Shown: positions 1 to 64,000 of the stretch, piece by piece
Numbering within the stretch: the stretch's first letter is position 1
How the letters are laid out: each line of letters starts with the position of its first letter
Assembly: GCA_963785725.1 (NCBI GenBank)
Contig: CAWAWS010000014.1
Span: forward strand, 96,001-160,000
Source of the DNA: an uncultured delta proteobacterium
GTDB lineage: Bacteria; Myxococcota_A; Polyangia; Palsa-1104
Reading direction: 5' to 3'
Length of the DNA stretch: 64,000 nt
Notes under the pieces: model-generated
Seen by the model: the letters and a program-made list of their open reading frames with translations, nothing else
Told to the model about the DNA's origin: nothing
Databases searched by the model: none
Program-made: the position numbers and the translations under genes

Positions 1-272
1 TTGTAGCCGCGGATGGCCGCGACGAGCGCGAGGCCGGCGCCGGTGTTGCCGGACGTCGCTTCGATGATCGTCGAGCCGGGGCTGAGCAGCCCGCGGCGTT
101 CGGCGTCGCGAATGATGTTCATCGCGACGCGGTCCTTCATCGAGCCGCCCGGATTCAGGTACTCGAGCTTGACGTAGATGTCGCTCTTGACGTGCGCGGC
201 GACCTTGTTGAGCTTGACGATCGGCGTGTTGCCAATCGCGTCGAGGACGGTGGCGCGAGCACCCTTCATCAT
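1..272 (-). CDS. PLP-dependent cysteine synthase / cystathionine beta-synthase family protein (N-terminal part; runs off window start)
   Basis: Manual translation [23 protein letters not shown]...[16 protein letters not shown]...[25 protein letters not shown]-lysine motif and TSGNTG loop. Confidence 0.93.
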
Positions 273-599
273 GGCGCTATCGGGTATCACGACAAGACGC
301 TACACGGCAATGCCAAGCTCGTCGGTTACCTCGGCGTTACGCGGGAAAATCGCGACGCAGCGCGTGAGGCCGCGGTCACGCGCGTGACGAGCCGCGGCAA
401 TCGCCGCCGGCGTGGGTGCGGCTAGGCTTCCGCTGCTTGGGGGCGCGCGTGGCTGCCGAGCGCGTACGGCCGGAATAAACCTCGCGCCGGCGTGGCCCGA
501 TCCGCGGATGGCCGATTCCGGCGGAGCGACGCCGGGCGCACGCACCGCGTGCCCGCCCGGCGTCGCCGAGTGGGCTACCGCCCAGACCCGCCCGGCGCG

Positions 600-1091
600 C
601 TAGATCTCTTCGTCAGGCTTGTCGCCGAACAGATGCGACATCGCCTTCTCCTCGATGACGTCCTGCATGCGCGCGCCGCCGTAGCGCGCGACGATGCGAT
701 CGTCATACTCGTCCGCGACGAGCGCCACGTCGTGCACGGTCGCGATCAGCTCCTTCGGATCCATCGAATCGCCGCCCAAGATCGAATGCCCGAACATGAT
801 GAGGCTGCCTTCGGGCACATAAGCGAACGAGCCGAACCGCAGCTGCCCGTTCAAGATCAAGAGCTGCCGAAACAGGGAGGGCTCGGGCTTGACGCCGGCG
901 ACGACCTGCGCGACGACGCGGACGAGGGCGCGCTCGTTGACCTTGCCCTTATGCCCCGACGGCACGACGCTGATCATGACGTAGCTCGAGCCCTGCTTGA
1001 CCACGTACAAGTGGTCGTCGACCTTGCGGTAGGCCGGGCTCTTGCCGAGGATCTTCTCGATGTTGATGCAGCTCGCGTCGACGGCGTTCAT
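600..1091 (-). CDS. YbjN / type III chaperone-fold domain protein
   Basis: 163 aa, good coding composition; LLILNGQLRFGSFA and VALVADEYDDRIVARYGG resemble YbjN-family proteins. Confidence 0.65.
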   Translation of the reverse strand: MNAVDASCINIEKILGKSPAYRKVDDHLYVVKQGSSYVMISVVPSGHKGKVNERALVRVVAQVVAGVKPEPSLFRQLLILNGQLRFGSFAYVPEGSLIMFGHSILGGDSMDPKELIATVHDVALVADEYDDRIVARYGGARMQDVIEEKAMSHLFGDKPDEEI

Positions 1092-1140
1092 GGCGGCGAC
1101 GCTAGCACGCGATCGTCGCCGCTGTCAGCAGGCGCGCCTT

Positions 1141-1905
1141 TTAGAACCCGCGCGCCGTCGGTGCCAGCGGCTCCGGCCGTGACAAGTCGCGAATGTCGCG
1201 GCTGGCGTGCACGAACGACGATGCGCCCGGCGCCCACAACGTCACGCCGACGATGAACGCGCTCGCGCCCAGCCAAACGCCGACGCCGCGCGTGGTGCCG
1301 TCGATGCCGTCGGCGCCGCCGTAATAGCCGGTCGCGATGATGCCGCCCAAGCTGAGCGCGCCGCCGATCGAGATGAGCACGATGGCGCGCGTCCGTCGCG
1401 CCCGCGCCTGCTCGAGCCGCACTTCGCGCGGCGGCCCTTGCGGTACCGGCATATACGGCGGCACGCCGTACCACTGCGGCGGTGGCGGCTGCTGCTGCAC
1501 GATGACGGGCGGCTGCTGCTGCCTCGGCGCCGGCGGCCGCTGCGGCAGATCCTGCTGCTTGCGATCGTTCTCCAACCGCGCGCGCAGCTGCGTCTGAAAC
1601 GCGCGATCGTCGTCATTCTGCGGCTGCCCGGCCATCTCGAAATACTTGTCGAAGGCCAGCGCCGCTTCCTGAAAGCGCCCCAGCCGCTCGTACGTGGCGC
1701 CGATGTTGTAATAGAGGTTCGGCGCCGGCAGGATCATGTTCGCGCGCTGATACGACGACAGCGCCGTCTCGTAATCGCCGCGCTCGAACGCCGCTTTGCC
1801 CTCGGAAAATGCGCGCTTCGCGTCATCGATCGGCGCCGCGGCGACGGGAACGGCGACAACGATCACGATCGCGGCGACGGCCCACGTAATTGAACGCACG
1901 GCCAA
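1141..1905 (-). CDS. Secreted TPR protein with C-terminal hydrophobic segments
   Basis: Signal peptide; TPR-like AKRAFSEGKAAFERGDYETAL...LYYNIGATYERLGRFQEAA; Pro/Gln linker; hydrophobic tail. Confidence 0.75.
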   Translation of the reverse strand: MAVRSITWAVAAIVIVVAVPVAAAPIDDAKRAFSEGKAAFERGDYETALSSYQRANMILPAPNLYYNIGATYERLGRFQEAALAFDKYFEMAGQPQNDDDRAFQTQLRARLENDRKQQDLPQRPPAPRQQQPPVIVQQQPPPPQWYGVPPYMPVPQGPPREVRLEQARARRTRAIVLISIGGALSLGGIIATGYYGGADGIDGTTRGVGVWLGASAFIVGVTLWAPGASSFVHASRDIRDLSRPEPLAPTARGF

Positions 1906-1956
1906 GAGTTAACCGCGATTGATCTAACGGCGGCAAGAGGTGAAAATGGCAGAGCG

Positions 1957-3735
1957 TTGCGACGTGTGATTCTCATCGCGCTCGGCCTCGTCCTCGTCGG
2001 CCCGGCGCACGCGCAGAGCGAGGACGATCCGAAGTCCTCGATTCAGGAGTGGCCGCCGCGCAAACCGCCGCCGCCGCCGCCCGCGCCGCCGCCGAAGCCG
2101 ACGGCGCCGAGCGCGCCCGCGCCGAGCGCGCCCGCGAATCCCGGCGACATCGCGCCCGCGCCCAACGCGCCGCCGCCCGACGAGCAAACGCCGCGCACGC
2201 CCGACGGCAAAGAGGTCAAGCGGCTGCCGCCGCCCAAGCCGTCGCTGCCGCCGGGCGCGCAGCAGCCGAACATGACCGGCGGCGCGTCGGTGCAGCCGGA
2301 CACGAACGCCGGCACCATCCGCGCCATCGACGTCCCCGCCGGCAAGACGTTCGACCAAGTGGCGCTGCCGCCCGGCACCATCGCCGACGGCAAAGAGGGC
2401 ATGGGCCAACTCGTCGTCGACGTCAAAGTCGTCGACAACACGCGCACCGACAACGAGACCGTGCAGTTCATCGCCGGCGTCAAAGTCGGCATGACGCTGA
2501 CGCCCGAGCTGGTCGAGATCATGCGCGAGCGTTTGAATACCGTAGGCCTATTCAAGAATATCGATATTCATTGGGAAGTATTGCCGACGGGCGGCGTCCG
2601 CATCATCTTGAGCGCGCACGACAAGCTGAGCTGGATCGTGGCGCCGCTGTTCTCGTACTCGACGGGAAACTACGGCGGCGGCCTCGCTTACGCCAACTCC
2701 AACGTCTTCGGCAGGAACAAGAAGTTCCTCGTCCTCGGCGAATATACGACGCAACAGAAACTCTTATTCGTCGCCTTTTTAGACCCGCAGATTCGTAATA
2801 CTCGCTTTTATTATCGCGTCGACGGCTTGGTGCGCCGCGACAGCATCTGGGAATACTCGCCCGAGCACATCGCCAACCCGCGCATCGAGCGCGCCACCGA
2901 CGTCGACACCTTCGGCGCCGCGGCGCTCGCCGGCGTCAACTTCACGCGCCGCTTCAAGATGGATTTGCGGCTCAAGATTTATTACGACAACGTACAAAAA
3001 TCGAGCTGTTACAACACCAGCAACGTCGACGGCTCGGGCACGCCCAACGTCGTCGCCGAGCAGGGCTCGTGCCTCGCGCCGTCGTCCTCGGGCTGGGACA
3101 ACACGTTCACGCTCAGCGCCACCTACGACGGCCGCAGCAACGTCTACGGCGTCTTGCACGGCCTTTTAGTCAACGCGGTTTACCAATATGGCGCCGATTG
3201 GCTGGGCACGCGCTACGACTATCATCTGCTGTCGCTCTACGGCATGTACGCCTGGCGCTTCTTCCACGAGCACAACTTGCTGCTGAAAATGGGCGCCGAC
3301 GTCTTCTTCGACGCGCCCTTCAAGATGGAGGTCGAGACCGGCGGCCCGCTCATGCGCGGCCTCGTCAGCCGCCAATATCGCGGCGACACCGACGTGCGCG
3401 CCACGCTCGAATATTATTTGCCGCTGTTCACGCTGCACGGCCTGTCCGTGCGTCTGCTCGGCTTTTACGACACCAACTTGACCTGGTTCCGCAGCATCCC
3501 CGATCAATCATCGCCGCTAGCGCGCCTCGTCGACCGCGGCAACGGCGGCTTTCGCGACTTTTTGCCGGACACGCCCTCGGGAATCACGCGCGAATCGTGG
3601 CACAACGGCATCGGCGGCGGCATTCGGCTCTATTTGCGCGGCGTCATCCTGCCGCTCCTCGGCGCCGACTTCGCCTATGGCATCGATGGCAACGACTTCC
3701 AATGGTACATTTCGATCGGCTCGACGCTGGACTAG
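1957..3735 (+). CDS. Omp85 (BamA/TamA-like) outer membrane protein with POTRA domain
   Basis: Signal peptide, Pro-rich region, POTRA-like segment (DNTRTD...ERLNTVGLFKNIDI), NVFGRNK, MRG...YRGD, GIGGGIR and terminal beta strand WYISIG. Confidence 0.8.
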   Translation: MRRVILIALGLVLVGPAHAQSEDDPKSSIQEWPPRKPPPPPPAPPPKPTAPSAPAPSAPANPGDIAPAPNAPPPDEQTPRTPDGKEVKRLPPPKPSLPPGAQQPNMTGGASVQPDTNAGTIRAIDVPAGKTFDQVALPPGTIADGKEGMGQLVVDVKVVDNTRTDNETVQFIAGVKVGMTLTPELVEIMRERLNTVGLFKNIDIHWEVLPTGGVRIILSAHDKLSWIVAPLFSYSTGNYGGGLAYANSNVFGRNKKFLVLGEYTTQQKLLFVAFLDPQIRNTRFYYRVDGLVRRDSIWEYSPEHIANPRIERATDVDTFGAAALAGVNFTRRFKMDLRLKIYYDNVQKSSCYNTSNVDGSGTPNVVAEQGSCLAPSSSGWDNTFTLSATYDGRSNVYGVLHGLLVNAVYQYGADWLGTRYDYHLLSLYGMYAWRFFHEHNLLLKMGADVFFDAPFKMEVETGGPLMRGLVSRQYRGDTDVRATLEYYLPLFTLHGLSVRLLGFYDTNLTWFRSIPDQSSPLARLVDRGNGGFRDFLPDTPSGITRESWHNGIGGGIRLYLRGVILPLLGADFAYGIDGNDFQWYISIGSTLD

Positions 3736-3768
3736 GGTCGCGTCGCACCCTATGATTCTTCGCTCGGT

Positions 3769-5844
3769 ATGCGGTTCTGCCCCTTTTGCGCACAAGAAAA
3801 CCCCGACGATGCGCGCGAATGCGTGCATTGCGGCAAGCGTCTGCCGGCGTCACGCCAGGTCACGAAGCCGCCGGTAGCGGCTAAACCGGGCCCGCCGCCG
3901 CCGCGTCCGGCGCCGCCGCGTCCCGGTCCGCGCGCCGTGACGACCGCGCCGCCGCCGCCGTCACGTGCGCCCGAAGCCTTCGCCGCGACCGTTCCGCCGA
4001 ACACGCTGCCGGCGCTGAAAGATCGGCCGGCGAGCAACGGCCCGCCGCTCAAGTCCTCGCCCGTCGACGCGACGTTGAAGCCGCTGGCCGAGGTCAAGCC
4101 GTCGTCGCTCATGCCGAAGCGGCCCATCGGCGACAGCGAGATGGTGACGGTGACGCGCCCGCCGACGAGCGCGCCGACGGGCACGCTGCTCGGCTTGCCG
4201 GCGCAGGAGATGCCGAGCGCGCTGGTGCCGGCGTCGCCGTCGTCGCGTGACAGCGGCCGGCGCACGACGCAGCCGCAGTCGCTGAAGCTGCCGGGCGGCA
4301 CGCCGGCGCGGCCGCTGCCCAGCTTCGAAGACGACGACGGCGCCACCGAAGTGCACGGCAACGCGCCCGAGCCGCTCGACGATTTGCCGACCGGTCCGAC
4401 GTCGCGCGCCGACGCCCTCGACGACGCCGAGACCAATGCGCGCCCGTCGCCGCCGCGGCGGCCGCAGGATTCGCTGGCGACGCCGGCCAAAGGCCTGCCG
4501 GTGCCGCGACCGCGCAACAACACGCCGCCGCCGATGCCGCCGCCGTCGCCGCAAAAGAGCGGCGCGCGCTCGACGGTGCCGATGCCGTCGACGCGCGAGC
4601 CGGCGCCGCTGCCGCCGCCGCCGGCGGTGCCGCCGCTCGTGCCGAGCTCGCCCTCGTCGCTGATTCAGACGTTGGAGCGGCCGCTGCCGCCGGAAGAGCG
4701 GCCGGGACATCGCGTCAGCAACGACGCCGGCTCGTTCCCGCAGCTCGATCCCGGGCCGACGCCGGCGATTCCGACGCTGGCGCTGCCGCCGATGCCGGAG
4801 CATCCGAGCACGGGGTCGATCATCGACGCCGTGAAGTATCTGCTGCCGCTGGCGAAGGCGATCTGGGCGCGCAAGAAGGCGCAGGATTCGATTCGCGCGC
4901 TGCTGCACGGCGATCAGCGCCTCCTCGACAGCGTCTTGCGCGACTTGGGCCGCGTGGCGCGCGAAGAGGAGCTGCCGGTGCCGGCGCTCGCCGACGAGAT
5001 GCGCCGCGTGCAAGAGCAGGAGGCGCGCCGCGCCAACGCCGAGCGCGAAGCGACCGACGCCGAGACCGCGACGCAGCGCGAGGAAGACCGCTGGCGCATC
5101 GATTTGGGTGAGCGCAACGCCGATCTCGGCCGTCGCGAAGCCGAGCTCAAGGCCACCGACGAAGAGCTGCGGCTCAAGGCGGAAGAGCGGCGCTTGCACG
5201 AGGCCGAGCGCACGCGCATCGAAGCCGAGATTCGCGCCGCCGAGAAGCGCATCAGCGCCGCCGAAGCCAAAGCGGTGAAAGCCGAAGCGACGCCGCCGGA
5301 AAAGGGTGGCGGCGCCAACACGGCGGCGAACATTCGCACCGAAGCGGCCGCGGCCAAGCAGGAGGCGGCGAAGCTGGCGCCGTCACGCGACAACGCGCGC
5401 GCCGCGGCCGAAGCGCTCGACGGGCCGATCGCGCTCTTGACCGAGAAGCTGACCGACGCGCGGGCGACGCTGGCGCAGAAGAAGAAAGAGACGACCGAAG
5501 CGACGAGCACGCACGAGCAGACGCTGCAGGACTTGCAGGTCAAGCGCGAGCGCGCCATCGCCGAGCGCGACTCGGCCGAGCGCGAGCTGACGCAGCGCTT
5601 CGTCACGGCGGGGACGATCTTGAACCTCAATCGCGTCGACCATCCGAAGCTGGCGCCGCTGTTCGCGCGCGTCGACGAGCTCAAGGGCGCGGTCAACGCG
5701 CGCGAAGCGGCGATCGTGCGCCTCGAGGCCGAGCGGCGCGTCTACGATCGCGGCGCCGTGCAAAAAGGCCTGATGACGGTCGGCATCGCCGCCGGCGCGC
5801 TCATCATCCTCGCCATCATCTTGATCATCGTGTTCGCGCGGTAA
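3769..5844 (+). CDS. Zinc-ribbon, Pro-rich, coiled-coil protein with C-terminal membrane anchor
   Basis: CPFC...CVHCG zinc ribbon, long Pro-rich region, Ala/Glu/Arg coiled coil, terminal TM helix. Confidence 0.75.
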   Translation: MRFCPFCAQENPDDARECVHCGKRLPASRQVTKPPVAAKPGPPPPRPAPPRPGPRAVTTAPPPPSRAPEAFAATVPPNTLPALKDRPASNGPPLKSSPVDATLKPLAEVKPSSLMPKRPIGDSEMVTVTRPPTSAPTGTLLGLPAQEMPSALVPASPSSRDSGRRTTQPQSLKLPGGTPARPLPSFEDDDGATEVHGNAPEPLDDLPTGPTSRADALDDAETNARPSPPRRPQDSLATPAKGLPVPRPRNNTPPPMPPPSPQKSGARSTVPMPSTREPAPLPPPPAVPPLVPSSPSSLIQTLERPLPPEERPGHRVSNDAGSFPQLDPGPTPAIPTLALPPMPEHPSTGSIIDAVKYLLPLAKAIWARKKAQDSIRALLHGDQRLLDSVLRDLGRVAREEELPVPALADEMRRVQEQEARRANAEREATDAETATQREEDRWRIDLGERNADLGRREAELKATDEELRLKAEERRLHEAERTRIEAEIRAAEKRISAAEAKAVKAEATPPEKGGGANTAANIRTEAAAAKQEAAKLAPSRDNARAAAEALDGPIALLTEKLTDARATLAQKKKETTEATSTHEQTLQDLQVKRERAIAERDSAERELTQRFVTAGTILNLNRVDHPKLAPLFARVDELKGAVNAREAAIVRLEAERRVYDRGAVQKGLMTVGIAAGALIILAIILIIVFAR

Positions 5845-5893
5845 TCGAGCCGCGTGAGCCGTCGTGAGCCCGCGCGGCAGGTTTGCCGACGGC

Positions 5894-6724
5894 TCAGCCG
5901 GTCGCCCGCTGGTTGTCGCGGTCCTTCTTGATGCGCTGAATGTCCGCCGCCGTCTCCTCGACCGCCTTGCCCGTGATGTCGATGACCGGCCACGACGGAT
6001 GCTGCCGAAACACCGACTGCGCGTACGCGATCTCCTGCGCGATGTGATCGCGCGTGCCGTACGACGTATCGGGCGGCATCCCCAGATGCTTCAGCCGCGC
6101 CTGCCGAATCTGCAGCAGCGACTCGCCTTTGATCGTCAGCCCGAAGATGCGCTCCTGATCGATCTCGAACAGCTCGTGCGGCGGCTCGATGCCGAGCACC
6201 AGCGGCACATTGGCGACTTTCAGCCCCTTTTGCGCCAAGAACGTCGAGAGCGGCGTCTTCGACGTGCGCGAAATGCCGACGAGCACGAGGTCGGCCTTCG
6301 GCAGGTTGCGCGGCTCGCGGCCGTCGTCGTTGCGCACGGTGAACTCGACCGCTTCGATGCGGCGGAAATATTCGTCGCCGATCGTATGCAAGAGGCCGGG
6401 GACGCCCTTCGGCTGCGACCCGAGATACGACGACAGCTTCGCCATCAACGTGCCGATGAGGTCGACGGCGTCGACGTTCTCCTCGTCGCACAGCCGGCGC
6501 AGGATCTCGCGATGCGCCGTCGAGACCACCGTAAACACGACCAGCGCCTGCATCTGCTTGGCGCGGTTGACGATGCTGCGCATCTCCGCTTCCAGCCGCA
6601 CGCGCGTGTACATCCGCAGCTGCACCGGCACGTTCGTGAACTGCAAGAGCGCCGCGCGCACGACCTTCTCCGCGGTCTCGCCCGTGGCATCCGAGATGAC
6701 GAAGATGAGGCGCGGCTCGGTCAT
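5894..6724 (-). CDS. ppsR: Pyruvate phosphate dikinase / PEP synthase regulatory kinase-pyrophosphorylase (DUF299)
   Basis: ISDATGETA, YFRRIEAVEF, DDG, ADLVLVGISRTSKTPLS motifs. Confidence 0.93.
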   Translation of the reverse strand: MTEPRLIFVISDATGETAEKVVRAALLQFTNVPVQLRMYTRVRLEAEMRSIVNRAKQMQALVVFTVVSTAHREILRRLCDEENVDAVDLIGTLMAKLSSYLGSQPKGVPGLLHTIGDEYFRRIEAVEFTVRNDDGREPRNLPKADLVLVGISRTSKTPLSTFLAQKGLKVANVPLVLGIEPPHELFEIDQERIFGLTIKGESLLQIRQARLKHLGMPPDTSYGTRDHIAQEIAYAQSVFRQHPSWPVIDITGKAVEETAADIQRIKKDRDNQRATG

Positions 6725-6766
6725 CGGCTCGCGTTGATGCTAGCATGTCGCCCAGTGAGGCCAGGC

Positions 6767-8227
6767 ATGAAGATGCGCAATCCCCTGTTCGTCGGCCTAT
6801 TCCTCGCGAGCACGACGTTCGCGGGCTGTGGTGGCGACAAGAAGCAAGCAGTGGTGCCGGCAGACATGGCGTTGGCGCGCTCGACGCTGACCGCCGATCA
6901 AGCAGCGGCCCAGCGCGCCAGCTGTACCTTCACGGCCGGCACCGGACCGGGCCTGTCGATCGCGCAAGACGCGCCGCTCGGCAATCAGATCCCGATCGAC
7001 ACCGTCGTCATCGTGATGATGGAGAACCGCTCGTTCGATCATTTGCTGCAGGCGCTGCCGGCCTTCGGTCAGCCCGACGCCGACGTCGCGCCCGCCGACG
7101 CCAGCAACAAAGACAGCGACGGCAGCGTCGTCAACACGTTCCACCTGACGCCGTACTGCTTCGACGATCCCAACCACGGCTGGAAAGAGGTCCACGGCGA
7201 GTGGGACAACGGCGCCATGGACGGCTTCGTCATCTACAACAATTACAACGGCACGCCCGACATTCCCGCCGACGGCAAGCGCGCCATGGGCTACTACACC
7301 GACGCCGATCTGCCGTGGCTCTACAGCGTCGCCAACACGTTCGCGCTCGCCGATCGCAACTTCTCGTCGCTGCTCGGCCCGACGTTCCCCAACCGCGAAT
7401 ACTTGTACGCGGCCACGTCGTTCGGCCACACCGGCAACGCCGTCTTCACCAACGACGAGCCGACGATCATGCAGGCCATGAACAACGCCAACGTCGACTG
7501 GCGCGAGTACGCCACGTCGCTGCCCGGGCTCGAGATCTTCGCCGCCACCTACATCGCCAACATCGACGCGCACCAGTTCCCGATCACGCAGTTCTACACC
7601 GACGCCGCCGCCGGCACGTTGGGTCAGGTCAACTTCGTCGATCCCGACCTCTATTCGAACAACTTCGGCGAGCGTAACGACTTCCATCCGCCGGGCGACA
7701 TTCAAGGCGGCCAAGCGTTCATGCACGACGTCGTCGACGCGATGCTGAAGTCGCCGCAGTGGGCGCACTCGGCGGTCATCCTCACGTTCGACGAGCACGG
7801 CGGCATCTACGATCACGTGCCGCCGCCGCCGGCGTGCGCGCCCGACGACATCCCGGCGCAGCTGAGCCCGGGCGATCCGGCGGGCGACTTCAAGACCTAC
7901 GGCGTGCGCGTGCCGATGATCGTCGTGTCGCCTTACGCCAAGCCGCACTTCGTGTCGCATACGGTGTTCGATCACACGTCGATCTTGCGCTTCATCGAGA
8001 CGCGCTTCGGCATCCCGGCCTTGACCGCGCGCGACGCCAACGCCGATCCGCTGAGCGACATGTTCGACTTCACGACCGCCGCCTTCGCGACGCCGCCCTC
8101 TTTGCCCGCGGCGCCGATCGATCCGACGAAGCTGGCCGACTGCTTGGCGCTCTATCCCGAAGACGGCGGCACCGACGCCGGCGTGGCCAGCGACGGCGGC
8201 AGCGGCAACCCCGACGGCGGCATCTGA
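6767..8227 (+). CDS. Phospholipase C / phosphoesterase family lipoprotein
   Basis: Start re-assigned to ATG 6767; lipobox FAGC; MENRSFDH, GPTFPNR, TFDEHGGIYDHVPPP, GVRVP, FDHTSIL. Confidence 0.9.
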   Translation: MKMRNPLFVGLFLASTTFAGCGGDKKQAVVPADMALARSTLTADQAAAQRASCTFTAGTGPGLSIAQDAPLGNQIPIDTVVIVMMENRSFDHLLQALPAFGQPDADVAPADASNKDSDGSVVNTFHLTPYCFDDPNHGWKEVHGEWDNGAMDGFVIYNNYNGTPDIPADGKRAMGYYTDADLPWLYSVANTFALADRNFSSLLGPTFPNREYLYAATSFGHTGNAVFTNDEPTIMQAMNNANVDWREYATSLPGLEIFAATYIANIDAHQFPITQFYTDAAAGTLGQVNFVDPDLYSNNFGERNDFHPPGDIQGGQAFMHDVVDAMLKSPQWAHSAVILTFDEHGGIYDHVPPPPACAPDDIPAQLSPGDPAGDFKTYGVRVPMIVVSPYAKPHFVSHTVFDHTSILRFIETRFGIPALTARDANADPLSDMFDFTTAAFATPPSLPAAPIDPTKLADCLALYPEDGGTDAGVASDGGSGNPDGGI

Positions 8228-8272
8228 CCCGCTTGCGCCGCCTGCCAAATGGTGGCGCGTTCGATCCGCGGC

Positions 8273-9517
8273 TTACGCGATGACGGGCAAGCGCAGCGCC
8301 GGCTTCGGCGTCGGATGGGCCGCGCGATAGTCGATGACGCGCGGGCACTCCGGATCGGGCGCCGCCGCGTCGCCGCTGACGTGCAGGCTGACGACGCGAC
8401 AGCCGCCGCGGCACAGCGACAAATAATCGCACGAGCGGCACGGCTCGACCGCCGCTTCGCGCCAACGCCGGAACGGCCCGAACGCGTCGTCGCTCGCCCA
8501 GTAGTCGCCGATGGCGTCGACGCGCGCCGCGACGGGCGGCGCGAAGCTGCACGCGGTCAGCATGCCCGACGCTTTGGCGCCGACGAGCAGATCGCCGCCG
8601 GCGCAGCCGTAAATGGCGAGCCACTGCATCAGCTTGGGCGCGATCTTGTGATGCGTGACCATCGGCGTGTACGAGCAATCGAGCCGCACGCGCAGCCGAT
8701 GGCGCCGCGCCAGGCCGAGTATCAGCGGCACGAGCGCGCGATGTTGCTCGTCGCTGCAGCGCAGTTCGTCGTAGGTCTTGACGCCGCGCCCCGACGGCTT
8801 GAAGCGCAAGAGCTCGATCTCGCGCAGCCGCCGCTGCTTGGCGTAGGCGAACACCTCGGCGAGGCCGGCGAAGCTGCGGCGCGTGATGACGCAGTTGATG
8901 CCGACGTGCTTGGTGACCTTGCGCAGCGCGACGACGGCGCGATCGGCGCGGTCGAAGCCGTCGAAGCCGCGCACCGCCGCGTAATCGGCGCCGACGCCGT
9001 CGATGGACACGTTGATCTGCCCGAATTCGCCGGCGAAGCTGCACAGCCGCGCCAACTCCTCGTCGCCGTAGAGGCCGGACGTCGTCAAGTTGGGGACGAG
9101 CCCGCGTTGTCGCGCGTAGCCGACGATCTCGCCGAGCCACGGCAACAGCGCCGATTCGCCGCCGCCGAGCGCGAGATGGAAGACGCCGCGCGCGGCCAAG
9201 GCGTCGATGGCGCGCATCCAGTCGTCGCGGCCCCATTCGCCGGCGGCGCCCGTCGGCGTCGCGCCGGTGTAGCAGCCTTGGCAGCCGGCGTCGCAGCGGT
9301 TCGTCAGCTGCAAATGCGCCTCGAGCGGACCGGACAGCGGCGGCTCGTTCCAGCCGGCGTCGTCGGCAGCATCGGGCGCGTCCCAGAGCGGGCTTTGCGT
9401 GTGGCCGAGCCGGCGGGCGCGCGCACGGTCGACGAACACCAGCGCCCGCGGCCGCGTCAAATGCACGATGCCGCCGAAACGCTCGTATCGAAAGCTGCGC
9501 GGACGCCACGTCGCCAT
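8273..9517 (-). CDS. Radical SAM protein with C-terminal SPASM domain
   Basis: CDAGCQGC (CxxxCxxC), GGGE, SIDG; SPASM cysteines CAGG...TACSF...CRSCDYLSLCRGGC...PECP. Confidence 0.92.
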   Translation of the reverse strand: MATWRPRSFRYERFGGIVHLTRPRALVFVDRARARRLGHTQSPLWDAPDAADDAGWNEPPLSGPLEAHLQLTNRCDAGCQGCYTGATPTGAAGEWGRDDWMRAIDALAARGVFHLALGGGESALLPWLGEIVGYARQRGLVPNLTTSGLYGDEELARLCSFAGEFGQINVSIDGVGADYAAVRGFDGFDRADRAVVALRKVTKHVGINCVITRRSFAGLAEVFAYAKQRRLREIELLRFKPSGRGVKTYDELRCSDEQHRALVPLILGLARRHRLRVRLDCSYTPMVTHHKIAPKLMQWLAIYGCAGGDLLVGAKASGMLTACSFAPPVAARVDAIGDYWASDDAFGPFRRWREAAVEPCRSCDYLSLCRGGCRVVSLHVSGDAAAPDPECPRVIDYRAAHPTPKPALRLPVIA

Positions 9518-9544
9518 GTGCCGGAAGATAGTAGCATTCGGGAG

Positions 9545-10105
9545 GTGACGAGCGACGACGCCAAGCGGCTGATCGTGCAGCGACGCATCGTGTTCGCGCT
9601 GGTGGCGCTGGCGTTGGCGCTGCTGCTGCTGGTTTTATGGCGCCGTTCGTCACCGCCGCCGCGGGTCGCGATCGCCGGCGAGCGCACGGCCGGCCTCCGC
9701 GTGGCCTGCCGCGGCGACGGCAAGCGCTGCTCGCTCGCCGCCGCGCTGCAGCTGTTCGTCAGCAACGGCGGCCGCTTTCGCCATGTCTTCGCCGTTGGCC
9801 TCGACGATCGGGCGACGATCCATTGGTACTTGCCGCATCCGCCCGATGTCGTCAGCGCGGTGGCGCCGCTCGGCGACGATCGGCCGCTGGGCGCGCCCAT
9901 CCCGTTCGCACCCGAGCATGTGACCGGCAAATTGCGCGTCTATGCGCTCTTTTCGGACGCGCCCGTCTCGGCGCAGGAGGTGACGGCGGCGACGGCGGAG
10001 CTGAAGCTGCAGCAGCGCCCGTGGTCCTTGGCGCAGCTGGAGACGCTGCCGATCGCGCGCACCGACGTGCTGCAAGCGAGCGCGCTCGTCGATATCGTGC
10101 CGTAG
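9545..10105 (+). CDS. Membrane-anchored hypothetical protein (possible DUF4384-like beta domain)
   Basis: GTG 9545 in the 8249 ORF frame; N-terminal TM (IVFALVALALALLLLVLW); HWYLP...LRVYALFSDAPV. Confidence 0.6.
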   Translation: MTSDDAKRLIVQRRIVFALVALALALLLLVLWRRSSPPPRVAIAGERTAGLRVACRGDGKRCSLAAALQLFVSNGGRFRHVFAVGLDDRATIHWYLPHPPDVVSAVAPLGDDRPLGAPIPFAPEHVTGKLRVYALFSDAPVSAQEVTAATAELKLQQRPWSLAQLETLPIARTDVLQASALVDIVP

Positions 10106-11545
10106 TCAGCGGAGCGCGACGGTCGTGCGGTGCCAGTCCGGCGTCGCCCAGCGGCGAAAGCTGACGAAGTTGTCGAGGTGCGCCGCCTGCTTCTCGACGA
10201 CGAGATCGTCGGCGCGCAAGATCTGGAAGCTGCGCGAAATCCACGGCGCCAGCGTGTTCGGCTGACCGAGCGGACCGGTCATGCGCGCCTCGCGGGCGAC
10301 GAGCAGCCGCGTGCCGTCGGGCGACCAGCCGGCGGCTTCGACGTAGCCGAGCTCGGGATCGACCGCCGCCGGCGCCAGCGGACGCGCCGACCAGCCGCTG
10401 CCGCCGCGGCGAATGAGCACGAGCTCGGTCCAGCCCGGCAGCGGCGACTGCGCGATCGTCAGCCCATCGCCGCGCGGCGACAGCTTCAGCGACGCCGGCC
10501 ACACGACGGCGTAGGTGCAATGCGCGAACAGGACGCGTCCCGCCTGCGCCACTTGCACGCAGGTTTCGCCCGGTTTGCCGGCGACGAAATTGACCGCCAG
10601 CGCCTTCATCGCCGTCGCCGCCGGGCGCGCCTCGGCCGCCGCGCGCACCGAGCCGACGCGCACCGCCGCTTCGTCGAACGCGAGCGCGTCGTCATCGGCC
10701 AGCTCGACCTTGTCGACGAGCGCGAGCTCGTGCGCGGCCGCCGCCGCTGCGGTCGCCGCGCCTTTGTCGTCGGACTTGCGGGCGCGCGCATAGGCCAGCT
10801 CCGCCTGCACCGACGCGCGTCGAATGCGCAGCTTGTCGACGAGCCACGCCGCCAGCGCCGGCGCCGCCGGATCGGCCTTGTCGAGCACGTCCGCCTGCCA
10901 CGCGACGAGCGACTCGCGCGTGTTCGCCTGCAGCGCCGGATCGACGCACGCCGGATCGGTCAGGCCGAGCGCCGCGCGCGCTCTGGCCGCCGGCGGCGAC
11001 GGCAGCGCCAGCACCCGCCGAAAGGCCTCGCCGTCGTAGCAGACGCGCGTGCGCCCGCCCTCAGCGAACGACGCGAATTTGACGCCGTAGCTGCCCGCGA
11101 CGTCGAGCTGCGCCGCCAGCGTCGCGTCGTTGGGCCGTGCCCAGCGCGACGACGCGCGCCGGCCCAGCCGCTCGGCCATGACGCCGAGCGCGTCGAAGAG
11201 CTCGCCGCCGACCGCGTTCGCCGGCGCCGCGCGTAAGAACAGCGCCGCATAGCCGATGCCGAGCGCCTCTTGTCCCGGCGTATCGCGCACGAAATCGATG
11301 ACCGCCGCCAGATCGCGCGCGCTCGACTCGGCCACGGCATAGCTGCGCACCTGCGCCGGCCGCACGTAACCGGGCCGCTCGTGACGATGATCGTAGACCT
11401 GCAGCCAACCTTGACGCTCGCCGCGCACTTCCAGCCAATCGCCGGCAAAGAGCTGCGTCTGCCGCGCCGCCGTCTCGCGCGCATCGCTGCGCAGCGGCGT
11501 CGCGTCCTGCGTCACCAAAGCCACGACGAGCGCCAAGGTCAGCAT
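10106..11545 (-). CDS. Secreted hypothetical protein with N-terminal SH3-like domain
   Basis: Short signal; LFAGDWLEVRGERQGWLQVY...GYV SH3b-like pattern; C-terminal WSPDG propeller-like motif. Confidence 0.65.
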   Translation of the reverse strand: MLTLALVVALVTQDATPLRSDARETAARQTQLFAGDWLEVRGERQGWLQVYDHRHERPGYVRPAQVRSYAVAESSARDLAAVIDFVRDTPGQEALGIGYAALFLRAAPANAVGGELFDALGVMAERLGRRASSRWARPNDATLAAQLDVAGSYGVKFASFAEGGRTRVCYDGEAFRRVLALPSPPAARARAALGLTDPACVDPALQANTRESLVAWQADVLDKADPAAPALAAWLVDKLRIRRASVQAELAYARARKSDDKGAATAAAAAAHELALVDKVELADDDALAFDEAAVRVGSVRAAAEARPAATAMKALAVNFVAGKPGETCVQVAQAGRVLFAHCTYAVVWPASLKLSPRGDGLTIAQSPLPGWTELVLIRRGGSGWSARPLAPAAVDPELGYVEAAGWSPDGTRLLVAREARMTGPLGQPNTLAPWISRSFQILRADDLVVEKQAAHLDNFVSFRRWATPDWHRTTVALR

Positions 11546-11547
11546 CG

Positions 11548-12822
11548 TTATTCTCCGTCGCTGCCGCTGTTGTTGACGGCCGGCTTCGCCGGCTGCGCTT
11601 GCTCGCCGCGCGCCTGATCCATGCGCTGCCCGATCAACCCGCCCGCGAAAAAGCCGCCTGCTTGCGGCGGCGCGATGATGACCTGGATCTTGTCCGACAG
11701 TTTATCGGCGATCGTCTTCTGAATCAGCAGCGGGTTCTTCTGAATCAGCACCGCCTCGCGCTCCATCTGCGCCGCCGACGCCTTGCCGGTGACGTCGATG
11801 CGCTGCGCGTCGGCGAGCGCCAGCTTCATGCGCGCGTCGGCCTCGCCGCCGGCCTCGATTCGCCGCGCCTCGGCTTCGCCTTCGGCCTGCTTCAAGCGCG
11901 TCACCTTCGACGCTTCGGCCTCGAGCCGGCGCTGCTCGATCTCCTTCTCTTTGAACGGCAGCACGTGCTTCATCGCCTCTTCGCGCGACTTGGCCGCGAT
12001 GATCTCCTCTTGACCCGCCGCCTCCGCCGCCTTCTCGCGCTTGACCTTGTCGGCGTCGGCCATGAGCGACGCCTCCTCGACCTGCTTCGTCTTGAGCTCC
12101 AGCGTGAAACGCATCTTCTCCGACGACAGCTCTTCGGCCAGCAGCGACTCGAGCCCGCGCTTGTAATCCTCGGGCAGATCGACGTTGCCGATGAAGACGT
12201 TGCGCACGACGATGCCGTCCGGCAAAAGGTTCGGCTTCAGCTGCTCCTCGATCTGCTGCTGAATCTCCGCCCGCTGCGTCGAGAAGATCTCGCGAACCGT
12301 GTGCTTGGCGAACGTCCGATGCAAGACGCCGTCGACGACCGGCTCGACCAGCTCGCGCCCGACGTCGGCCGGCAGCTCCTCGGCGACGGTGACGACATGC
12401 GCCGGATCGAGCGCGTAACGAACGGCCACGTCGACGCCGATGCTCAAGCCTTCGACCGTCTGAAACGGCGCGTCGCCGCCCGCGCGCGCCGAGCGCATCG
12501 GCCGGTAGATCTGGTCACGCAGCGGAAAGCGACGCAGCTCGTGCATGAATGGCAACACCAGCGCCCAGCCTTCGTGCACCTGCGACACCTGGCCGGTCAG
12601 GCGATTGACGCGCACGCCGACTTCGCCCGGGTTCACCGTGCGCACCGGCTTGGCCGCGACGAAGCCGATGCCCAGCGTCACCAGCGTCAACACCGCCAGG
12701 ATGCGTCGCCCGCGCTCCGACGACACCATCTCCATCACCCCGAGCAGCGCGGCCCAACAGGTCGCACGGACGAGGTATCCCGTCTTCTTCAGCCGCTCGC
12801 CGATTCGCTTGAGCACTTGCAT
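11548..12822 (-). CDS. SPFH / band 7 / prohibitin family membrane protein
   Basis: TM then VRTVNPGEVGVRVN, R...EIFSTQRAEI, GIVVRNVFIGNVDLP, AEA-rich coiled coil. Confidence 0.88.
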   Translation of the reverse strand: MQVLKRIGERLKKTGYLVRATCWAALLGVMEMVSSERGRRILAVLTLVTLGIGFVAAKPVRTVNPGEVGVRVNRLTGQVSQVHEGWALVLPFMHELRRFPLRDQIYRPMRSARAGGDAPFQTVEGLSIGVDVAVRYALDPAHVVTVAEELPADVGRELVEPVVDGVLHRTFAKHTVREIFSTQRAEIQQQIEEQLKPNLLPDGIVVRNVFIGNVDLPEDYKRGLESLLAEELSSEKMRFTLELKTKQVEEASLMADADKVKREKAAEAAGQEEIIAAKSREEAMKHVLPFKEKEIEQRRLEAEASKVTRLKQAEGEAEARRIEAGGEADARMKLALADAQRIDVTGKASAAQMEREAVLIQKNPLLIQKTIADKLSDKIQVIIAPPQAGGFFAGGLIGQRMDQARGEQAQPAKPAVNNSGSDGE

Positions 12823-12929
12823 GGTCGTTGCCTCCGACGCCCGCGTAGTGCAGTCGGTGAGCCGTAGCTAAGTGCTCGTAAGGCGTGACTTTGCGGCTGG
12901 GCTGACACAGGCGCGTGTCGCGCCGGACA

Positions 12930-14144
12930 CTAGGCGGCGCGCAGGCCGTCTTCGCGGGCGGCGCCGTCGTCCGACATGCCGTGCAAGCGGCGGCGGCGCG
13001 CGGGGCCGATCGCGATGTGCAGCGCCGTCGCCACGACGCAGACGGCGAAACAGCCGCTCCACAACACGCCCGAGCCGAAGCGGCCGAGCACGAGCGAGCC
13101 CAACGCCGGCGCCAGACACGCCGACGCGCCCCAGGCCATCTGATACGTGCCTTGATAGCTGCCGCGCAGCTGCGCCGGCGACAGATCGGCGGTCACCGTC
13201 GGCGCCACCGGCGAATAGATCAGCTCGGCCACGGTCCAGATGACGACCGTGCCGGCGTACCAAGCGGCGGTGTGGCCGGCGCCGGTGAGCCCAAAGCCGA
13301 CGCCTTGCAGCAGCGCGCCCGCCGCCAACACGTAGGCGCGCCGATAACGATGCACGACGCGAATCGCCAGCGGCTGAAAGAGGACGATCATGACGCCGTT
13401 GATCGCCATCAAGAGCCCGTATTGCGACTCGGGGACGCCGTGGCCGGTCACGTCCATCGGCAAGGTCGAGTTGCCTTGCGAGCCCACGAGCATGACCAAG
13501 AACTGCGCGAACACGTAGATCATGAAGACGCCGTCACGCAGCGGCGCGCGCGGATCCGGTCGTGGGCGCTTGGCCGTCGAGTGGCGCTCGGGATGCGACT
13601 CGGGCACGAAGCGATAGACGATGAGGCCGCAGGCCAGCGTCGTCGCCGCGTCGCCGATGAAGAGCCACGTGAAGCTCAGGCGCGCCAGGAAGCCGGCCAG
13701 CATGGCGGCGCCGGCGAAGCCCAAGTTCACGGCCCAGTAGAGGTAGCCGAAGGCGCGCGTGCGATCGGCGGGCGCGACGACGTCGGAGACGGCGGCGGCC
13801 TGCGCCGGACGGTACAGATCGTTGCAGAAGCCGAGCAGCAGCGTCGAGGCCGCGATGTGCCACGGCGTGCGCGCGAAGCCGAGCTGCAGCATCGCGGCCG
13901 CGCCGAGCGTGAAGCTGGCGAGCATCGTGCGCCGGCGCCCGACGTGATCGGCCAAGTAGCCGCCGACGGGACCGGACGCGAACGAGCCGAGGCCGTAGAG
14001 CATGACGACGAAGCCGGCCTCGGCGATGGTGAAGTGCCGCGCGCGATGCAGATAGAGCGCGAGAAACGTGTAGACGAAGCCGCCCAGGCGGTTGACCAGC
14101 GCCGCCGCCCACAAGAACCAGAAGCTGCGTGGTAGACCGCGCAT
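12930..14144 (-). CDS. Major facilitator superfamily transporter
   Basis: Start re-assigned to ATG 14144; about 12 hydrophobic segments; motif A GGYLADHVGRR. Confidence 0.9.
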   Translation of the reverse strand: MRGLPRSFWFLWAAALVNRLGGFVYTFLALYLHRARHFTIAEAGFVVMLYGLGSFASGPVGGYLADHVGRRRTMLASFTLGAAAMLQLGFARTPWHIAASTLLLGFCNDLYRPAQAAAVSDVVAPADRTRAFGYLYWAVNLGFAGAAMLAGFLARLSFTWLFIGDAATTLACGLIVYRFVPESHPERHSTAKRPRPDPRAPLRDGVFMIYVFAQFLVMLVGSQGNSTLPMDVTGHGVPESQYGLLMAINGVMIVLFQPLAIRVVHRYRRAYVLAAGALLQGVGFGLTGAGHTAAWYAGTVVIWTVAELIYSPVAPTVTADLSPAQLRGSYQGTYQMAWGASACLAPALGSLVLGRFGSGVLWSGCFAVCVVATALHIAIGPARRRRLHGMSDDGAAREDGLRAA

Positions 14145-14200
14145 GCTGAGCCGTAGAGGATGAAGGAGCCGCGCGCCGGCGCAAGCGCCAGTGCGCGAAT

Positions 14201-14416
14201 TTACGGTGGATCCAGCTTGGGCGCGCCGTCGCTGGGCAGCCGTCGGCGCGTGCGCAGAAACAGCGACACGATCGGCGTCAGCAGCGCGATCGTGGCCATG
14301 CCGAACAGGAGAAACGTCACGTCCACGCCCAGCGACGACGAGTTGGGGTTGTAGCCCCATTTGACGGCCAAGATGCGGCCACGACGTGCCCTCCAGCGAC
14401 GATATAAGCCGATCAT
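14201..14416 (-). CDS. Small membrane-anchored peptide with GYNPNSSS motif (candidate radical SAM substrate)
   Basis: 71 aa MIGLYRRWRARRGRILAVKWGYNPNSSSLGVDVTFLLFGMATIALLTPIVSLFLRTRRR...; ATG overlaps upstream stop (ATGA). Confidence 0.7.
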   Translation of the reverse strand: MIGLYRRWRARRGRILAVKWGYNPNSSSLGVDVTFLLFGMATIALLTPIVSLFLRTRRRLPSDGAPKLDPP

Positions 14417-14862
14417 GGGTCGGCGCTGCAGGTGGCCGCCTGCGACAGGCACTTGTGACACTCGGGCGCTTTGCCGGTGCACGACATGCCTTGGCCGACG
14501 TAGGTGTTGTTGATGCACATCTGACAGGCGGCCGAGGTCGTGCCCATGTCGTCGGTGACGGCGCACAATCCGGCGCCGCCCATGTCGTTCGCCGTCGGGC
14601 AATATTGGCTGAAGCAATTCTGCAGCTCGATCTCCTCGAACGTCGCCGTGGGCGTTGCCATCTGCCGGCAGTTGAAGATGCAGACCGGCGTCGTGCACTT
14701 CTTCTCGCAGTTGTTCAGCGCTTGGCAGTTGTAGGCACCCGCCAAATCGAGCCCGGACAAGTCGAAGATGGGGATCGCCAGATCGGCCGGCATAGTGGCG
14801 TTGAAATCTCCGCTGAGGCAGCCTGCAACGACGAGCACAGCTGCGAGTGAGAACGCTCGCAT
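14413..14862 (-). CDS. Cys-rich lipoprotein
   Basis: ATG 14862, lipobox VAGC, many Cys in CxxxC / CxxC spacing. Confidence 0.75.
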   Translation of the reverse strand: MRAFSLAAVLVVAGCLSGDFNATMPADLAIPIFDLSGLDLAGAYNCQALNNCEKKCTTPVCIFNCRQMATPTATFEEIELQNCFSQYCPTANDMGGAGLCAVTDDMGTTSAACQMCINNTYVGQGMSCTGKAPECHKCLSQAATCSADP

Positions 14863-14879
14863 TCCTCGATGGTAGCGGA

Positions 14880-15377
14880 TCAAACCGAGTCGGAGAAGCA
14901 GGAGTTGAGCGGGTCGACGCAGAGGCCGCACTTGGGATCGGTGACGGTCGGCGGATCTTTGTTGGTCGCCGGATCGACGTCGACGCAGCTGCCGTGCTTG
15001 CCGCCGGTCGGGCTTTGGCCGAACTGCACGCACCACACGCACTCGGACTCGACGTCGCAGGCGCCGCCCGTCGACGTCGCGCCGGCGTCGGGCGGGCCGC
15101 ACTGGTCGTTGATGCAGTCGAAGAGCGCTTGGGCGAGCGTGGCGGCGCGGCTGTTGGCGCGGGCGGCGCACGCGGCTTGCGCGGTCGTGTCGGTGCCGGC
15201 GGCGTTGATGCAGTCGACGAGGCCGCCGCAGGCCAGCGGGCTCGTCATCGTCATGTCGGGCGGGCCGAGATCGGCGTTGCGACGCGTCGACGGGCCGCCG
15301 CAGCCGCCGCCGAGGACGAGCCAGCCGCCAGCGAGCAGGAGCCTTCCGAGCGTTCCGACCCTTGCCGTCGTCGTCAT
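14880..15377 (-). CDS. Cys-rich lipoprotein (similar Cys pattern to neighbour)
   Basis: ATG 15377, lipobox-like GGGC, C..L..C...C...L..C....C pattern shared with 14413..14862. Confidence 0.7.
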   Translation of the reverse strand: MTTTARVGTLGRLLLAGGWLVLGGGCGGPSTRRNADLGPPDMTMTSPLACGGLVDCINAAGTDTTAQAACAARANSRAATLAQALFDCINDQCGPPDAGATSTGGACDVESECVWCVQFGQSPTGGKHGSCVDVDPATNKDPPTVTDPKCGLCVDPLNSCFSDSV

Positions 15378-15490
15378 CTGACTCCGCCCCAACAGGCCGT
15401 GGGCTGCGCAGTAACGCGCCCCTCGATTTTTACGACTGGGAAGGCAGCGCGTAAAGCGAAAAGCCGCGTGCACGTGCTACACAATCGGCC

Positions 15491-16777
15491 GTGGCCTCGG
15501 TGGTCTATCAAATCTTCGTCGCCGCGTTCGGTGGGCTCGATGGCGTCGCCGCACATTTGCCGCACGTGCGCGCGCTCGGTGCCGACGCGGTCTATCTGAC
15601 GCCGCTATTTTCGGCGCCGTCGGCGCACAAATACGACACGACCGACTTCGATGTCGTCGATGCCGGCTTCGGCGGCGAAGCGGCGTTCCAGCGCGTCGTC
15701 GCCGGCTGTCGCGCGCACGGCCTCGGCCTCATCCTCGACGGTGTCTTCAACCACGTCGGCGCCGGCCACCGTTGGACGCACGAGCATCCGAGCTGGTTCA
15801 GCGGCAGCGATTGGCGCGGCTTCCCGTCGCTGCGCGAGCTCGACACGACGCAAGCGGAAGTCCGCCGCGTCTTGTGCGACGTCGTCGCCGGCTGGACGCG
15901 CCGCGGCGCCAGCGGCTGGCGGCTCGACTGCATGAACGATCTCGGCCCGCGCTTCGCCGAGGAATTGGCGACCGCCGCGCGCGACGCCGGCGCCCGCGAC
16001 GGCGTCGTCGGCGAGATCATGGCCTATCCCGCCGGCTGGGTGAGATCGGGAAGCGCGCTCACCGGCGTGATGAACTATTGGCTACGCGCCGTCGCCCTTC
16101 AGCTCGCGCACGCGACCTCGCCGGCGACGCTGCTGCAATACGCCCTCGATCGCTTGGCCGCCGAGATGCCGGCCGACGTGTTGGCGCGCTCGTGGACGCT
16201 CATCGGCTCGCACGACACGACGCGCGTCGCCACCGCGCTCGGCTCGGAAGCGGCCGTCGACGTCGCGCAGGCGCTCATGTTCACCTATCCCGGCATGCCG
16301 ATGATCTACTACGGCGACGAGATCGGGCAGCTCGGCGGCTCCGATCCCGACTGTCGCCGGCCGCTGCCGCCGTCATCCGAGTGGAATCTGCAGCGGCTCG
16401 CGCGCACGCGGCTCTTGTGTCGCCTGCGGTGCGAGCATCCGGCGCTGACGAGCGGTCGTTACGTGCCCTTGCCGCAGCCGGGGACCGACGTCATCGCCTT
16501 CGCGCGCATCCCGCAAGAGCCGGCGCAGACGCTGATTTTCGTCGCCAATGCCAGCCCGCGCCCGACGCAGACGACGCTGTTCTTGCCGCTCGCGTTCGGC
16601 TTCGATGCGCTGCCGCTCGTCGACCAGCTGGGCACCGTCCCGGAATGCGCGCTGCACGAAGGCACGCTCCGGCTGACCCTGCCGCCGCACGGCGCCGTCC
16701 TCCTGGCCGCGCGCGACGATCTGCCGGGCGGCTACCGCTTCTTCAAGCCGTCGCTCGTGCTAGATTCCGCCGCGTGA
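15491..16777 (+). CDS. GH13 alpha-amylase family (cyclomaltodextrinase / neopullulanase-like)
   Basis: VYQIF, YLTPLF, HKYDT, DGVFNH, GWRLD, GEI, SHD, IYYGDEIG, DPDCRR. Confidence 0.9.
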   Translation: MASVVYQIFVAAFGGLDGVAAHLPHVRALGADAVYLTPLFSAPSAHKYDTTDFDVVDAGFGGEAAFQRVVAGCRAHGLGLILDGVFNHVGAGHRWTHEHPSWFSGSDWRGFPSLRELDTTQAEVRRVLCDVVAGWTRRGASGWRLDCMNDLGPRFAEELATAARDAGARDGVVGEIMAYPAGWVRSGSALTGVMNYWLRAVALQLAHATSPATLLQYALDRLAAEMPADVLARSWTLIGSHDTTRVATALGSEAAVDVAQALMFTYPGMPMIYYGDEIGQLGGSDPDCRRPLPPSSEWNLQRLARTRLLCRLRCEHPALTSGRYVPLPQPGTDVIAFARIPQEPAQTLIFVANASPRPTQTTLFLPLAFGFDALPLVDQLGTVPECALHEGTLRLTLPPHGAVLLAARDDLPGGYRFFKPSLVLDSAA

Positions 16778-19080
16778 ATCGCATCGTCCACTGGCTCGCC
16801 GGCACGGCCGAGAAGCGGATCGCGCTGGCGCTCCTCTGCCTGTGCGCGATGATCTACATCCCGCTCGCAGGCACCTACGGCATGTGGGATCCGTGGGAGA
16901 CCCACTACGGCGAGATCGCGCGTCAAATGGCGCATCGCAACGACTGGGTCAGCTTGTGGTGGCCGGGCTCGCCGCTCGATCGCTCCGAGGTGTTCCACAA
17001 GCCGGTGCTGCACTTCTGGCTCATGGCGCTGTCGATGAAGCTGTTCGGCATCGAATGGGGCCACTCGCCGCCGACGGAGATGGTCGACGGCTGGCGCGTC
17101 GAGTGGGCGGCGCGCCTGCCGAACATCTTCCTCTCGCTGGCGGCGATTTGGAGCGTGTGGTCGCTGGTGTCACGCCTGGCCGGCCGGCGCGCCGGCGCGC
17201 TGGCCGCGCTCATTCTGGCGACGTCGACGCAGTGGGCGCTCATCACGCGCCAAGCCATGACCGACATGCCGTTCGTGGCGCCGATGACGATCGCGCTGGC
17301 GCTGGCCGGCCTCGCGCTCCTCGGCAGCGACGAGGAGTTCACGACGCCGCTGCCGCGCCGCGAATTTACACTCGGCGGCTTCGCGTTCAGCTATCCGATG
17401 GCGCCGGCGTTCACGGCGTTCATGGCGCTCTTCGTCATCAGCGTCATTCCGCAGCTGATCGTCATGTCGATCCAAGTCAGCTGGATCGCGATCCTGTTCA
17501 ACTATCGCATTCGCATGATCGGCCTCGTGCCGATGCTGCCCTATTTCATCGTGTTTCTCGTCGGTGTCTGGTGGTGCGCTCGCGCCGTCAACCGCCGCCA
17601 GCTCTACCTCTTCTCGGCGTACCTGCTCGGCGCCATCGCCTGTCTCGCCAAAGGTCCGGCCGGCATCGCGCTGCCCGGCCTCGTCCTACTGCTCTATCTG
17701 CTCGTCGCCGGGCGCTGGCGCGACATCATCTTCGCGCTCGAGGTGCCGCGCGGCACCGTGCTCTTCATCGCCTGCGCGTTTCCTTGGTACCACTCGATGC
17801 TGATCCTGCACGGCGCGCCGTTTTGGCGCGAGTTCATCGGCGACAACTACGTCAACCGCGCCGCCGGCCGCCACGGCGATCGCGGCACCTTCGAGTATTA
17901 CCTGCAGTACATCGGCTACGGCATGTTCCCGTGGTCGGGCCTTGTCACGGTCGCCGGCGCGCTCTCGTTCACGAAGCTGCGCGAGCGGTCGGTGCGCGCG
18001 CAGCTGGCGGCGTTCGCCATCGTCTGGTTCCTCGTCGAATTCTCGACGGTGTCGCTGGTCAACACCAAGTTCCACCACTACATCCTGCCGGCGCTGCCGG
18101 CGCTGGCGATCTTGACCGGCCTCTTCCTCGACGATCTGCTGCGCGCGCCGACGCGCGGTCAGCTGTGGGGGCTCGCCCTCATCGCGCTGCCGCTGACGTT
18201 CCTGGCCGGCCGCGACCTGGCCGCGTTCCCGCCGCGCATCGGCTGGATGTTCAACTACGACTACGTCAACATGCCCGGCACCGGCCGTCCGTGGCCGACG
18301 GTGGCGCTGTTCGGCGACCGCTACGAATACGGCACGCAGATCCTCGTCTTCAGCGCCATCGCCGCGCTCGCCGTCGCGGCCTTGTGGTGGTCGTCGTGGC
18401 GCACGCGCGAGCTGGCGACATCGACCGAGCTGCCCGATCGCGCCGAGACCGCCGCGCCGCAGCGCTTTGCCGGCCCGCTCTTGATCGCGTTCGGCCTGAC
18501 GCTCGGCATCGGCCTCCTCCTCGGCCCGTCGACGGAGCACGGCCTCGCGCCCACGATCGGCCGCTGGGCCTGGATTTGGCCGACGATTCTCATGCTCGGC
18601 TGGCTGGTCGCCTTCGCGCGGCTGTTCGTGCGCACGTCGCCGGGCGCGCGCTCCGTCGCGCTGTGGGTGGTCGCCGCCGTCGCCGTCGGCTGGAGCGGGT
18701 TCGCGCTCGACAAGATCCTCGTCGAGACCTCGCCGCATTGGGCGCAAAAGCACGTCATCGCCGCCTATTACGCCAATCGCAAGCCCGGAGAGCCGCTCAT
18801 CGCCTGGCAGCTCTATTGGCGCGGCGAGAACTTCTACTCGCGTAACGAGATCTACGACGAGTCCAAGCCGCTGCTCGAGAAGACGGTGTTTTTGGGCGAT
18901 CGCAACGGCGAGCGCATGCAGGACTATTTCAAGACACACAAAGGGCTGCGCGTCTTCTTCGTCGTCGAGCGGGCGCGCTTCGAGACGTTGCGGCAGCTCT
19001 TGCCCGATTACGCGCGTCCGACGCTGACCATCGTCGATCAGTCGAACAACAAGCTCTATCTCGCGTCCGCGCAGCTCTAA
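16774..19080 (+). CDS. ArnT-like GT-C membrane glycosyltransferase
   Basis: GTG overlapping GH13 stop; WDPWETHYGEIARQM, FHKPVLHFW, ARLP, AKGP, TKFHHYILP; many TMs. Confidence 0.88.
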   Translation: MNRIVHWLAGTAEKRIALALLCLCAMIYIPLAGTYGMWDPWETHYGEIARQMAHRNDWVSLWWPGSPLDRSEVFHKPVLHFWLMALSMKLFGIEWGHSPPTEMVDGWRVEWAARLPNIFLSLAAIWSVWSLVSRLAGRRAGALAALILATSTQWALITRQAMTDMPFVAPMTIALALAGLALLGSDEEFTTPLPRREFTLGGFAFSYPMAPAFTAFMALFVISVIPQLIVMSIQVSWIAILFNYRIRMIGLVPMLPYFIVFLVGVWWCARAVNRRQLYLFSAYLLGAIACLAKGPAGIALPGLVLLLYLLVAGRWRDIIFALEVPRGTVLFIACAFPWYHSMLILHGAPFWREFIGDNYVNRAAGRHGDRGTFEYYLQYIGYGMFPWSGLVTVAGALSFTKLRERSVRAQLAAFAIVWFLVEFSTVSLVNTKFHHYILPALPALAILTGLFLDDLLRAPTRGQLWGLALIALPLTFLAGRDLAAFPPRIGWMFNYDYVNMPGTGRPWPTVALFGDRYEYGTQILVFSAIAALAVAALWWSSWRTRELATSTELPDRAETAAPQRFAGPLLIAFGLTLGIGLLLGPSTEHGLAPTIGRWAWIWPTILMLGWLVAFARLFVRTSPGARSVALWVVAAVAVGWSGFALDKILVETSPHWAQKHVIAAYYANRKPGEPLIAWQLYWRGENFYSRNEIYDESKPLLEKTVFLGDRNGERMQDYFKTHKGLRVFFVVERARFETLRQLLPDYARPTLTIVDQSNNKLYLASAQL

Positions 19081-19086
19081 CGCGCG

Positions 19087-20217
19087 TCAGCGTTCCGGTC
19101 CCCACTTCAGCGTCTCGACGACGAGGTCGGTCAACCCGGTCGTCTGCACCGCGAGGAACATGAGGCAGACGACGGCGGCGGCCAGCGCCAGCGCGCGCCG
19201 CCAGCGCTCGCCGCGGCTCATCGGGCCGCGCTCGAGCCGCGCCGGCAGGCCCGCCGCCGACAGCCAGACGATGAGCCCGCCGCCGACGGCCAAGATCGCC
19301 GTCGCGGCGCCGATGAGCCGATTCTCCGTCAGCGCCGCCAAGACGAACAAGAGCGCCACCGGCGCGTAATAGAGCAGCTCCGTCGGCCACGTCAGCAGTC
19401 GGCGCAGCGGTCGAATCGCCCGCAGCTGGAGCGCGAAGAAGAGCAGCAGATAGATCGTCGCCACCGTGACGCCGGCGCTGCGCGCGATCCACAGCAGCGA
19501 ATCGGCGAGCCCTTCGGCGCCCGACGAGCGCGCCAGCGGATCCGCCGACGCCGACAGCTGGCGATAGAGCGCGCGCGCCGCGAACGGATGGCCGTGGCCG
19601 AGCAGCAGATCGGCGCGCGCCTTCTTGCACCGCGGCGCGAACTCGGTGGCGGCGAAGCGCGTCTCGCAGGCGACGAAGGCGGCGTTGGCGCGCGGCTCGT
19701 CGTGCGCGTCCAGGTAGGCCTGGCCGAGCCAGAAGAGCGCGCGGTCGGCGAGCGCGAAGTCGGCGTGCGCGGCGAGCAGTCGCTCCATGCGCGCCCGGGC
19801 GTCGGCGTTGGCGTGCGCGCCGGCGCTGCCGATGATCGCGTCGTATTCGCGCAGCGGCGCCTCGCCCGTCGCCAGCGATTGGCCGAGAAAGTCGGCGCGC
19901 GTGCGGGCGCGGCGCGACAAGCGGCTCGTCGGATATTTCGCGGCCACCTCTTCGTACAGCCGTCGCGCCCGCGCCGGATCGCTCAGCCGCTCCTCGGCGA
20001 CGACAGCCGCTTCGAAGAGCGCGTCGGCCGCGAACGAATCGGCCGGCAGCTCATGCCCGAGCCGCTCGAGCGCGGCCGCGGCGCCGGCGTAATCGCCGCG
20101 CGCTTCCGACGCCGTCGCCGCCGCGAACTGCTGCTGCCCGCTGTCGGCGAGCGCGATCGCGCCCGATCCGCCGATGACGGCAGCGGCGACGGCAGCAGCG
20201 ACGACGGCGGCGCGCAT
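19087..20217 (-). CDS. TPR-containing exported protein with C-terminal membrane domain
   Basis: Signal peptide, BamD/YbgF-like TPR repeats (ADALFEAA, DRALFWLGQAY), about 4 C-terminal TMs. Confidence 0.7.
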   Translation of the reverse strand: MRAAVVAAAVAAAVIGGSGAIALADSGQQQFAAATASEARGDYAGAAAALERLGHELPADSFAADALFEAAVVAEERLSDPARARRLYEEVAAKYPTSRLSRRARTRADFLGQSLATGEAPLREYDAIIGSAGAHANADARARMERLLAAHADFALADRALFWLGQAYLDAHDEPRANAAFVACETRFAATEFAPRCKKARADLLLGHGHPFAARALYRQLSASADPLARSSGAEGLADSLLWIARSAGVTVATIYLLLFFALQLRAIRPLRRLLTWPTELLYYAPVALLFVLAALTENRLIGAATAILAVGGGLIVWLSAAGLPARLERGPMSRGERWRRALALAAAVVCLMFLAVQTTGLTDLVVETLKWGPER

Positions 20218-20229
20218 GCCGCGAGGATA

Positions 20230-20772
20230 CTACGCGACCGCGGCGCGCGCCGCGGCGTCGAGCGCGGCGAGCGTCGGATGGTCGCCGCCCGAGGTCGACA
20301 CGTAGCGCCAGACTTCGCTGCCGTCGCGCCGAATGGCCGCCGCGCCGCCGAGCTGCCACGGATCGCCCATCAGCTTGCCTTGCCGATGCTTGAGCGCGAT
20401 CTTGAGCCCGCGCAGCCACGTCGCCGGCTTCAGCATCGTGTCGACGAGCGAGCGGTGAAAGCCCATCGCCCGATAGGTCACGCGCCGCTGATCGGACAAG
20501 ATCGGCAGATCACCCGTCTGCAGGAGCTCGGCGAAATGGTGCGCCTCTTCGGGCGTGCCGTTGCCGATGACATACGGCGAAACGCCTAGCGCGCGTATCG
20601 CTTCGACGTGGGGCCGAAACTCGGCCACCTGCTGCCGGCAGAACATTCAGCCAAAATGGCGCACCCACAAGATCAGCGCCGGCCGTTCTTTCCACAGCTC
20701 GCGCGCCGAGAAGCCGTGGCCGCGATCGTCGCGCAGTTCGGCGCCGGCGAGCTCGTCAGGGACGCGCGTCAT
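20230..20772 (-). CDS. Peroxiredoxin-like (AhpC/TSA_2 type) selenoprotein with UxxC motif
   Basis: ATG 20772 overlaps astA stop; MTRVPDELAGAELRDDRG...LWVRHFG-TGA-MFCRQQ...ILSDQRRVTYRAMG...GDPWQLGG...DHP; TGA (20647-20649) sits at the first Cys of the family CxxC. Confidence 0.85.
20608..20628 (-). other. Putative bacterial SECIS hairpin
   Basis: GTGGCCGA-GTT-TCGGCCCCAC starts 18 nt after the UGA; GGCCGA/TCGGCC stem, G first in loop. Confidence 0.65.
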
Positions 20773-21803
20773 GTCACGAACGGTAACACGCCGACGCTGT
20801 CGCCGGGCTGCACGCCGAGCTGCCGCATCGTCGCTTCGGGCAGGCCGACGTCGCCGCCTTCGAGCCGAAACTGCGAGCCGGCGGCGGCGAAGTGGGGCGC
20901 GCGGTCGCGCTCGACCGACACCAGGCCCGTCGGCGCGGCGTCAGCCTCGAGCACGTCCGCGAGCGCCACGACGCGCGCCATCTGCGACGCCTGCACCAGC
21001 GTGATGTTGTCGGTCTTGGCGATGAAGTGCGGCCCGCCGTCGAACGGATCGATGCGATTGGCGTACTCGAAGCCGATGCGCCGCAGCATCTTCTCGACGC
21101 CTTTGGTCTCGGGTCCGACTTGGCCGACGAGCCCTTGCACCGAGAACGGCAACAGCGAGATGTAGATCGAATCGGCGGGAAACAAGGAGCGAATGAACTC
21201 TTTGTTCGACTGCGACAGCCGATCCGCCTCTTGGTAGCTCATGCCCGTGAAGTGGCGGCCGAGCACTTCCCACAAGGGCGACGTCCCGTCCTTTTCGAGC
21301 GGCGGCAAGAGCTCCGACAACACCTCGTCGCGGAACTTGGTGCGGTGCAGCCCGATATACAAAAAGCGGACATACGACAGCCACTTGCCGAGCGCGACCG
21401 GATTGCGGCGATAGCTCGGATGGAGCACGAGCCCGCCGATCTCCGTCGGGCCGTTGTAGTTGTAGCCGATGCGCAGGACCTTGTGGATGAAGTGCTTGTC
21501 GAGCGACTCCGAGTAGCGCTCGTCCTGCATGACGTCGTAGAAGATGTGCGGCGCGCGGCGCGTCCCGTGCTGCGCGTGGATCATCGACGTGCCGATGATG
21601 CGCTTCTCGGTCTCGTCGATGAGCACGAACAGGTACTCGCGCTTGAAGACGTCGAGCTGGCCGTTGAACGACTTGCGGCTGTGCTCGATCAGCTCCTCGA
21701 GCACGTCGCGGTCATTGGGCAGATTGACCGTGTTGAGGTGCGCCGCGACGGCGTGCAGCCCCTCCAAGTCGTCGGGGAAGACCTCGCGAATGGTAAAAGG
21801 CAT
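20769..21803 (-). CDS. astA: Arginine N-succinyltransferase
   Basis: NLPND, YLFVL, IIGTS, GPTEIGGLVLHP, LSYVRFL, SPLWEVLGRHF, DPFDGGP. Confidence 0.88.
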   Translation of the reverse strand: MPFTIREVFPDDLEGLHAVAAHLNTVNLPNDRDVLEELIEHSRKSFNGQLDVFKREYLFVLIDETEKRIIGTSMIHAQHGTRRAPHIFYDVMQDERYSESLDKHFIHKVLRIGYNYNGPTEIGGLVLHPSYRRNPVALGKWLSYVRFLYIGLHRTKFRDEVLSELLPPLEKDGTSPLWEVLGRHFTGMSYQEADRLSQSNKEFIRSLFPADSIYISLLPFSVQGLVGQVGPETKGVEKMLRRIGFEYANRIDPFDGGPHFIAKTDNITLVQASQMARVVALADVLEADAAPTGLVSVERDRAPHFAAAGSQFRLEGGDVGLPEATMRQLGVQPGDSVGVLPFVT

Positions 21804-21827
21804 GCTCTTCTCGACGGAGAACGCAGC

Positions 21828-22757
21828 CTACACCTGGCCTGCGGGCCAGGCAAGCGGAGCGCCGCCGTCGCTCGGCCACAGCGGAACCGGCGTCGCCGCC
21901 GGCAAATTCACGAGGTCGACGAGGAAGCGGCCGAGCGAATCGAGCAGCGGCGGCATCAGGTGACGCGGCTGCAACAGATAGCTGTAGTTGATGATCTTGA
22001 TCGGCGGTCGTCCCGCCGTCGTGCGCCGCGCGTTCTCTTGGTCGATCCAGTCGAGGATGTGCGGCAGCGCGATGACCGTCGCCCCTTGAATGTCGTGAAA
22101 GAGCACGATCGCGCGCCCCTTCAGCGTCAGCAAATGCTTCTCGACGTAGGCTTCGATCTTGGGCGCATTCTTCACTCGCCAATCTTGCGGATCGATGTCC
22201 CAGCCGATCGGCTTGATGCCGAGCCCGTCGGTGACCGCCTTGAGCTGCGGGCAATGCGCGCCGTACGGCGTACGAAACAGCTCCGGCCGCTGCCCGGTCG
22301 CGTCCTCGATCAGCTTGGCGTTGCCTTCGATCTCTTGCCACGCCTGCTTGATGTAGAAGTGGCCGCACAAAAAGTAATGATGAATCGTATGGTTACCGAC
22401 TGCGTGGCCGCGCTTCATCTCTTCGCGCAGGAGCGCCTTCGACTTCTCCGCGGCCGCCGAATTGCCCTGCAAGTGCGAGCCGAGCACGAAGAAGATCGCC
22501 TTGATGTTGTGCTTGTCGAGCGTGTCGAGCACCGTCGGCGTCTTGTCGATCGCCGGCCCGTCGTCGAAGGTCAGTAGGATCTCGGGCGACGTCTCGGGCG
22601 CTTTCGGCTTGGGCGCGGGCGCTTCGGCCGCTTGCGTTGGCGCGGCGACAGGTTTGGCGGCGCTCGCGACCTTCGTGTGCGCCGGTTTACGCGCGTGCGC
22701 CGTCGCTGCAGCGACGAAAACGAGCACAAAGCTGAGTCTGAGAACGAACGCGCGCAC
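21828..22757 (-). CDS. Polysaccharide deacetylase (NodB / CE4)
   Basis: Signal peptide; LTFDDGP, GNHTIHH, FRTPYG, DPQDW, VLFHD. Confidence 0.92.
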   Translation of the reverse strand: MRAFVLRLSFVLVFVAAATAHARKPAHTKVASAAKPVAAPTQAAEAPAPKPKAPETSPEILLTFDDGPAIDKTPTVLDTLDKHNIKAIFFVLGSHLQGNSAAAEKSKALLREEMKRGHAVGNHTIHHYFLCGHFYIKQAWQEIEGNAKLIEDATGQRPELFRTPYGAHCPQLKAVTDGLGIKPIGWDIDPQDWRVKNAPKIEAYVEKHLLTLKGRAIVLFHDIQGATVIALPHILDWIDQENARRTTAGRPPIKIINYSYLLQPRHLMPPLLDSLGRFLVDLVNLPAATPVPLWPSDGGAPLAWPAGQV

Positions 22758-22824
22758 GAAGGTTCAAGCTACCACTCGAACGCTATGTGGCAACTTCGAG
22801 AATCGTTTTGTGCGCGACGACCGG

Positions 22825-23333
22825 CTAGAACGGAATGTCGTCGTCGCCGCCCGACGGGAACGAATCGCCGCCCGACGGCTCGCCGCCACCGCCGCCGCCG
22901 CGCGGAGCGCCGCCGCGCGAGCCGCCGCCGAAGCTGCGACCGCCACCGCCGCCGCCGCCGGTCCACCACCTTCACCGCCGGGGCCGCCGCCAGGTCCGCC
23001 GCCGCCGAGGAACTGGATCGTGTTGGCGACGATCTCGGTCATGTATTTCTTTTCGCCCGTGTTCTTGTCGTCCCACGAGCGCGTCTGCAAGCGCCCTTCG
23101 ACGTAGACCGAGCGGCCTTTGTCGAGGTATTGCGCGCAGTTCTCACCGGTCTTGCCCCAAGCGATCACCTTGTGCCACTCGGTGCGCTCCTGCTTCTGCT
23201 GCTGCTTGTCGGTGAAGGTCTCGTTGGTGGCGATTCGCAGCTCGCACACCGCCTGCCCCGACGGCAGATACTTGAGCTCGGGCTTGGCTCCGAGGTTGCC
23301 GATGATGATCACCTTGTTCACGCTGGCGGCCAT
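22825..23333 (-). CDS. ssb: Single-stranded DNA-binding protein (one frameshift near 22960 in the Gly-rich tail)
   Basis: [12 protein letters not shown]...ERTEWH...[12 protein letters not shown]; acidic tail [11 protein letters not shown] lies in another frame ending at 22825. Confidence 0.93.
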
Positions 23334-23426
23334 GCTGGCAACATGCTCCCACCGCCCCATCCGGTCAAGTGTTCAGTGTAATCAAAAGGGCGGCGACGCG
23401 CGACGTCGTCTGCTACGGTCGCTGCC

Positions 23427-24219
23427 ATGTTCCGAGGCCTCCGCATCGCGGTCGTGATCCCGGCGTTCAACGAGGAATTGAAGGTGGCGCGAACGGTTCG
23501 TGACGTGCCGGCGTTCGCCGATCACATCTTGGTCGTCGACGACGCGTCGCGCGACCGCACGTTCGTCGAGGCGGCGCGCGCGCACCGACGCGGGCTCGAG
23601 GTCTTGCGCCATCCGCGCAATCGCGGCGTCGGCGCGGCCATCGCCACCGGCTATCGGCGCGCGCTACAGCTCGGCGTCGACGCCGCGGTCGTCATGGCCG
23701 GCGACGGGCAGATGGCGCCGGCCGACCTGCCGGCGCTTGCTCGCGCCCATCGTCGACGGCAGCGCCGACTACGTCAAAGGCAACCGCTTCGCGCGCGGCG
23801 ACGTCTGGCGCGTCATGCCGCCGGCGCGCTTGGTCGGCAACATCGCGCTCTCGCTCGTCACCAAAGTCACGAGCGGCTATTGGCAGCTCTTCGATTCGCA
23901 GTGCGGCTACACCGTCGCGTCGGCGCGCGCGCTCGGCGTCATCGACGCCGCCGGCCTCTTTCCGCGCTACGGCTATCCCAACGATCTCTTGGCGCGGCTG
24001 CACGCGGCCAAGCTGCGCGTGCGCGACGTGCCGGTGCGCGCGGTCTATGGCGACGGTTGGCGCTCGGGGATTCGGCTGTCGACGGTCGTCTATCCGATGT
24101 CGTACGTGCTCGTGCGCTCGTGGCTGCGGCGTTTGTTGACCGACCAGCCGCAGCCGGCGACGACGACGACGACCGCCGCGACGCCGGCCGCCGCCGATTC
24201 GTGCGCCTCGGCGTCCTGA
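23427..24219 (+). CDS. Glycosyltransferase family 2 (frameshift near 23737)
   Basis: VVIPAFNEE, VVDDASRD, NRGVG, GDGQ; continues in the next frame as DYVKGNRF...DSQCGY. Confidence 0.85.
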
Positions 24220-25283
24220 CGACGTCGTATCCGCGCCACGACGGCGACGCGGCAGGCGCGTTCGTCGCCGGCTTTTGCCGCTGGCTGGCCGCGCGCGTCG
24301 GCGACGTCGACGTCCTGTGCGCCGACGGTGCGCGCGCGCTCTTCGCCGACGGCGGCGCGCCGGCCGGCCTCGAGCGCGGTCGTTGGGGCGAGGCGTTGAC
24401 GTTCTCGGCGCGCCTGGGGCTCGAATGCTTACGGCGCGTAGGTGAATGGGACGCCGTCGTGTCGCACTGGCTCGTCCCGTCGGCGGCCATCGCCGACGTC
24501 TGCGTGCGGCAGCGACGGCATGTGGCGATCGCGCACGGCTCCGACGTGCGGCTCTTGCGCCGGCTGCCGGGCGGCGCGCGGCTGGTCCGTCGCATCGCGC
24601 GGCGCGCCGATCTCGTCTACGTCGCCGACGCGCTGCGCGTGCCCGGCGCGCCCGGCCGCGTCGTGCCGATGGGCCTCGACGTCGCGCCGATCGTCGCCGC
24701 CACCGACGCGATCGCGCGGGCACGCGCTCGTCGGGCGCTGGCCGTCGAAGATGAATTCGTCGTCGCGTTCTTGGGTCGCCTCGTCGCCGTCAAAGGGTGC
24801 GATCTGCTGATCGATGCGCTGCCCGCGGGCGCGACGTTGCTCGTCGCCGGCGCTGGCCCCGAGCGCGCAGCGCTGCAGGCGCGCGCGGCCGGTCGGCGCG
24901 CCATTCGCTTCCTCGGTCACGTCGCGGGCGCGGCCAAGCTGCAGCTGCTCGCCGCCGCCGACGTGCTCGCCATTCCCTCGCGCGACGACGGCGCACCGAC
25001 GGTGGCGTTGGAGGCGCTCGCCGCCGGCCTGCCCATCGTCGCCACGCGCGCCGGCGGCCTGCCGGAGCTGCTCGACGCGCGCACGACCCGCTTCGCCGAC
25101 GCCACCGCGTCCGCGCTCGCCGCCGCGCTGACCGGGCTTCGCGATGACGCGCCATTGCGTGCGCGACTGGCGGTTGCGGCGCGCGCACTCGCTTCCACGC
25201 ACGATTGGGCACACGTCGGTCCGGCGTTATGGGGCGATACGGGAGCGGAAGTAGGCGGTTGCGTCCGTGTTTTCCCTGTGTGA
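24201..25283 (+). CDS. Glycosyltransferase family 4
   Basis: GTG 24201 MRLGVLTTSYPR, AHGSD, FLGRLVAVKG, ALEALAAGLPIVATRAGG. Confidence 0.85.
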   Translation: MRLGVLTTSYPRHDGDAAGAFVAGFCRWLAARVGDVDVLCADGARALFADGGAPAGLERGRWGEALTFSARLGLECLRRVGEWDAVVSHWLVPSAAIADVCVRQRRHVAIAHGSDVRLLRRLPGGARLVRRIARRADLVYVADALRVPGAPGRVVPMGLDVAPIVAATDAIARARARRALAVEDEFVVAFLGRLVAVKGCDLLIDALPAGATLLVAGAGPERAALQARAAGRRAIRFLGHVAGAAKLQLLAAADVLAIPSRDDGAPTVALEALAAGLPIVATRAGGLPELLDARTTRFADATASALAAALTGLRDDAPLRARLAVAARALASTHDWAHVGPALWGDTGAEVGGCVRVFPV

Positions 25284-25297
25284 ATAATTTTACAGGG

Positions 25298-25867
25298 ATG
25301 ACGACCTCGACAGACTGTGACGTCACCTTCGTCGTGCGCGCCTTGGACGACGAGGAGCGCGTGGGGCACTGTCTTCGCCGCATCGCCGCCTATTTGTCTG
25401 CGCACGAGCTGCGCGCCGAGATCCTCGTCGCCGACGAAGGCTCGGGCGACAACACGGTCGCGGTCGCGATCTTGTTGCGCCGGCAAATCGGCGAGATCGT
25501 TGTCGTTCACTCGACGCCGGGCAACGGCTTGCACGACGCCTGTCAGCGCGCCCGCGGCCGCATCGTCATCTGCGCCGACGCCCGCATCGACGCGCCGTTG
25601 GCGGCGCTCGGTTACGCGCTCGGCCGCTTGCGCGACGGTCGTGATGTCGTCGCGCTCGGCGGGCGTTATCTCGTGTTCCGGCGCACGTTGGCGTGGCGCG
25701 CGTTGCCGGCGTTGATCGGCCGGCGCGACTTCGTGGCGGTCGAGCGCCGTTTCGTCCGCCGGGCGCGTTCGCTCGGGCTCGCCTGTGCCGTGACCAAGCG
25801 CCCGGTGGCTCGACGCAGCTGGCGTCGCCTCTTCGCCGCGTTTCTGCCGCAAACGACGAACCTTTAG
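25298..25867 (+). CDS. Short, degenerate GT2-like protein
   Basis: VTFVVRALDDEE...EILVADEGSGDNT...ARGRIVICADA: GT-A fold N-terminus with substituted motifs. Confidence 0.6.
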   Translation: MTTSTDCDVTFVVRALDDEERVGHCLRRIAAYLSAHELRAEILVADEGSGDNTVAVAILLRRQIGEIVVVHSTPGNGLHDACQRARGRIVICADARIDAPLAALGYALGRLRDGRDVVALGGRYLVFRRTLAWRALPALIGRRDFVAVERRFVRRARSLGLACAVTKRPVARRSWRRLFAAFLPQTTNL

Positions 25868-25929
25868 TCCGCCTGAGTCTTGCGGGCGGTTGGCTAGCAC
25901 GCGACCTCGGGCGATGCTAAATTGGGCGG

Positions 25930-27006
25930 ATGAACCTGCTCGCGACGCCGGGAACGATCCTGCTCGCCATCCTGGCGTTAGGGGTGCTCATCATTGTCCA
26001 CGAAGGCGGCCACTTTCTCGTGGCGCGGCTGTCGGGGATGCGGGTGGACCGCTTCTCGATCGGCTTCGGGCCGGTGCTGTGGAGCGTCAAGCGCGGCGAG
26101 ACGATCTACCAATTCGCCGCCGTTCCGCTCGGTGGGTACGTACAGATTGCCGGGCTGAACCCGGGCGAAGAGGGCATGACGGCGGACGATCCGCGCGCCT
26201 ATCCCAATCGCCCGGTGTGGCAGCGGCTGGCGACGATCTTCGCCGGGCCGGGCACGAACTATCTGTTCGCGGTGTTGCTGCTCCTCGGCATGTTCTTCGC
26301 GTGGGGCGTTCCCGGGCCGGGCAAGTCGCCGGTGGTGGGCGAGCTCGTCGAAGGTAAGCCGGCGGCGGCCGCGGGTTTCCAGCCGGAGGACGAGATTGTC
26401 GCGGTGTCCGGGACGGCGGTCAAAGACGTGGCCGACGTGCTGCCACTGGTGAACGCGTCGAAGGGGCAGCCGATCAGCGTCGACATTCGCCGCGCGGGCC
26501 AGCCGATGACGTTGAAGGTGACGCCGCAACTCGACGGCGGTGAATATCGCATCGGCGTGCAGCTCGACGTGACGACGATCTGGGAGCAGGTGCCGGCCGG
26601 TCAGCGCGTCGAACGGGCGCTCGTGTATCCCATCGAATATTCGCGCTTCGTCCTGCACACCATGGCCGAGGGCGGCATCAAGAACATCGTCAAGCATGGC
26701 TCGGGTCCGGTCGGCATCGTCAAAGAGATGCGCAAGCGGATCGAGAACGGGCCGCGCCAGGCGTTCATGGTCATCGCGCTCATCAGCATCTATCTCGGCC
26801 TGTTCAACCTGTTGCCGCTGCCGGGGCTCGATGGCGGGCGCTTGGCGTTTCTGGCGTGGGAAGCGATCTCGCGGCGGCGTGTGAATCAGCGCATCGAAGC
26901 GACGATTCACATGGTCGGCGTGCTCTCGTTCTTGACGCTCATCGTCTTCATCACCTTCAAGAACGACCTGCACTTCGGCAAGATCCTCAGCTTGTTTCAT
27001 CGGTAA
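25930..27006 (+). CDS. rseP: RIP zinc metalloprotease RseP (M50, PDZ)
   Basis: HEGGH, FSIGFGP, PLGGYV, AGP, PDZ, NLLPLPGLDGG. Confidence 0.93.
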   Translation: MNLLATPGTILLAILALGVLIIVHEGGHFLVARLSGMRVDRFSIGFGPVLWSVKRGETIYQFAAVPLGGYVQIAGLNPGEEGMTADDPRAYPNRPVWQRLATIFAGPGTNYLFAVLLLLGMFFAWGVPGPGKSPVVGELVEGKPAAAAGFQPEDEIVAVSGTAVKDVADVLPLVNASKGQPISVDIRRAGQPMTLKVTPQLDGGEYRIGVQLDVTTIWEQVPAGQRVERALVYPIEYSRFVLHTMAEGGIKNIVKHGSGPVGIVKEMRKRIENGPRQAFMVIALISIYLGLFNLLPLPGLDGGRLAFLAWEAISRRRVNQRIEATIHMVGVLSFLTLIVFITFKNDLHFGKILSLFHR

Positions 27007-27683
27007 TGCGCAAACGTCCGGGACCGGTCGGTCGTCGCGCGCGGCGCCCGTCAGAGCTTCCGGGCGACACCAAAGAGCAGATTCTCGCCGTCGCCGAGGA
27101 GCTCTTCGCGCAGAAGGGGTTCGCGGGCGTGCGCACGCACGAGATCGCCGAGCGCGCGGGCGTCAACAAGGCGATGATTTACTATTGGTTTCAGTCGAAA
27201 GAGCAGCTCTTGCGCGCGGTCTTGCAGAAGATCTTGTTCGAGCTCATCGCGCTGTCGCAGGAGATTTTGGCGCGGAAGCTGCCGCCGCCGCAGGTGCTCG
27301 AGGAGTTTTATCGCGGCTTCTTTTATTACGTCGCGCGCCATCGCAATTTCTCGCGGCTGACGACGATGGATCTCGGCTCCGAAGGCGGCTATTTGCGCAC
27401 GATGTTCGAGAGCTTCTTTCGCCCGCTGTTCGATCGCGGCGTGAAGTTCATCGACACGGCCGTGGCGCGCGGCGAGCTCAAGGCCGTCAATGCGCGGCAG
27501 CTCCTGATTACGATCTACGGCATGACGATCGCCTATTTCGCGGACGCGAATCAGGTGGCGCTGTTGTACGGCGTCGAGGATGCGCTCGACGAGAAGCTGC
27601 TCGCCGAGCGGCTGCAGGCGAACCTCGATTTCATCTTCGCGGCGGTCGGCGGCAAGCGGACGCCGGCGCGGTCGGCGTCGTGA
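27006..27683 (+). CDS. TetR/AcrR family transcriptional regulator
   Basis: ATG overlaps rseP stop; ILAVAEELFAQKGFAG...EIAERAGVNKAMIYYWFQSKEQL. Confidence 0.92.
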   Translation: MRKRPGPVGRRARRPSELPGDTKEQILAVAEELFAQKGFAGVRTHEIAERAGVNKAMIYYWFQSKEQLLRAVLQKILFELIALSQEILARKLPPPQVLEEFYRGFFYYVARHRNFSRLTTMDLGSEGGYLRTMFESFFRPLFDRGVKFIDTAVARGELKAVNARQLLITIYGMTIAYFADANQVALLYGVEDALDEKLLAERLQANLDFIFAAVGGKRTPARSAS

Positions 27684-27969
27684 TGACGCGCAACCCGTGC
27701 TCGTTGCAGGCGCTGCATGTGGGGGCGCACGTCGGCGCTGCGAGACCAAGCCCGCTATAAACCAATCACGCTGTTGCGCGATCCACCCCTGGCCGGCCCG
27801 ACGGAGCTCCAGCGCCCGCGGGCACAGCCCGCCCGGGCGCTTCCGCCGCACGCCGCAACCACGAGCTGACCGCCCGGCGCCGCTAAGCCGCGGTCGACCA
27901 ACCGACCGGCGCCGCTAAGCGTCGGGCCGACCGGCGCCGCGCCGCCGCCGCCGCCGCCGCCGCGCGCCC

Positions 27970-28866
27970 CTACGGATCATCCGTCGGCGTCGGCGCCGCC
28001 CGTCCGGCCGGGCGCGACGCCGCCAGCCACGCCCCCCAGCCGACGCCGGCGATGGTCACGACCGCGCCCACGATCGCCGTCGGCCCCGACCGCTCGCCGT
28101 ACAACAGCCGGCCCAGCAGCAAGGTCGCGACCGGCGTCAGCTGAAACAGCACGCCCGCCGCCGCCGCCGGCAGATCGCGCAAGGCCTGCGTCATCATCAG
28201 CTGCGCCGCCACCGCCGTCACGCCCATCGCCACGAGCAGCGGCCAGTCGCGCGCCGCCGGCGTCACCCACTGTCGCGCCGTCGGAATCCCGGTAAACAGC
28301 GCGCCGAGCAGACAGAAGGCGCAAAAGATCTCCCACGCGCCGTCGGTCTTGCGCACCTGCCGAATCGTCGCCACCGCCGCGCCCGACAGCACCGACGACA
28401 GGATTCCGACGAGCGGCCAGCCGCCGAGCACGGTCGCGCCCGGCGGCGCGCGGCCGACGATGACGAGCGCCACGCCCGCCGTCGTCACGACGAGCGCCAC
28501 GAACGTGCCGGGCCCGATCGCTTCGCCGAGGAACAGCCAGGCAAAGAGCGCGGTAAACACCGGCGCCGTGTAGTTCAAGAGCGTCGCCAACCCGACGTCG
28601 AGGTGCTCGATCGCCAAGAAGTAGCAGAGCACGGCCGTGCCGCCGAAGAGGCCGCGCAGGAAAAGGCCGCGCCAGTTGTGCGGTCGCAGCCTGAGGCGCG
28701 TCGCCGCCAACGCCACCGCCACCAAGCCGCAGATGAAGCGCACGAACGCCACTTCCGGCCCGGGAATCCGCGACGCCGACGCCTTGGCCAAGAGCGCCAT
28801 GACGCTGAACAGCAGCGCCGCCGCGGTCATGAGCGCCGTGGCGACGGCGGCCGGCCGGCGATTCAT
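27970..28866 (-). CDS. DMT / EamA family transporter
   Basis: About 10 TMs; ATLLNYTAPVFTALFAWLFLGE signature. Confidence 0.88.
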   Translation of the reverse strand: MNRRPAAVATALMTAAALLFSVMALLAKASASRIPGPEVAFVRFICGLVAVALAATRLRLRPHNWRGLFLRGLFGGTAVLCYFLAIEHLDVGLATLLNYTAPVFTALFAWLFLGEAIGPGTFVALVVTTAGVALVIVGRAPPGATVLGGWPLVGILSSVLSGAAVATIRQVRKTDGAWEIFCAFCLLGALFTGIPTARQWVTPAARDWPLLVAMGVTAVAAQLMMTQALRDLPAAAAGVLFQLTPVATLLLGRLLYGERSGPTAIVGAVVTIAGVGWGAWLAASRPAGRAAPTPTDDP

Positions 28867-29578
28867 GTTACTCGTAGGCGCGATGTTGGCGCTCCTGTTG
28901 CTCGTGCTCACTCGCGACGGCGTCATTCATCGGCTGCAAGACGGGCGCGAGCAGAGCATACAAGCGGCGCCGCAGGCCAGCGCCGTCGCCACGCTCGCGG
29001 ACGGTCGCGTCGCCGTGCTCGCCGGCGCGCGGCTGACGATCGCCGCCGACGGCGCCGCCGCGCGCAACCGCACGATTCCCGGCCACTTCGGCGACGTCAA
29101 GGCGCTCGCCGGCGGTCGCGCGTTGTGGGCGCTCGTCGGCGACGGCGCCGTGCGCATCGACGTGTCGAGCGGGCAGCGCGAGCGCGTCGTCACGTTGCCG
29201 CGCGCCCATCGCCTCGCCGTCGATCGCGCCGGCGACGCGCTCTTCGTCGAGGCCGACGGCGTCATCGTCGAGGCCGGCACGTCGCGCAGCTGGCGCGTGC
29301 CCGGCCGGCCGATCGCGCTCGCCGCCGCCGCCGGCAAGCTATGGATCGCGACGAAGGAGGGCCCGCTGTTCGAGATCGATCGCGCGACCGCGAGCCAACG
29401 CGACCTCGGCCTCGGCAACTGGTTTGGCACGCTCGGCCTGGCAGCGACCGCCGACGGCCAGCTGTTCGCGGTGACAGTCGCCGGCAAATTGTGGCGCATC
29501 GACCCGCAACGACGTGAAAAAACGATCGTGAGCATGGACGGCTGGCAAGGCGCGATCGATATCGCAGTCTTACGCTAA
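28865..29578 (+). CDS. Secreted beta-propeller-like hypothetical protein (start may be 28883)
   Basis: Hydrophobic N-terminus; blade-like motifs GKLWIAT..G.LFEID, GQLFAV...GKLWRID. Confidence 0.55.
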   Translation: MLLVGAMLALLLLVLTRDGVIHRLQDGREQSIQAAPQASAVATLADGRVAVLAGARLTIAADGAAARNRTIPGHFGDVKALAGGRALWALVGDGAVRIDVSSGQRERVVTLPRAHRLAVDRAGDALFVEADGVIVEAGTSRSWRVPGRPIALAAAAGKLWIATKEGPLFEIDRATASQRDLGLGNWFGTLGLAATADGQLFAVTVAGKLWRIDPQRREKTIVSMDGWQGAIDIAVLR

Positions 29579-29590
29579 ACTCGGAACCTC

Positions 29591-31707
29591 GTGGGACGCG
29601 CGCAGAAACATACCGGCGAGCAGCTGGAATTCATCGAAGGCAGCGCCGCCGAGATGGACGAGCGGCTGGCCGAAATCTTGAGCCGCATGCCGACCGATCC
29701 CGGCGTGTACCTCATGAAGGACCGCAAAGGCCGCATCATCTACGTCGGCAAAGCGGCGAATCTGAAGCTGCGCGTGCGCCAGTATTTCAATCGCACCGAC
29801 ACGCGCGATTTCGTGCCGCTGCTCGGGCGCATCCTCGGCGACATCGAGACGGTCATCACCAACAACGAGAAAGAGGCGCTGCTCCTCGAGAACAACCTCA
29901 TCAAGCAGCATCAGCCGCGCTTCAACGTCAAGCTGGCGGACGACAAGAACTTCCTCGTCTTGCGGCTCGATCCGAAGGCGCGCTATCCGCGGCTCGAGGT
30001 CACGCGCCGCATCGGTCAAGACGGCGCCAAATATTTCGGGCCCTATCATTCGGCGTCGAGCTGTCGGGCGACGCTGACGGTGGTCAATCGCCACTTCAAG
30101 CTGCGCACCTGCACCGACGCGGTCCTGAATTCGCGGCGCCGCCCGTGTCTGCAATATCAGATCAAGCGCTGCGACGCGCCTTGCGTGTATCCGATTCCCG
30201 ACGAGGAATACGCCAAGCAAGTGCAAGACGTGGCGCTCTTTCTCGAAGGCAAGGACGACGAGCTGCTGAAGCGCTTGAGCGGCCGCATGCGCACGCGCGG
30301 CGACTGACGAGCAGTACGAGATCGCCGGCGCCGTGCGCGATCAGATTCGCGCGCTCGAAAAGACGCTGGAAGAGCAGCGCGTCGTCTCGCACGACATGCG
30401 CGATCAGGATGTCTTCGGCCTCTATCGCGAGGGCGAGCTGGTCGAGATGGTCGTGCTCAGCATTCGTAACGGCAAGCTGCTCGGCCGGCGCAATTTTTCG
30501 CTCAAGGGCCAGGAGTTTCCGACGGCCGAGATCTTGTCGTCGTTCGTGTCGCTCTATTACGAGCTGGGCTCGTTCATCCCCGACGAGGTCCTGCTGCCGG
30601 ACGCGGTCGAGGACGCCGCGGTGAAGGCCGAGTGGCTCACCGAGAAGCGCTCGGGCACGCCGACGGCCGACGACGCGCAGACCAAGCGCGCACCGCGCAA
30701 AGTCGAGGTCATGGTGCCGCAGCGCGGTCAGCGGCACGATCTCATCATCCTCGCGCAGAAGAACGCGGCGTCGTCGTTCGTCACGCGGCGCGACAAGTCG
30801 CGCGACACCGAAGCGGCGCTCGTGAAGCTGCAGCAGCGGTTGAGCTTGAAGCGGCTGCCGAAACGCGTCGAATGCTTCGACATCTCGCACATTCAAGGCA
30901 CGGCGACGGTGGCGTCGATGGTCGTGTTCTTGGACGGCGAGCCGGCGAAGGCGGAGTACCGCACGTTCAAGGTCAAGAGCGCGACGAACGACGACTTCGC
31001 GTCGATGTACGAAGTGCTGTCGCGCCGCTTTCGCCGCTCGAAGACCGCCGACGACAACGTGCAAAAGAAGGGCTGGGTCGTGCCCGATTTGCTGGTCATC
31101 GACGGCGGCAAAGGGCAGCTGTCGACCGCGGTGGCGGCGTTGAAGGACGCGCAGATCGATCTCGGCATGAACGGCATGGACGTCGTGTCGTTGGCCAAGG
31201 AGCGCGAGGACGAAGGCGGCGAGAAGCAGCCCGATCGCGTGTTTCGCATGAACGCCAAAGATCCGATCAAGCTGCGCGCCAACACGTCCGAGATGTTCCT
31301 GCTGTCGCGGATTCGCGACGAGGCGCATCGCTTCGCCGTGACGTTCCACAAGAAGCTGCGCCGGCGGCGCACGCTGCGTTCGGCGCTGGAAGACGTGCCG
31401 GGCGTCGGTCAGAAGCGCCAGCGCGAGCTGCTCAAGCACTTCGGCGCCATCAAGAACGTGCGCGTGGCGACGGTCGAGGAGCTGCATGCGCGCGCCGGGA
31501 ATGACGCGCGCGGCGGCCGAGGCGGTCGTGCGCTACTTCCGCGGCGAGGGCGAGCTCTTGCCGAAAGCCGAGGGCGAAGCGACCGCCGAGCCGCGCGACG
31601 ACGTGGCCGAAGACGCCGCCGCCCAAGAATTGGCGCAGCTGGCCCCGGACGAAGCCGGCGCAGCGACGGAAGACGACGCGGTCTCGGCGATTGACGAAGA
31701 AGAGTAG
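29591..31707 (+). CDS. uvrC: Excinuclease ABC subunit C (frameshifts near 30295 and 31485)
   Basis: [14 protein letters not shown]...[46 protein letters not shown], HhH GVG; spread over three frames. Confidence 0.93.
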
Positions 31708-32887
31708 GCTGCCGCCGATCGTCATCTGGTTCGGCGTCGTGTCGCTCTTGACCGATGTCGGCACCGAGATGATCTATCCGCTCTTGCCGCTGTTCTTGGC
31801 CGACGTGCTGCACGCGCCGCGCACGTTCATCGGCGCCGTCGAAGGCGCGGCCGAGGCGACGGCGTCGCTCTTGAAGCTGGTGTCCGGCCGCTGGAGTGAT
31901 CGGCTGCGGCGGCGTAAGCCGTTGACGGTCGCGGGTTACGGCTTGTCGTCGCTGGTGCGGCCGCTCGTCGGTCTGGCGCTGCAGCCGTGGCACGTGCTGG
32001 CGACGCGCGTCGTCGATCGCGTCGGCAAAGGCTTGCGCGGCAGCCCGCGCGATGCGCTGCTCGCCGACGCCACGCCGCCCGAAGAGCGCGGCCGCGCCTA
32101 CGGATTCCACCAGGCCATGGACAACGCCGGCGCGCTCATCGGCCCGCTGTTGGCGACGACGCTGATCGCGCTCGGCCTCGGGCTGCGCAAGGTGTTCCTG
32201 CTCGCCGCCGTGCCGGGCGCGCTGGCGATGACGACCCTCGTCTTCGGCGTGCGCGAAGAGACGATCGCGCAGCCGAACACGCCAAAGCCGACCCACTCCG
32301 CGACGAAGCCGCCGCTGGGCCCGACGCTGCACCGCTATTTCGTGGCCGTGGCGCTGTTCGGGCTCGGTAACTCCTCGGACGCGTTCTTGCTCTTGCGCGC
32401 ACAACAGTGCGGCGTGGCCGTCGCGCTCATTCCGCTCTTGTGGATGGCGCACAACGGCACGAAAGCGGCGCTGTCGACGTGGGGCGGCGCGCTGTCCGAT
32501 CGCATCGGTCGTCGCCGCCTCATCGTCGCCGGCTGGCTGCTCTACGCCGTGACCTATCTCGCGTTCGGGTTCGCGTCGCGGCCGTGGCAGATCTGGGCGC
32601 TCTTCATCGGCTACGGCCTCTATTATTCGCTCGTCGAAGGCGCGGAGAAGGCGCTCGTGGCCGAGCTGTCACCGACGGGCGCGCGCGGTCGCGCCTTCGG
32701 CTGGTTCAACGCCGTCGTCGGCTTGGCGGCGCTGCCGGCGTCGTTGGCGTTCGGCGCGCTCGCCGATCACGCCGGCGCGCGCGTGGCGTTTACGGCGTCG
32801 GCGGCGCTGGCGGCGCTGGCGAGCCTGTGGCTGGCGCTGGCGGTGCGTCCGTCGGCGCCGGCGCCGCGGCCGCAGCCGGATCGGTAA
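31691..32887 (+). CDS. Major facilitator superfamily transporter
   Basis: GRWSDRLRRRKP, DRVGKGLRGSPRDAL, GALSDRIGRR; about 12 TMs. Confidence 0.9.
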   Translation: MTKKSRLPPIVIWFGVVSLLTDVGTEMIYPLLPLFLADVLHAPRTFIGAVEGAAEATASLLKLVSGRWSDRLRRRKPLTVAGYGLSSLVRPLVGLALQPWHVLATRVVDRVGKGLRGSPRDALLADATPPEERGRAYGFHQAMDNAGALIGPLLATTLIALGLGLRKVFLLAAVPGALAMTTLVFGVREETIAQPNTPKPTHSATKPPLGPTLHRYFVAVALFGLGNSSDAFLLLRAQQCGVAVALIPLLWMAHNGTKAALSTWGGALSDRIGRRRLIVAGWLLYAVTYLAFGFASRPWQIWALFIGYGLYYSLVEGAEKALVAELSPTGARGRAFGWFNAVVGLAALPASLAFGALADHAGARVAFTASAALAALASLWLALAVRPSAPAPRPQPDR

Positions 32888-33650
32888 TGTCGATCGCCGG
32901 CAGCTCGTCGATGCGCGGCATGACCACGATCTCGATGCGACGGTTGTGCGCGCGCTGGTCGGGGTCGTCGTTGTCGCCGAGCGCGTCGAACTCGGAGTAG
33001 CCGGCGGCCGCCAAGTGGCGCGGATCGACGCCCTCGGCCTGCAGAAAACGCACGACCGTGACCGCGCGCGCCGTCGAGAGCTCCCAATTTCCCGCGAACG
33101 GCGAGCTCTTGATCGGCTTGTTGTCGGTGTGCCCAGCGACGACGAAGTCGCGATCGGGGATCTCCTTGAGCGCCAGCGCCACCTGCTTGAGCGCCGTCTG
33201 CCCCGCCGTCTTCAGCGCCGTTTGACCGGGATCGAACAAGATGGCGTCGCCCAAATGCACGAGCATCTTGCCTTTGCGCACGTCGACCGAGAGCGTGCCG
33301 GCGCCGATGGCGTCGCGCAGCCGGGCGACGAGCGTGCGATAGAGCTCACTGCGCTGCTCGGACTGGGCGTGCGCGCGGCGGAGCGCGTCCATCTCGCGCT
33401 CGGTCGCCGACAGATTCTTCGCCAGCGTGCGCGCGTTGCCTTCTAGCGTCGTGATCTGCTCGTCGCGCTGCTCGAGGTCGCGCTTGCGATCGGACAGCCG
33501 CGCGGTCGCGGCGCCGAGCTCGACTTGCGTGTGCGAGAGCTCGGCCTGGCACTTCTCGGCCTCGGTCGTGCGCTGGTTGTATTCGGCTTGCGTCACGCCA
33601 CAACCGGCGAGCACGCACCCTATCGCTAGGCATGAGAGTCGAGAAGGCAC
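32790..33650 (-). CDS. OmpA/MotB family peptidoglycan-binding lipoprotein with coiled coil
   Basis: Lipobox LAGC, coiled coil, ILFDPG, GHTD, NWELSTARA, NRRIEI. Confidence 0.9.
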   Translation of the reverse strand: MPSRLSCLAIGCVLAGCGVTQAEYNQRTTEAEKCQAELSHTQVELGAATARLSDRKRDLEQRDEQITTLEGNARTLAKNLSATEREMDALRRAHAQSEQRSELYRTLVARLRDAIGAGTLSVDVRKGKMLVHLGDAILFDPGQTALKTAGQTALKQVALALKEIPDRDFVVAGHTDNKPIKSSPFAGNWELSTARAVTVVRFLQAEGVDPRHLAAAGYSEFDALGDNDDPDQRAHNRRIEIVVMPRIDELPAIDITDPAAAAAPAPTDAPPAPATGSPAPPAPPTP

Positions 33651-33681
33651 GGCAGCTTAGCTTGAACGAGCAGCGCGAAAA

Positions 33682-33713
33682 TTGACAGGTGTGTCTACGT
33701 ACGTAAGTATCCT
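33682..33713 (+). promoter_or_regulatory. Putative sigma-70 promoter of ftsK
   Basis: TTGACA at 33682-33687 and TATCCT at 33708-33713, 5 nt before ATG; the 20-nt spacer is non-canonical. Confidence 0.4.
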
Positions 33714-33718
33714 ACATC

Positions 33719-36362
33719 ATGCCATCACGTTCTGAGCGGGCCATCCAAGTTGGCGCCACCGGTTCGCGCGGCCGCGAGGTCGCCGGCATCGTCCTGTTGG
33801 GGCTGGCGCTGTTCGTCGGGCTGAGCGTCGTCTCACTGCAGCTCGGCTCGGGCACGCTGATGGGACCGTGCGGCGCGACCGTCGGCCTCGGCGTTTACGC
33901 GCTGTGCGGCATCGGCTCGTACCTCGTCGCGTTCGGGCTCGGCTTCGCGGCGCTGCGCTGCCTGCAAGGTCAGCCGGTGCGCGTGAAGTCGGTCGCGTTC
34001 TGGGCGGCGCTGTCGGGCGGCGTCGCGGCGGCGATACTGCTGCATTTGGCGCTCGGCGCGCATCGTCTGCGCGGCCACTCGCCGGGCGGAATCGTCGGCG
34101 AATACGGCGCCGAGCTGATGATCTCGTTCGTCGGCCGCGTCGGCGCCGTGCTCTTCGGCTTCGTGCTCTTGGCGGTGGCGTTGGTGCTGTCGACGCCGCT
34201 GTCGCTGCGCTCGATCGTCGAGCTGACGTTGTCGAGCCTCAAAGGTGGCCTGGCGCTCTTGGGTCGCACGGTGGCGTCGATCTTCCCGGCGCACGACGAA
34301 GAGGACGACGAGCGCGACGTCGCGGAAAAGCCGGCGCCGAAGAAGCGGTCGCGCAAAGAGGCCGACGACACGGTGTCGGCGCCGATGGCGGCGGGCGAGC
34401 TCGCCATCGACGTCGACCTCGACGACGCGAAAGCGCTCGATGGGAAGAACGAGCCGAAGATCAACGAGCCGAAGATCCTCGAGCGGGCGCGGCTGCCGAA
34501 GAAGCGGCGCGACGATGATGCGCAGATCGTGAAGCTGGCGGCGGCGCAGATGGCGGCGGTCGAAGAGTCGGCGCCGGTCGAGATCATCGAGAACGAGCGG
34601 ACGGAATTGTCGCCGCTGGCGCCGGCCGCGCCGATCGGCGAGCTGCCGCAAATGGGGCCGAAGATCGTCGAGCCGCTGGCCATGAAGAAGGAGAAGCTGG
34701 CGCAAAAGCCGGTCGAAGGTCCGAAGGTCGACTTCATTCCGGCGGCGGGCGGCTATCACTTGCCGGAGCTGGCGCTGCTCGATTACGAGGAGTCGCACGA
34801 AGACAAGATCGACAAGGGCGCGATGCTGGCGCTGGCCGACAAGCTGCAAAAGACGCTCGCGGACTACGGCGTCAAAGGCACGGTCGCCGAGATTCATCCC
34901 GGCCCCGTCGTCACGATGTACGAGTTCATTCCGGCGCCGGGCACGAAGCTGTCGAAGATCTCGGCGCTGTCGAACGACCTGGCGATGTCGCTGCAGGCGC
35001 TGCGCGTGCGTATCGTGGCGCCGATTCCGGGCAAGGGCTCGGTCGGCATCGAGGTGCCGAACAAGACGCGCGCGACCGTGTTCCTGAAGGAAATTCTCGT
35101 CGACGAGGACGTTCAGAAGCAGAAGTCGAAGCTGACGATCGGGCTCGGCAAGGACATCGCCGGCAAGCCGGTCGCGGTCGATCTGGCGAAGATGCCGCAC
35201 TTGCTCGTCGCCGGCACCACCGGCTCGGGCAAGTCGGTCGCGGTCAACGGCATGATCTGCAGCGTGCTCTTCAACAGCACGCCCGAAGAAGTGCGCATGA
35301 TCATGATCGATCCGAAGATGGTCGAGCTCTCGATCTACGAGGGCATTCCGCATCTGCTCTTGCCCGTCGTCACCGATCCGAAGAAGGCGAACCTGGCGCT
35401 GCGCTGGGCCGTCGACGAGATGGAGCGGCGCTACGAGCTGGTGTCGAAGGCGGGCGTGCGCGACATCTTGTCGTACAACAAGAAGGTCGAGAAGCAGCTC
35501 GCCGACGCGCCGGCGGTCAGCGACGAGCCGAAGATCAAGATCTTCGTCGAGGACGACGACGGTCAGCGCAGCGAGGTCGAGGTCGCGGCCAACGAAGAGG
35601 CGGTGCGCGAGGCCGGCGGCGTCGTCAACGGCGAGATCCACGACGAGATCTCGGCGGCGGTCGCGGCCATGCAGAAGCAGAAAGAGGACGCGAATTCGCT
35701 GCCGCGTAAATTGCCGTACATCCTCGTCATCATCGACGAGTTCGCCGACCTGATGATGGTGGCGCCGAAGGACGTCGAGACCTCGGTCGCGCGCATCGCG
35801 CAGAAGGCGCGCGCCGTCGGCATTCACCTGCTGCTGGCGACGCAGCGGCCGTCGGTGGACGTCATCACCGGGCTCATCAAGGCGAACTTCCCGTCGCGCA
35901 TCGCGTTCCAGGTGGCGTCGAAGATCGACTCGCGCACGATTCTCGGATCAGCAGGGCGCCGAGAACCTGCTCGGCATGGGCGACATGCTGTTCACCGATC
36001 GCGGCCAGGCGCTGCGCCGCGTGCACGGCGCGCTCGTGACCGACACCGAGATCAAGCGCATGGTCGACTTCCTGAAGCTGCAGGGACAGCCGGTCTACGA
36101 CATGGACATCCTGAAGCCGCGCGCCGAGGAAGAGGGCGAAGACGGCGGCGGCTTGCCGACGGACGACAGCCAAGATCCGGTCTACGATCAGGCGGTGCGG
36201 CTGGTGTGCGAGACGCGGCTGGCGTCGGTGTCGATGATTCAGCGGCGGCTGCAGATCGGGTTCAACCGCGCGTCGCGCTTGGTCGAGCGGATGGAGCGAG
36301 ACGGCATCGTCGGCGCGCCCAACGGCTCGAAGCCGCGCGAAGTGCTCGCCCAAGCCATCTAG
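33719..36362 (+). CDS. ftsK: DNA translocase FtsK (frameshift near 35946)
   Basis: N-terminal TMs, GPVVTMYE, PHLLVAGTTGSGKS, IIDEFADLMM, ATQRPSVDVITG; gamma domain SMIQRRLQIGFNRA in next frame. Confidence 0.95.
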
Positions 36363-36496
36363 ATCGTCAACTTGCCTGACTAAATGGTCAAGCGCGCTTG
36401 ACTACATGGTCAAGTAGGTTGACGACGTTCGTGATCGTCAACTTGCCTGACTAAATGGTCAAGCGCGCTTGACTACATGGTCAAGTAGGTTGACGA
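36362..36496. repeat. Two identical 64-bp near-palindromic units separated by 7 nt
   Basis: GATCGTCAACTTGCCTGACTAAATGGTCAAGCGCGCTTGACTACATGGTCAAGTAGGTTGACGA at 36362-36425 and 36433-36496. Confidence 0.95.
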
Positions 36497-36501
36497 AACC
36501 G

Positions 36502-36693
36502 TCAAACCTCCGTGTGTTGGTCGAAGAGCGGGAGCTGGCCGTCGGGGGCGCCGAAGCGGCGCTCGAGCGCGCGGCGCCAGGCGGCGACCACGTCGTCTTC
36601 GCCGAGGCCGCCGAGCTCGCTGGCCGCTTGCCGGGCCAGCTCCAGGCGCTCCGCCGGTGTCAGTTGCAACAGTCGATGCACCAGATCGTCCAT
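36502..36693 (-). CDS. Small protein resembling putative addiction-module antitoxin components
   Basis: 63 aa MDDLVHRLLQLTPAERLELARQAASEL...VVAAWRRALERRF...QLPLF; fills the gap between the repeat and the lolA promoter. Confidence 0.5.
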   Translation of the reverse strand: MDDLVHRLLQLTPAERLELARQAASELGGLGEDDVVAAWRRALERRFGAPDGQLPLFDQHTEV

Positions 36694-36744
36694 ATGTAGG
36701 TGCAGTCGCAATAAACGGGCCGCGCGAGCGTCTATACTCTCGCC

Positions 36745-37404
36745 ATGCGGAAAATCGCCTTCGTAATAGTGACGATGACGGCGCTCGCGGGTGTCGCGCG
36801 GGCGCAGGCCAAGCCGACCGAGACGGCGGCGACGCTCGTCGCGCGCGTGCAGAAGTATTACGACTCGACCAAAGATCTGCATGCGACGTTCGAGCAGCAG
36901 ATCGACTCGGCGTCGCGTGGCGCGCAAAAGGCGTCGGGCGAGGTGTGGCTGAAGAAGCCGGGCAAGATGCGCTGGGATTACGCCAAGCCCGAGAAGAAGC
37001 TGATGGTGTCCGACGGCGGCACGCTGTGGGTGTACGAGCCCGAGGACGAGCAGGCGTTCAAGCAGTCGCTCAAGGACAACGCGCTGCCGGCGCAGGTGTC
37101 GTTCCTGCTCGGCGAAGGCAAGCTGGCGCAGGAGTTCGACGCCACGTTCACGAAGGTCGACGGGCTGGCCGCCGACGAGCTGGCGTTGAAGATGGTGCCG
37201 AAGACGGGGACGGCGGCCTATCGCTACATCGTGTTCATCGTCGACGAGAAGTCGGGGATGGTGAAGCAGACGATCATTTATGATCAGACGGGCGCCACCA
37301 ATCGCCTGCGCTTCGGCGACGTGCAGCAGAACCGCGGCGTCGAGGATGGCAAGTTCAAGTTCGCGCCGCCGTCGGGCACGAAGATCCTGACGCCGCCGAA
37401 GTAG
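36745..37404 (+). CDS. lolA: Outer membrane lipoprotein carrier LolA
   Basis: Signal peptide, ATFEQ, KKPGKMRWDY, VSDGGTLWVYEP, FKFAPP; follows ftsK. Confidence 0.92.
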   Translation: MRKIAFVIVTMTALAGVARAQAKPTETAATLVARVQKYYDSTKDLHATFEQQIDSASRGAQKASGEVWLKKPGKMRWDYAKPEKKLMVSDGGTLWVYEPEDEQAFKQSLKDNALPAQVSFLLGEGKLAQEFDATFTKVDGLAADELALKMVPKTGTAAYRYIVFIVDEKSGMVKQTIIYDQTGATNRLRFGDVQQNRGVEDGKFKFAPPSGTKILTPPK

Positions 37405-37457
37405 CCGCGCCGCCATCGGGCACGAAGATCCTGACGCCGCCGAAGTAGCCGCGCCGC
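37362..37457. repeat. 44-bp tandem duplication of the lolA 3' end
   Basis: CGCGCCGCC(G/A)TCGGGCACGAAGATCCTGACGCCGCCGAAGTAGC at 37362 and 37406, one mismatch. Confidence 0.9.
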
Positions 37458-37602
37458 GCCCTCGCTGTCGAATCTGCACGCGTCTCCGGCGATTGCGCGG
37501 TGTCAGCCGGCGTCGCTTACCTGTGCTCGATGTAGGCGCCGCTTTCGCCAGCGGTCGCTAAAGTTCGCCCGCCTAGTCCCGATGTCTTTCGGGAGGCTCG
37601 TA

Positions 37603-37782
37603 ATGCGGCAAGTGTTGGTGGCGATCTTATTGGCGTGCGCGGCAGGCTGCGGTGGCGGCGGCAGCGATCACGTTTCGGTTACGAATGAGCCGCCTGCCGA
37701 CATGGCGCAGGTCGGTGTCGATCTAGGCGGCGCGACGACTCATGTCGCCAAGGTCTCATTTCACCTGACGGGAGTTCAATAA
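37603..37782 (+). CDS. Small lipoprotein (59 aa)
   Basis: RBS GGGAGG, MRQVLVAILLACAAGC lipobox; TAATG overlap with next gene. Confidence 0.6.
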   Translation: MRQVLVAILLACAAGCGGGGSDHVSVTNEPPADMAQVGVDLGGATTHVAKVSFHLTGVQ

Positions 37783-38759
37783 TGCGCCGCTCGCTGATGT
37801 GGGGCGCGCTCGCGTTGTCGCTCGCCGTGCCCGCGGTCGCGTTCGCCGAGCCCGGCGAAGGCAGCTTCACGCCGGCCAGCCTGCTCGTGCCCATTCGCAA
37901 AGTGACGCTCGAAGGCGCCGCCGGCTCGTCGACGCTCTATTCCTGCGATCCGACCGCGAGCAACGACTGTCTCGTCGACGTCGCCGACAACACGGCGCTG
38001 GCCAAGCTGTTCGCGCAGCCGGCGATGATCAACGTCGGCACCTACGATTCGGTCGGCGTCTACAACTGCAGCAGCGGCGAGCCGTCGTTCACCGCCAAGG
38101 TCAAAGGCACCGTCGTCCTCAGCGGCGTCACCTGGTACACCGCCGGCGCCAACGTGCTCTCCAGCGACGTCGCCGACTATGACTACGTCAGCGTCTCGTT
38201 CGCCGGCTGCAAGAACGGCCCCGCGCTGCCCGCGCCGGTGACGCTCAAAGAGGGCGACGACCTCGACGTCAGCGCGTTCTTCACGCTCGCCAACGTCGCC
38301 TGGGTGTCGTCGGGCCTGCAGACGGCGGGCGCCTGCGCGCTCACGCCGAGCGGCACGCCGCGCAACGTCTGCGTCGCCCTGCCCGCGCTCGTGCCGTTCA
38401 TGGGCACCGCGGCGCCGACCGTCGAAACCTATTACGTCACCGAAGATCCGAGCGACACCGACGCGGCGAAGGCGGGCGGCCAGGTGCTGCTGCTCGTCGA
38501 CAGCGCGTCCAACGTCTTCGGCGGCTTTCTGCGCCAGCTGTTCTCGGCGACGTCGCGCCCGCCGTCGGTGAGCTATGACGCGTCGCTCGTCAGCATCGTC
38601 GTCAACGCCGACGGCACCGATTACACCGCCATGACCGCGGGCCCGACGGCCGGCAGCTACGGCGTCGAATTCCCCGCGTTCCAGCGCCAGACGCACGACG
38701 GCGGCTACTTGCAGGCCGGCTCGTCGACGCCGACGCCGTACCGCGCCGTCCGCAAGTAG
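37782..38759 (+). CDS. Secreted hypothetical protein
   Basis: Sec signal (PAVAFA-E), beta-rich, paired Cys, strong GC3 bias. Confidence 0.75.
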   Translation: MRRSLMWGALALSLAVPAVAFAEPGEGSFTPASLLVPIRKVTLEGAAGSSTLYSCDPTASNDCLVDVADNTALAKLFAQPAMINVGTYDSVGVYNCSSGEPSFTAKVKGTVVLSGVTWYTAGANVLSSDVADYDYVSVSFAGCKNGPALPAPVTLKEGDDLDVSAFFTLANVAWVSSGLQTAGACALTPSGTPRNVCVALPALVPFMGTAAPTVETYYVTEDPSDTDAAKAGGQVLLLVDSASNVFGGFLRQLFSATSRPPSVSYDASLVSIVVNADGTDYTAMTAGPTAGSYGVEFPAFQRQTHDGGYLQAGSSTPTPYRAVRK

Positions 38760-38784
38760 CGCGCCGCTCGCCGCACGACTCCGC

Positions 38785-38978
38785 CGCAACTTCGCCCGCC
38801 GTCAGCGACTACGTTCGCCGCCACAAAACGTGCGCAACTTCATTCGCCCGCGCCTACGTAACTCCGTTCGCGGCTGGCGATTACGTTCGCACGCCATTCG
38901 CCGCCAGCGAACGTAACGCCGTTCGCAGCTGGCGATTACGTCCGCAACTTCATCCGCCGCTAGTGATTTTCGTTCGCA
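38785..38978. repeat. Degenerate REP-like hairpin repeat cluster
   Basis: 36-nt units at 38856 and 38911 (3 mismatches) with ACGTAA/TTACGT ends; recurring GCGA(C/T)TACGTTCGC and CGCAACTTC. Confidence 0.6.
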
Positions 38979-39079
38979 ATTCCGCTCGCTGCCGGCGATG
39001 CGCTCGCCGCTCCATCGCGCGCGCTGCCAACGATGGCGCTGTAACGGCCGCTGTCTGCCGCGCTCACGGCGAACGCCGT

Positions 39080-39979
39080 TTACGCGCCGGCGATGAGCAC
39101 GATCACGCCGGCGACCGTCGCTGCCACCGCGCCGAAGCGCGGCGCGCTCCAACGCTCCTCCTGATACAGCAGCGCAAACGGCACCGACATCAGCGGCGCC
39201 AACGATGACAGCGTCGCGCCCACCGCCAGATCCGTGTGCGTCAGCCCGTACACGAACAGCGACGAGCCGACGCACGTCTCCGCCAGCGACACCGGGATCA
39301 GCATGAGATAGGTGCCGCGCGCCGCCTTGCGATCGACGCTGGGCGGCTTCGTCAGCGCCGTGGTCACGGCCAGAATCGGCCAGGCGCACAAAAAGCGCGT
39401 CAGGTTCGCCTGCCACGGATCGAGGCCGGCGCCGCCATGCTTGGTGGCGACCGTGTTGCCCGCCCACAGCACCGACGTCAGCAGCGCCAGCAGAATGCCC
39501 TGGCGCGCCTCTTTCGCCGACGACTGCTGGTGCTCGTGCTCGTCGGCCGCTTGCGGCGCCAGCGCGATGAGCGCGATGACGCCACCGACGCACAAGACGG
39601 TCCCGCCGGCGCGCACGAGGCCGAAGCGCTCGCTGCCGAAGAACGCGCCCGCGAGCGCCGCCCACAGCGGATACGACGACGCGATCGCCAGCGCCGTCGT
39701 CACGCCCACGCGACGCGCGGCCGCGAAGAAGACGTTGTCGGCGAACGCGTACGAGCACAGCACCGACGCCGCCAGCCAAAACGCCGCGTGGCCGCCGATG
39801 CCGGCGAAGACGTGACCGCGCGTCGTCGCGATCGTGGCCAGCGCGAAGATCGGCAGCACCGTCGTCGCGCGCGTCAGATTCACGCGCGCCGATCCAATCG
39901 TGCGCGACGCCAACGCGTAGCGCGTCGAGGCGAACGCCCACAGCGCCGCCGACACCAGCGCCGCGATCGCGCCCGTCAC
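39080..39979 (-). CDS. DMT / EamA family transporter
   Basis: Two EamA-like repeats; SSYPLWAALAGAFFGSER, SLAPLMSVPFALLYQEE. Confidence 0.85.
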   Translation of the reverse strand: MTGAIAALVSAALWAFASTRYALASRTIGSARVNLTRATTVLPIFALATIATTRGHVFAGIGGHAAFWLAASVLCSYAFADNVFFAAARRVGVTTALAIASSYPLWAALAGAFFGSERFGLVRAGGTVLCVGGVIALIALAPQAADEHEHQQSSAKEARQGILLALLTSVLWAGNTVATKHGGAGLDPWQANLTRFLCAWPILAVTTALTKPPSVDRKAARGTYLMLIPVSLAETCVGSSLFVYGLTHTDLAVGATLSSLAPLMSVPFALLYQEERWSAPRFGAVAATVAGVIVLIAGA

Positions 39980-40009
39980 GACCGCCGCAACTTCGCAGGA
40001 CGACGCACG

Positions 40010-40999
40010 TTACAAGAGCGGCGCGATCTCGGCCGACTTCGGGAACACGCCGTAGATGCCGCCGGTGTGCACGAAGCAGATGCGCTCGCCGAAGATCTTG
40101 GGATCGCGCGCCAGCTCCGCCTGCAGGCCGTGAAACGCCTTGCCCGTGTACACCGGATCGAGGATGAGGCCGCTCAGCCGCGCCACATCGCGCAGCGTCG
40201 CCAGCTCCTCCGGTCGCGACTTGGCGTAGCCGATGCCGACGTGGCCATCGCAAATCTCGATCTCGTCGCGATCGAACGTCAGCGGCAGCGACCACTGCGC
40301 GATCGCCTGCTCGACGATCTCGCCGATGGCCGCCACGAAGTAGGCCTTGTCGTCGCAGACGTTGATGCCGACGGCGCGCCACGGCAGCTCGAGCAGCTTG
40401 ATGCCGAGGATGATCCCGGCGCCGGTGCCGCCCGATCCGGCGGCATAGACGATCGTGAGCGGCTGGTCGCCCAGCTGCTCGGCGAGCTCCTCGACGCAGC
40501 CGACGTAACCCCACGCGCCGAGCGCGTTCGAGCCGCCTTCGGGGATGATGTAGGCCTTGCGCGCTTGCGCCAACAGCTGACCTTGCGCTTCGACGAACAG
40601 CTGCGCCCGCCGCTTGTACTCCTCGCGGCTCACCCAGCGAATATCGGCGCCGACGAGCTGATCGAGCAAGATGTTGGCCTCGCTCGCCGGCGGATTCTTC
40701 GGATCGTCGGTGCGCAGCAGCAGATGCGCGCGCAAGCCGAGCTCGGCGGCCGCGATCGCCGTCGCGCGGCAGTGGTTCGACTGCTCGCCGCCGCAGGTGA
40801 TGACCGTGTCCGCGCCCTGCGCCAGCGCCTCGGCGAGCAGGAACTCGAGCTTGCGGATCTTGTTGCCGCTCAGCGTCGAGCCGGTCAGATCGTCGCGCTT
40901 GACCACGAGCTCGACGCCCAGCTTCTGCGCCAGCCGCGGCGCCGGCTCGACCGGCGTCGGCAAGCGCGCGCGACGCACACGTTCGGGATACGCAATCAT
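40010..40999 (-). CDS. D-cysteine desulfhydrase / ACC deaminase family PLP enzyme
   Basis: PTP, KRDDLTG, GNKIRKLEF, QSNH, GSGGT, DPVYTGKA, HTGG. Confidence 0.92.
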   Translation of the reverse strand: MIAYPERVRRARLPTPVEPAPRLAQKLGVELVVKRDDLTGSTLSGNKIRKLEFLLAEALAQGADTVITCGGEQSNHCRATAIAAAELGLRAHLLLRTDDPKNPPASEANILLDQLVGADIRWVSREEYKRRAQLFVEAQGQLLAQARKAYIIPEGGSNALGAWGYVGCVEELAEQLGDQPLTIVYAAGSGGTGAGIILGIKLLELPWRAVGINVCDDKAYFVAAIGEIVEQAIAQWSLPLTFDRDEIEICDGHVGIGYAKSRPEELATLRDVARLSGLILDPVYTGKAFHGLQAELARDPKIFGERICFVHTGGIYGVFPKSAEIAPLL

Positions 41000-41002
41000 C
41001 GT

Positions 41003-41653
41003 CTAATCCGCCTGCACGAACGGGTTATGGCGCGCTTCGTCGCCGATCGTCGTCTTGGGGCCATGCCCGCAGATGACCGCCGTATCCGGATCGAGCGTGT
41101 ACAGCCGCTCCTTGATCGACCGCTCGATGGTCGCGTAATCGCCGCCGGGCAAGTCGGTGCGGCCGATCGACCGCTGAAACAGCGTGTCGCCCGCCAGCAG
41201 CAGCGGACCTTCGCTCGACTCGACGGCAAAGCAGCAGCTGCCCGGCGTGTGCCCCGGCGTGTGAATGACCTGCGCGTTGGACTTGCCGTAGGCCAGCGTC
41301 TCGCCGTCTTTGAGCCAATGCTCGACGGGCGTCGACTGCCGCGGCCGCCAACCGAACATGCCCGCCTGCTGCGCAAACGCGTCGTACAGGAACTGGTCGC
41401 CTTGGTGCAGCGCCACCGTCCCGCCCGCGGCCTCTTTGACGTCGCGCGTCTCGTAGATGTGATCGAGATGCGCGTGCGTGTGGATGATCCACTTCACCGT
41501 CAAATCGTAGTGCCGCACGACCTCCAGGATGCGCGCGTGGTCGCCGCCGGGGTCGACGACGATCGCCTCCTTCGTGTCACCGCAGGCGACGATGGCGCAG
41601 TTGCACTGAAAGGCGCCGACGGGAAATGTCTCGAGGAGCTGCATGCTGGTCAT
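41003..41653 (-). CDS. MBL-fold metallohydrolase (glyoxalase II / YcbL-like)
   Basis: ATG 41653; VDPGG, THAHLDH, HTPGHTPG, GDTLF, GHGP. Confidence 0.92.
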   Translation of the reverse strand: MTSMQLLETFPVGAFQCNCAIVACGDTKEAIVVDPGGDHARILEVVRHYDLTVKWIIHTHAHLDHIYETRDVKEAAGGTVALHQGDQFLYDAFAQQAGMFGWRPRQSTPVEHWLKDGETLAYGKSNAQVIHTPGHTPGSCCFAVESSEGPLLLAGDTLFQRSIGRTDLPGGDYATIERSIKERLYTLDPDTAVICGHGPKTTIGDEARHNPFVQAD

Positions 41654-42174
41654 GGTTGAGTCGCCTGAAATGATCCGCTGTCGAGGGTGATGAAGGGCTT
41701 GCCGTCCGATTCGAGCGCGACATCGGCGACGGTGCCTTTGATGACGGCGTTGGGCGCGCCGCTGACTTGGCTGAAGGTGATGTTGCCCGTGGCGAAGGTG
41801 GCCGTCGTCGGGCTGGCGCCGCCGGTGCTGGCGTCGGGCCCGATGATGAAGAACACGACCGGGCCGTTCACGGTCGACGGATAGGTCGTTCCCGCTTGCA
41901 CGTCGCCGGCGATCCACTCGATGCGAAAGCCGCGTAAGTCGTCGGGTCCGGTGGCCTGCGCGCCGACGGCCGTGACGGTGCCGAGCGTGCTCAAGCTGGG
42001 CACGACGCCGGTCGTGGCCGGTAGGTGCTGATCGATCTTATGGCCGTCGATGAAGCTACCGTGCATCTCCATGAAGTCGCTGGTGTTGTTGATGGGCACG
42101 CAGCCGAGCCCGCCCGTAGCGACCGCGACGGCGACGGTGGCCGAGCCGACGAAGCTGAGGGCGCGCGCACGCAT
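41650..42174 (-). CDS. Hypothetical lipoprotein
   Basis: Signal with GLGC lipobox; beta-rich; ATGA overlap with MBL gene. Confidence 0.65.
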   Translation of the reverse strand: MRARALSFVGSATVAVAVATGGLGCVPINNTSDFMEMHGSFIDGHKIDQHLPATTGVVPSLSTLGTVTAVGAQATGPDDLRGFRIEWIAGDVQAGTTYPSTVNGPVVFFIIGPDASTGGASPTTATFATGNITFSQVSGAPNAVIKGTVADVALESDGKPFITLDSGSFQATQP

Positions 42175-42328
42175 GCGGCGGGAATCTACGCCGGAAATGG
42201 TGCCGCGTCACGCCGGCGACGGCAAAACGGCGCGCCCAGCGCCGATGGGGCTGGATGTTGCGCAGCCGTTGCACACACGCACCCACCTATTCACCTAGCA
42301 AGCCCCTATGTCGTGATAAGAAGTGTAG

Positions 42329-43120
42329 ATGCGAGTCTGTTTCACGCTCGGGCTGTTGGTCATCGTCGCTGGGTGCGCTGGCGTCGGGGCGCCCGAGACG
42401 CAGAACGTGTCCATCGGCCTCGATCTGACGCTGCAGCCGGTCGCTTACGATCTGCTCGGCGTCGAGCCGGGTGCCGACCTGGCGATGACGCCGCAGCCGC
42501 CGAGCCACGACATGGCCAATGACAATGACGACATGGCCGTGCCGGTCGTGCCGCCCGATCTGGCGCAGACGCCGGTCGTGCCGCCTGATCTGACGGCACC
42601 GCCCGTCTTCGATCTCTCCAGCAGCAGCGGCTGTACCGGCCATCTCGTCATCAACGAGGTCAAAGTCGCCGGCACGAGCAGCGTCGACGACGAGTTCATC
42701 GAGATCTTCAACCCCTGCGCCACGTCAGTCAGCCTCGCCAACTGGACGCTCGCGCACCTCGCCGCGACCGGCACGACGCCGAACGTCATCGCCACCTTGA
42801 CCGGCAGCATCAGCGGCAACGGCTACTACTTGGTCGCCGAGACGCAGTGCGCGTGCAGCACCATCGCCGATCTCACTTACACGACCGGCACCTTGGCCGC
42901 GGCCGGCGGCGGCATCGGGCTGCGCAACGCGTCGGGCACCGTCATCGACGCCGTCGGCTACGGCACGGGCACGGCCAACGCGTACGTCGAAGGCGCGCCG
43001 GCCGCTGCGCCGGCGGCCGGTTCGTCGATCGCGCGCCATCCGAACGGTCACGACACCGACCACAACGACGCCGACTTCACCGTCGATACGACGCCGACGC
43101 CGCGCGCCGCCAATCCTTAG
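42329..43120 (+). CDS. Lamin-tail-domain (LTD) lipoprotein
   Basis: Lipobox VAGC; LVINEV...DEFIEIFNP...SLANWTL...IDAVGYG...DF...PTP. Confidence 0.85.
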   Translation: MRVCFTLGLLVIVAGCAGVGAPETQNVSIGLDLTLQPVAYDLLGVEPGADLAMTPQPPSHDMANDNDDMAVPVVPPDLAQTPVVPPDLTAPPVFDLSSSSGCTGHLVINEVKVAGTSSVDDEFIEIFNPCATSVSLANWTLAHLAATGTTPNVIATLTGSISGNGYYLVAETQCACSTIADLTYTTGTLAAAGGGIGLRNASGTVIDAVGYGTGTANAYVEGAPAAAPAAGSSIARHPNGHDTDHNDADFTVDTTPTPRAANP

Positions 43121-43200
43121 CCCGCCGACCGGTCTGACCCTCCGCTCGTGCTCGTCTACCGCGTTTGACAGCGGGCGGCGCGACGGCCTACCGTAAAACC

Positions 43201-44022
43201 GTGCCGGGTCTGCGATTCGCGCTCGTGGTGGCTCTCGGCGCCGTCTGTTTGGCGACGCCGGCGCTGGCGCGATCGGAGTCGGCCGAAGCCGAAGTCGAGC
43301 GGCTGGCCGCCGAGGCGCTCAACGCTTACAAAGGCGCGGACTATCATCGCGCCGTCGAGCTGCTGACGCGGGCTTACGAGATCCGCCAAGTGCCGGCGCT
43401 GCTCTACAACTTGGCCAAGGCCGAGGACAAGCTGGGCGACGTCGATCGCGCGGCCGATGCCTATCGCCGCTATGTGCAGTCGACGGGCGCCGATCCGAAG
43501 CTGAAGGCGCGGGCCGAGGCGCGCCTGCTCGTGCTCGACGAGGCGCGGCGCAAGCAAGCGGAGGCGAAAGCGGCGGCCGCGGCCGCGGCCACGCCGCCGG
43601 TCGTCGTCACGCCCGCCCAAATCACCGCCGCGCCGCCATCGATCGTGACCGACGAGCAGCTGCGCCAAGAGGCGCGCGTGGCCGAGCAGCGCCGTCGCCA
43701 TCGCGATCGGCTGTTCGCGCTCGGCTTCGGCGCGGCGACGGTCGCGTTCGGCGCCGTCGCCGTCGGGCTCTCCGTCGACGCGCTGCAGCTGCGCGACGAT
43801 TACGGCGCCACCGTCGACTTCGCGCGCAAGCAGCAGCTGAAGTCGGACGCGCTCGTTCGCGCCGGCGCCGCCGATGGATTTTATGCCGCGACCGCGGCCG
43901 CCGCCGTCGTCACCGCCGTGTTCCTCTATCGCGGCTATCGTCACGAGCGCGCCGCCGCGGTCGCGGTCGCGCCGTCGCTGGCGCCGTCGGCGTTCGGCCT
44001 CGTCGCGAGCGGACGCTTTTGA
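43201..44022 (+). CDS. Secreted TPR protein with C-terminal hydrophobic segments
   Basis: GTG 43201 signal peptide; ALLYNLAKAEDKLG TPR; terminal LVASGRF. Confidence 0.75.
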   Translation: MPGLRFALVVALGAVCLATPALARSESAEAEVERLAAEALNAYKGADYHRAVELLTRAYEIRQVPALLYNLAKAEDKLGDVDRAADAYRRYVQSTGADPKLKARAEARLLVLDEARRKQAEAKAAAAAAATPPVVVTPAQITAAPPSIVTDEQLRQEARVAEQRRRHRDRLFALGFGAATVAFGAVAVGLSVDALQLRDDYGATVDFARKQQLKSDALVRAGAADGFYAATAAAAVVTAVFLYRGYRHERAAAVAVAPSLAPSAFGLVASGRF

Positions 44023-45374
44023 GAGCCGGCGCGCTCGTCCTCGCGGTCGTCGCGAGCGGCTGCTCGGCCGTGCTCGACTTCCACGAGTGCAACGTCAGCG
44101 CCGATTGCGCCGGCCGCAGCCCCGACGGCGGCGCGGCCCTCTATTGCACGAGCGATCACATGTGCGTCGACTCCACGCCGTGCGTCGTCTCGACCGCGCC
44201 GACGACGACGACGGGGCAGCCGACGCTCGTCATCGGCGGGCTCTACAAGCTGTCGGGCACCGGCGCCGACGATCATGCCGTGCGCCAGGCGGTCGACTTG
44301 GCCGCCGAGCAGCTGGCGACGGAAGATCAGCCGGTCTTGCACGTCGCCTGCGATACGGCCGGCGATCCGACGCAGGCGGCGAACGCGCTGCGCGTGGCCG
44401 TCGAAGTCTTCCACGCCGTCGCCATCGTCGGGCCGCGCACGAGCGACGAGGTCGTCAAAGGGCTGGCGCCGGTCGTGCGTCGTTATGGCGCGGTCATCGT
44501 CTCACCGTCGGCGACGAACCCGTCGATCGGTCAGCTCGACGACGACCACCTCATCTGGCGCACCTGTCCGAGCGACAACTTGCAGGCCAAGGTGTTGACG
44601 ACGCTGGTGCCGACGACGACCGGGACGACGCTCGATCTCGTCTACGTCGACATGAACACCTACGCGACCGGGCTCGAGCAGGCCTTCACGCAGCAATTTA
44701 CCGGCATGGTGACGAAGTCGATCGTCTTCGAGACCGGGATGGCGGCGATGGCGGTGTCGGAGATGGACGACCCCGAGTATGCGCTGCTCATCGCCGACAC
44801 CGACGCGCCGGCGCTCGTGGCCGCGATCGGCGCGACGCCGGGGCTGGCGACGACCAAGTTCCTCATGACCGACAGCGCGCAGGCGCCTTCGTTGTGGGGC
44901 GCGGCGCCGTACGATTACACACTGTTGTCACGCATCTCGGGCACGGCGCCGGGGCTGCCGCCCGACGGCGATCCGTCGGCGGCCGTCTATCGCAGCTTCG
45001 CGTCCGACTACATGGCGCACTGGAGCGAAGATCCGGCCGACACCGCGCACGTCGCGAACGCCTACGACGCCGCCTTCGCCATCGCGATCGCCGCCGCCGG
45101 CGTCGGCAAGCGCGCGACGGGCGCGGAGATCGCGGCCAACATGGCGCGGCTGTCGAGCGCCAACGCGCTCAGCGTCGACGTCGGGCCCATCTCGTTCAAG
45201 ACCGCCGTCAACGCGCTCCTCAGCGGCAGCAACGTCAACCTCGTCGGCGCCTCGGGACCGATCGACTTCGACGGCAACGGCGACATCATCACCGCGCCCA
45301 TCGAAGTATGGGGAATCGCGCAAGGTACCGATGGCTCGCCCACCTTCGTCAGCGAGAAGGTGACCACCCCCTGA
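44019..45374 (+). CDS. LivJ-like periplasmic binding lipoprotein with N-terminal Cys-rich domain
   Basis: Lipobox ASGC, Cys cluster, AIVGPRTS, VSPSAT, WRTCPSD, AYDA, GASGPIDFDGNGD. Confidence 0.82.
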   Translation: MRAGALVLAVVASGCSAVLDFHECNVSADCAGRSPDGGAALYCTSDHMCVDSTPCVVSTAPTTTTGQPTLVIGGLYKLSGTGADDHAVRQAVDLAAEQLATEDQPVLHVACDTAGDPTQAANALRVAVEVFHAVAIVGPRTSDEVVKGLAPVVRRYGAVIVSPSATNPSIGQLDDDHLIWRTCPSDNLQAKVLTTLVPTTTGTTLDLVYVDMNTYATGLEQAFTQQFTGMVTKSIVFETGMAAMAVSEMDDPEYALLIADTDAPALVAAIGATPGLATTKFLMTDSAQAPSLWGAAPYDYTLLSRISGTAPGLPPDGDPSAAVYRSFASDYMAHWSEDPADTAHVANAYDAAFAIAIAAAGVGKRATGAEIAANMARLSSANALSVDVGPISFKTAVNALLSGSNVNLVGASGPIDFDGNGDIITAPIEVWGIAQGTDGSPTFVSEKVTTP

Positions 45375-45390
45375 TCGGATTTCGCCGCGC

Positions 45391-47008
<1,618 letters not shown>

Positions 47009-47019
<11 letters not shown>

Positions 47020-47536
47020 ATCGACCCAGCTGCTGGTGCTCGCGGGCGCGCTCATCGCCGCCGGCGCGCTCGTCGCCGCGTGCGACAACTTCTTCTTCCT
47101 GCGCGGCACGCTGCACGGCGACTGCGATCCGCCGCGCGGCAGCAACACCGACACGACGCAGGCGCAGGTCTCCAACTGCCAGGCGCCCGCCAGCGTCTGC
47201 TGCCGCACGAACCCCAACGTGCCGCGCACCAGCTGCGAGTATCCCGAGGACTGCTACGTCGCGCCGTTCTTGGGCAAATGCTCGACGCCGGTCGACTGCA
47301 CCGAGTCGCAGTCGTGCACCAACGGCACGTGCCAATGCACCGGCGGCATCCCGTGCAGCAACCCGCTCACCAAGATCACCACCTGCTGCACGACGAGCGA
47401 AGTGTGCGATCCGGTCATGTTCTTGTGCGCGATCCCCGACGGCGGCGTCATCCTCGTCGACATGTCGCGCGGCGGCCAATCGCCGGGGCTCGATTTGAGC
47501 CTACCCACGACTGGCAGCACCGATATGGCGCAGTGA
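47009..47536 (+). CDS. Cys-rich lipoprotein
   Basis: Lipobox VAAC; dense Cys including CC pairs. Confidence 0.7.
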
Positions 47537-47615
47537 ATCCAGTTGAACGCGTATAAAATTCACGTGCTTGCGACGGTGGCACCAGCCCGTCGCATCCGTT
47601 AGACTCCCCACTCCC

Positions 47616-50297
47616 ATGCCGCGCGTCGCGATCGCCAATCCCTCGGATGGCGGCCTGATTTACTGGCTGTTCAAGCTCTACGCCTTCGCGTTCTGCGCTG
47701 GTTTGACGACGCTCGTGTTCATCGCCGGCGCGGTCTATTTGCACTTTTGTCGCGAGCTGCCGCCGCTGCCCGATCTGTCGACCTACGCCTCGACCGCGCC
47801 CGGCATGACGACGATCTACGGACAAGACGGCACGCTCCTGGCCGAGCTGTCGACCGAGCGGCGCGAGATCGTGCCGCTCGATCACGTGCCGCCGACGCTC
47901 GTCGATGCCTTCTTGTCGACCGAGGATCGCCGCTTCTTCTCGCACGGCGGCTTCGATATTCGCGGCCTCGTGCGCGCGTTGGCCGCCGATCTGCGCGCCG
48001 GCGGCGTCAAGCAGGGCGGCTCGACCATCACGCAGCAGGTGGCGAAGGCGTTCCTCTCGTCGGAGCGGACGTGGTCGCGCAAGATCAAGGAGCTCATCTT
48101 CGCGCGCCGCCTCGAGGGCCGATATTCGAAACGCGAGATATTATCGTTATATTTGAATCATATTTTCCTCGGTAATTACGCCTATGGCGTGCAGGCGGCG
48201 GCGCGGCGTTATTTCGACAAGGACGTGGCCGAGCTCGACTTGGGGCAGCAGGCGCTCATCGCCGGCTTGGCGCAGGCGCCGTCGCGCTACAACCCGTTCG
48301 TCGACGAGGAAGCGGCGCAGAAACGGCGCTCGGAAGTGCTCGACAACATGGTCGAGAACGGCGTGCTGCAGAAGGACGCGGCGGCACAATGGAAGCGAAC
48401 GCCGCTGCACATTCGCCCGCGCCCCGATTACTTCCACGAATTAACCCCATATTTTACCGAGCAGATTCGCCGCGATTTGATCAAACGCCTCGGGCAAAAG
48501 GCGCTCTACGAAGGCGGTTATCGCGTCGAGGCGACCGTGTTGCCGTACGTCGATCTGTTGGCGCAGGACAACGTCGACCACGCGGCGCGCAAGCTCGACA
48601 AGCGGCAAGGCTGGCGCGGCCCGGAAGCGCGGCTCACCGACGACAACGCGCTGGCGTTCAAGGCGCGCATGATCGAGCTCTACGGCAAAGGGCCGCTCGT
48701 CGAGGACAAGCTGTATTTGGGGCTCGTCGAGAAGGTGAGCCCGCAAGCGGCGACCGTTCGCGTCGGCGCGCACACCTATCAGCTGCCGCTCGAGAACATG
48801 CTGTGGGCGGCGCCGTTTTCGGCATCGGACGCGACCAACGACAAGCAGATCGCGGCCGTCGGCGAGGCGCTCCATCGCCACGACGTCGTGTGGGTCAAAT
48901 GGGTGTTTCACTCGACGATCCCGCGCTTCTCGGACTTTACGTACAACGAAGAGGGCGACGCGACCTGGATTCCCGAGCAGCTGGAGCCGAAGAAGCCGCC
49001 CAAGCAGCAAATTCTCGCGCTCGAGCAGACGCCGCGCGTGCAGGGCTCGATCTACGCGGTCGATCATCGCGACGGCTACGTCGTGGCGATGGCCGGCGGC
49101 GACGACTACGATCGCTCGGAGTTCAACCGCGTCACGCAGGCCTGCCGGCAGCCGGGCTCGGCGCTCAAGCCGATCTACTATTCGCTGGCGCTCGATCGCG
49201 GCTACGCCTACGACACGCAGTGGAACGACAAGCTGAAGGCGGAGGTCGATCCGTCGACGGGCGAGCTGTGGGTGCCGCAAAACGTCGACGGCAGCTACTC
49301 GGCGCAGGTCTCGCTCGAGCGCGCGCTGGTGTGGTCGAAGAATCCGCCGTCGGTCGAAATCTTCCACATCCTCGGCACCAAGGACATCGAGCGCTGGGCC
49401 AAGAAGCTCGGCATCACGACGCCGATCATCACCAACGACAAGTGCGAGAAGGAGTTCTGCTCGTCGCTGGCGTTGGGCGCGTCTTGCGTGCACATGGACG
49501 ACATGACGCGCGCCTTCGCCGTCTTCGCGCGCAACGGCAAGCCGATCGAGCCGACCTTCGTGCGCCGCGTGATCGATCGAACCGGCCGCGTCGTCGAGGA
49601 TCACGCGGCGTGGGACGATCCGTGGCTCGAAGGCGACGAGCGGCTCGATCGGCAGGCGGCGCTGATGGGCAAAGAGCCGGCGCCGGTCATCGATCCGCGC
49701 ACGGCGTGGCTGACGTCGAAGCTCCTGCGCGAGGTCGTGACGCAAGGTCACTCGGGCCCGATTCGCGCGACCAAGATCGTCGCCGCCGGCAAGACCGGCA
49801 CGTCGAGCCGCACCAGCGACGTCTGGTTCTACGGCTACACGTCGCGCTGGATGGCGACGGCCTGGCTCGGCGACGACAAATACGAGCGCCAGCTCGGCTA
49901 CAAGGACGCGTCGTTCATGCTCAGCGTGCCGATGTGGGCGCGCTTCATGTACGCGGCCGCGGGCGAGCAGCCGCTCGAGGACATCCCGTGGGAGCGGCCG
50001 GCGAAGGTCAAGGCGACCGACATCGGCGGGCCGCTGAAGAAGGATTTCCCGCCGCCGCCGCCGGCCGGATTCGACGTCACCGGCAAGCCGATCGAGCCGC
50101 CGGACAAGCTCAAAGAGCAGATCGCCAAGCAGAAGGAGTTTCCTGGCGCGTTGACGCCGGTCGGCGTGTCGCCGGTGGTCAAGTCGCCGTTCGACAAGCT
50201 GGAGAAGCCGAAGACGGTGCGCGTGATGTCGGCGACGCCGAAGGTGCCACCGTCGGGCGCGACGCAGGCGCCGCCGCCGCCAAAATCTCGCCATTAG
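47616..50297 (+). CDS. mrcA: Class A penicillin-binding protein (PBP1A)
   Basis: EDRRFFSHGG, GGSTITQQ, RKIKE, YLNHIFLG; SALK, SKN, KTG transpeptidase motifs. Confidence 0.93.
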   Translation: MPRVAIANPSDGGLIYWLFKLYAFAFCAGLTTLVFIAGAVYLHFCRELPPLPDLSTYASTAPGMTTIYGQDGTLLAELSTERREIVPLDHVPPTLVDAFLSTEDRRFFSHGGFDIRGLVRALAADLRAGGVKQGGSTITQQVAKAFLSSERTWSRKIKELIFARRLEGRYSKREILSLYLNHIFLGNYAYGVQAAARRYFDKDVAELDLGQQALIAGLAQAPSRYNPFVDEEAAQKRRSEVLDNMVENGVLQKDAAAQWKRTPLHIRPRPDYFHELTPYFTEQIRRDLIKRLGQKALYEGGYRVEATVLPYVDLLAQDNVDHAARKLDKRQGWRGPEARLTDDNALAFKARMIELYGKGPLVEDKLYLGLVEKVSPQAATVRVGAHTYQLPLENMLWAAPFSASDATNDKQIAAVGEALHRHDVVWVKWVFHSTIPRFSDFTYNEEGDATWIPEQLEPKKPPKQQILALEQTPRVQGSIYAVDHRDGYVVAMAGGDDYDRSEFNRVTQACRQPGSALKPIYYSLALDRGYAYDTQWNDKLKAEVDPSTGELWVPQNVDGSYSAQVSLERALVWSKNPPSVEIFHILGTKDIERWAKKLGITTPIITNDKCEKEFCSSLALGASCVHMDDMTRAFAVFARNGKPIEPTFVRRVIDRTGRVVEDHAAWDDPWLEGDERLDRQAALMGKEPAPVIDPRTAWLTSKLLREVVTQGHSGPIRATKIVAAGKTGTSSRTSDVWFYGYTSRWMATAWLGDDKYERQLGYKDASFMLSVPMWARFMYAAAGEQPLEDIPWERPAKVKATDIGGPLKKDFPPPPPAGFDVTGKPIEPPDKLKEQIAKQKEFPGALTPVGVSPVVKSPFDKLEKPKTVRVMSATPKVPPSGATQAPPPPKSRH

Positions 50298-50323
50298 ATC
50301 GGCGCTGTTGTATCGTCGCGACC

Positions 50324-50710
50324 GTGAAGTGGGTCGGCGCGATCCTCGTGTTTCTCGTCGCTGGTTGCGGCAGCGGCTCCAATACGCAAAAGGAGCCGAT
50401 CGGCTCGCGTTGCAACTCGAACGGCAACTGCGGCACGTCACCGTTCCAATGCGAGACCGCGGCCAACGGTTACCCCGGCGGCTATTGCGACAAGCCCTGC
50501 ACCACCGACGGTGATTGTCCGCTCGATTCGTTGTGCTTGCCCAAGCCCGCCGCCGTCTGTCGTCGTCGCTGCACCGACTCGGCCGAGTGCCGCACCGACA
50601 CCGCCGACGGCAAAGGCTACGCCTGCATCACCACCGAAGGCGCCACCGGCAGCTACTGCGACGTGCAGACGCTGACGACGCCGGTCGATCTCGGCCCCGT
50701 CGACCTGTAG
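50324..50710 (+). CDS. Cys-rich lipoprotein
   Basis: GTG 50324 MKWVGAILVFLVAGC; PGGYCDKPCTTDGDCP...CRRRC. Confidence 0.72.
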   Translation: MKWVGAILVFLVAGCGSGSNTQKEPIGSRCNSNGNCGTSPFQCETAANGYPGGYCDKPCTTDGDCPLDSLCLPKPAAVCRRRCTDSAECRTDTADGKGYACITTEGATGSYCDVQTLTTPVDLGPVDL

Positions 50711-50784
50711 CGACAGACGACAAACGCCGCGCGGCCGCAGCAACGGTCGTGGACGGCGACGCGTCATCGGGCTAAGCTTTCTCC

Positions 50785-52138
50785 ATGCGTTGGGCGCCAG
50801 CTCTGCTGCTGGGCTGTGTCGGACTGGCGGCCTGCAGCTTCACCGTCTCGGGCAGCCAAGGTACCGACCTAGGCTCTCCCGTGTTCGATCTGGGGGGCGC
50901 CGATTCTGACGCACGTCGTGCCGCCCGACATCGCCGGCAGCGGCTGCGCCAGCTGTCCCAACGCCTGCGACACGACGATGATGCCGCCGCGCTGCTTGCA
51001 CCTCGTGCCGACCGGACCCGTCGCCGCCTCCGACCTCACGACCGACGGCTTGAAGATGCAGTCGGTCAGCGCCGACATCGTCGTGAACACCGACACGGGC
51101 GCCATTTCGGGCGGCGTCACGCGCGCAGCCGGCAGCGGCGTCATCGGCGGCGTCGGCTTTCGCGTCGCGACGCAGGCGACCGGCCCGTCGGTCGGCGTGT
51201 TCAGCGTGGCCGGCTTGACCGTCGCCAACACCGCCACCATCAGCTTCACCGGCAGCAACGCGTTCGCGCTCGCATCGGCCGGCACGCTGACGATCCACGG
51301 CACCATCAACGGCTCGTGCGCCGGCCCGCAGAATCCCGGACCGGGCGCGTTCGCCGGCGCGACACCGACAACGATGGCCGGCGGACCGGGCGGCGGCGCG
51401 AACGGCGCCAGCGGCGCGCTCGGCGCGGCCAGCGGCGGCGGCGGCGGCGGCTTCGGCGATCTCGGCGGTAAAGGCGCGCAAGGCCCGACGCTGACGACGA
51501 CCGCCGGCGGCGGCATCTACGGCGACCTCACGACCGCGACGTTTACGCTCATCGGCGGCAGCGGCGGCGGCCTCGGCGGCAACGGCGGGCTCGGCGGTCC
51601 CGGCGGCGGCGCCGTGCAATTCTCCGTCGACGGCGACATCGAGATCGACGGCGTCATCACCGTCGGCGGCTGCGGCGGCTCGGGCGCGGCCGCCGGCGCC
51701 GGCGGCGGTGGCGGCGCCGGCGGCGCGATCGTGCTCGAAGGCGCGCAGATCGCGCTCGGCACCAGCTCGGTCGTGGCCGCGAACGGCGGCGGCGGTGGCG
51801 GCGCCGCGGTCACCGACGCGAGCGGCAACGGCGCCACCGGCAGCGCGTCGACGGCGCGCGCGCTCGGCGGCGTCGGCGCCGGCTTGGGCGGCTCGGGCGC
51901 GCTCGGCGGCGCCAGCGGCGGTCATCCCGGCCTGCACTTGACCCAAGGCGGCGACGCGCCGGCGCTGGTGGGGCTACAGAACGCGGGCGGCGGCGGTGGT
52001 GGCGGCTCGGGACGCATCGCGCTGCGCGCTTACATGAAGCACATCGACGATCAATCGACCGCGGTGACGCCCGATCTGACGGACACGAATGCTGCCGGCA
52101 CGCATCAGACAAGCTACGACACGGCCACGTTCCAATAG
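50785..52138 (+). CDS. Gly-rich surface lipoprotein (frameshift near 50905)
   Basis: Lipobox LAAC in the 50785 frame; continues in the 50918 frame with GGSGGG, GGGAGGAI, GGGSGRI repeats. Confidence 0.72.
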
Positions 52139-52161
52139 CGAAGACGATGTTGTAGTAGTCG

Positions 52162-52812
52162 TTAGGCGGCGCGGCGGGGCGCGTCGTCGTCGGCTTGTGG
52201 GGCTTGGCCGGCGAGCGCGAGCAGCTTCGAGCGCAGCTTGTTCTTCTTCGAATAGACCGTCTTGACGCTGATGTTCATCGCCGTCGCCACCTCTTCCGGC
52301 AACAGGCCCGCGCCATAATAGAGCTCGACGAAGCGACGATCGCGCTCGCTGAAATCGGCCAACAGCGCGTTCAAGTAGTGCCAGCGCTCCTTCTCGAGCA
52401 CGGTGTCGAGCGCCGACGGATCGTCCCCCGCGCGTTCGACGGCGCCGTCGAGCCGATCGAGCAGCGGACGGCGCGAGGTCTGGCGCAAGTAGTCGTAAGC
52501 CGTATTGATCGCGAGCAGGCCCAGCCACGAGCCGAGCTTGGCGCCGCGCGTCGCGTCGTAAGCGCGCAGCTTGCGCATGTCGTCGCGCAGGAGGTTGAAG
52601 CAGACGTCGCCGAAGATCTCGTTGACGTCTTCGTTGGAAAGAACGGCGTCGTATTTGCCGGCCACTTTGCCGATGCAGCGGAAGACGAGGCCGCGAAAGC
52701 GCCGTAACAGCTCGTTCCAGGCCACCTGATCGTTGTCGAGGACGCTGGCCAAGAGCTGGCCGTCCGGTAGCGCGCGATAATCCAACTCCAAGCTGACATG
52801 CAAAGCGCCCAT
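52162..52812 (-). CDS. ECF sigma-70 family sigma factor
   Basis: Region 2 (AWNELLRRF...SWLGLLAINTAYDYLR) and region 4 HTH (EEVATAMNISVKTVYS). Confidence 0.9.
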   Translation of the reverse strand: MGALHVSLELDYRALPDGQLLASVLDNDQVAWNELLRRFRGLVFRCIGKVAGKYDAVLSNEDVNEIFGDVCFNLLRDDMRKLRAYDATRGAKLGSWLGLLAINTAYDYLRQTSRRPLLDRLDGAVERAGDDPSALDTVLEKERWHYLNALLADFSERDRRFVELYYGAGLLPEEVATAMNISVKTVYSKKNKLRSKLLALAGQAPQADDDAPRRAA

Positions 52813-53127
52813 GTTCGGAACCTCTCGTTTCGCTCAGCCGCTACTTACGCAAGCCCGAGGCCGAAAGTTCTTTTCCGCGCGCCGATCGCGGAAGTCGGCG
52901 GCGTCCGCGGCTTTCGTGCGGCGCGGCGTGCCTGGTCGCACAGCGTGCGCAGCGTCAGTGGCGCCACCGACACGCTCCGGCGCGGCTTTTAGGACACATC
53001 GGCAATAACGCGCGGGCGAGCGCCGTTATTCATTTAACGGAGTGACTCGAAACTAGTGACGGTTTGAAGCGGAAATAAATTCGTATGCGAATGCGGCGCG
53101 AAATCGAGCGGAAATGATCAGCCGCTT

Positions 53128-54615
<1,488 letters not shown>

Positions 54616-54626
54616 CGTTTCTCCTG

Positions 54627-55406
54627 TCACAAGTAGCGATTGAACCAGTCGGCGGCGGCGTTGAACACGCGCTCGCGCTCGACGTCGAGGGTGATGCAGT
54701 GAAACGAGTCGTGCAGGACGACTTTGGCGTAGTCGGCGCTGCCGATGCGATGGGCGATGCCGTCCATGTTGTCGAACGGCACCGTGTGATCGAGCTCGGA
54801 GTGCATGAGGATCGCCGGCGTCTTGACGTCGCCCAGCTTGTCGCGCAGGTATTCGCCGAACTCGACCAGCGACGCGAGCGCGACGAGCGGCATGCCGGCG
54901 CGTCCTTGCGCTTCCGAGTTCTGCTTCTTCAGCTCCGGGTCGCGAATGTCGCTGCCGGCCAACTTCGGCAACGACGCGCGCCGCAGCATCGGAATGCGCA
55001 TCATCGTCTTGGCGAACTGAATCGCTTGCGGCTGTAGCCACAGCGGCGCCGACATGACGCAGATAGCGGCGATGTCGCTCGCATGATGGCGCGCCAGCTC
55101 CAGCGTCACGAGCCCGCCCATCGACAGCCCAGCGACGGCGACCGGCTTGTCGCCGACGCGCGCACGCAGCCGCGCCAGCGCCGTTTCCGCCGAGGCATAC
55201 CAATCGTGCCAGGTCGTCTTGGCCAGATCCTTGGTCGTGCCGCCGTGGCCGGCCAAGCGCACGCCTTCGACGGCAAAGCCGCGGCGCGCCAGATCTTCGC
55301 CCATGAGGCGCATCTCGAAGGGCGTGCCGGTGAACCCGTGCACGACGAGCACACCCTTCGTCCCCGGGCTTTGCGGCCCTAATGAAAATGGCTCTGCATC
55401 TACCAC
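54627..55406 (-). CDS. Alpha/beta hydrolase (carboxylesterase / monoacylglycerol lipase-like)
   Basis: HGFTG, GHG, GLSMGG nucleophile elbow, D (LDHTV), H (SFHC). Confidence 0.9.
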
Positions 55407-55519
55407 GCGTACACCGTAGCTGTTTTCACGACGTGACGTCACGTTGACAGTAAGAGAATAGAAGATGTAAAAAGAAACGAGGAAGCTCGTGACCACCACG
55501 AGCAACCGCCTCCCCGCGC

Positions 55520-56404
55520 ATGGAAGATTGGAAGACGCGCATCACCCAGATACGCCCCGTCGAAAAACAGGCGGGCGATCCCGAACAGGCGTGCCTGGTG
55601 CTCATCTATCCGGCCGGCGCAGAGCTCGGGAAGCGCTACGAATTGGCGGGCACGAAAGAGGTCGTCATCGGCCGCGGCGGTGATTGCGACATCCAAGTCG
55701 ACCGCGACTCGGTCTCGCGCCGCCATGCGAAAGTGACGCGCGCCGGCGCCGGCTGGAAAGTCGAAGACCTCGGCTCGACCAACGGCAGCTACGTCAACGA
55801 CGCGCAGATCACGCAGTACACGTTGCGCGACGGCGATCTGCTCAAGATCGGCAACGCCATCTTCAAGTTCTTGGTCGGCGGCAACATCGAGACCGCCTAC
55901 CACGAAGAGATTTATCGCATGACCATCATCGATGGTCTGACGCAGGCGTTCAACAAGCGCTACTTCGTGGAGAATCTCGAGAAGGAGATCCCGCGCTGCA
56001 CGCGTCATCAGCGGCCGCTGTCGCTGGTCATGTTCGACATCGATCACTTCAAGAAGATCAACGACGAGCACGGCCACTTGACCGGCGACTACGTGCTCAA
56101 AGAGCTGGCGCGACGCGTGCGAACGCGCGTGCGCAAAGAAGAAGTGTTCGCGCGCTACGGCGGTGAGGAGTTCGCGTTGACCTTGCCCGAGACGTCGCGC
56201 GAGCAGGCCGTCAAAGTGTCCGAGGATCTGCGCAAGCTCGTCGGCAACGATCCCTTCGACTTCGAGGGCGACCGCATCCCGGTCACGGTGTCGCTGGGCG
56301 TGGCGACGATCGTCAACGAGGTCGCCGCCGACGCGTTCATCAAGAGCGCCGACGACAACCTCTACAAAGCCAAACGAAACGGCCGCAATCGCGTCGTCGG
56401 TTAG
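55520..56404 (+). CDS. FHA-GGDEF diguanylate cyclase
   Basis: FHA IGR...VSRRHA...DLGSTNG; DIDHFKKINDEHGH, RYGGEEF. Confidence 0.93.
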   Translation: MEDWKTRITQIRPVEKQAGDPEQACLVLIYPAGAELGKRYELAGTKEVVIGRGGDCDIQVDRDSVSRRHAKVTRAGAGWKVEDLGSTNGSYVNDAQITQYTLRDGDLLKIGNAIFKFLVGGNIETAYHEEIYRMTIIDGLTQAFNKRYFVENLEKEIPRCTRHQRPLSLVMFDIDHFKKINDEHGHLTGDYVLKELARRVRTRVRKEEVFARYGGEEFALTLPETSREQAVKVSEDLRKLVGNDPFDFEGDRIPVTVSLGVATIVNEVAADAFIKSADDNLYKAKRNGRNRVVG

Positions 56405-56621
56405 CCGTTTCGTCGCTCCGCTCGGGTTTTCGTTTCGCAGTCGTTCTTGACCGTTCTCGGTCGTCGTGCGGCGTCGCGTCATCCGTGGCGGCGGCTAAGT
56501 TTTTGCGGCCTTGCGTGATCGGTGCCACCCTACCTTGGGGGCAAAAGGGGAATTGTTGCAGGCGACTAGGGACAAGCAGCCGGCCCGAGGTGGCGCGCCC
56601 ACAGCGGCGTCGGCTTCCGCC

Positions 56622-58013
56622 GTGAGCACGCTGCGCCACGTCCTCGTCGTCGACGACGAGGAGAGCTTGCGGCACATGCTGACGGTGCTGCTCAAGCGCG
56701 AAGGCTACGAGGCGACCGCGGTCGCCTCGGGTGAGCAGGCGTTGGCCGAGCTCGAGCAGCGACCTTACGACGTCGTGCTCTCCGACATTCGCATGCCGAA
56801 GTTGGGCGGGCTCGAGCTCGTCGACGAGATCAAGAAGCGCGGCCTGTCGTGCACGGTGATCCTGATGTCGGCGTTCGGCTCGGTGGATGTCGCGATCGAG
56901 GCGATGAAGCGCGGCGCCTACGATTACGTCTCGAAGCCGTTTCGTCCCGACGAAGTGGTGCTCGTGCTCAAGAAGGCCGAGGAGCGCGAGAAGCTCTATC
57001 GCGAGAACCTGCAGCTCAAGCAGCAGCTGGCCAAGGCGTCGCAGTCGAACGAGACGCGCGGCTTGTCATCGATGATCGCGCGCGGTCCGCGGATGCAGGA
57101 AATTTTCCGCACGATCAAGAAGATCGCCGAATACAAAACGACCGTCCTCATCACCGGCGAGTCGGGCACCGGCAAAGAATTGGTCGCCCGCGCCGTGCAC
57201 GAGCAGTCGCCGCGCGCCAACGGGCCGTTCGTCGCCGTCAACTGCGGCGCCATCCCCGAGTCGCTCATCGAGTCGGAGCTGTTCGGGCACAAGCGCGGCG
57301 CCTTCACCGATGCCATCCGCGACAAGAAAGGGCTCTTCGAAGAGGCGTCGGGCGGCACCTTGTTCCTGGACGAGATCGGTGAGCTGCCGCTCGGTCCGCA
57401 GGTGAAGCTGCTGCGCGTCCTGCAGGAGCACGTCGTGCGTCCGGTCGGCGGCGTCGAAGACCTGAAGGTCGACGTGCGCATGGTGGCGGCGACCGTGCGC
57501 GACCTGCCGACCGAAGTGCGCGAAGGTCGGTTCCGCGAAGATTTGTTCTATCGTCTCAACGTCATCACGGTCGGTTTGCCGCCGTTGCGCGATCGGCGCG
57601 AGGACATCGCGCTGCTCGTGCACCACTTCGTCGATCGCACGAACGGCAAGCTCGGTACATCGATCGATGGAGTCAGCGCGGAGACCATGAAGCTGCTCAT
57701 GGACTACCGCTGGCCAGGCAACGTCCGCGAGCTCGAGAACACGATCGAACGGGCCATGGTGCTCAGCGACGGCAAGCGCATCGAGCCGGACGGGCTGCCG
57801 GAGAAAGTCCGCGAGAGCCGGGACCGGGTTCGGCTGTCACTGCAGTCGGGCGAGCTGTCGATCAAGAAGACGACGCGAATCATCGAGGAGGAGCTGATCC
57901 GCAAAGCCCTCCGCGAGACCAAGGGAAATAGAACTAACGCTGCGAAAATATTAGAGATTAGTCATCGGGCGCTGCTCTACAAGATCAAGGAGTACGCCAT
58001 CGATGACCGCTGA
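56622..58013 (+). CDS. Sigma-54-dependent response regulator (NtrC / PilR-like)
   Basis: REC (VVDDE, SDIRMP, KPF), GESGTGKE, GAFTDA, FLDEIGE, WPGNVREL, Fis HTH. Confidence 0.93.
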   Translation: MSTLRHVLVVDDEESLRHMLTVLLKREGYEATAVASGEQALAELEQRPYDVVLSDIRMPKLGGLELVDEIKKRGLSCTVILMSAFGSVDVAIEAMKRGAYDYVSKPFRPDEVVLVLKKAEEREKLYRENLQLKQQLAKASQSNETRGLSSMIARGPRMQEIFRTIKKIAEYKTTVLITGESGTGKELVARAVHEQSPRANGPFVAVNCGAIPESLIESELFGHKRGAFTDAIRDKKGLFEEASGGTLFLDEIGELPLGPQVKLLRVLQEHVVRPVGGVEDLKVDVRMVAATVRDLPTEVREGRFREDLFYRLNVITVGLPPLRDRREDIALLVHHFVDRTNGKLGTSIDGVSAETMKLLMDYRWPGNVRELENTIERAMVLSDGKRIEPDGLPEKVRESRDRVRLSLQSGELSIKKTTRIIEEELIRKALRETKGNRTNAAKILEISHRALLYKIKEYAIDDR

Positions 58014-58024
58014 AAACAGAAAAT

Positions 58025-58052
58025 TTGACGCGTGTCCTACCGGTAGTAAGAT
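58025..58052 (+). promoter_or_regulatory. Putative sigma-70 promoter of the HTH-pilMNOPQ operon
   Basis: TTGACG-N16-TAAGAT within an AT-rich intergenic stretch. Confidence 0.5.
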
Positions 58053-58146
58053 GTGGGATGAAGTGAGATGAAAGACTACTTAATTAAGTATCTTTTATAT
58101 TCTCTTGACGCTGAGGAGGATGCGATCCCATCATCTTCGTCGGCAG

Positions 58147-58455
58147 ATGGAAGCGCACGAGAAGAACGAACCGAAGTCGCCGGACGACGCCAAGGAGGAG
58201 GCGAAGCCTAGCCCGAGCGCACCTGTGCGCGCGGCGAAGGGGACCAAGGTGAAGAACAACGTCCGCAAGTTGCGGACGGAACGGATGATGAGCAAGGCGG
58301 AGCTCGCGCGGCGCGCCGCACTTTCAACGCTCACCATCGACCGGGTCGAGCGCGGCATGAAGGCGCGGATGGATACGAAGCGGAAGATCCTCGAAGCCCT
58401 CGGGTTGAAGCCGACGGATCGGGTCATGGTCTTCGGCGATGCGGAAGAAGACTAA
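58147..58455 (+). CDS. XRE-family HTH protein upstream of pilM
   Basis: NNVRKLRTERMMSKAELARRAALSTLTIDRVERG. Confidence 0.85.
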   Translation: MEAHEKNEPKSPDDAKEEAKPSPSAPVRAAKGTKVKNNVRKLRTERMMSKAELARRAALSTLTIDRVERGMKARMDTKRKILEALGLKPTDRVMVFGDAEED

Positions 58456-58504
58456 TAGGGCGTGAGCGTTTGCTCGCCGCGCCCGGTAGGAGAGGGTTGC
58501 GGCG

Positions 58505-59545
58505 ATGGCGAAGAATTGCATCGGCCTTGATCTGGGGAGCTCGGCCGTCAAGGTCACCCAGGTGAAGAAGAAGGGCAGCGGATTTCAGCTGCTGAACTTC
58601 GGCATCGAGCCCATCCCGCCGGACACCATCGTCGACGGTGCCATCCTCAACCACTCGGGCGTCGTAGATGCGGTCCGCGCGCTGTTCGAGCGGCTCAAGA
58701 TCAAGCAGAAGGAAGTCGCGCTCGCCATCTCGGGCAACGCGCTCATCATCAAGAAGATTTTCGTCCCGGCGATGACGCCGGACGAGCTCGAAGAGCAGGT
58801 ACCGTGGGAAGCCGAGCACCACATCCCGTTCAATCGTAACGACGTCGAGATCGACTATCAGGCGCTGGGCGGCAAGAACGCGCAGGGCCAGATGGAGCTG
58901 CTCTTGGTCGCGGCCAAGAAGGAAGTGGTCGCCGACTACGCGGCCGTCGCGCGCGAAGCGCAGCTGACGCCGGTCGTGGTCGATGTCGCCGCCTTCGCGG
59001 TGCAGAACGGCTTCGAGGCCGCGTACGGGCCGATGACCAACGAGGTCGTCGCGCTCATCAACGTCGGCGCCTCGTTATCCAACATTAATATACTGGCGGG
59101 TGGGACTTCGGCCTTCACGCGCGACGTCACCACCGGCGGCAACTCGTTCACCGACGACATCAAGCGTCATCTCGCGGTCTCCGGCGAAGAGGCCGAGGCG
59201 CTCAAGGTCGCCTACACCGAAGGTGACGCGTCGCAAGACGTGGGCCGCGTGTTGCAGATGACGTCGGCGCAGATGGCGGGCGAGTTCCAGAAGTCGATCG
59301 ACTTCTTCTTGGCCTCGCATCCCGACACGGCCATCGCCAAGATCTACTTGGCCGGTGGCTCGGCGCGCGTGCCGCCGTTGTTGAGCGCGATCGAGCAGCG
59401 CGCACGTGTGCCGGTCGAGATCATGGATCCCTTCCGCGACGCGTCGGCGGCGCACATCGATCCGGCGTTCCTGCGCTCGCACGGGCCGCAAGCGGTCGTG
59501 TCGCTCGGCCTCGCGCTGCGCTCGTCAGGGGACAAGTTCCAATGA
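58505..59545 (+). CDS. pilM: Type IV pilus assembly protein PilM
   Basis: IGLDLGSSAVK, IPF...VEIDY, LLVAAKK, LINVGA, LAGGSA, GLALR. Confidence 0.95.
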   Translation: MAKNCIGLDLGSSAVKVTQVKKKGSGFQLLNFGIEPIPPDTIVDGAILNHSGVVDAVRALFERLKIKQKEVALAISGNALIIKKIFVPAMTPDELEEQVPWEAEHHIPFNRNDVEIDYQALGGKNAQGQMELLLVAAKKEVVADYAAVAREAQLTPVVVDVAAFAVQNGFEAAYGPMTNEVVALINVGASLSNINILAGGTSAFTRDVTTGGNSFTDDIKRHLAVSGEEAEALKVAYTEGDASQDVGRVLQMTSAQMAGEFQKSIDFFLASHPDTAIAKIYLAGGSARVPPLLSAIEQRARVPVEIMDPFRDASAAHIDPAFLRSHGPQAVVSLGLALRSSGDKFQ

Positions 59546-59576
59546 TCGCGCGGGTGAAACGAGCGGTGGTGTACGC

Positions 59577-60212
59577 ATGATCAGGATCAACTTATTACCG
59601 GTCAAGGCGGCCAAGCGGCGCGAGCAGGGGCAGAAGCAGCTCCTCGCCGGCGCCGTCATCATTTCGCTGACGCTGGTCGGCATCATCGTCTTCCACGGCG
59701 CCGAGACGTCGAAGCTGGCGGCGCTGCGCGAGCACAACCAGCAGGTCTCGCACGACATCGCCAAGCTGAAGGCGGAGATCGGCGACTACGAGATCATCAA
59801 GGCGCAGCGCGACGAGCTGATCAGGCAGCGCGACGCCATTCGCCGGCTGCAGGCCAATCGCTCGGGCCCGACGTTCATGATGCGTGAGCTGTCCGACATT
59901 CTGACGCCGGGCAAAGGCCCGACGTTCAACAAAGAGCAGTACGAAGAGTCGATCAAGCGCGCGCCCGATGTCGGCTTCAACCCCAATTGGGACACGCGCC
60001 GCGCGTGGCTGCTGAGCTACATCGAAGAGAACCACGCCGTGAAGATCCATGGCGGCGCCAAGAGTGACGAAGACGTCGCCGAGTTCTTGAAGCGGCTCAA
60101 GGTGAGCGCGTTCTTCTCGGACGTCTACTGGCAGCAGACGCAGCCGCAGGTCGATTCGCGGCTCAACGTCTCGTTCGTGACCTTCGACGTGACGTGCCGG
60201 GTGAACTATTGA
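59577..60212 (+). CDS. pilN: Type IV pilus assembly protein PilN
   Basis: MIRINLLP motif, TM, coiled coil. Confidence 0.93.
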   Translation: MIRINLLPVKAAKRREQGQKQLLAGAVIISLTLVGIIVFHGAETSKLAALREHNQQVSHDIAKLKAEIGDYEIIKAQRDELIRQRDAIRRLQANRSGPTFMMRELSDILTPGKGPTFNKEQYEESIKRAPDVGFNPNWDTRRAWLLSYIEENHAVKIHGGAKSDEDVAEFLKRLKVSAFFSDVYWQQTQPQVDSRLNVSFVTFDVTCRVNY

Positions 60213-60244
60213 GCGCCGCGGCCCGAACGGAGATGAGGTAGGCG

Positions 60245-60886
60245 ATGCAGAACATCTTCGACAAGATCGCGTCGCTGCAGCTGCTGGCGAAGATCGGAAT
60301 CGCCGTCGGTGCGGTGCTTCTGTTGGTCGGCGGCTATTACTACTTCTTCTACGGCGACATGCTCGACGAGCAGGCGCAGCTGGAGAAAGATCGCGACCGG
60401 CTCGAGCGCGAAAAGAAGGACTACGAGAAGCGCAAGCAGGAGTATTTGGCCTTCCGCAACGAGGTCAACGCGCTGCTCGAGGAACAAAAGGAGCTGCTGC
60501 GCGTCCTACCGAAGCGCGACGACATCGAGCAGTTCATCGAGAGCGTGCAGGCGCAGATCGAGCTGTCGGGGTTGTCGAAGGTGTCGTCGATTCGCGACGC
60601 GGCGCAACCGGTGGAGATGTACATCAAGATTCCGATCAAGATGTCGCTCTCGGGCACTTATCACCAGATCAACCACTTCTTCAAACAGGTGGGCGATCTC
60701 AAGCGCATCGTGAATATCGAGAACTTGTCGCTGGAGCCGATGGCGCCGGCAGCGAACGCGCCGCTCGATCAGGCGAACCAGCTGAAGGCGAACTTCGTGG
60801 CGACGACGTTCCAGTTCGTCGACAAAGACGCCGGCGCCGGGCCGCACAAGACCGGCGTTTCGATCTCGACGGGTGGTCCCAAGTGA
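60245..60886 (+). CDS. pilO: Type IV pilus assembly protein PilO
   Basis: TM, coiled coil, LP, IPIKMSLSGTYHQI..FF..V..LKRIVNI. Confidence 0.92.
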   Translation: MQNIFDKIASLQLLAKIGIAVGAVLLLVGGYYYFFYGDMLDEQAQLEKDRDRLEREKKDYEKRKQEYLAFRNEVNALLEEQKELLRVLPKRDDIEQFIESVQAQIELSGLSKVSSIRDAAQPVEMYIKIPIKMSLSGTYHQINHFFKQVGDLKRIVNIENLSLEPMAPAANAPLDQANQLKANFVATTFQFVDKDAGAGPHKTGVSISTGGPK

Positions 60887-61473
60887 GCCGCTTCATCGTC
60901 TGGTCGTTGCCGCTGTTCCTGCTGATTGGCTGCAGCGGCGACGAGACCAGCAAAGGGCCGCCGCCGCCGCCGATGCCGCACGCGGGCGGGACGCCGGCGC
61001 CGACCGCGGCAGCGGGCGCGGCCGCCGCCGGCCAGCCGAGCGTCGATCAGTCGAAAGAGGCGCTGTTGGCCGAAGTGCGCAAGCGGCAGCTGACGAGCGA
61101 CGACTTCAAGGAGTCGCCGTCGAACCGCGATCCGTTCCGCTCGTTCTTGACGACGTTCGCGACGCAGGTGGTGAACGTCAAGCCGCAGCATCGCATCGTC
61201 CTCGAGAAGTTCGCGCTCGAGGAGCTCAAGCTCATCGCCATCGTCGGCGGCAACGGCGAGACGCCGAAGGCGATGTTCGTCGATCCGACGGGAATGGGCG
61301 TGACGGTGGTGCGTGGCGATCACGTCTCGAAGGTGGACGCGCTCGTGACGCGCGTGGCGCCCGATCGGGTCTTCTTTCAGCTGGAAGAGGACTTGGGCAA
61401 TGGCGGCAAGCCGAAGCTGAGCGAACGCGTGGTCGAGCTGCACGCGGGCGAGAACATCGGAGCAGGGCAATGA
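60883..61473 (+). CDS. pilP: Type IV pilus lipoprotein PilP
   Basis: Lipobox LIGC, RDPF, LEKFALEELKLIAI, AMFVDPTG. Confidence 0.92.
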   Translation: MSRFIVWSLPLFLLIGCSGDETSKGPPPPPMPHAGGTPAPTAAAGAAAAGQPSVDQSKEALLAEVRKRQLTSDDFKESPSNRDPFRSFLTTFATQVVNVKPQHRIVLEKFALEELKLIAIVGGNGETPKAMFVDPTGMGVTVVRGDHVSKVDALVTRVAPDRVFFQLEEDLGNGGKPKLSERVVELHAGENIGAGQ

Positions 61474-61533
61474 GCGACCGTCAGGGAGCGAATGTGAGCG
61501 ACCAGCCCGTAGGGCTAGCGGATCGGCGTTCTG

Positions 61534-61565
61534 GCTCGTTGACCTCTGAAAGAGGTCACACGAGC
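61534..61565 (+). other. Strong RNA hairpin in the pilP-pilQ intergenic region
   Basis: GCTCGTTGACCTCT-GAA-AGAGGTCACACGAGC, 14 bp with a single bulge. Confidence 0.6.
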
Positions 61566-61589
61566 AGCAAGACTCCCAAAGGAGCCTTC

Positions 61590-64000
61590 ATGAGGCGTTC
61601 TTCTGTCGGGCTGGCGACGTGGCTTGCACTTGCCGGAGTGGCGAGCGCGGGCGAGAACGTCGTCAGCAAAGTGACTGCGCACGCCGAAGGCGGCAAGACG
61701 GTGATCGTCGTGCACGGCTCGGCGACGCCGAGCTTCACGGCTTATCGGCTGGAGAAGCCGGCGCGCATCGTGGTCGACGTGGCCGACGGCAAGTGGAGCA
61801 CGGCGGAGCTGGGCCAAGGGCCGGTCGACGTCGACACGTGGGCCGTCAATCAGATGGCGGCGGCGCAATATTCCGACGAGGCGAGCCGCACGGCGCGGCT
61901 GATGATCGGCTTCAAGCGGCCGGCGACGTACGACGTCAAGGCGACCGGTCACGACCTGGTGATCACGGTGACGCCCGACGAGCCGATGCCGGCGGCGTTG
62001 GCGCAAGTGGCGCCGCAAGCGGCCGCACCGACGGCGGCCGACCTGGCCAAGCTCGACGAAGCGCGCAAGAAGCGCGTCGAGGCCGAGGCGCAGGTGGCGG
62101 CGACCGAGCAGCGGCGGCTGAAGGCCGTCGAGGCCGAGCATGACGCGCAGTCGCGCGCCGGTGACGCCGATCGCGAGGCGGCGGCGGCCAAGCTGCGCGC
62201 GCAAGCAGCCAAGGACGAGCTCGAGCACGTCATCGCGGCGCGTAAAGTGGAAGAGCAGCGGCTGGCGGAAGCGCAGAAGCGGACGTCGACGGCGACGGCG
62301 CAGAGCGAGACGGCGCGGGCCGAAGCGCAGGCGGCGCAGAGCGATCGCGCGCGGACGGCGGGCGATCTGCAGGCCGAGCAGGCGCGTCTGGTGAAGCTGC
62401 GCGCCGAAGCGATGGCGCTGTCGCGTGAGCGTGAGCTGGAGGCGAAGAAGCTGGCCGAGACGCAAGCGGCGGCGCGCAAGGCGATCGTCGAGCGGCAGCA
62501 GCACTTGGCCGACGCGGAGTCGGCGGCGCGGGCGCGGCAGGCGGAGTCGGAAGCGGCGCGCGTGGCCGAAGAGCGGCGGGCCGATGCGCGCGCCGAAGAG
62601 GCGGCGCGACTGGCCCAAGCAGCGACGGCGGCCGAGCGGGCGCGCACGAGCGAGACGGCGTCGCGTGAGGCCGACAAGCGCGCGAACGATGCGTTGACGC
62701 GGGCGCACGACGCCGAGAACGCGGCGCGCTCGGAGGCGTTGCGGCTGCAGGCGATCAAGCGTGACGCGGCGGCGCAGGCGGCGGAGGCGGCGGCGGCGCA
62801 GGCGAAGCTGCAGGCGGCGCGGGTCGAGCTGGCGAAGCTGACGGCGGCGCAGGAGACGGAGCGGGCGCGCGTCGACGAGGCGCGGCGGGACGCGGCGCGG
62901 GTCGCGGCCGAGCGCGCGCAGGCGGCGGAGCGGGCGGAGCACGCGGCGGCGTTGGCGTCGGGCTCGCTCGAGAAGATGCGAGAAGCGGAGCGCGAGGCGC
63001 GCAAGATCGCCGACGAGCGCGGCAAAGAGTCGGCGCGCTTGGACGAGGTGCGGCGTGAATCGGCGGCCTTGGCGGCGCAGCGCACGCAGGAGCTGGCGAA
63101 GCTGGAAGTCGCGCGCGGCGAAGCGGCGCGTGTCGAGACGGCGCGGCGGGCCGAAGAGACGCGGCTGGCGCAGCTCAAAGGCGAAGTGCAGAAGCAGTCG
63201 GACGAGCTCAAGCGGCAGGCGGAGCTGACCCGCGTGGCCGGCGACGAGACGCGGCGGCAGCAAGAGGCGGCGCGTTTGGCCGGCGACGAAGCGCGCAAGC
63301 AGTCGGAAGCGGCGGCGCGCGCCGGCGACGAAGCGCGCAAGCAGTCGGCAGCCGCGGTGCGCGCCGGCGACGAGGCGCGCAAGCAGTCGGAGGCGGCGGC
63401 GCGAGCCAGCGACGAGGCGCGCAAGCAGTCGGAAGCGGCGGCGCGAGCCAGCGACGAGGCGCGCAAGCAGTCCGAGCTGGCGCGCAGCGCCGGCAAAGAG
63501 GCGCAGCAGCAAAAAGACGAGACGCGCAAGCTCAACGAGGCGGCGCGCTTGGCCAGCGACGAGGCGCGCAAGCAGCAAGAGGCCGCGCGCGTCGCCGGCG
63601 ACGAAGCGCAGCGACTCAAGGACGAAGCGCAGCGGCTCAAGGACGAAGCGCGCCGGCAGTCGGACGCGGCCAAGTTGGCGGGCGATCAGGCGGCGCAGGC
63701 GCGCAGCGAGCTGGCGCAGCTGTCGGCGGCGCAGTCGGCCGAGCGCGCGCGGCTCGTGGCGGCGCAGAAGGACGCGGCGCGCGTGGCCAAGCAGCTGGCC
63801 GAGCTCGACGCCGAGCGGCTGGCAGCCGAGAAGCGCGCCAAGGCGCAGGCGGCGGCTTCGGCGGCGTCGTCGGCCGACGAGAAGGCGCGGCTCGAGCGCG
63901 AGCGTAACGATTTTCAACGGCAGCTGACGGCCGAGCGGGCGCAGCTGACGAAGAAGCTGGAGACGGCGCAGGCGGAAGTGGCACGCGTCGCGGCCGAGCA
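61590..64000 (+). CDS. pilQ: Probable PilQ secretin, N-terminal part: signal peptide, AMIN domain, very long coiled coil (runs off window end; absent from ORF track)
   Basis: RBS AAGGAG; MRRSSVGLATWLALAGVASA-GENV...PSFTAYRLEKPARIVVDVA (AMIN); frame open to 64000; position after pilP; secretin domain not seen. Confidence 0.75.
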   Translation, partial: MRRSSVGLATWLALAGVASAGENVVSKVTAHAEGGKTVIVVHGSATPSFTAYRLEKPARIVVDVADGKWSTAELGQGPVDVDTWAVNQMAAAQYSDEASRTARLMIGFKRPATYDVKATGHDLVITVTPDEPMPAALAQVAPQAAAPTAADLAKLDEARKKRVEAEAQVAATEQRRLKAVEAEHDAQSRAGDADREAAAAKLRAQAAKDELEHVIAARKVEEQRLAEAQKRTSTATAQSETARAEAQAAQSDRARTAGDLQAEQARLVKLRAEAMALSRERELEAKKLAETQAAARKAIVERQQHLADAESAARARQAESEAARVAEERRADARAEEAARLAQAATAAERARTSETASREADKRANDALTRAHDAENAARSEALRLQAIKRDAAAQAAEAAAAQAKLQAARVELAKLTAAQETERARVDEARRDAARVAAERAQAAERAEHAAALASGSLEKMREAEREARKIADERGKESARLDEVRRESAALAAQRTQELAKLEVARGEAARVETARRAEETRLAQLKGEVQKQSDELKRQAELTRVAGDETRRQQEAARLAGDEARKQSEAAARAGDEARKQSAAAVRAGDEARKQSEAAARASDEARKQSEAAARASDEARKQSELARSAGKEAQQQKDETRKLNEAARLASDEARKQQEAARVAGDEAQRLKDEAQRLKDEARRQSDAAKLAGDQAAQARSELAQLSAAQSAERARLVAAQKDAARVAKQLAELDAERLAAEKRAKAQAAASAASSADEKARLERERNDFQRQLTAERAQLTKKLETAQAEVARVAAE
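63237..63690 (+). repeat. 42-bp (14-aa) coding tandem repeats in the PilQ-position gene
   Basis: A(G/S)DEARKQSEAAAR-type units, about 8-9 copies of decreasing fidelity. Confidence 0.85.

Follow-up and report, generated by a model that had tools for sequence, protein, structure and literature searches.

Several described radical SAM systems come close to the locus analysed here. As far as the available portions of two papers go, anSME and AtsB are SPASM enzymes that have fully Cys-ligated auxiliary clusters and act on Ser or Cys at one motif position (PMC10114670, PMC8326336), the first of these portions stating that anSMEs oxidise either residue. The portion of PMC8326336 describes the auxiliary clusters of SuiB, like those of anSME, as fully ligated, and has the epimerases using a spare Cys, while in the available part of PMC9389541 Ser is not tolerated by NxxcB, nor Cys by TqqB. 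The MftC/MftB/MftA and PqqE/PqqD/PqqA systems resemble the locus in having a short dedicated peptide gene, and Avap1/Avap2 of the KpAvs2 defence operon do so in that a radical SAM gene is paired there with one for a small protein, to which a larger protein is bound (PMC11564622).

The window, by which we mean the whole 64,000-nucleotide stretch of DNA analysed, carries a gene for a radical SAM/SPASM enzyme (8273..9517, minus strand; 414 aa) and one for a 71-aa membrane peptide, P (14201..14416, minus strand). The two genes are a real, conserved pair, and they very probably encode an enzyme and its substrate. Among the papers listed, our literature search found nothing relevant on NSSS-type motifs or on a described system of this kind.

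The enzyme and the described SPASM families

That 8273..9517 encodes a SPASM radical SAM enzyme, as the first-pass annotation had it, is upheld by its CxxxCxxC motif (C75/79/82) and by 35.4 bits to the SPASM family TIGR04085 (cut-off 27); with 44 bits to PF04055 it belongs to the radical SAM/SPASM superfamily. Eleven cysteines are invariant in 85 of 85 enzyme sequences, namely the three of the radical SAM motif and eight in the SPASM domain (281, 305, 323, 360, 363, 369, 373 and 391), and the same alignment (n=85) contains no invariant Cys beyond these, ligand roles being assigned from the alignment. Also invariant are E66 and H68, both in the opening strand of the barrel, and the residue after C323, which is a Ser rather than an acid.

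Four motifs of the eight SPASM cysteines align with those of SuiB, which is also the best fold match (E 5e-16, TM 0.69) and resembles the enzyme in Cys spacing and in its predicted leader-guided logic. However, identity is only 17%, and the system differs from those of SuiB, NxxcB and TqqB in that its tag has no conserved aromatic residue, enzyme-substrate fusions occur, and no transporter or quorum-sensing genes recur at its loci. For anSME/AtsB the likeness in cluster ligation and Ser/Cys position is set against an E value of 2e-17 to anSMEcpe versus 2e-36 for PqqE, with SkfB and SuiB also ranking higher, and against the absence of anSME/AtsB from the best 25 of 45 NCBIfam families for the enzyme. 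In addition, the enzyme here has a candidate partial RRE and probably targets a one-helix membrane peptide, and no sulfatase is among the recurring neighbours listed. Sulfatase clients carry the motif [C/S]xPxR, from which the tag N-[S/C]-S-[SA] found here differs.

The highest NCBIfam scores of the enzyme are 112 bits to the MftC family (TIGR03962, cut-off 265) and 90 bits to the PqqE family (TIGR02109, cut-off 381), both far short of the cut-off. Its N-terminal segment, RYERFGGIVHLTRPRALVFVD, lies ahead of the catalytic core, and the strands there had been likened to MftB. The resemblance is present, yet it is weak and partial: the match to MftB has E 0.049 (9 of 50 members, under the cut-off), and in the AF2 model the candidate RRE-like module (9410..9496, minus strand; residues 8-36) has three strands and one helix, where an RRE (PqqD fold) normally has three strands and then three helices. 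Within this module, which thus differs from Mft and Pqq in missing helices 2-3, R10, E12 and G15 are invariant, and none of its four PDB matches is an RRE. A further difference is the membrane helix of P. Neither the peptide nor the other neighbours scanned match any Mft family, and no tailoring or protease genes recur at the loci. As for Avap, DUF6375 (PF19902) is matched by nothing in the source genome, P included, and has a match in 1 of 301 genomes; the single DUF6375 protein inspected begins with another tag, and the enzyme that goes with it is without SPASM cysteines. Going by the names of its homologs, the enzyme probably extends outside the phylum to Spirochaetales, Bdellovibrionota, Sedimentisphaerales and Verrucomicrobia.

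The membrane peptide and its association with the enzyme

P had been described at first pass as a 71-aa ORF with one transmembrane helix, coupled by ATGA to a Cys-rich lipoprotein gene. Indeed, a single hydrophobic 19-mer covers residues 36-54 (mean KD 2.26), and P overlaps the stop of the lipoprotein gene (14413-14862). This coupling is nevertheless lineage-specific, given that a lipoprotein homolog occurs in 3 of 80 peptide loci and adjoins P in 1; a TPR membrane protein is the more widespread upstream partner. P, which is single-copy in the source genome, is not a chance ORF, because 1057 of 1059 candidate proteins match it at E<=1 and its core is nearly invariant in the best 120, and it matches no precursor family. 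Seven Lys/Arg lie N-terminal to the helix, and charge counts do not settle which side the tag faces.

The leader strand and tag (R14-G30, RILAVKWGYNPNSSSLG; 14327..14377, minus strand) follow the consensus G-x-x-[PA]-N-[S/C]-S-[SA]-x-G. Among 70 distinct tags, collected with the +1 position left free in the search, the residue after the Asn is Ser in 44 and Cys in 26, with Ala in none, and the Asn itself is kept in 69. The Tyr of the GYNPNSSS motif first proposed is not conserved, being found in only 21 of the 70, and Tyr-centred chemistry was dropped. Pilin-like cleavage of P was likewise set aside, there being no pilin family match and an acidic residue that changes position. Cys-type tags, whose leaders are not strongly basic, go with one subclade in the enzyme tree, so no single enzyme need accept both Ser and Cys.

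The separation of enzyme and P by four genes and 4.7 kb, given as a caveat in the first-pass annotation, is accurate for the window, where an MFS transporter gene, genes for an SPFH and an SH3-like protein and a plus-strand membrane-anchored gene (about 9545-10105) intervene. These passengers (9545..14144, no single strand) are lineage-specific insertions found in 2-5 of 80 peptide loci (5 for MFS homologs) and, like the lipoprotein gene, were dropped as members of the system. Elsewhere, an enzyme ortholog lies less than 400 bp downstream of P in 52 of 80 peptide-bearing genomes; it is at most 10 kb from P in 54 of the 80 peptide loci and elsewhere in the genome for 25 of the remaining 26, which gives 79 of 80 overall. 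In a phylum sample of 251 genomes, which include kin and are not independent, the enzyme is present in 50, the peptide profile in 51 and both in 49, and the two are adjacent or fused in 37. This overlap is partly circular, since the sequences that went into the profile (A4) include 28 peptides encoded next to these enzymes; with an earlier profile (A2), 26 of 28 matches fall in enzyme-positive genomes. Tag, helix and enzyme are fused in frame at 15 of 34 distant enzyme loci, the fusions falling at three places in the enzyme tree, and two genomes hold two copies each of P and enzyme. The search with a peptide profile suggested at first pass thus speaks for the first-pass reading, revealing a pair that is co-inherited, usually adjacent and fused in 15 genomes, P accompanying its presumed maturase as a RiPP precursor does.

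The recurring neighbours across loci are three genes, U, D1 and D2, and a metallophosphoesterase, and none of them is a protease or exporter for releasing a small product. U (19087..20217, minus strand), with a signal peptide, a TPR region and a four-helix membrane C-terminus, lies 4.7 kb upstream of P in the window, its homolog is directly upstream of P in many relatives, and it scores 41.5 bits against a profile from 28 upstream genes of other genomes. D1 has three helices and D2 four, the latter with invariant His/Lys/Glu. The model of D2 (pLDDT 91) resembles generic four-helix bundles (Foldseek best E 0.05; a designed bundle tops the VIA matches with Z 14.6), D2 matches no Pfam family, and the best 120 of its 265 homologs are unnamed or hypothetical, as its Atlas matches are unnamed too. 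The enzyme is missing from 10 of 56 D2-positive genomes and a D2 match from 4 of 50 enzyme-positive ones; the D1 profile did not detect the D2-adjacent genes of the window genome. A kinase/pyrophosphorylase gene (PF03618; 5894..6724, minus strand) is the enzyme's syntenic neighbour in one subclade (33 of 80 loci), is absent from the recurring neighbours of distant enzyme loci, and is probably not part of the system. A promoter and terminator scan came out at chance level.

Tags in enzyme-less relatives and in phages

Fifteen genomes carry the D1 gene and no enzyme ortholog, the best enzyme score among them being 184 bits, as against at least 311 in 104 orthologs, whose scores are inflated because many of them sit in the profile itself. 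In 14 of these 15 a short membrane ORF occupies the slot between U and D1, although the peptide profile recovers it in only 3 of the 15. The leader strand is missing from these ORFs, and their N-termini are short and weakly charged, with 5-13 residues ahead of Asn-Gly. The tag reads N-G-S-S in 9 genomes, T-G-G-G in exact register in 2, and is Gly-rich with unclear register in 3, so that Gly at +1 is unambiguous in 11. D2 of the enzyme-less genomes is nested in a 100/100 clade shared with genomes that have the enzyme, a placement consistent with enzyme loss. The Gly lineage amounts to 1 to 4 changes and may be a single evolutionary event, and since Cys to Gly takes one base change, it could also have drifted after the enzyme was lost.

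The first pass also pointed to N-terminal NSSS proteins near radical SAM genes, and such proteins exist in viral contigs. Viral proteins share the register R/K(-6), G(-4), N-S-S-S, and for 26 of 46 distinct viral loci there is an enzyme gene at most 5 kb away, a raw count that is uncorrected for how often viral loci carry a radical SAM gene anyway. The best match of the phage enzyme profile in the source genome is the window enzyme (37 vs 25 bits), which in turn matches phrog_7293 only at E 0.003. The phage enzymes are probably related to the window enzyme, and a quick tree with long-branch warnings is suggestive of a sister relation. The phrog_7293 enzymes have a shorter SPASM region, and many tagged small proteins surround them, whereas the window system is chromosomal, with one tagged membrane peptide and with Cys and Gly variants.

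Candidate chemistry and its meaning

The site of modification is likely the Ser or Cys after the conserved Asn, Ser26 in the window (14339-14341), which is the Ser/Cys/Gly position. By analogy with anSME, we tentatively propose that this residue is oxidised to formylglycine, which is predicted to act like glycine or decay to it. The leader strand RILAVK would pair with the three-stranded partial RRE, the 5'-deoxyadenosyl radical would abstract the C-beta hydrogen of Ser26, and two fully Cys-ligated auxiliary clusters would take an electron, so that Ser ends up as an aldehyde and Cys as a thioaldehyde, by the route of anSME/AtsB. Modified P would then contribute its single helix to a membrane complex that also contains U (TPR), D1 and D2. 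Against this oxidation stand the perhaps single origin of the Gly lineage, the scope for drift, the distance of the enzyme from anSME, and its Ser after C323. In the fusions, moreover, tag and enzyme lie at opposite ends of the hydrophobic helix, an arrangement that sits uneasily with a substrate spanning the membrane. Among the papers listed, none gave a Ser-to-Gly radical SAM precedent.

The same glycine would be the expected D-residue mimic if the enzyme epimerised the Ser or Cys to its D form and achiral Gly replaced that residue after enzyme loss, and Asn-Gly favours tight turns. We consider epimerisation unlikely, however, as Ala, which an epimerase substrate could allow, occurs in 0 of 70 tags at +1, and all 11 invariant cysteines fit cluster ligands in the alignment, whereas in known peptide epimerases of the radical SAM type a spare enzyme Cys donates the hydrogen, according to the available portion of PMC8326336. 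A cross-link to a neighbour such as Asn, through an ether for Ser or a thioether for Cys, as with TqqB and NxxcB, would agree with the beta-heteroatom always found at +1, with Asn in 69 of 70 tags, and with a cross-linking enzyme, SuiB, as best fold match. Yet such a cross-link is not mimicked by Gly, with eight cysteines as ligands no iron would be free to take the donor atom, and in what is available of PMC9389541 NxxcB refuses Ser and TqqB refuses Cys, so we regard it as quite improbable.

We give equally little credence to P serving for docking alone, as the subunit by which the enzyme is held at U, D1 and D2, while the true target (a lipid, a cofactor or D2) lies elsewhere. The fusions do resemble N-terminal membrane anchors, D2 has invariant polar residues within the membrane, and the loss of the leader together with the enzyme fits docking alone; but the strict Ser/Cys exchange would go unexplained, as would phage arrays in which many unrelated, soluble-looking proteins share the tag register, and 14 genomes keep the complex although they have no enzyme. 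It is very improbable, finally, that C-alpha oxidation cuts the chain behind Asn and so strips off the basic leader, letting the helix insert with its N-terminus outside. The charged N-terminus of window P, beside the short, weakly charged ones of enzyme-less genomes, would suit such a cut, and C-alpha radicals can break peptides (PMC8326336, available portion), but the enzyme-less versions keep residues before Asn-Gly instead of starting at the cut, and Cys-type leaders lack the strong basic charge.

The natural Ser/Cys/Gly variants single out the residue and indicate which product to expect. More broadly, and with considerable doubt, we propose that an undescribed, widespread radical SAM class recognises the N-terminal tag R-x-G-x-x-x-N-[S/C]-S-S and converts its Ser/Cys to Gly or a Gly-like residue; in Myxococcota this would license one subunit of a membrane complex, an enzyme-less lineage would have hard-coded Gly, and phages would apply the tag to arrays of clients. 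P and its enzyme would offer a one-enzyme, one-substrate version of the tag system of those arrays, which have no described chemistry, and define a five-gene membrane module of myxobacteria-like bacteria without family names. A formylglycine product would make this a second aldehyde-tag system, whose sequence is new and leader-guided; Gly or a D residue would instead mean a new kind of radical SAM reaction, carried out on a membrane protein. Should the broader proposal be true, it would amount to protein editing at the level of the residue, with a product that can be read from the genomes of relatives lacking the enzyme, and with a membrane subunit dependent on an Fe-S enzyme.

Conservation and linkage of P and its enzyme

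The first-pass annotation proposed, from sequence alone, that a radical SAM/SPASM enzyme modifies a small membrane peptide, P. Both genes proved to be as it described them: the enzyme (8273-9517, minus strand) is a radical SAM protein with a SPASM domain by family profile scores, and P (14201-14416, minus strand) is a 71-residue ORF. P had no family above cut-off in family profile searches; it is a real conserved gene, since 1057 of 1059 candidate proteins matched it. The enzyme falls below the cut-off of each named family shown, MftC scoring highest with 112 bits against a cut-off of 265. Its AlphaFold model (pLDDT 93.7), for which SuiB is the closest fold match, begins with three strands followed by one helix. 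Residues 9-33 align with MftB positions 14-38 (E 0.049), and MftB was the most frequent match among the enzyme homologs (9 of 50). Because this match is weak, the N-terminus is at best a partial RRE; the MftB-type strands suggested earlier are present in weak and partial form, with a single helix.

We show here that the two genes travel together. Among genome loci with a P alignment (the best 80 of 112, with titles mostly Myxococcota or Deltaproteobacteria), an enzyme ortholog lies within 10 kb of P in 54 and less than 400 bp downstream in 52. The remaining 26 genomes carry it elsewhere in 25 cases, at 44-82% identity, and the sole genome in which none was found is a 2.7 Mb assembly. Two close relatives carry a similar inserted block that places the enzyme about 10 kb downstream of P, and the gap in the window is thus a lineage-specific insertion. 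In an evenly sampled phylum set of 251 genomes, 50 have the enzyme. The first P profile matched 28 genomes, of which 26 have the enzyme. A wider profile, whose input included 28 peptides read upstream of distant enzymes, matched 51 genomes, comprising 49 with the enzyme, one with a broken enzyme and one weak match. In the single enzyme-positive genome lacking P, the enzyme gene lies at the end of a contig. With P adjoining or fused to the enzyme in 37 of the 50, the co-occurrence and adjacency that the first-pass annotation had set out to be checked by profile are confirmed. The fusions, read from DNA only, put tag, helix and enzyme in one reading frame; they occur in 15 of 34 distant enzyme loci and fall at three places in a quick enzyme tree. 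The pairing is well supported.

The tag and relatives lacking the enzyme

Behind a hydrophobic, basic strand, P carries a tag whose Asn is kept in 69 of 70 distinct forms. The next position, left free in the search, is Ser in 44/70 and Cys in 26/70; the flanking Gly residues belonged to the search pattern. In the GYNPNSSS motif originally proposed, the Asn holds (69/70), the Ser after it can also be Cys (Ser or Cys in 70/70), and the Tyr, present in just 21/70, does not hold. The Cys form was first seen in DNA upstream of more distant enzymes, and all Cys tags pair with one enzyme subclade in a quick tree. The Ser/Cys after Asn is the probable modification site.

The gene order U - P - enzyme - D1 - D2, in which U, D1 and D2 encode membrane proteins, is common to the distant loci. 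Two nearly complete genomes have U, D1 and D2 and lack an enzyme ortholog; their D1 occurs in 15 of 201 genomes of the same family. None of these 15 (completeness 84-99%) has the ortholog, the best score being 184 bits vs at least 311 for orthologs, and none has a leader-bearing P. Fourteen of them have a short membrane ORF without leader strand in P's slot, and one has none; the P profile matches the slot ORF itself in 3 of 15 (E 0.001-0.009). The tag position reads N-G-S-S in nine, T-G-G-G in exact register in two, and is Gly-rich with unclear register in three. Their D2 proteins group with those of enzyme-bearing genomes inside a clade of good support. These relatives tie the leader and the Ser/Cys to the enzyme and suggest that Gly is able to replace its product. 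The change to Gly and the enzyme loss may have been a single event.

Candidate chemistry

For the chemistry on P, we infer that the enzyme would carry out C-beta oxidation at the Ser/Cys of the tag, which fits best because the site is Ser/Cys-exchangeable, the SPASM region has eight Cys and Gly appears as a stand-in. The anSMEs convert Ser or Cys to formylglycine (reviewed in PMC10114670). On chemical grounds, formylglycine might then shed its formyl group to leave Gly; a literature search found no precedent for this loss among the papers listed. The main rival is epimerisation of the Ser/Cys in the tag. Radical SAM epimerases employ a spare Cys, and in SuiB and anSME the clusters carry a full set of ligands (both statements from the review PMC8326336). 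Eleven Cys are invariant in 85/85 enzyme sequences: three belong to the radical cluster, the other eight to the SPASM region, and no spare invariant Cys was found beyond these among the aligned sequences. As for substrate choice, NxxcB does not take Ser and TqqB does not take Cys, according to the review PMC9389541. Charge counts on P did not decide its membrane topology; in the fusions, tag and enzyme lie at opposite ends of the helix.

The wider module and its analogues

U has a TPR region and a membrane C-terminus, and its profile matches 22 of 80 near loci (those with a P alignment), 30 of 39 distant loci and, in the window, 19087-20217. D2 has four helices, in which His, Tyr, Phe, Lys and Glu residues are invariant. 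It occurs in 56 of the 251 phylum-sample genomes, and 46 of the 50 that carry the enzyme have it; fold and family searches indicated no function. The window's genome has two D2 copies outside the window (L148:9297-10152 and L149:5059-5960), each coupled to a second-type small membrane gene, one adjoining a two-component pair and the other directly after ftsZ. It also has a second U-like TPR membrane gene with no P nearby (G000:C5:112134-112964). Broken enzyme copies adjoin intact D1 or P in L150 and L167 (genomes G135 and G256), possibly ongoing loss or assembly errors.

In the window, the enzyme adjoins a PF04185 phosphoesterase (6782-8227), unlike the purple-acid-phosphatase-like metallophosphoesterase lipoprotein that neighbours the module at 21 of 77 loci (e.g. 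L113:1101-2468). A membrane-anchored gene (9545-10105, plus strand) starts about 28 bp from the enzyme start on the opposite strand and shares homology with the C-terminal portion of a longer gene found between P and enzyme in locus L011. Two genes for Cys-rich predicted lipoproteins without Pfam or NCBIfam match (14413-14862 and 14880-15377, minus strand) lie upstream of P in close relatives only. An ArnT/PMT-like membrane glycosyltransferase (16774-19080, plus strand; PF13231 barely above cut-off) converges on U and adjoins an alpha-amylase-family gene.

Small proteins with N-terminal NSSS motifs, which the first-pass annotation had placed near SPASM enzymes, do exist near radical SAM genes in viral contigs. 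A scan of such contigs for a motif of this kind turned up 57 loci containing arrays of small proteins that begin M-K-x-R-x-G-F-V-S-N-S-S-S. Ser follows Asn in 126/126 distinct tags, in a register identical to P; of 46 distinct loci, 26 have a radical SAM gene no more than 5 kb away, a raw frequency. In these arrays (L204-L260), which can run to many small proteins, the N-terminal tag is all that the members share, and several have Cys-x-x-Cys directly after it. Within the window's genome, the viral-enzyme profile matches the window enzyme best. A quick tree with long-branch warnings sets the viral enzymes and those of the P system apart from 18 other SPASM enzymes; their profile-profile match covers the core only and is non-discriminating.

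Avap1/Avap2 (PMC11564622) are an analogue of P and enzyme, with a tag that is not the same in the single locus read; in an Avap-like cassette (L261:1489-2966, genome G157), a DUF6375 gene is coupled to an ATPase and to a radical SAM gene that lacks SPASM cysteines. Four PqqD-family matches within 14 kb (G000:C3:479964-493188, window's genome) are a possible separate peptide-modification locus. CrpC illustrates that SPASM enzymes are able to modify protein substrates (PMC13692751). Literature searches found no description of the P-enzyme pair, which is apparently undescribed. P and the enzyme are a real pair, probably of client and maturase, best classed among the leader-guided SPASM maturases, as a variant of them.
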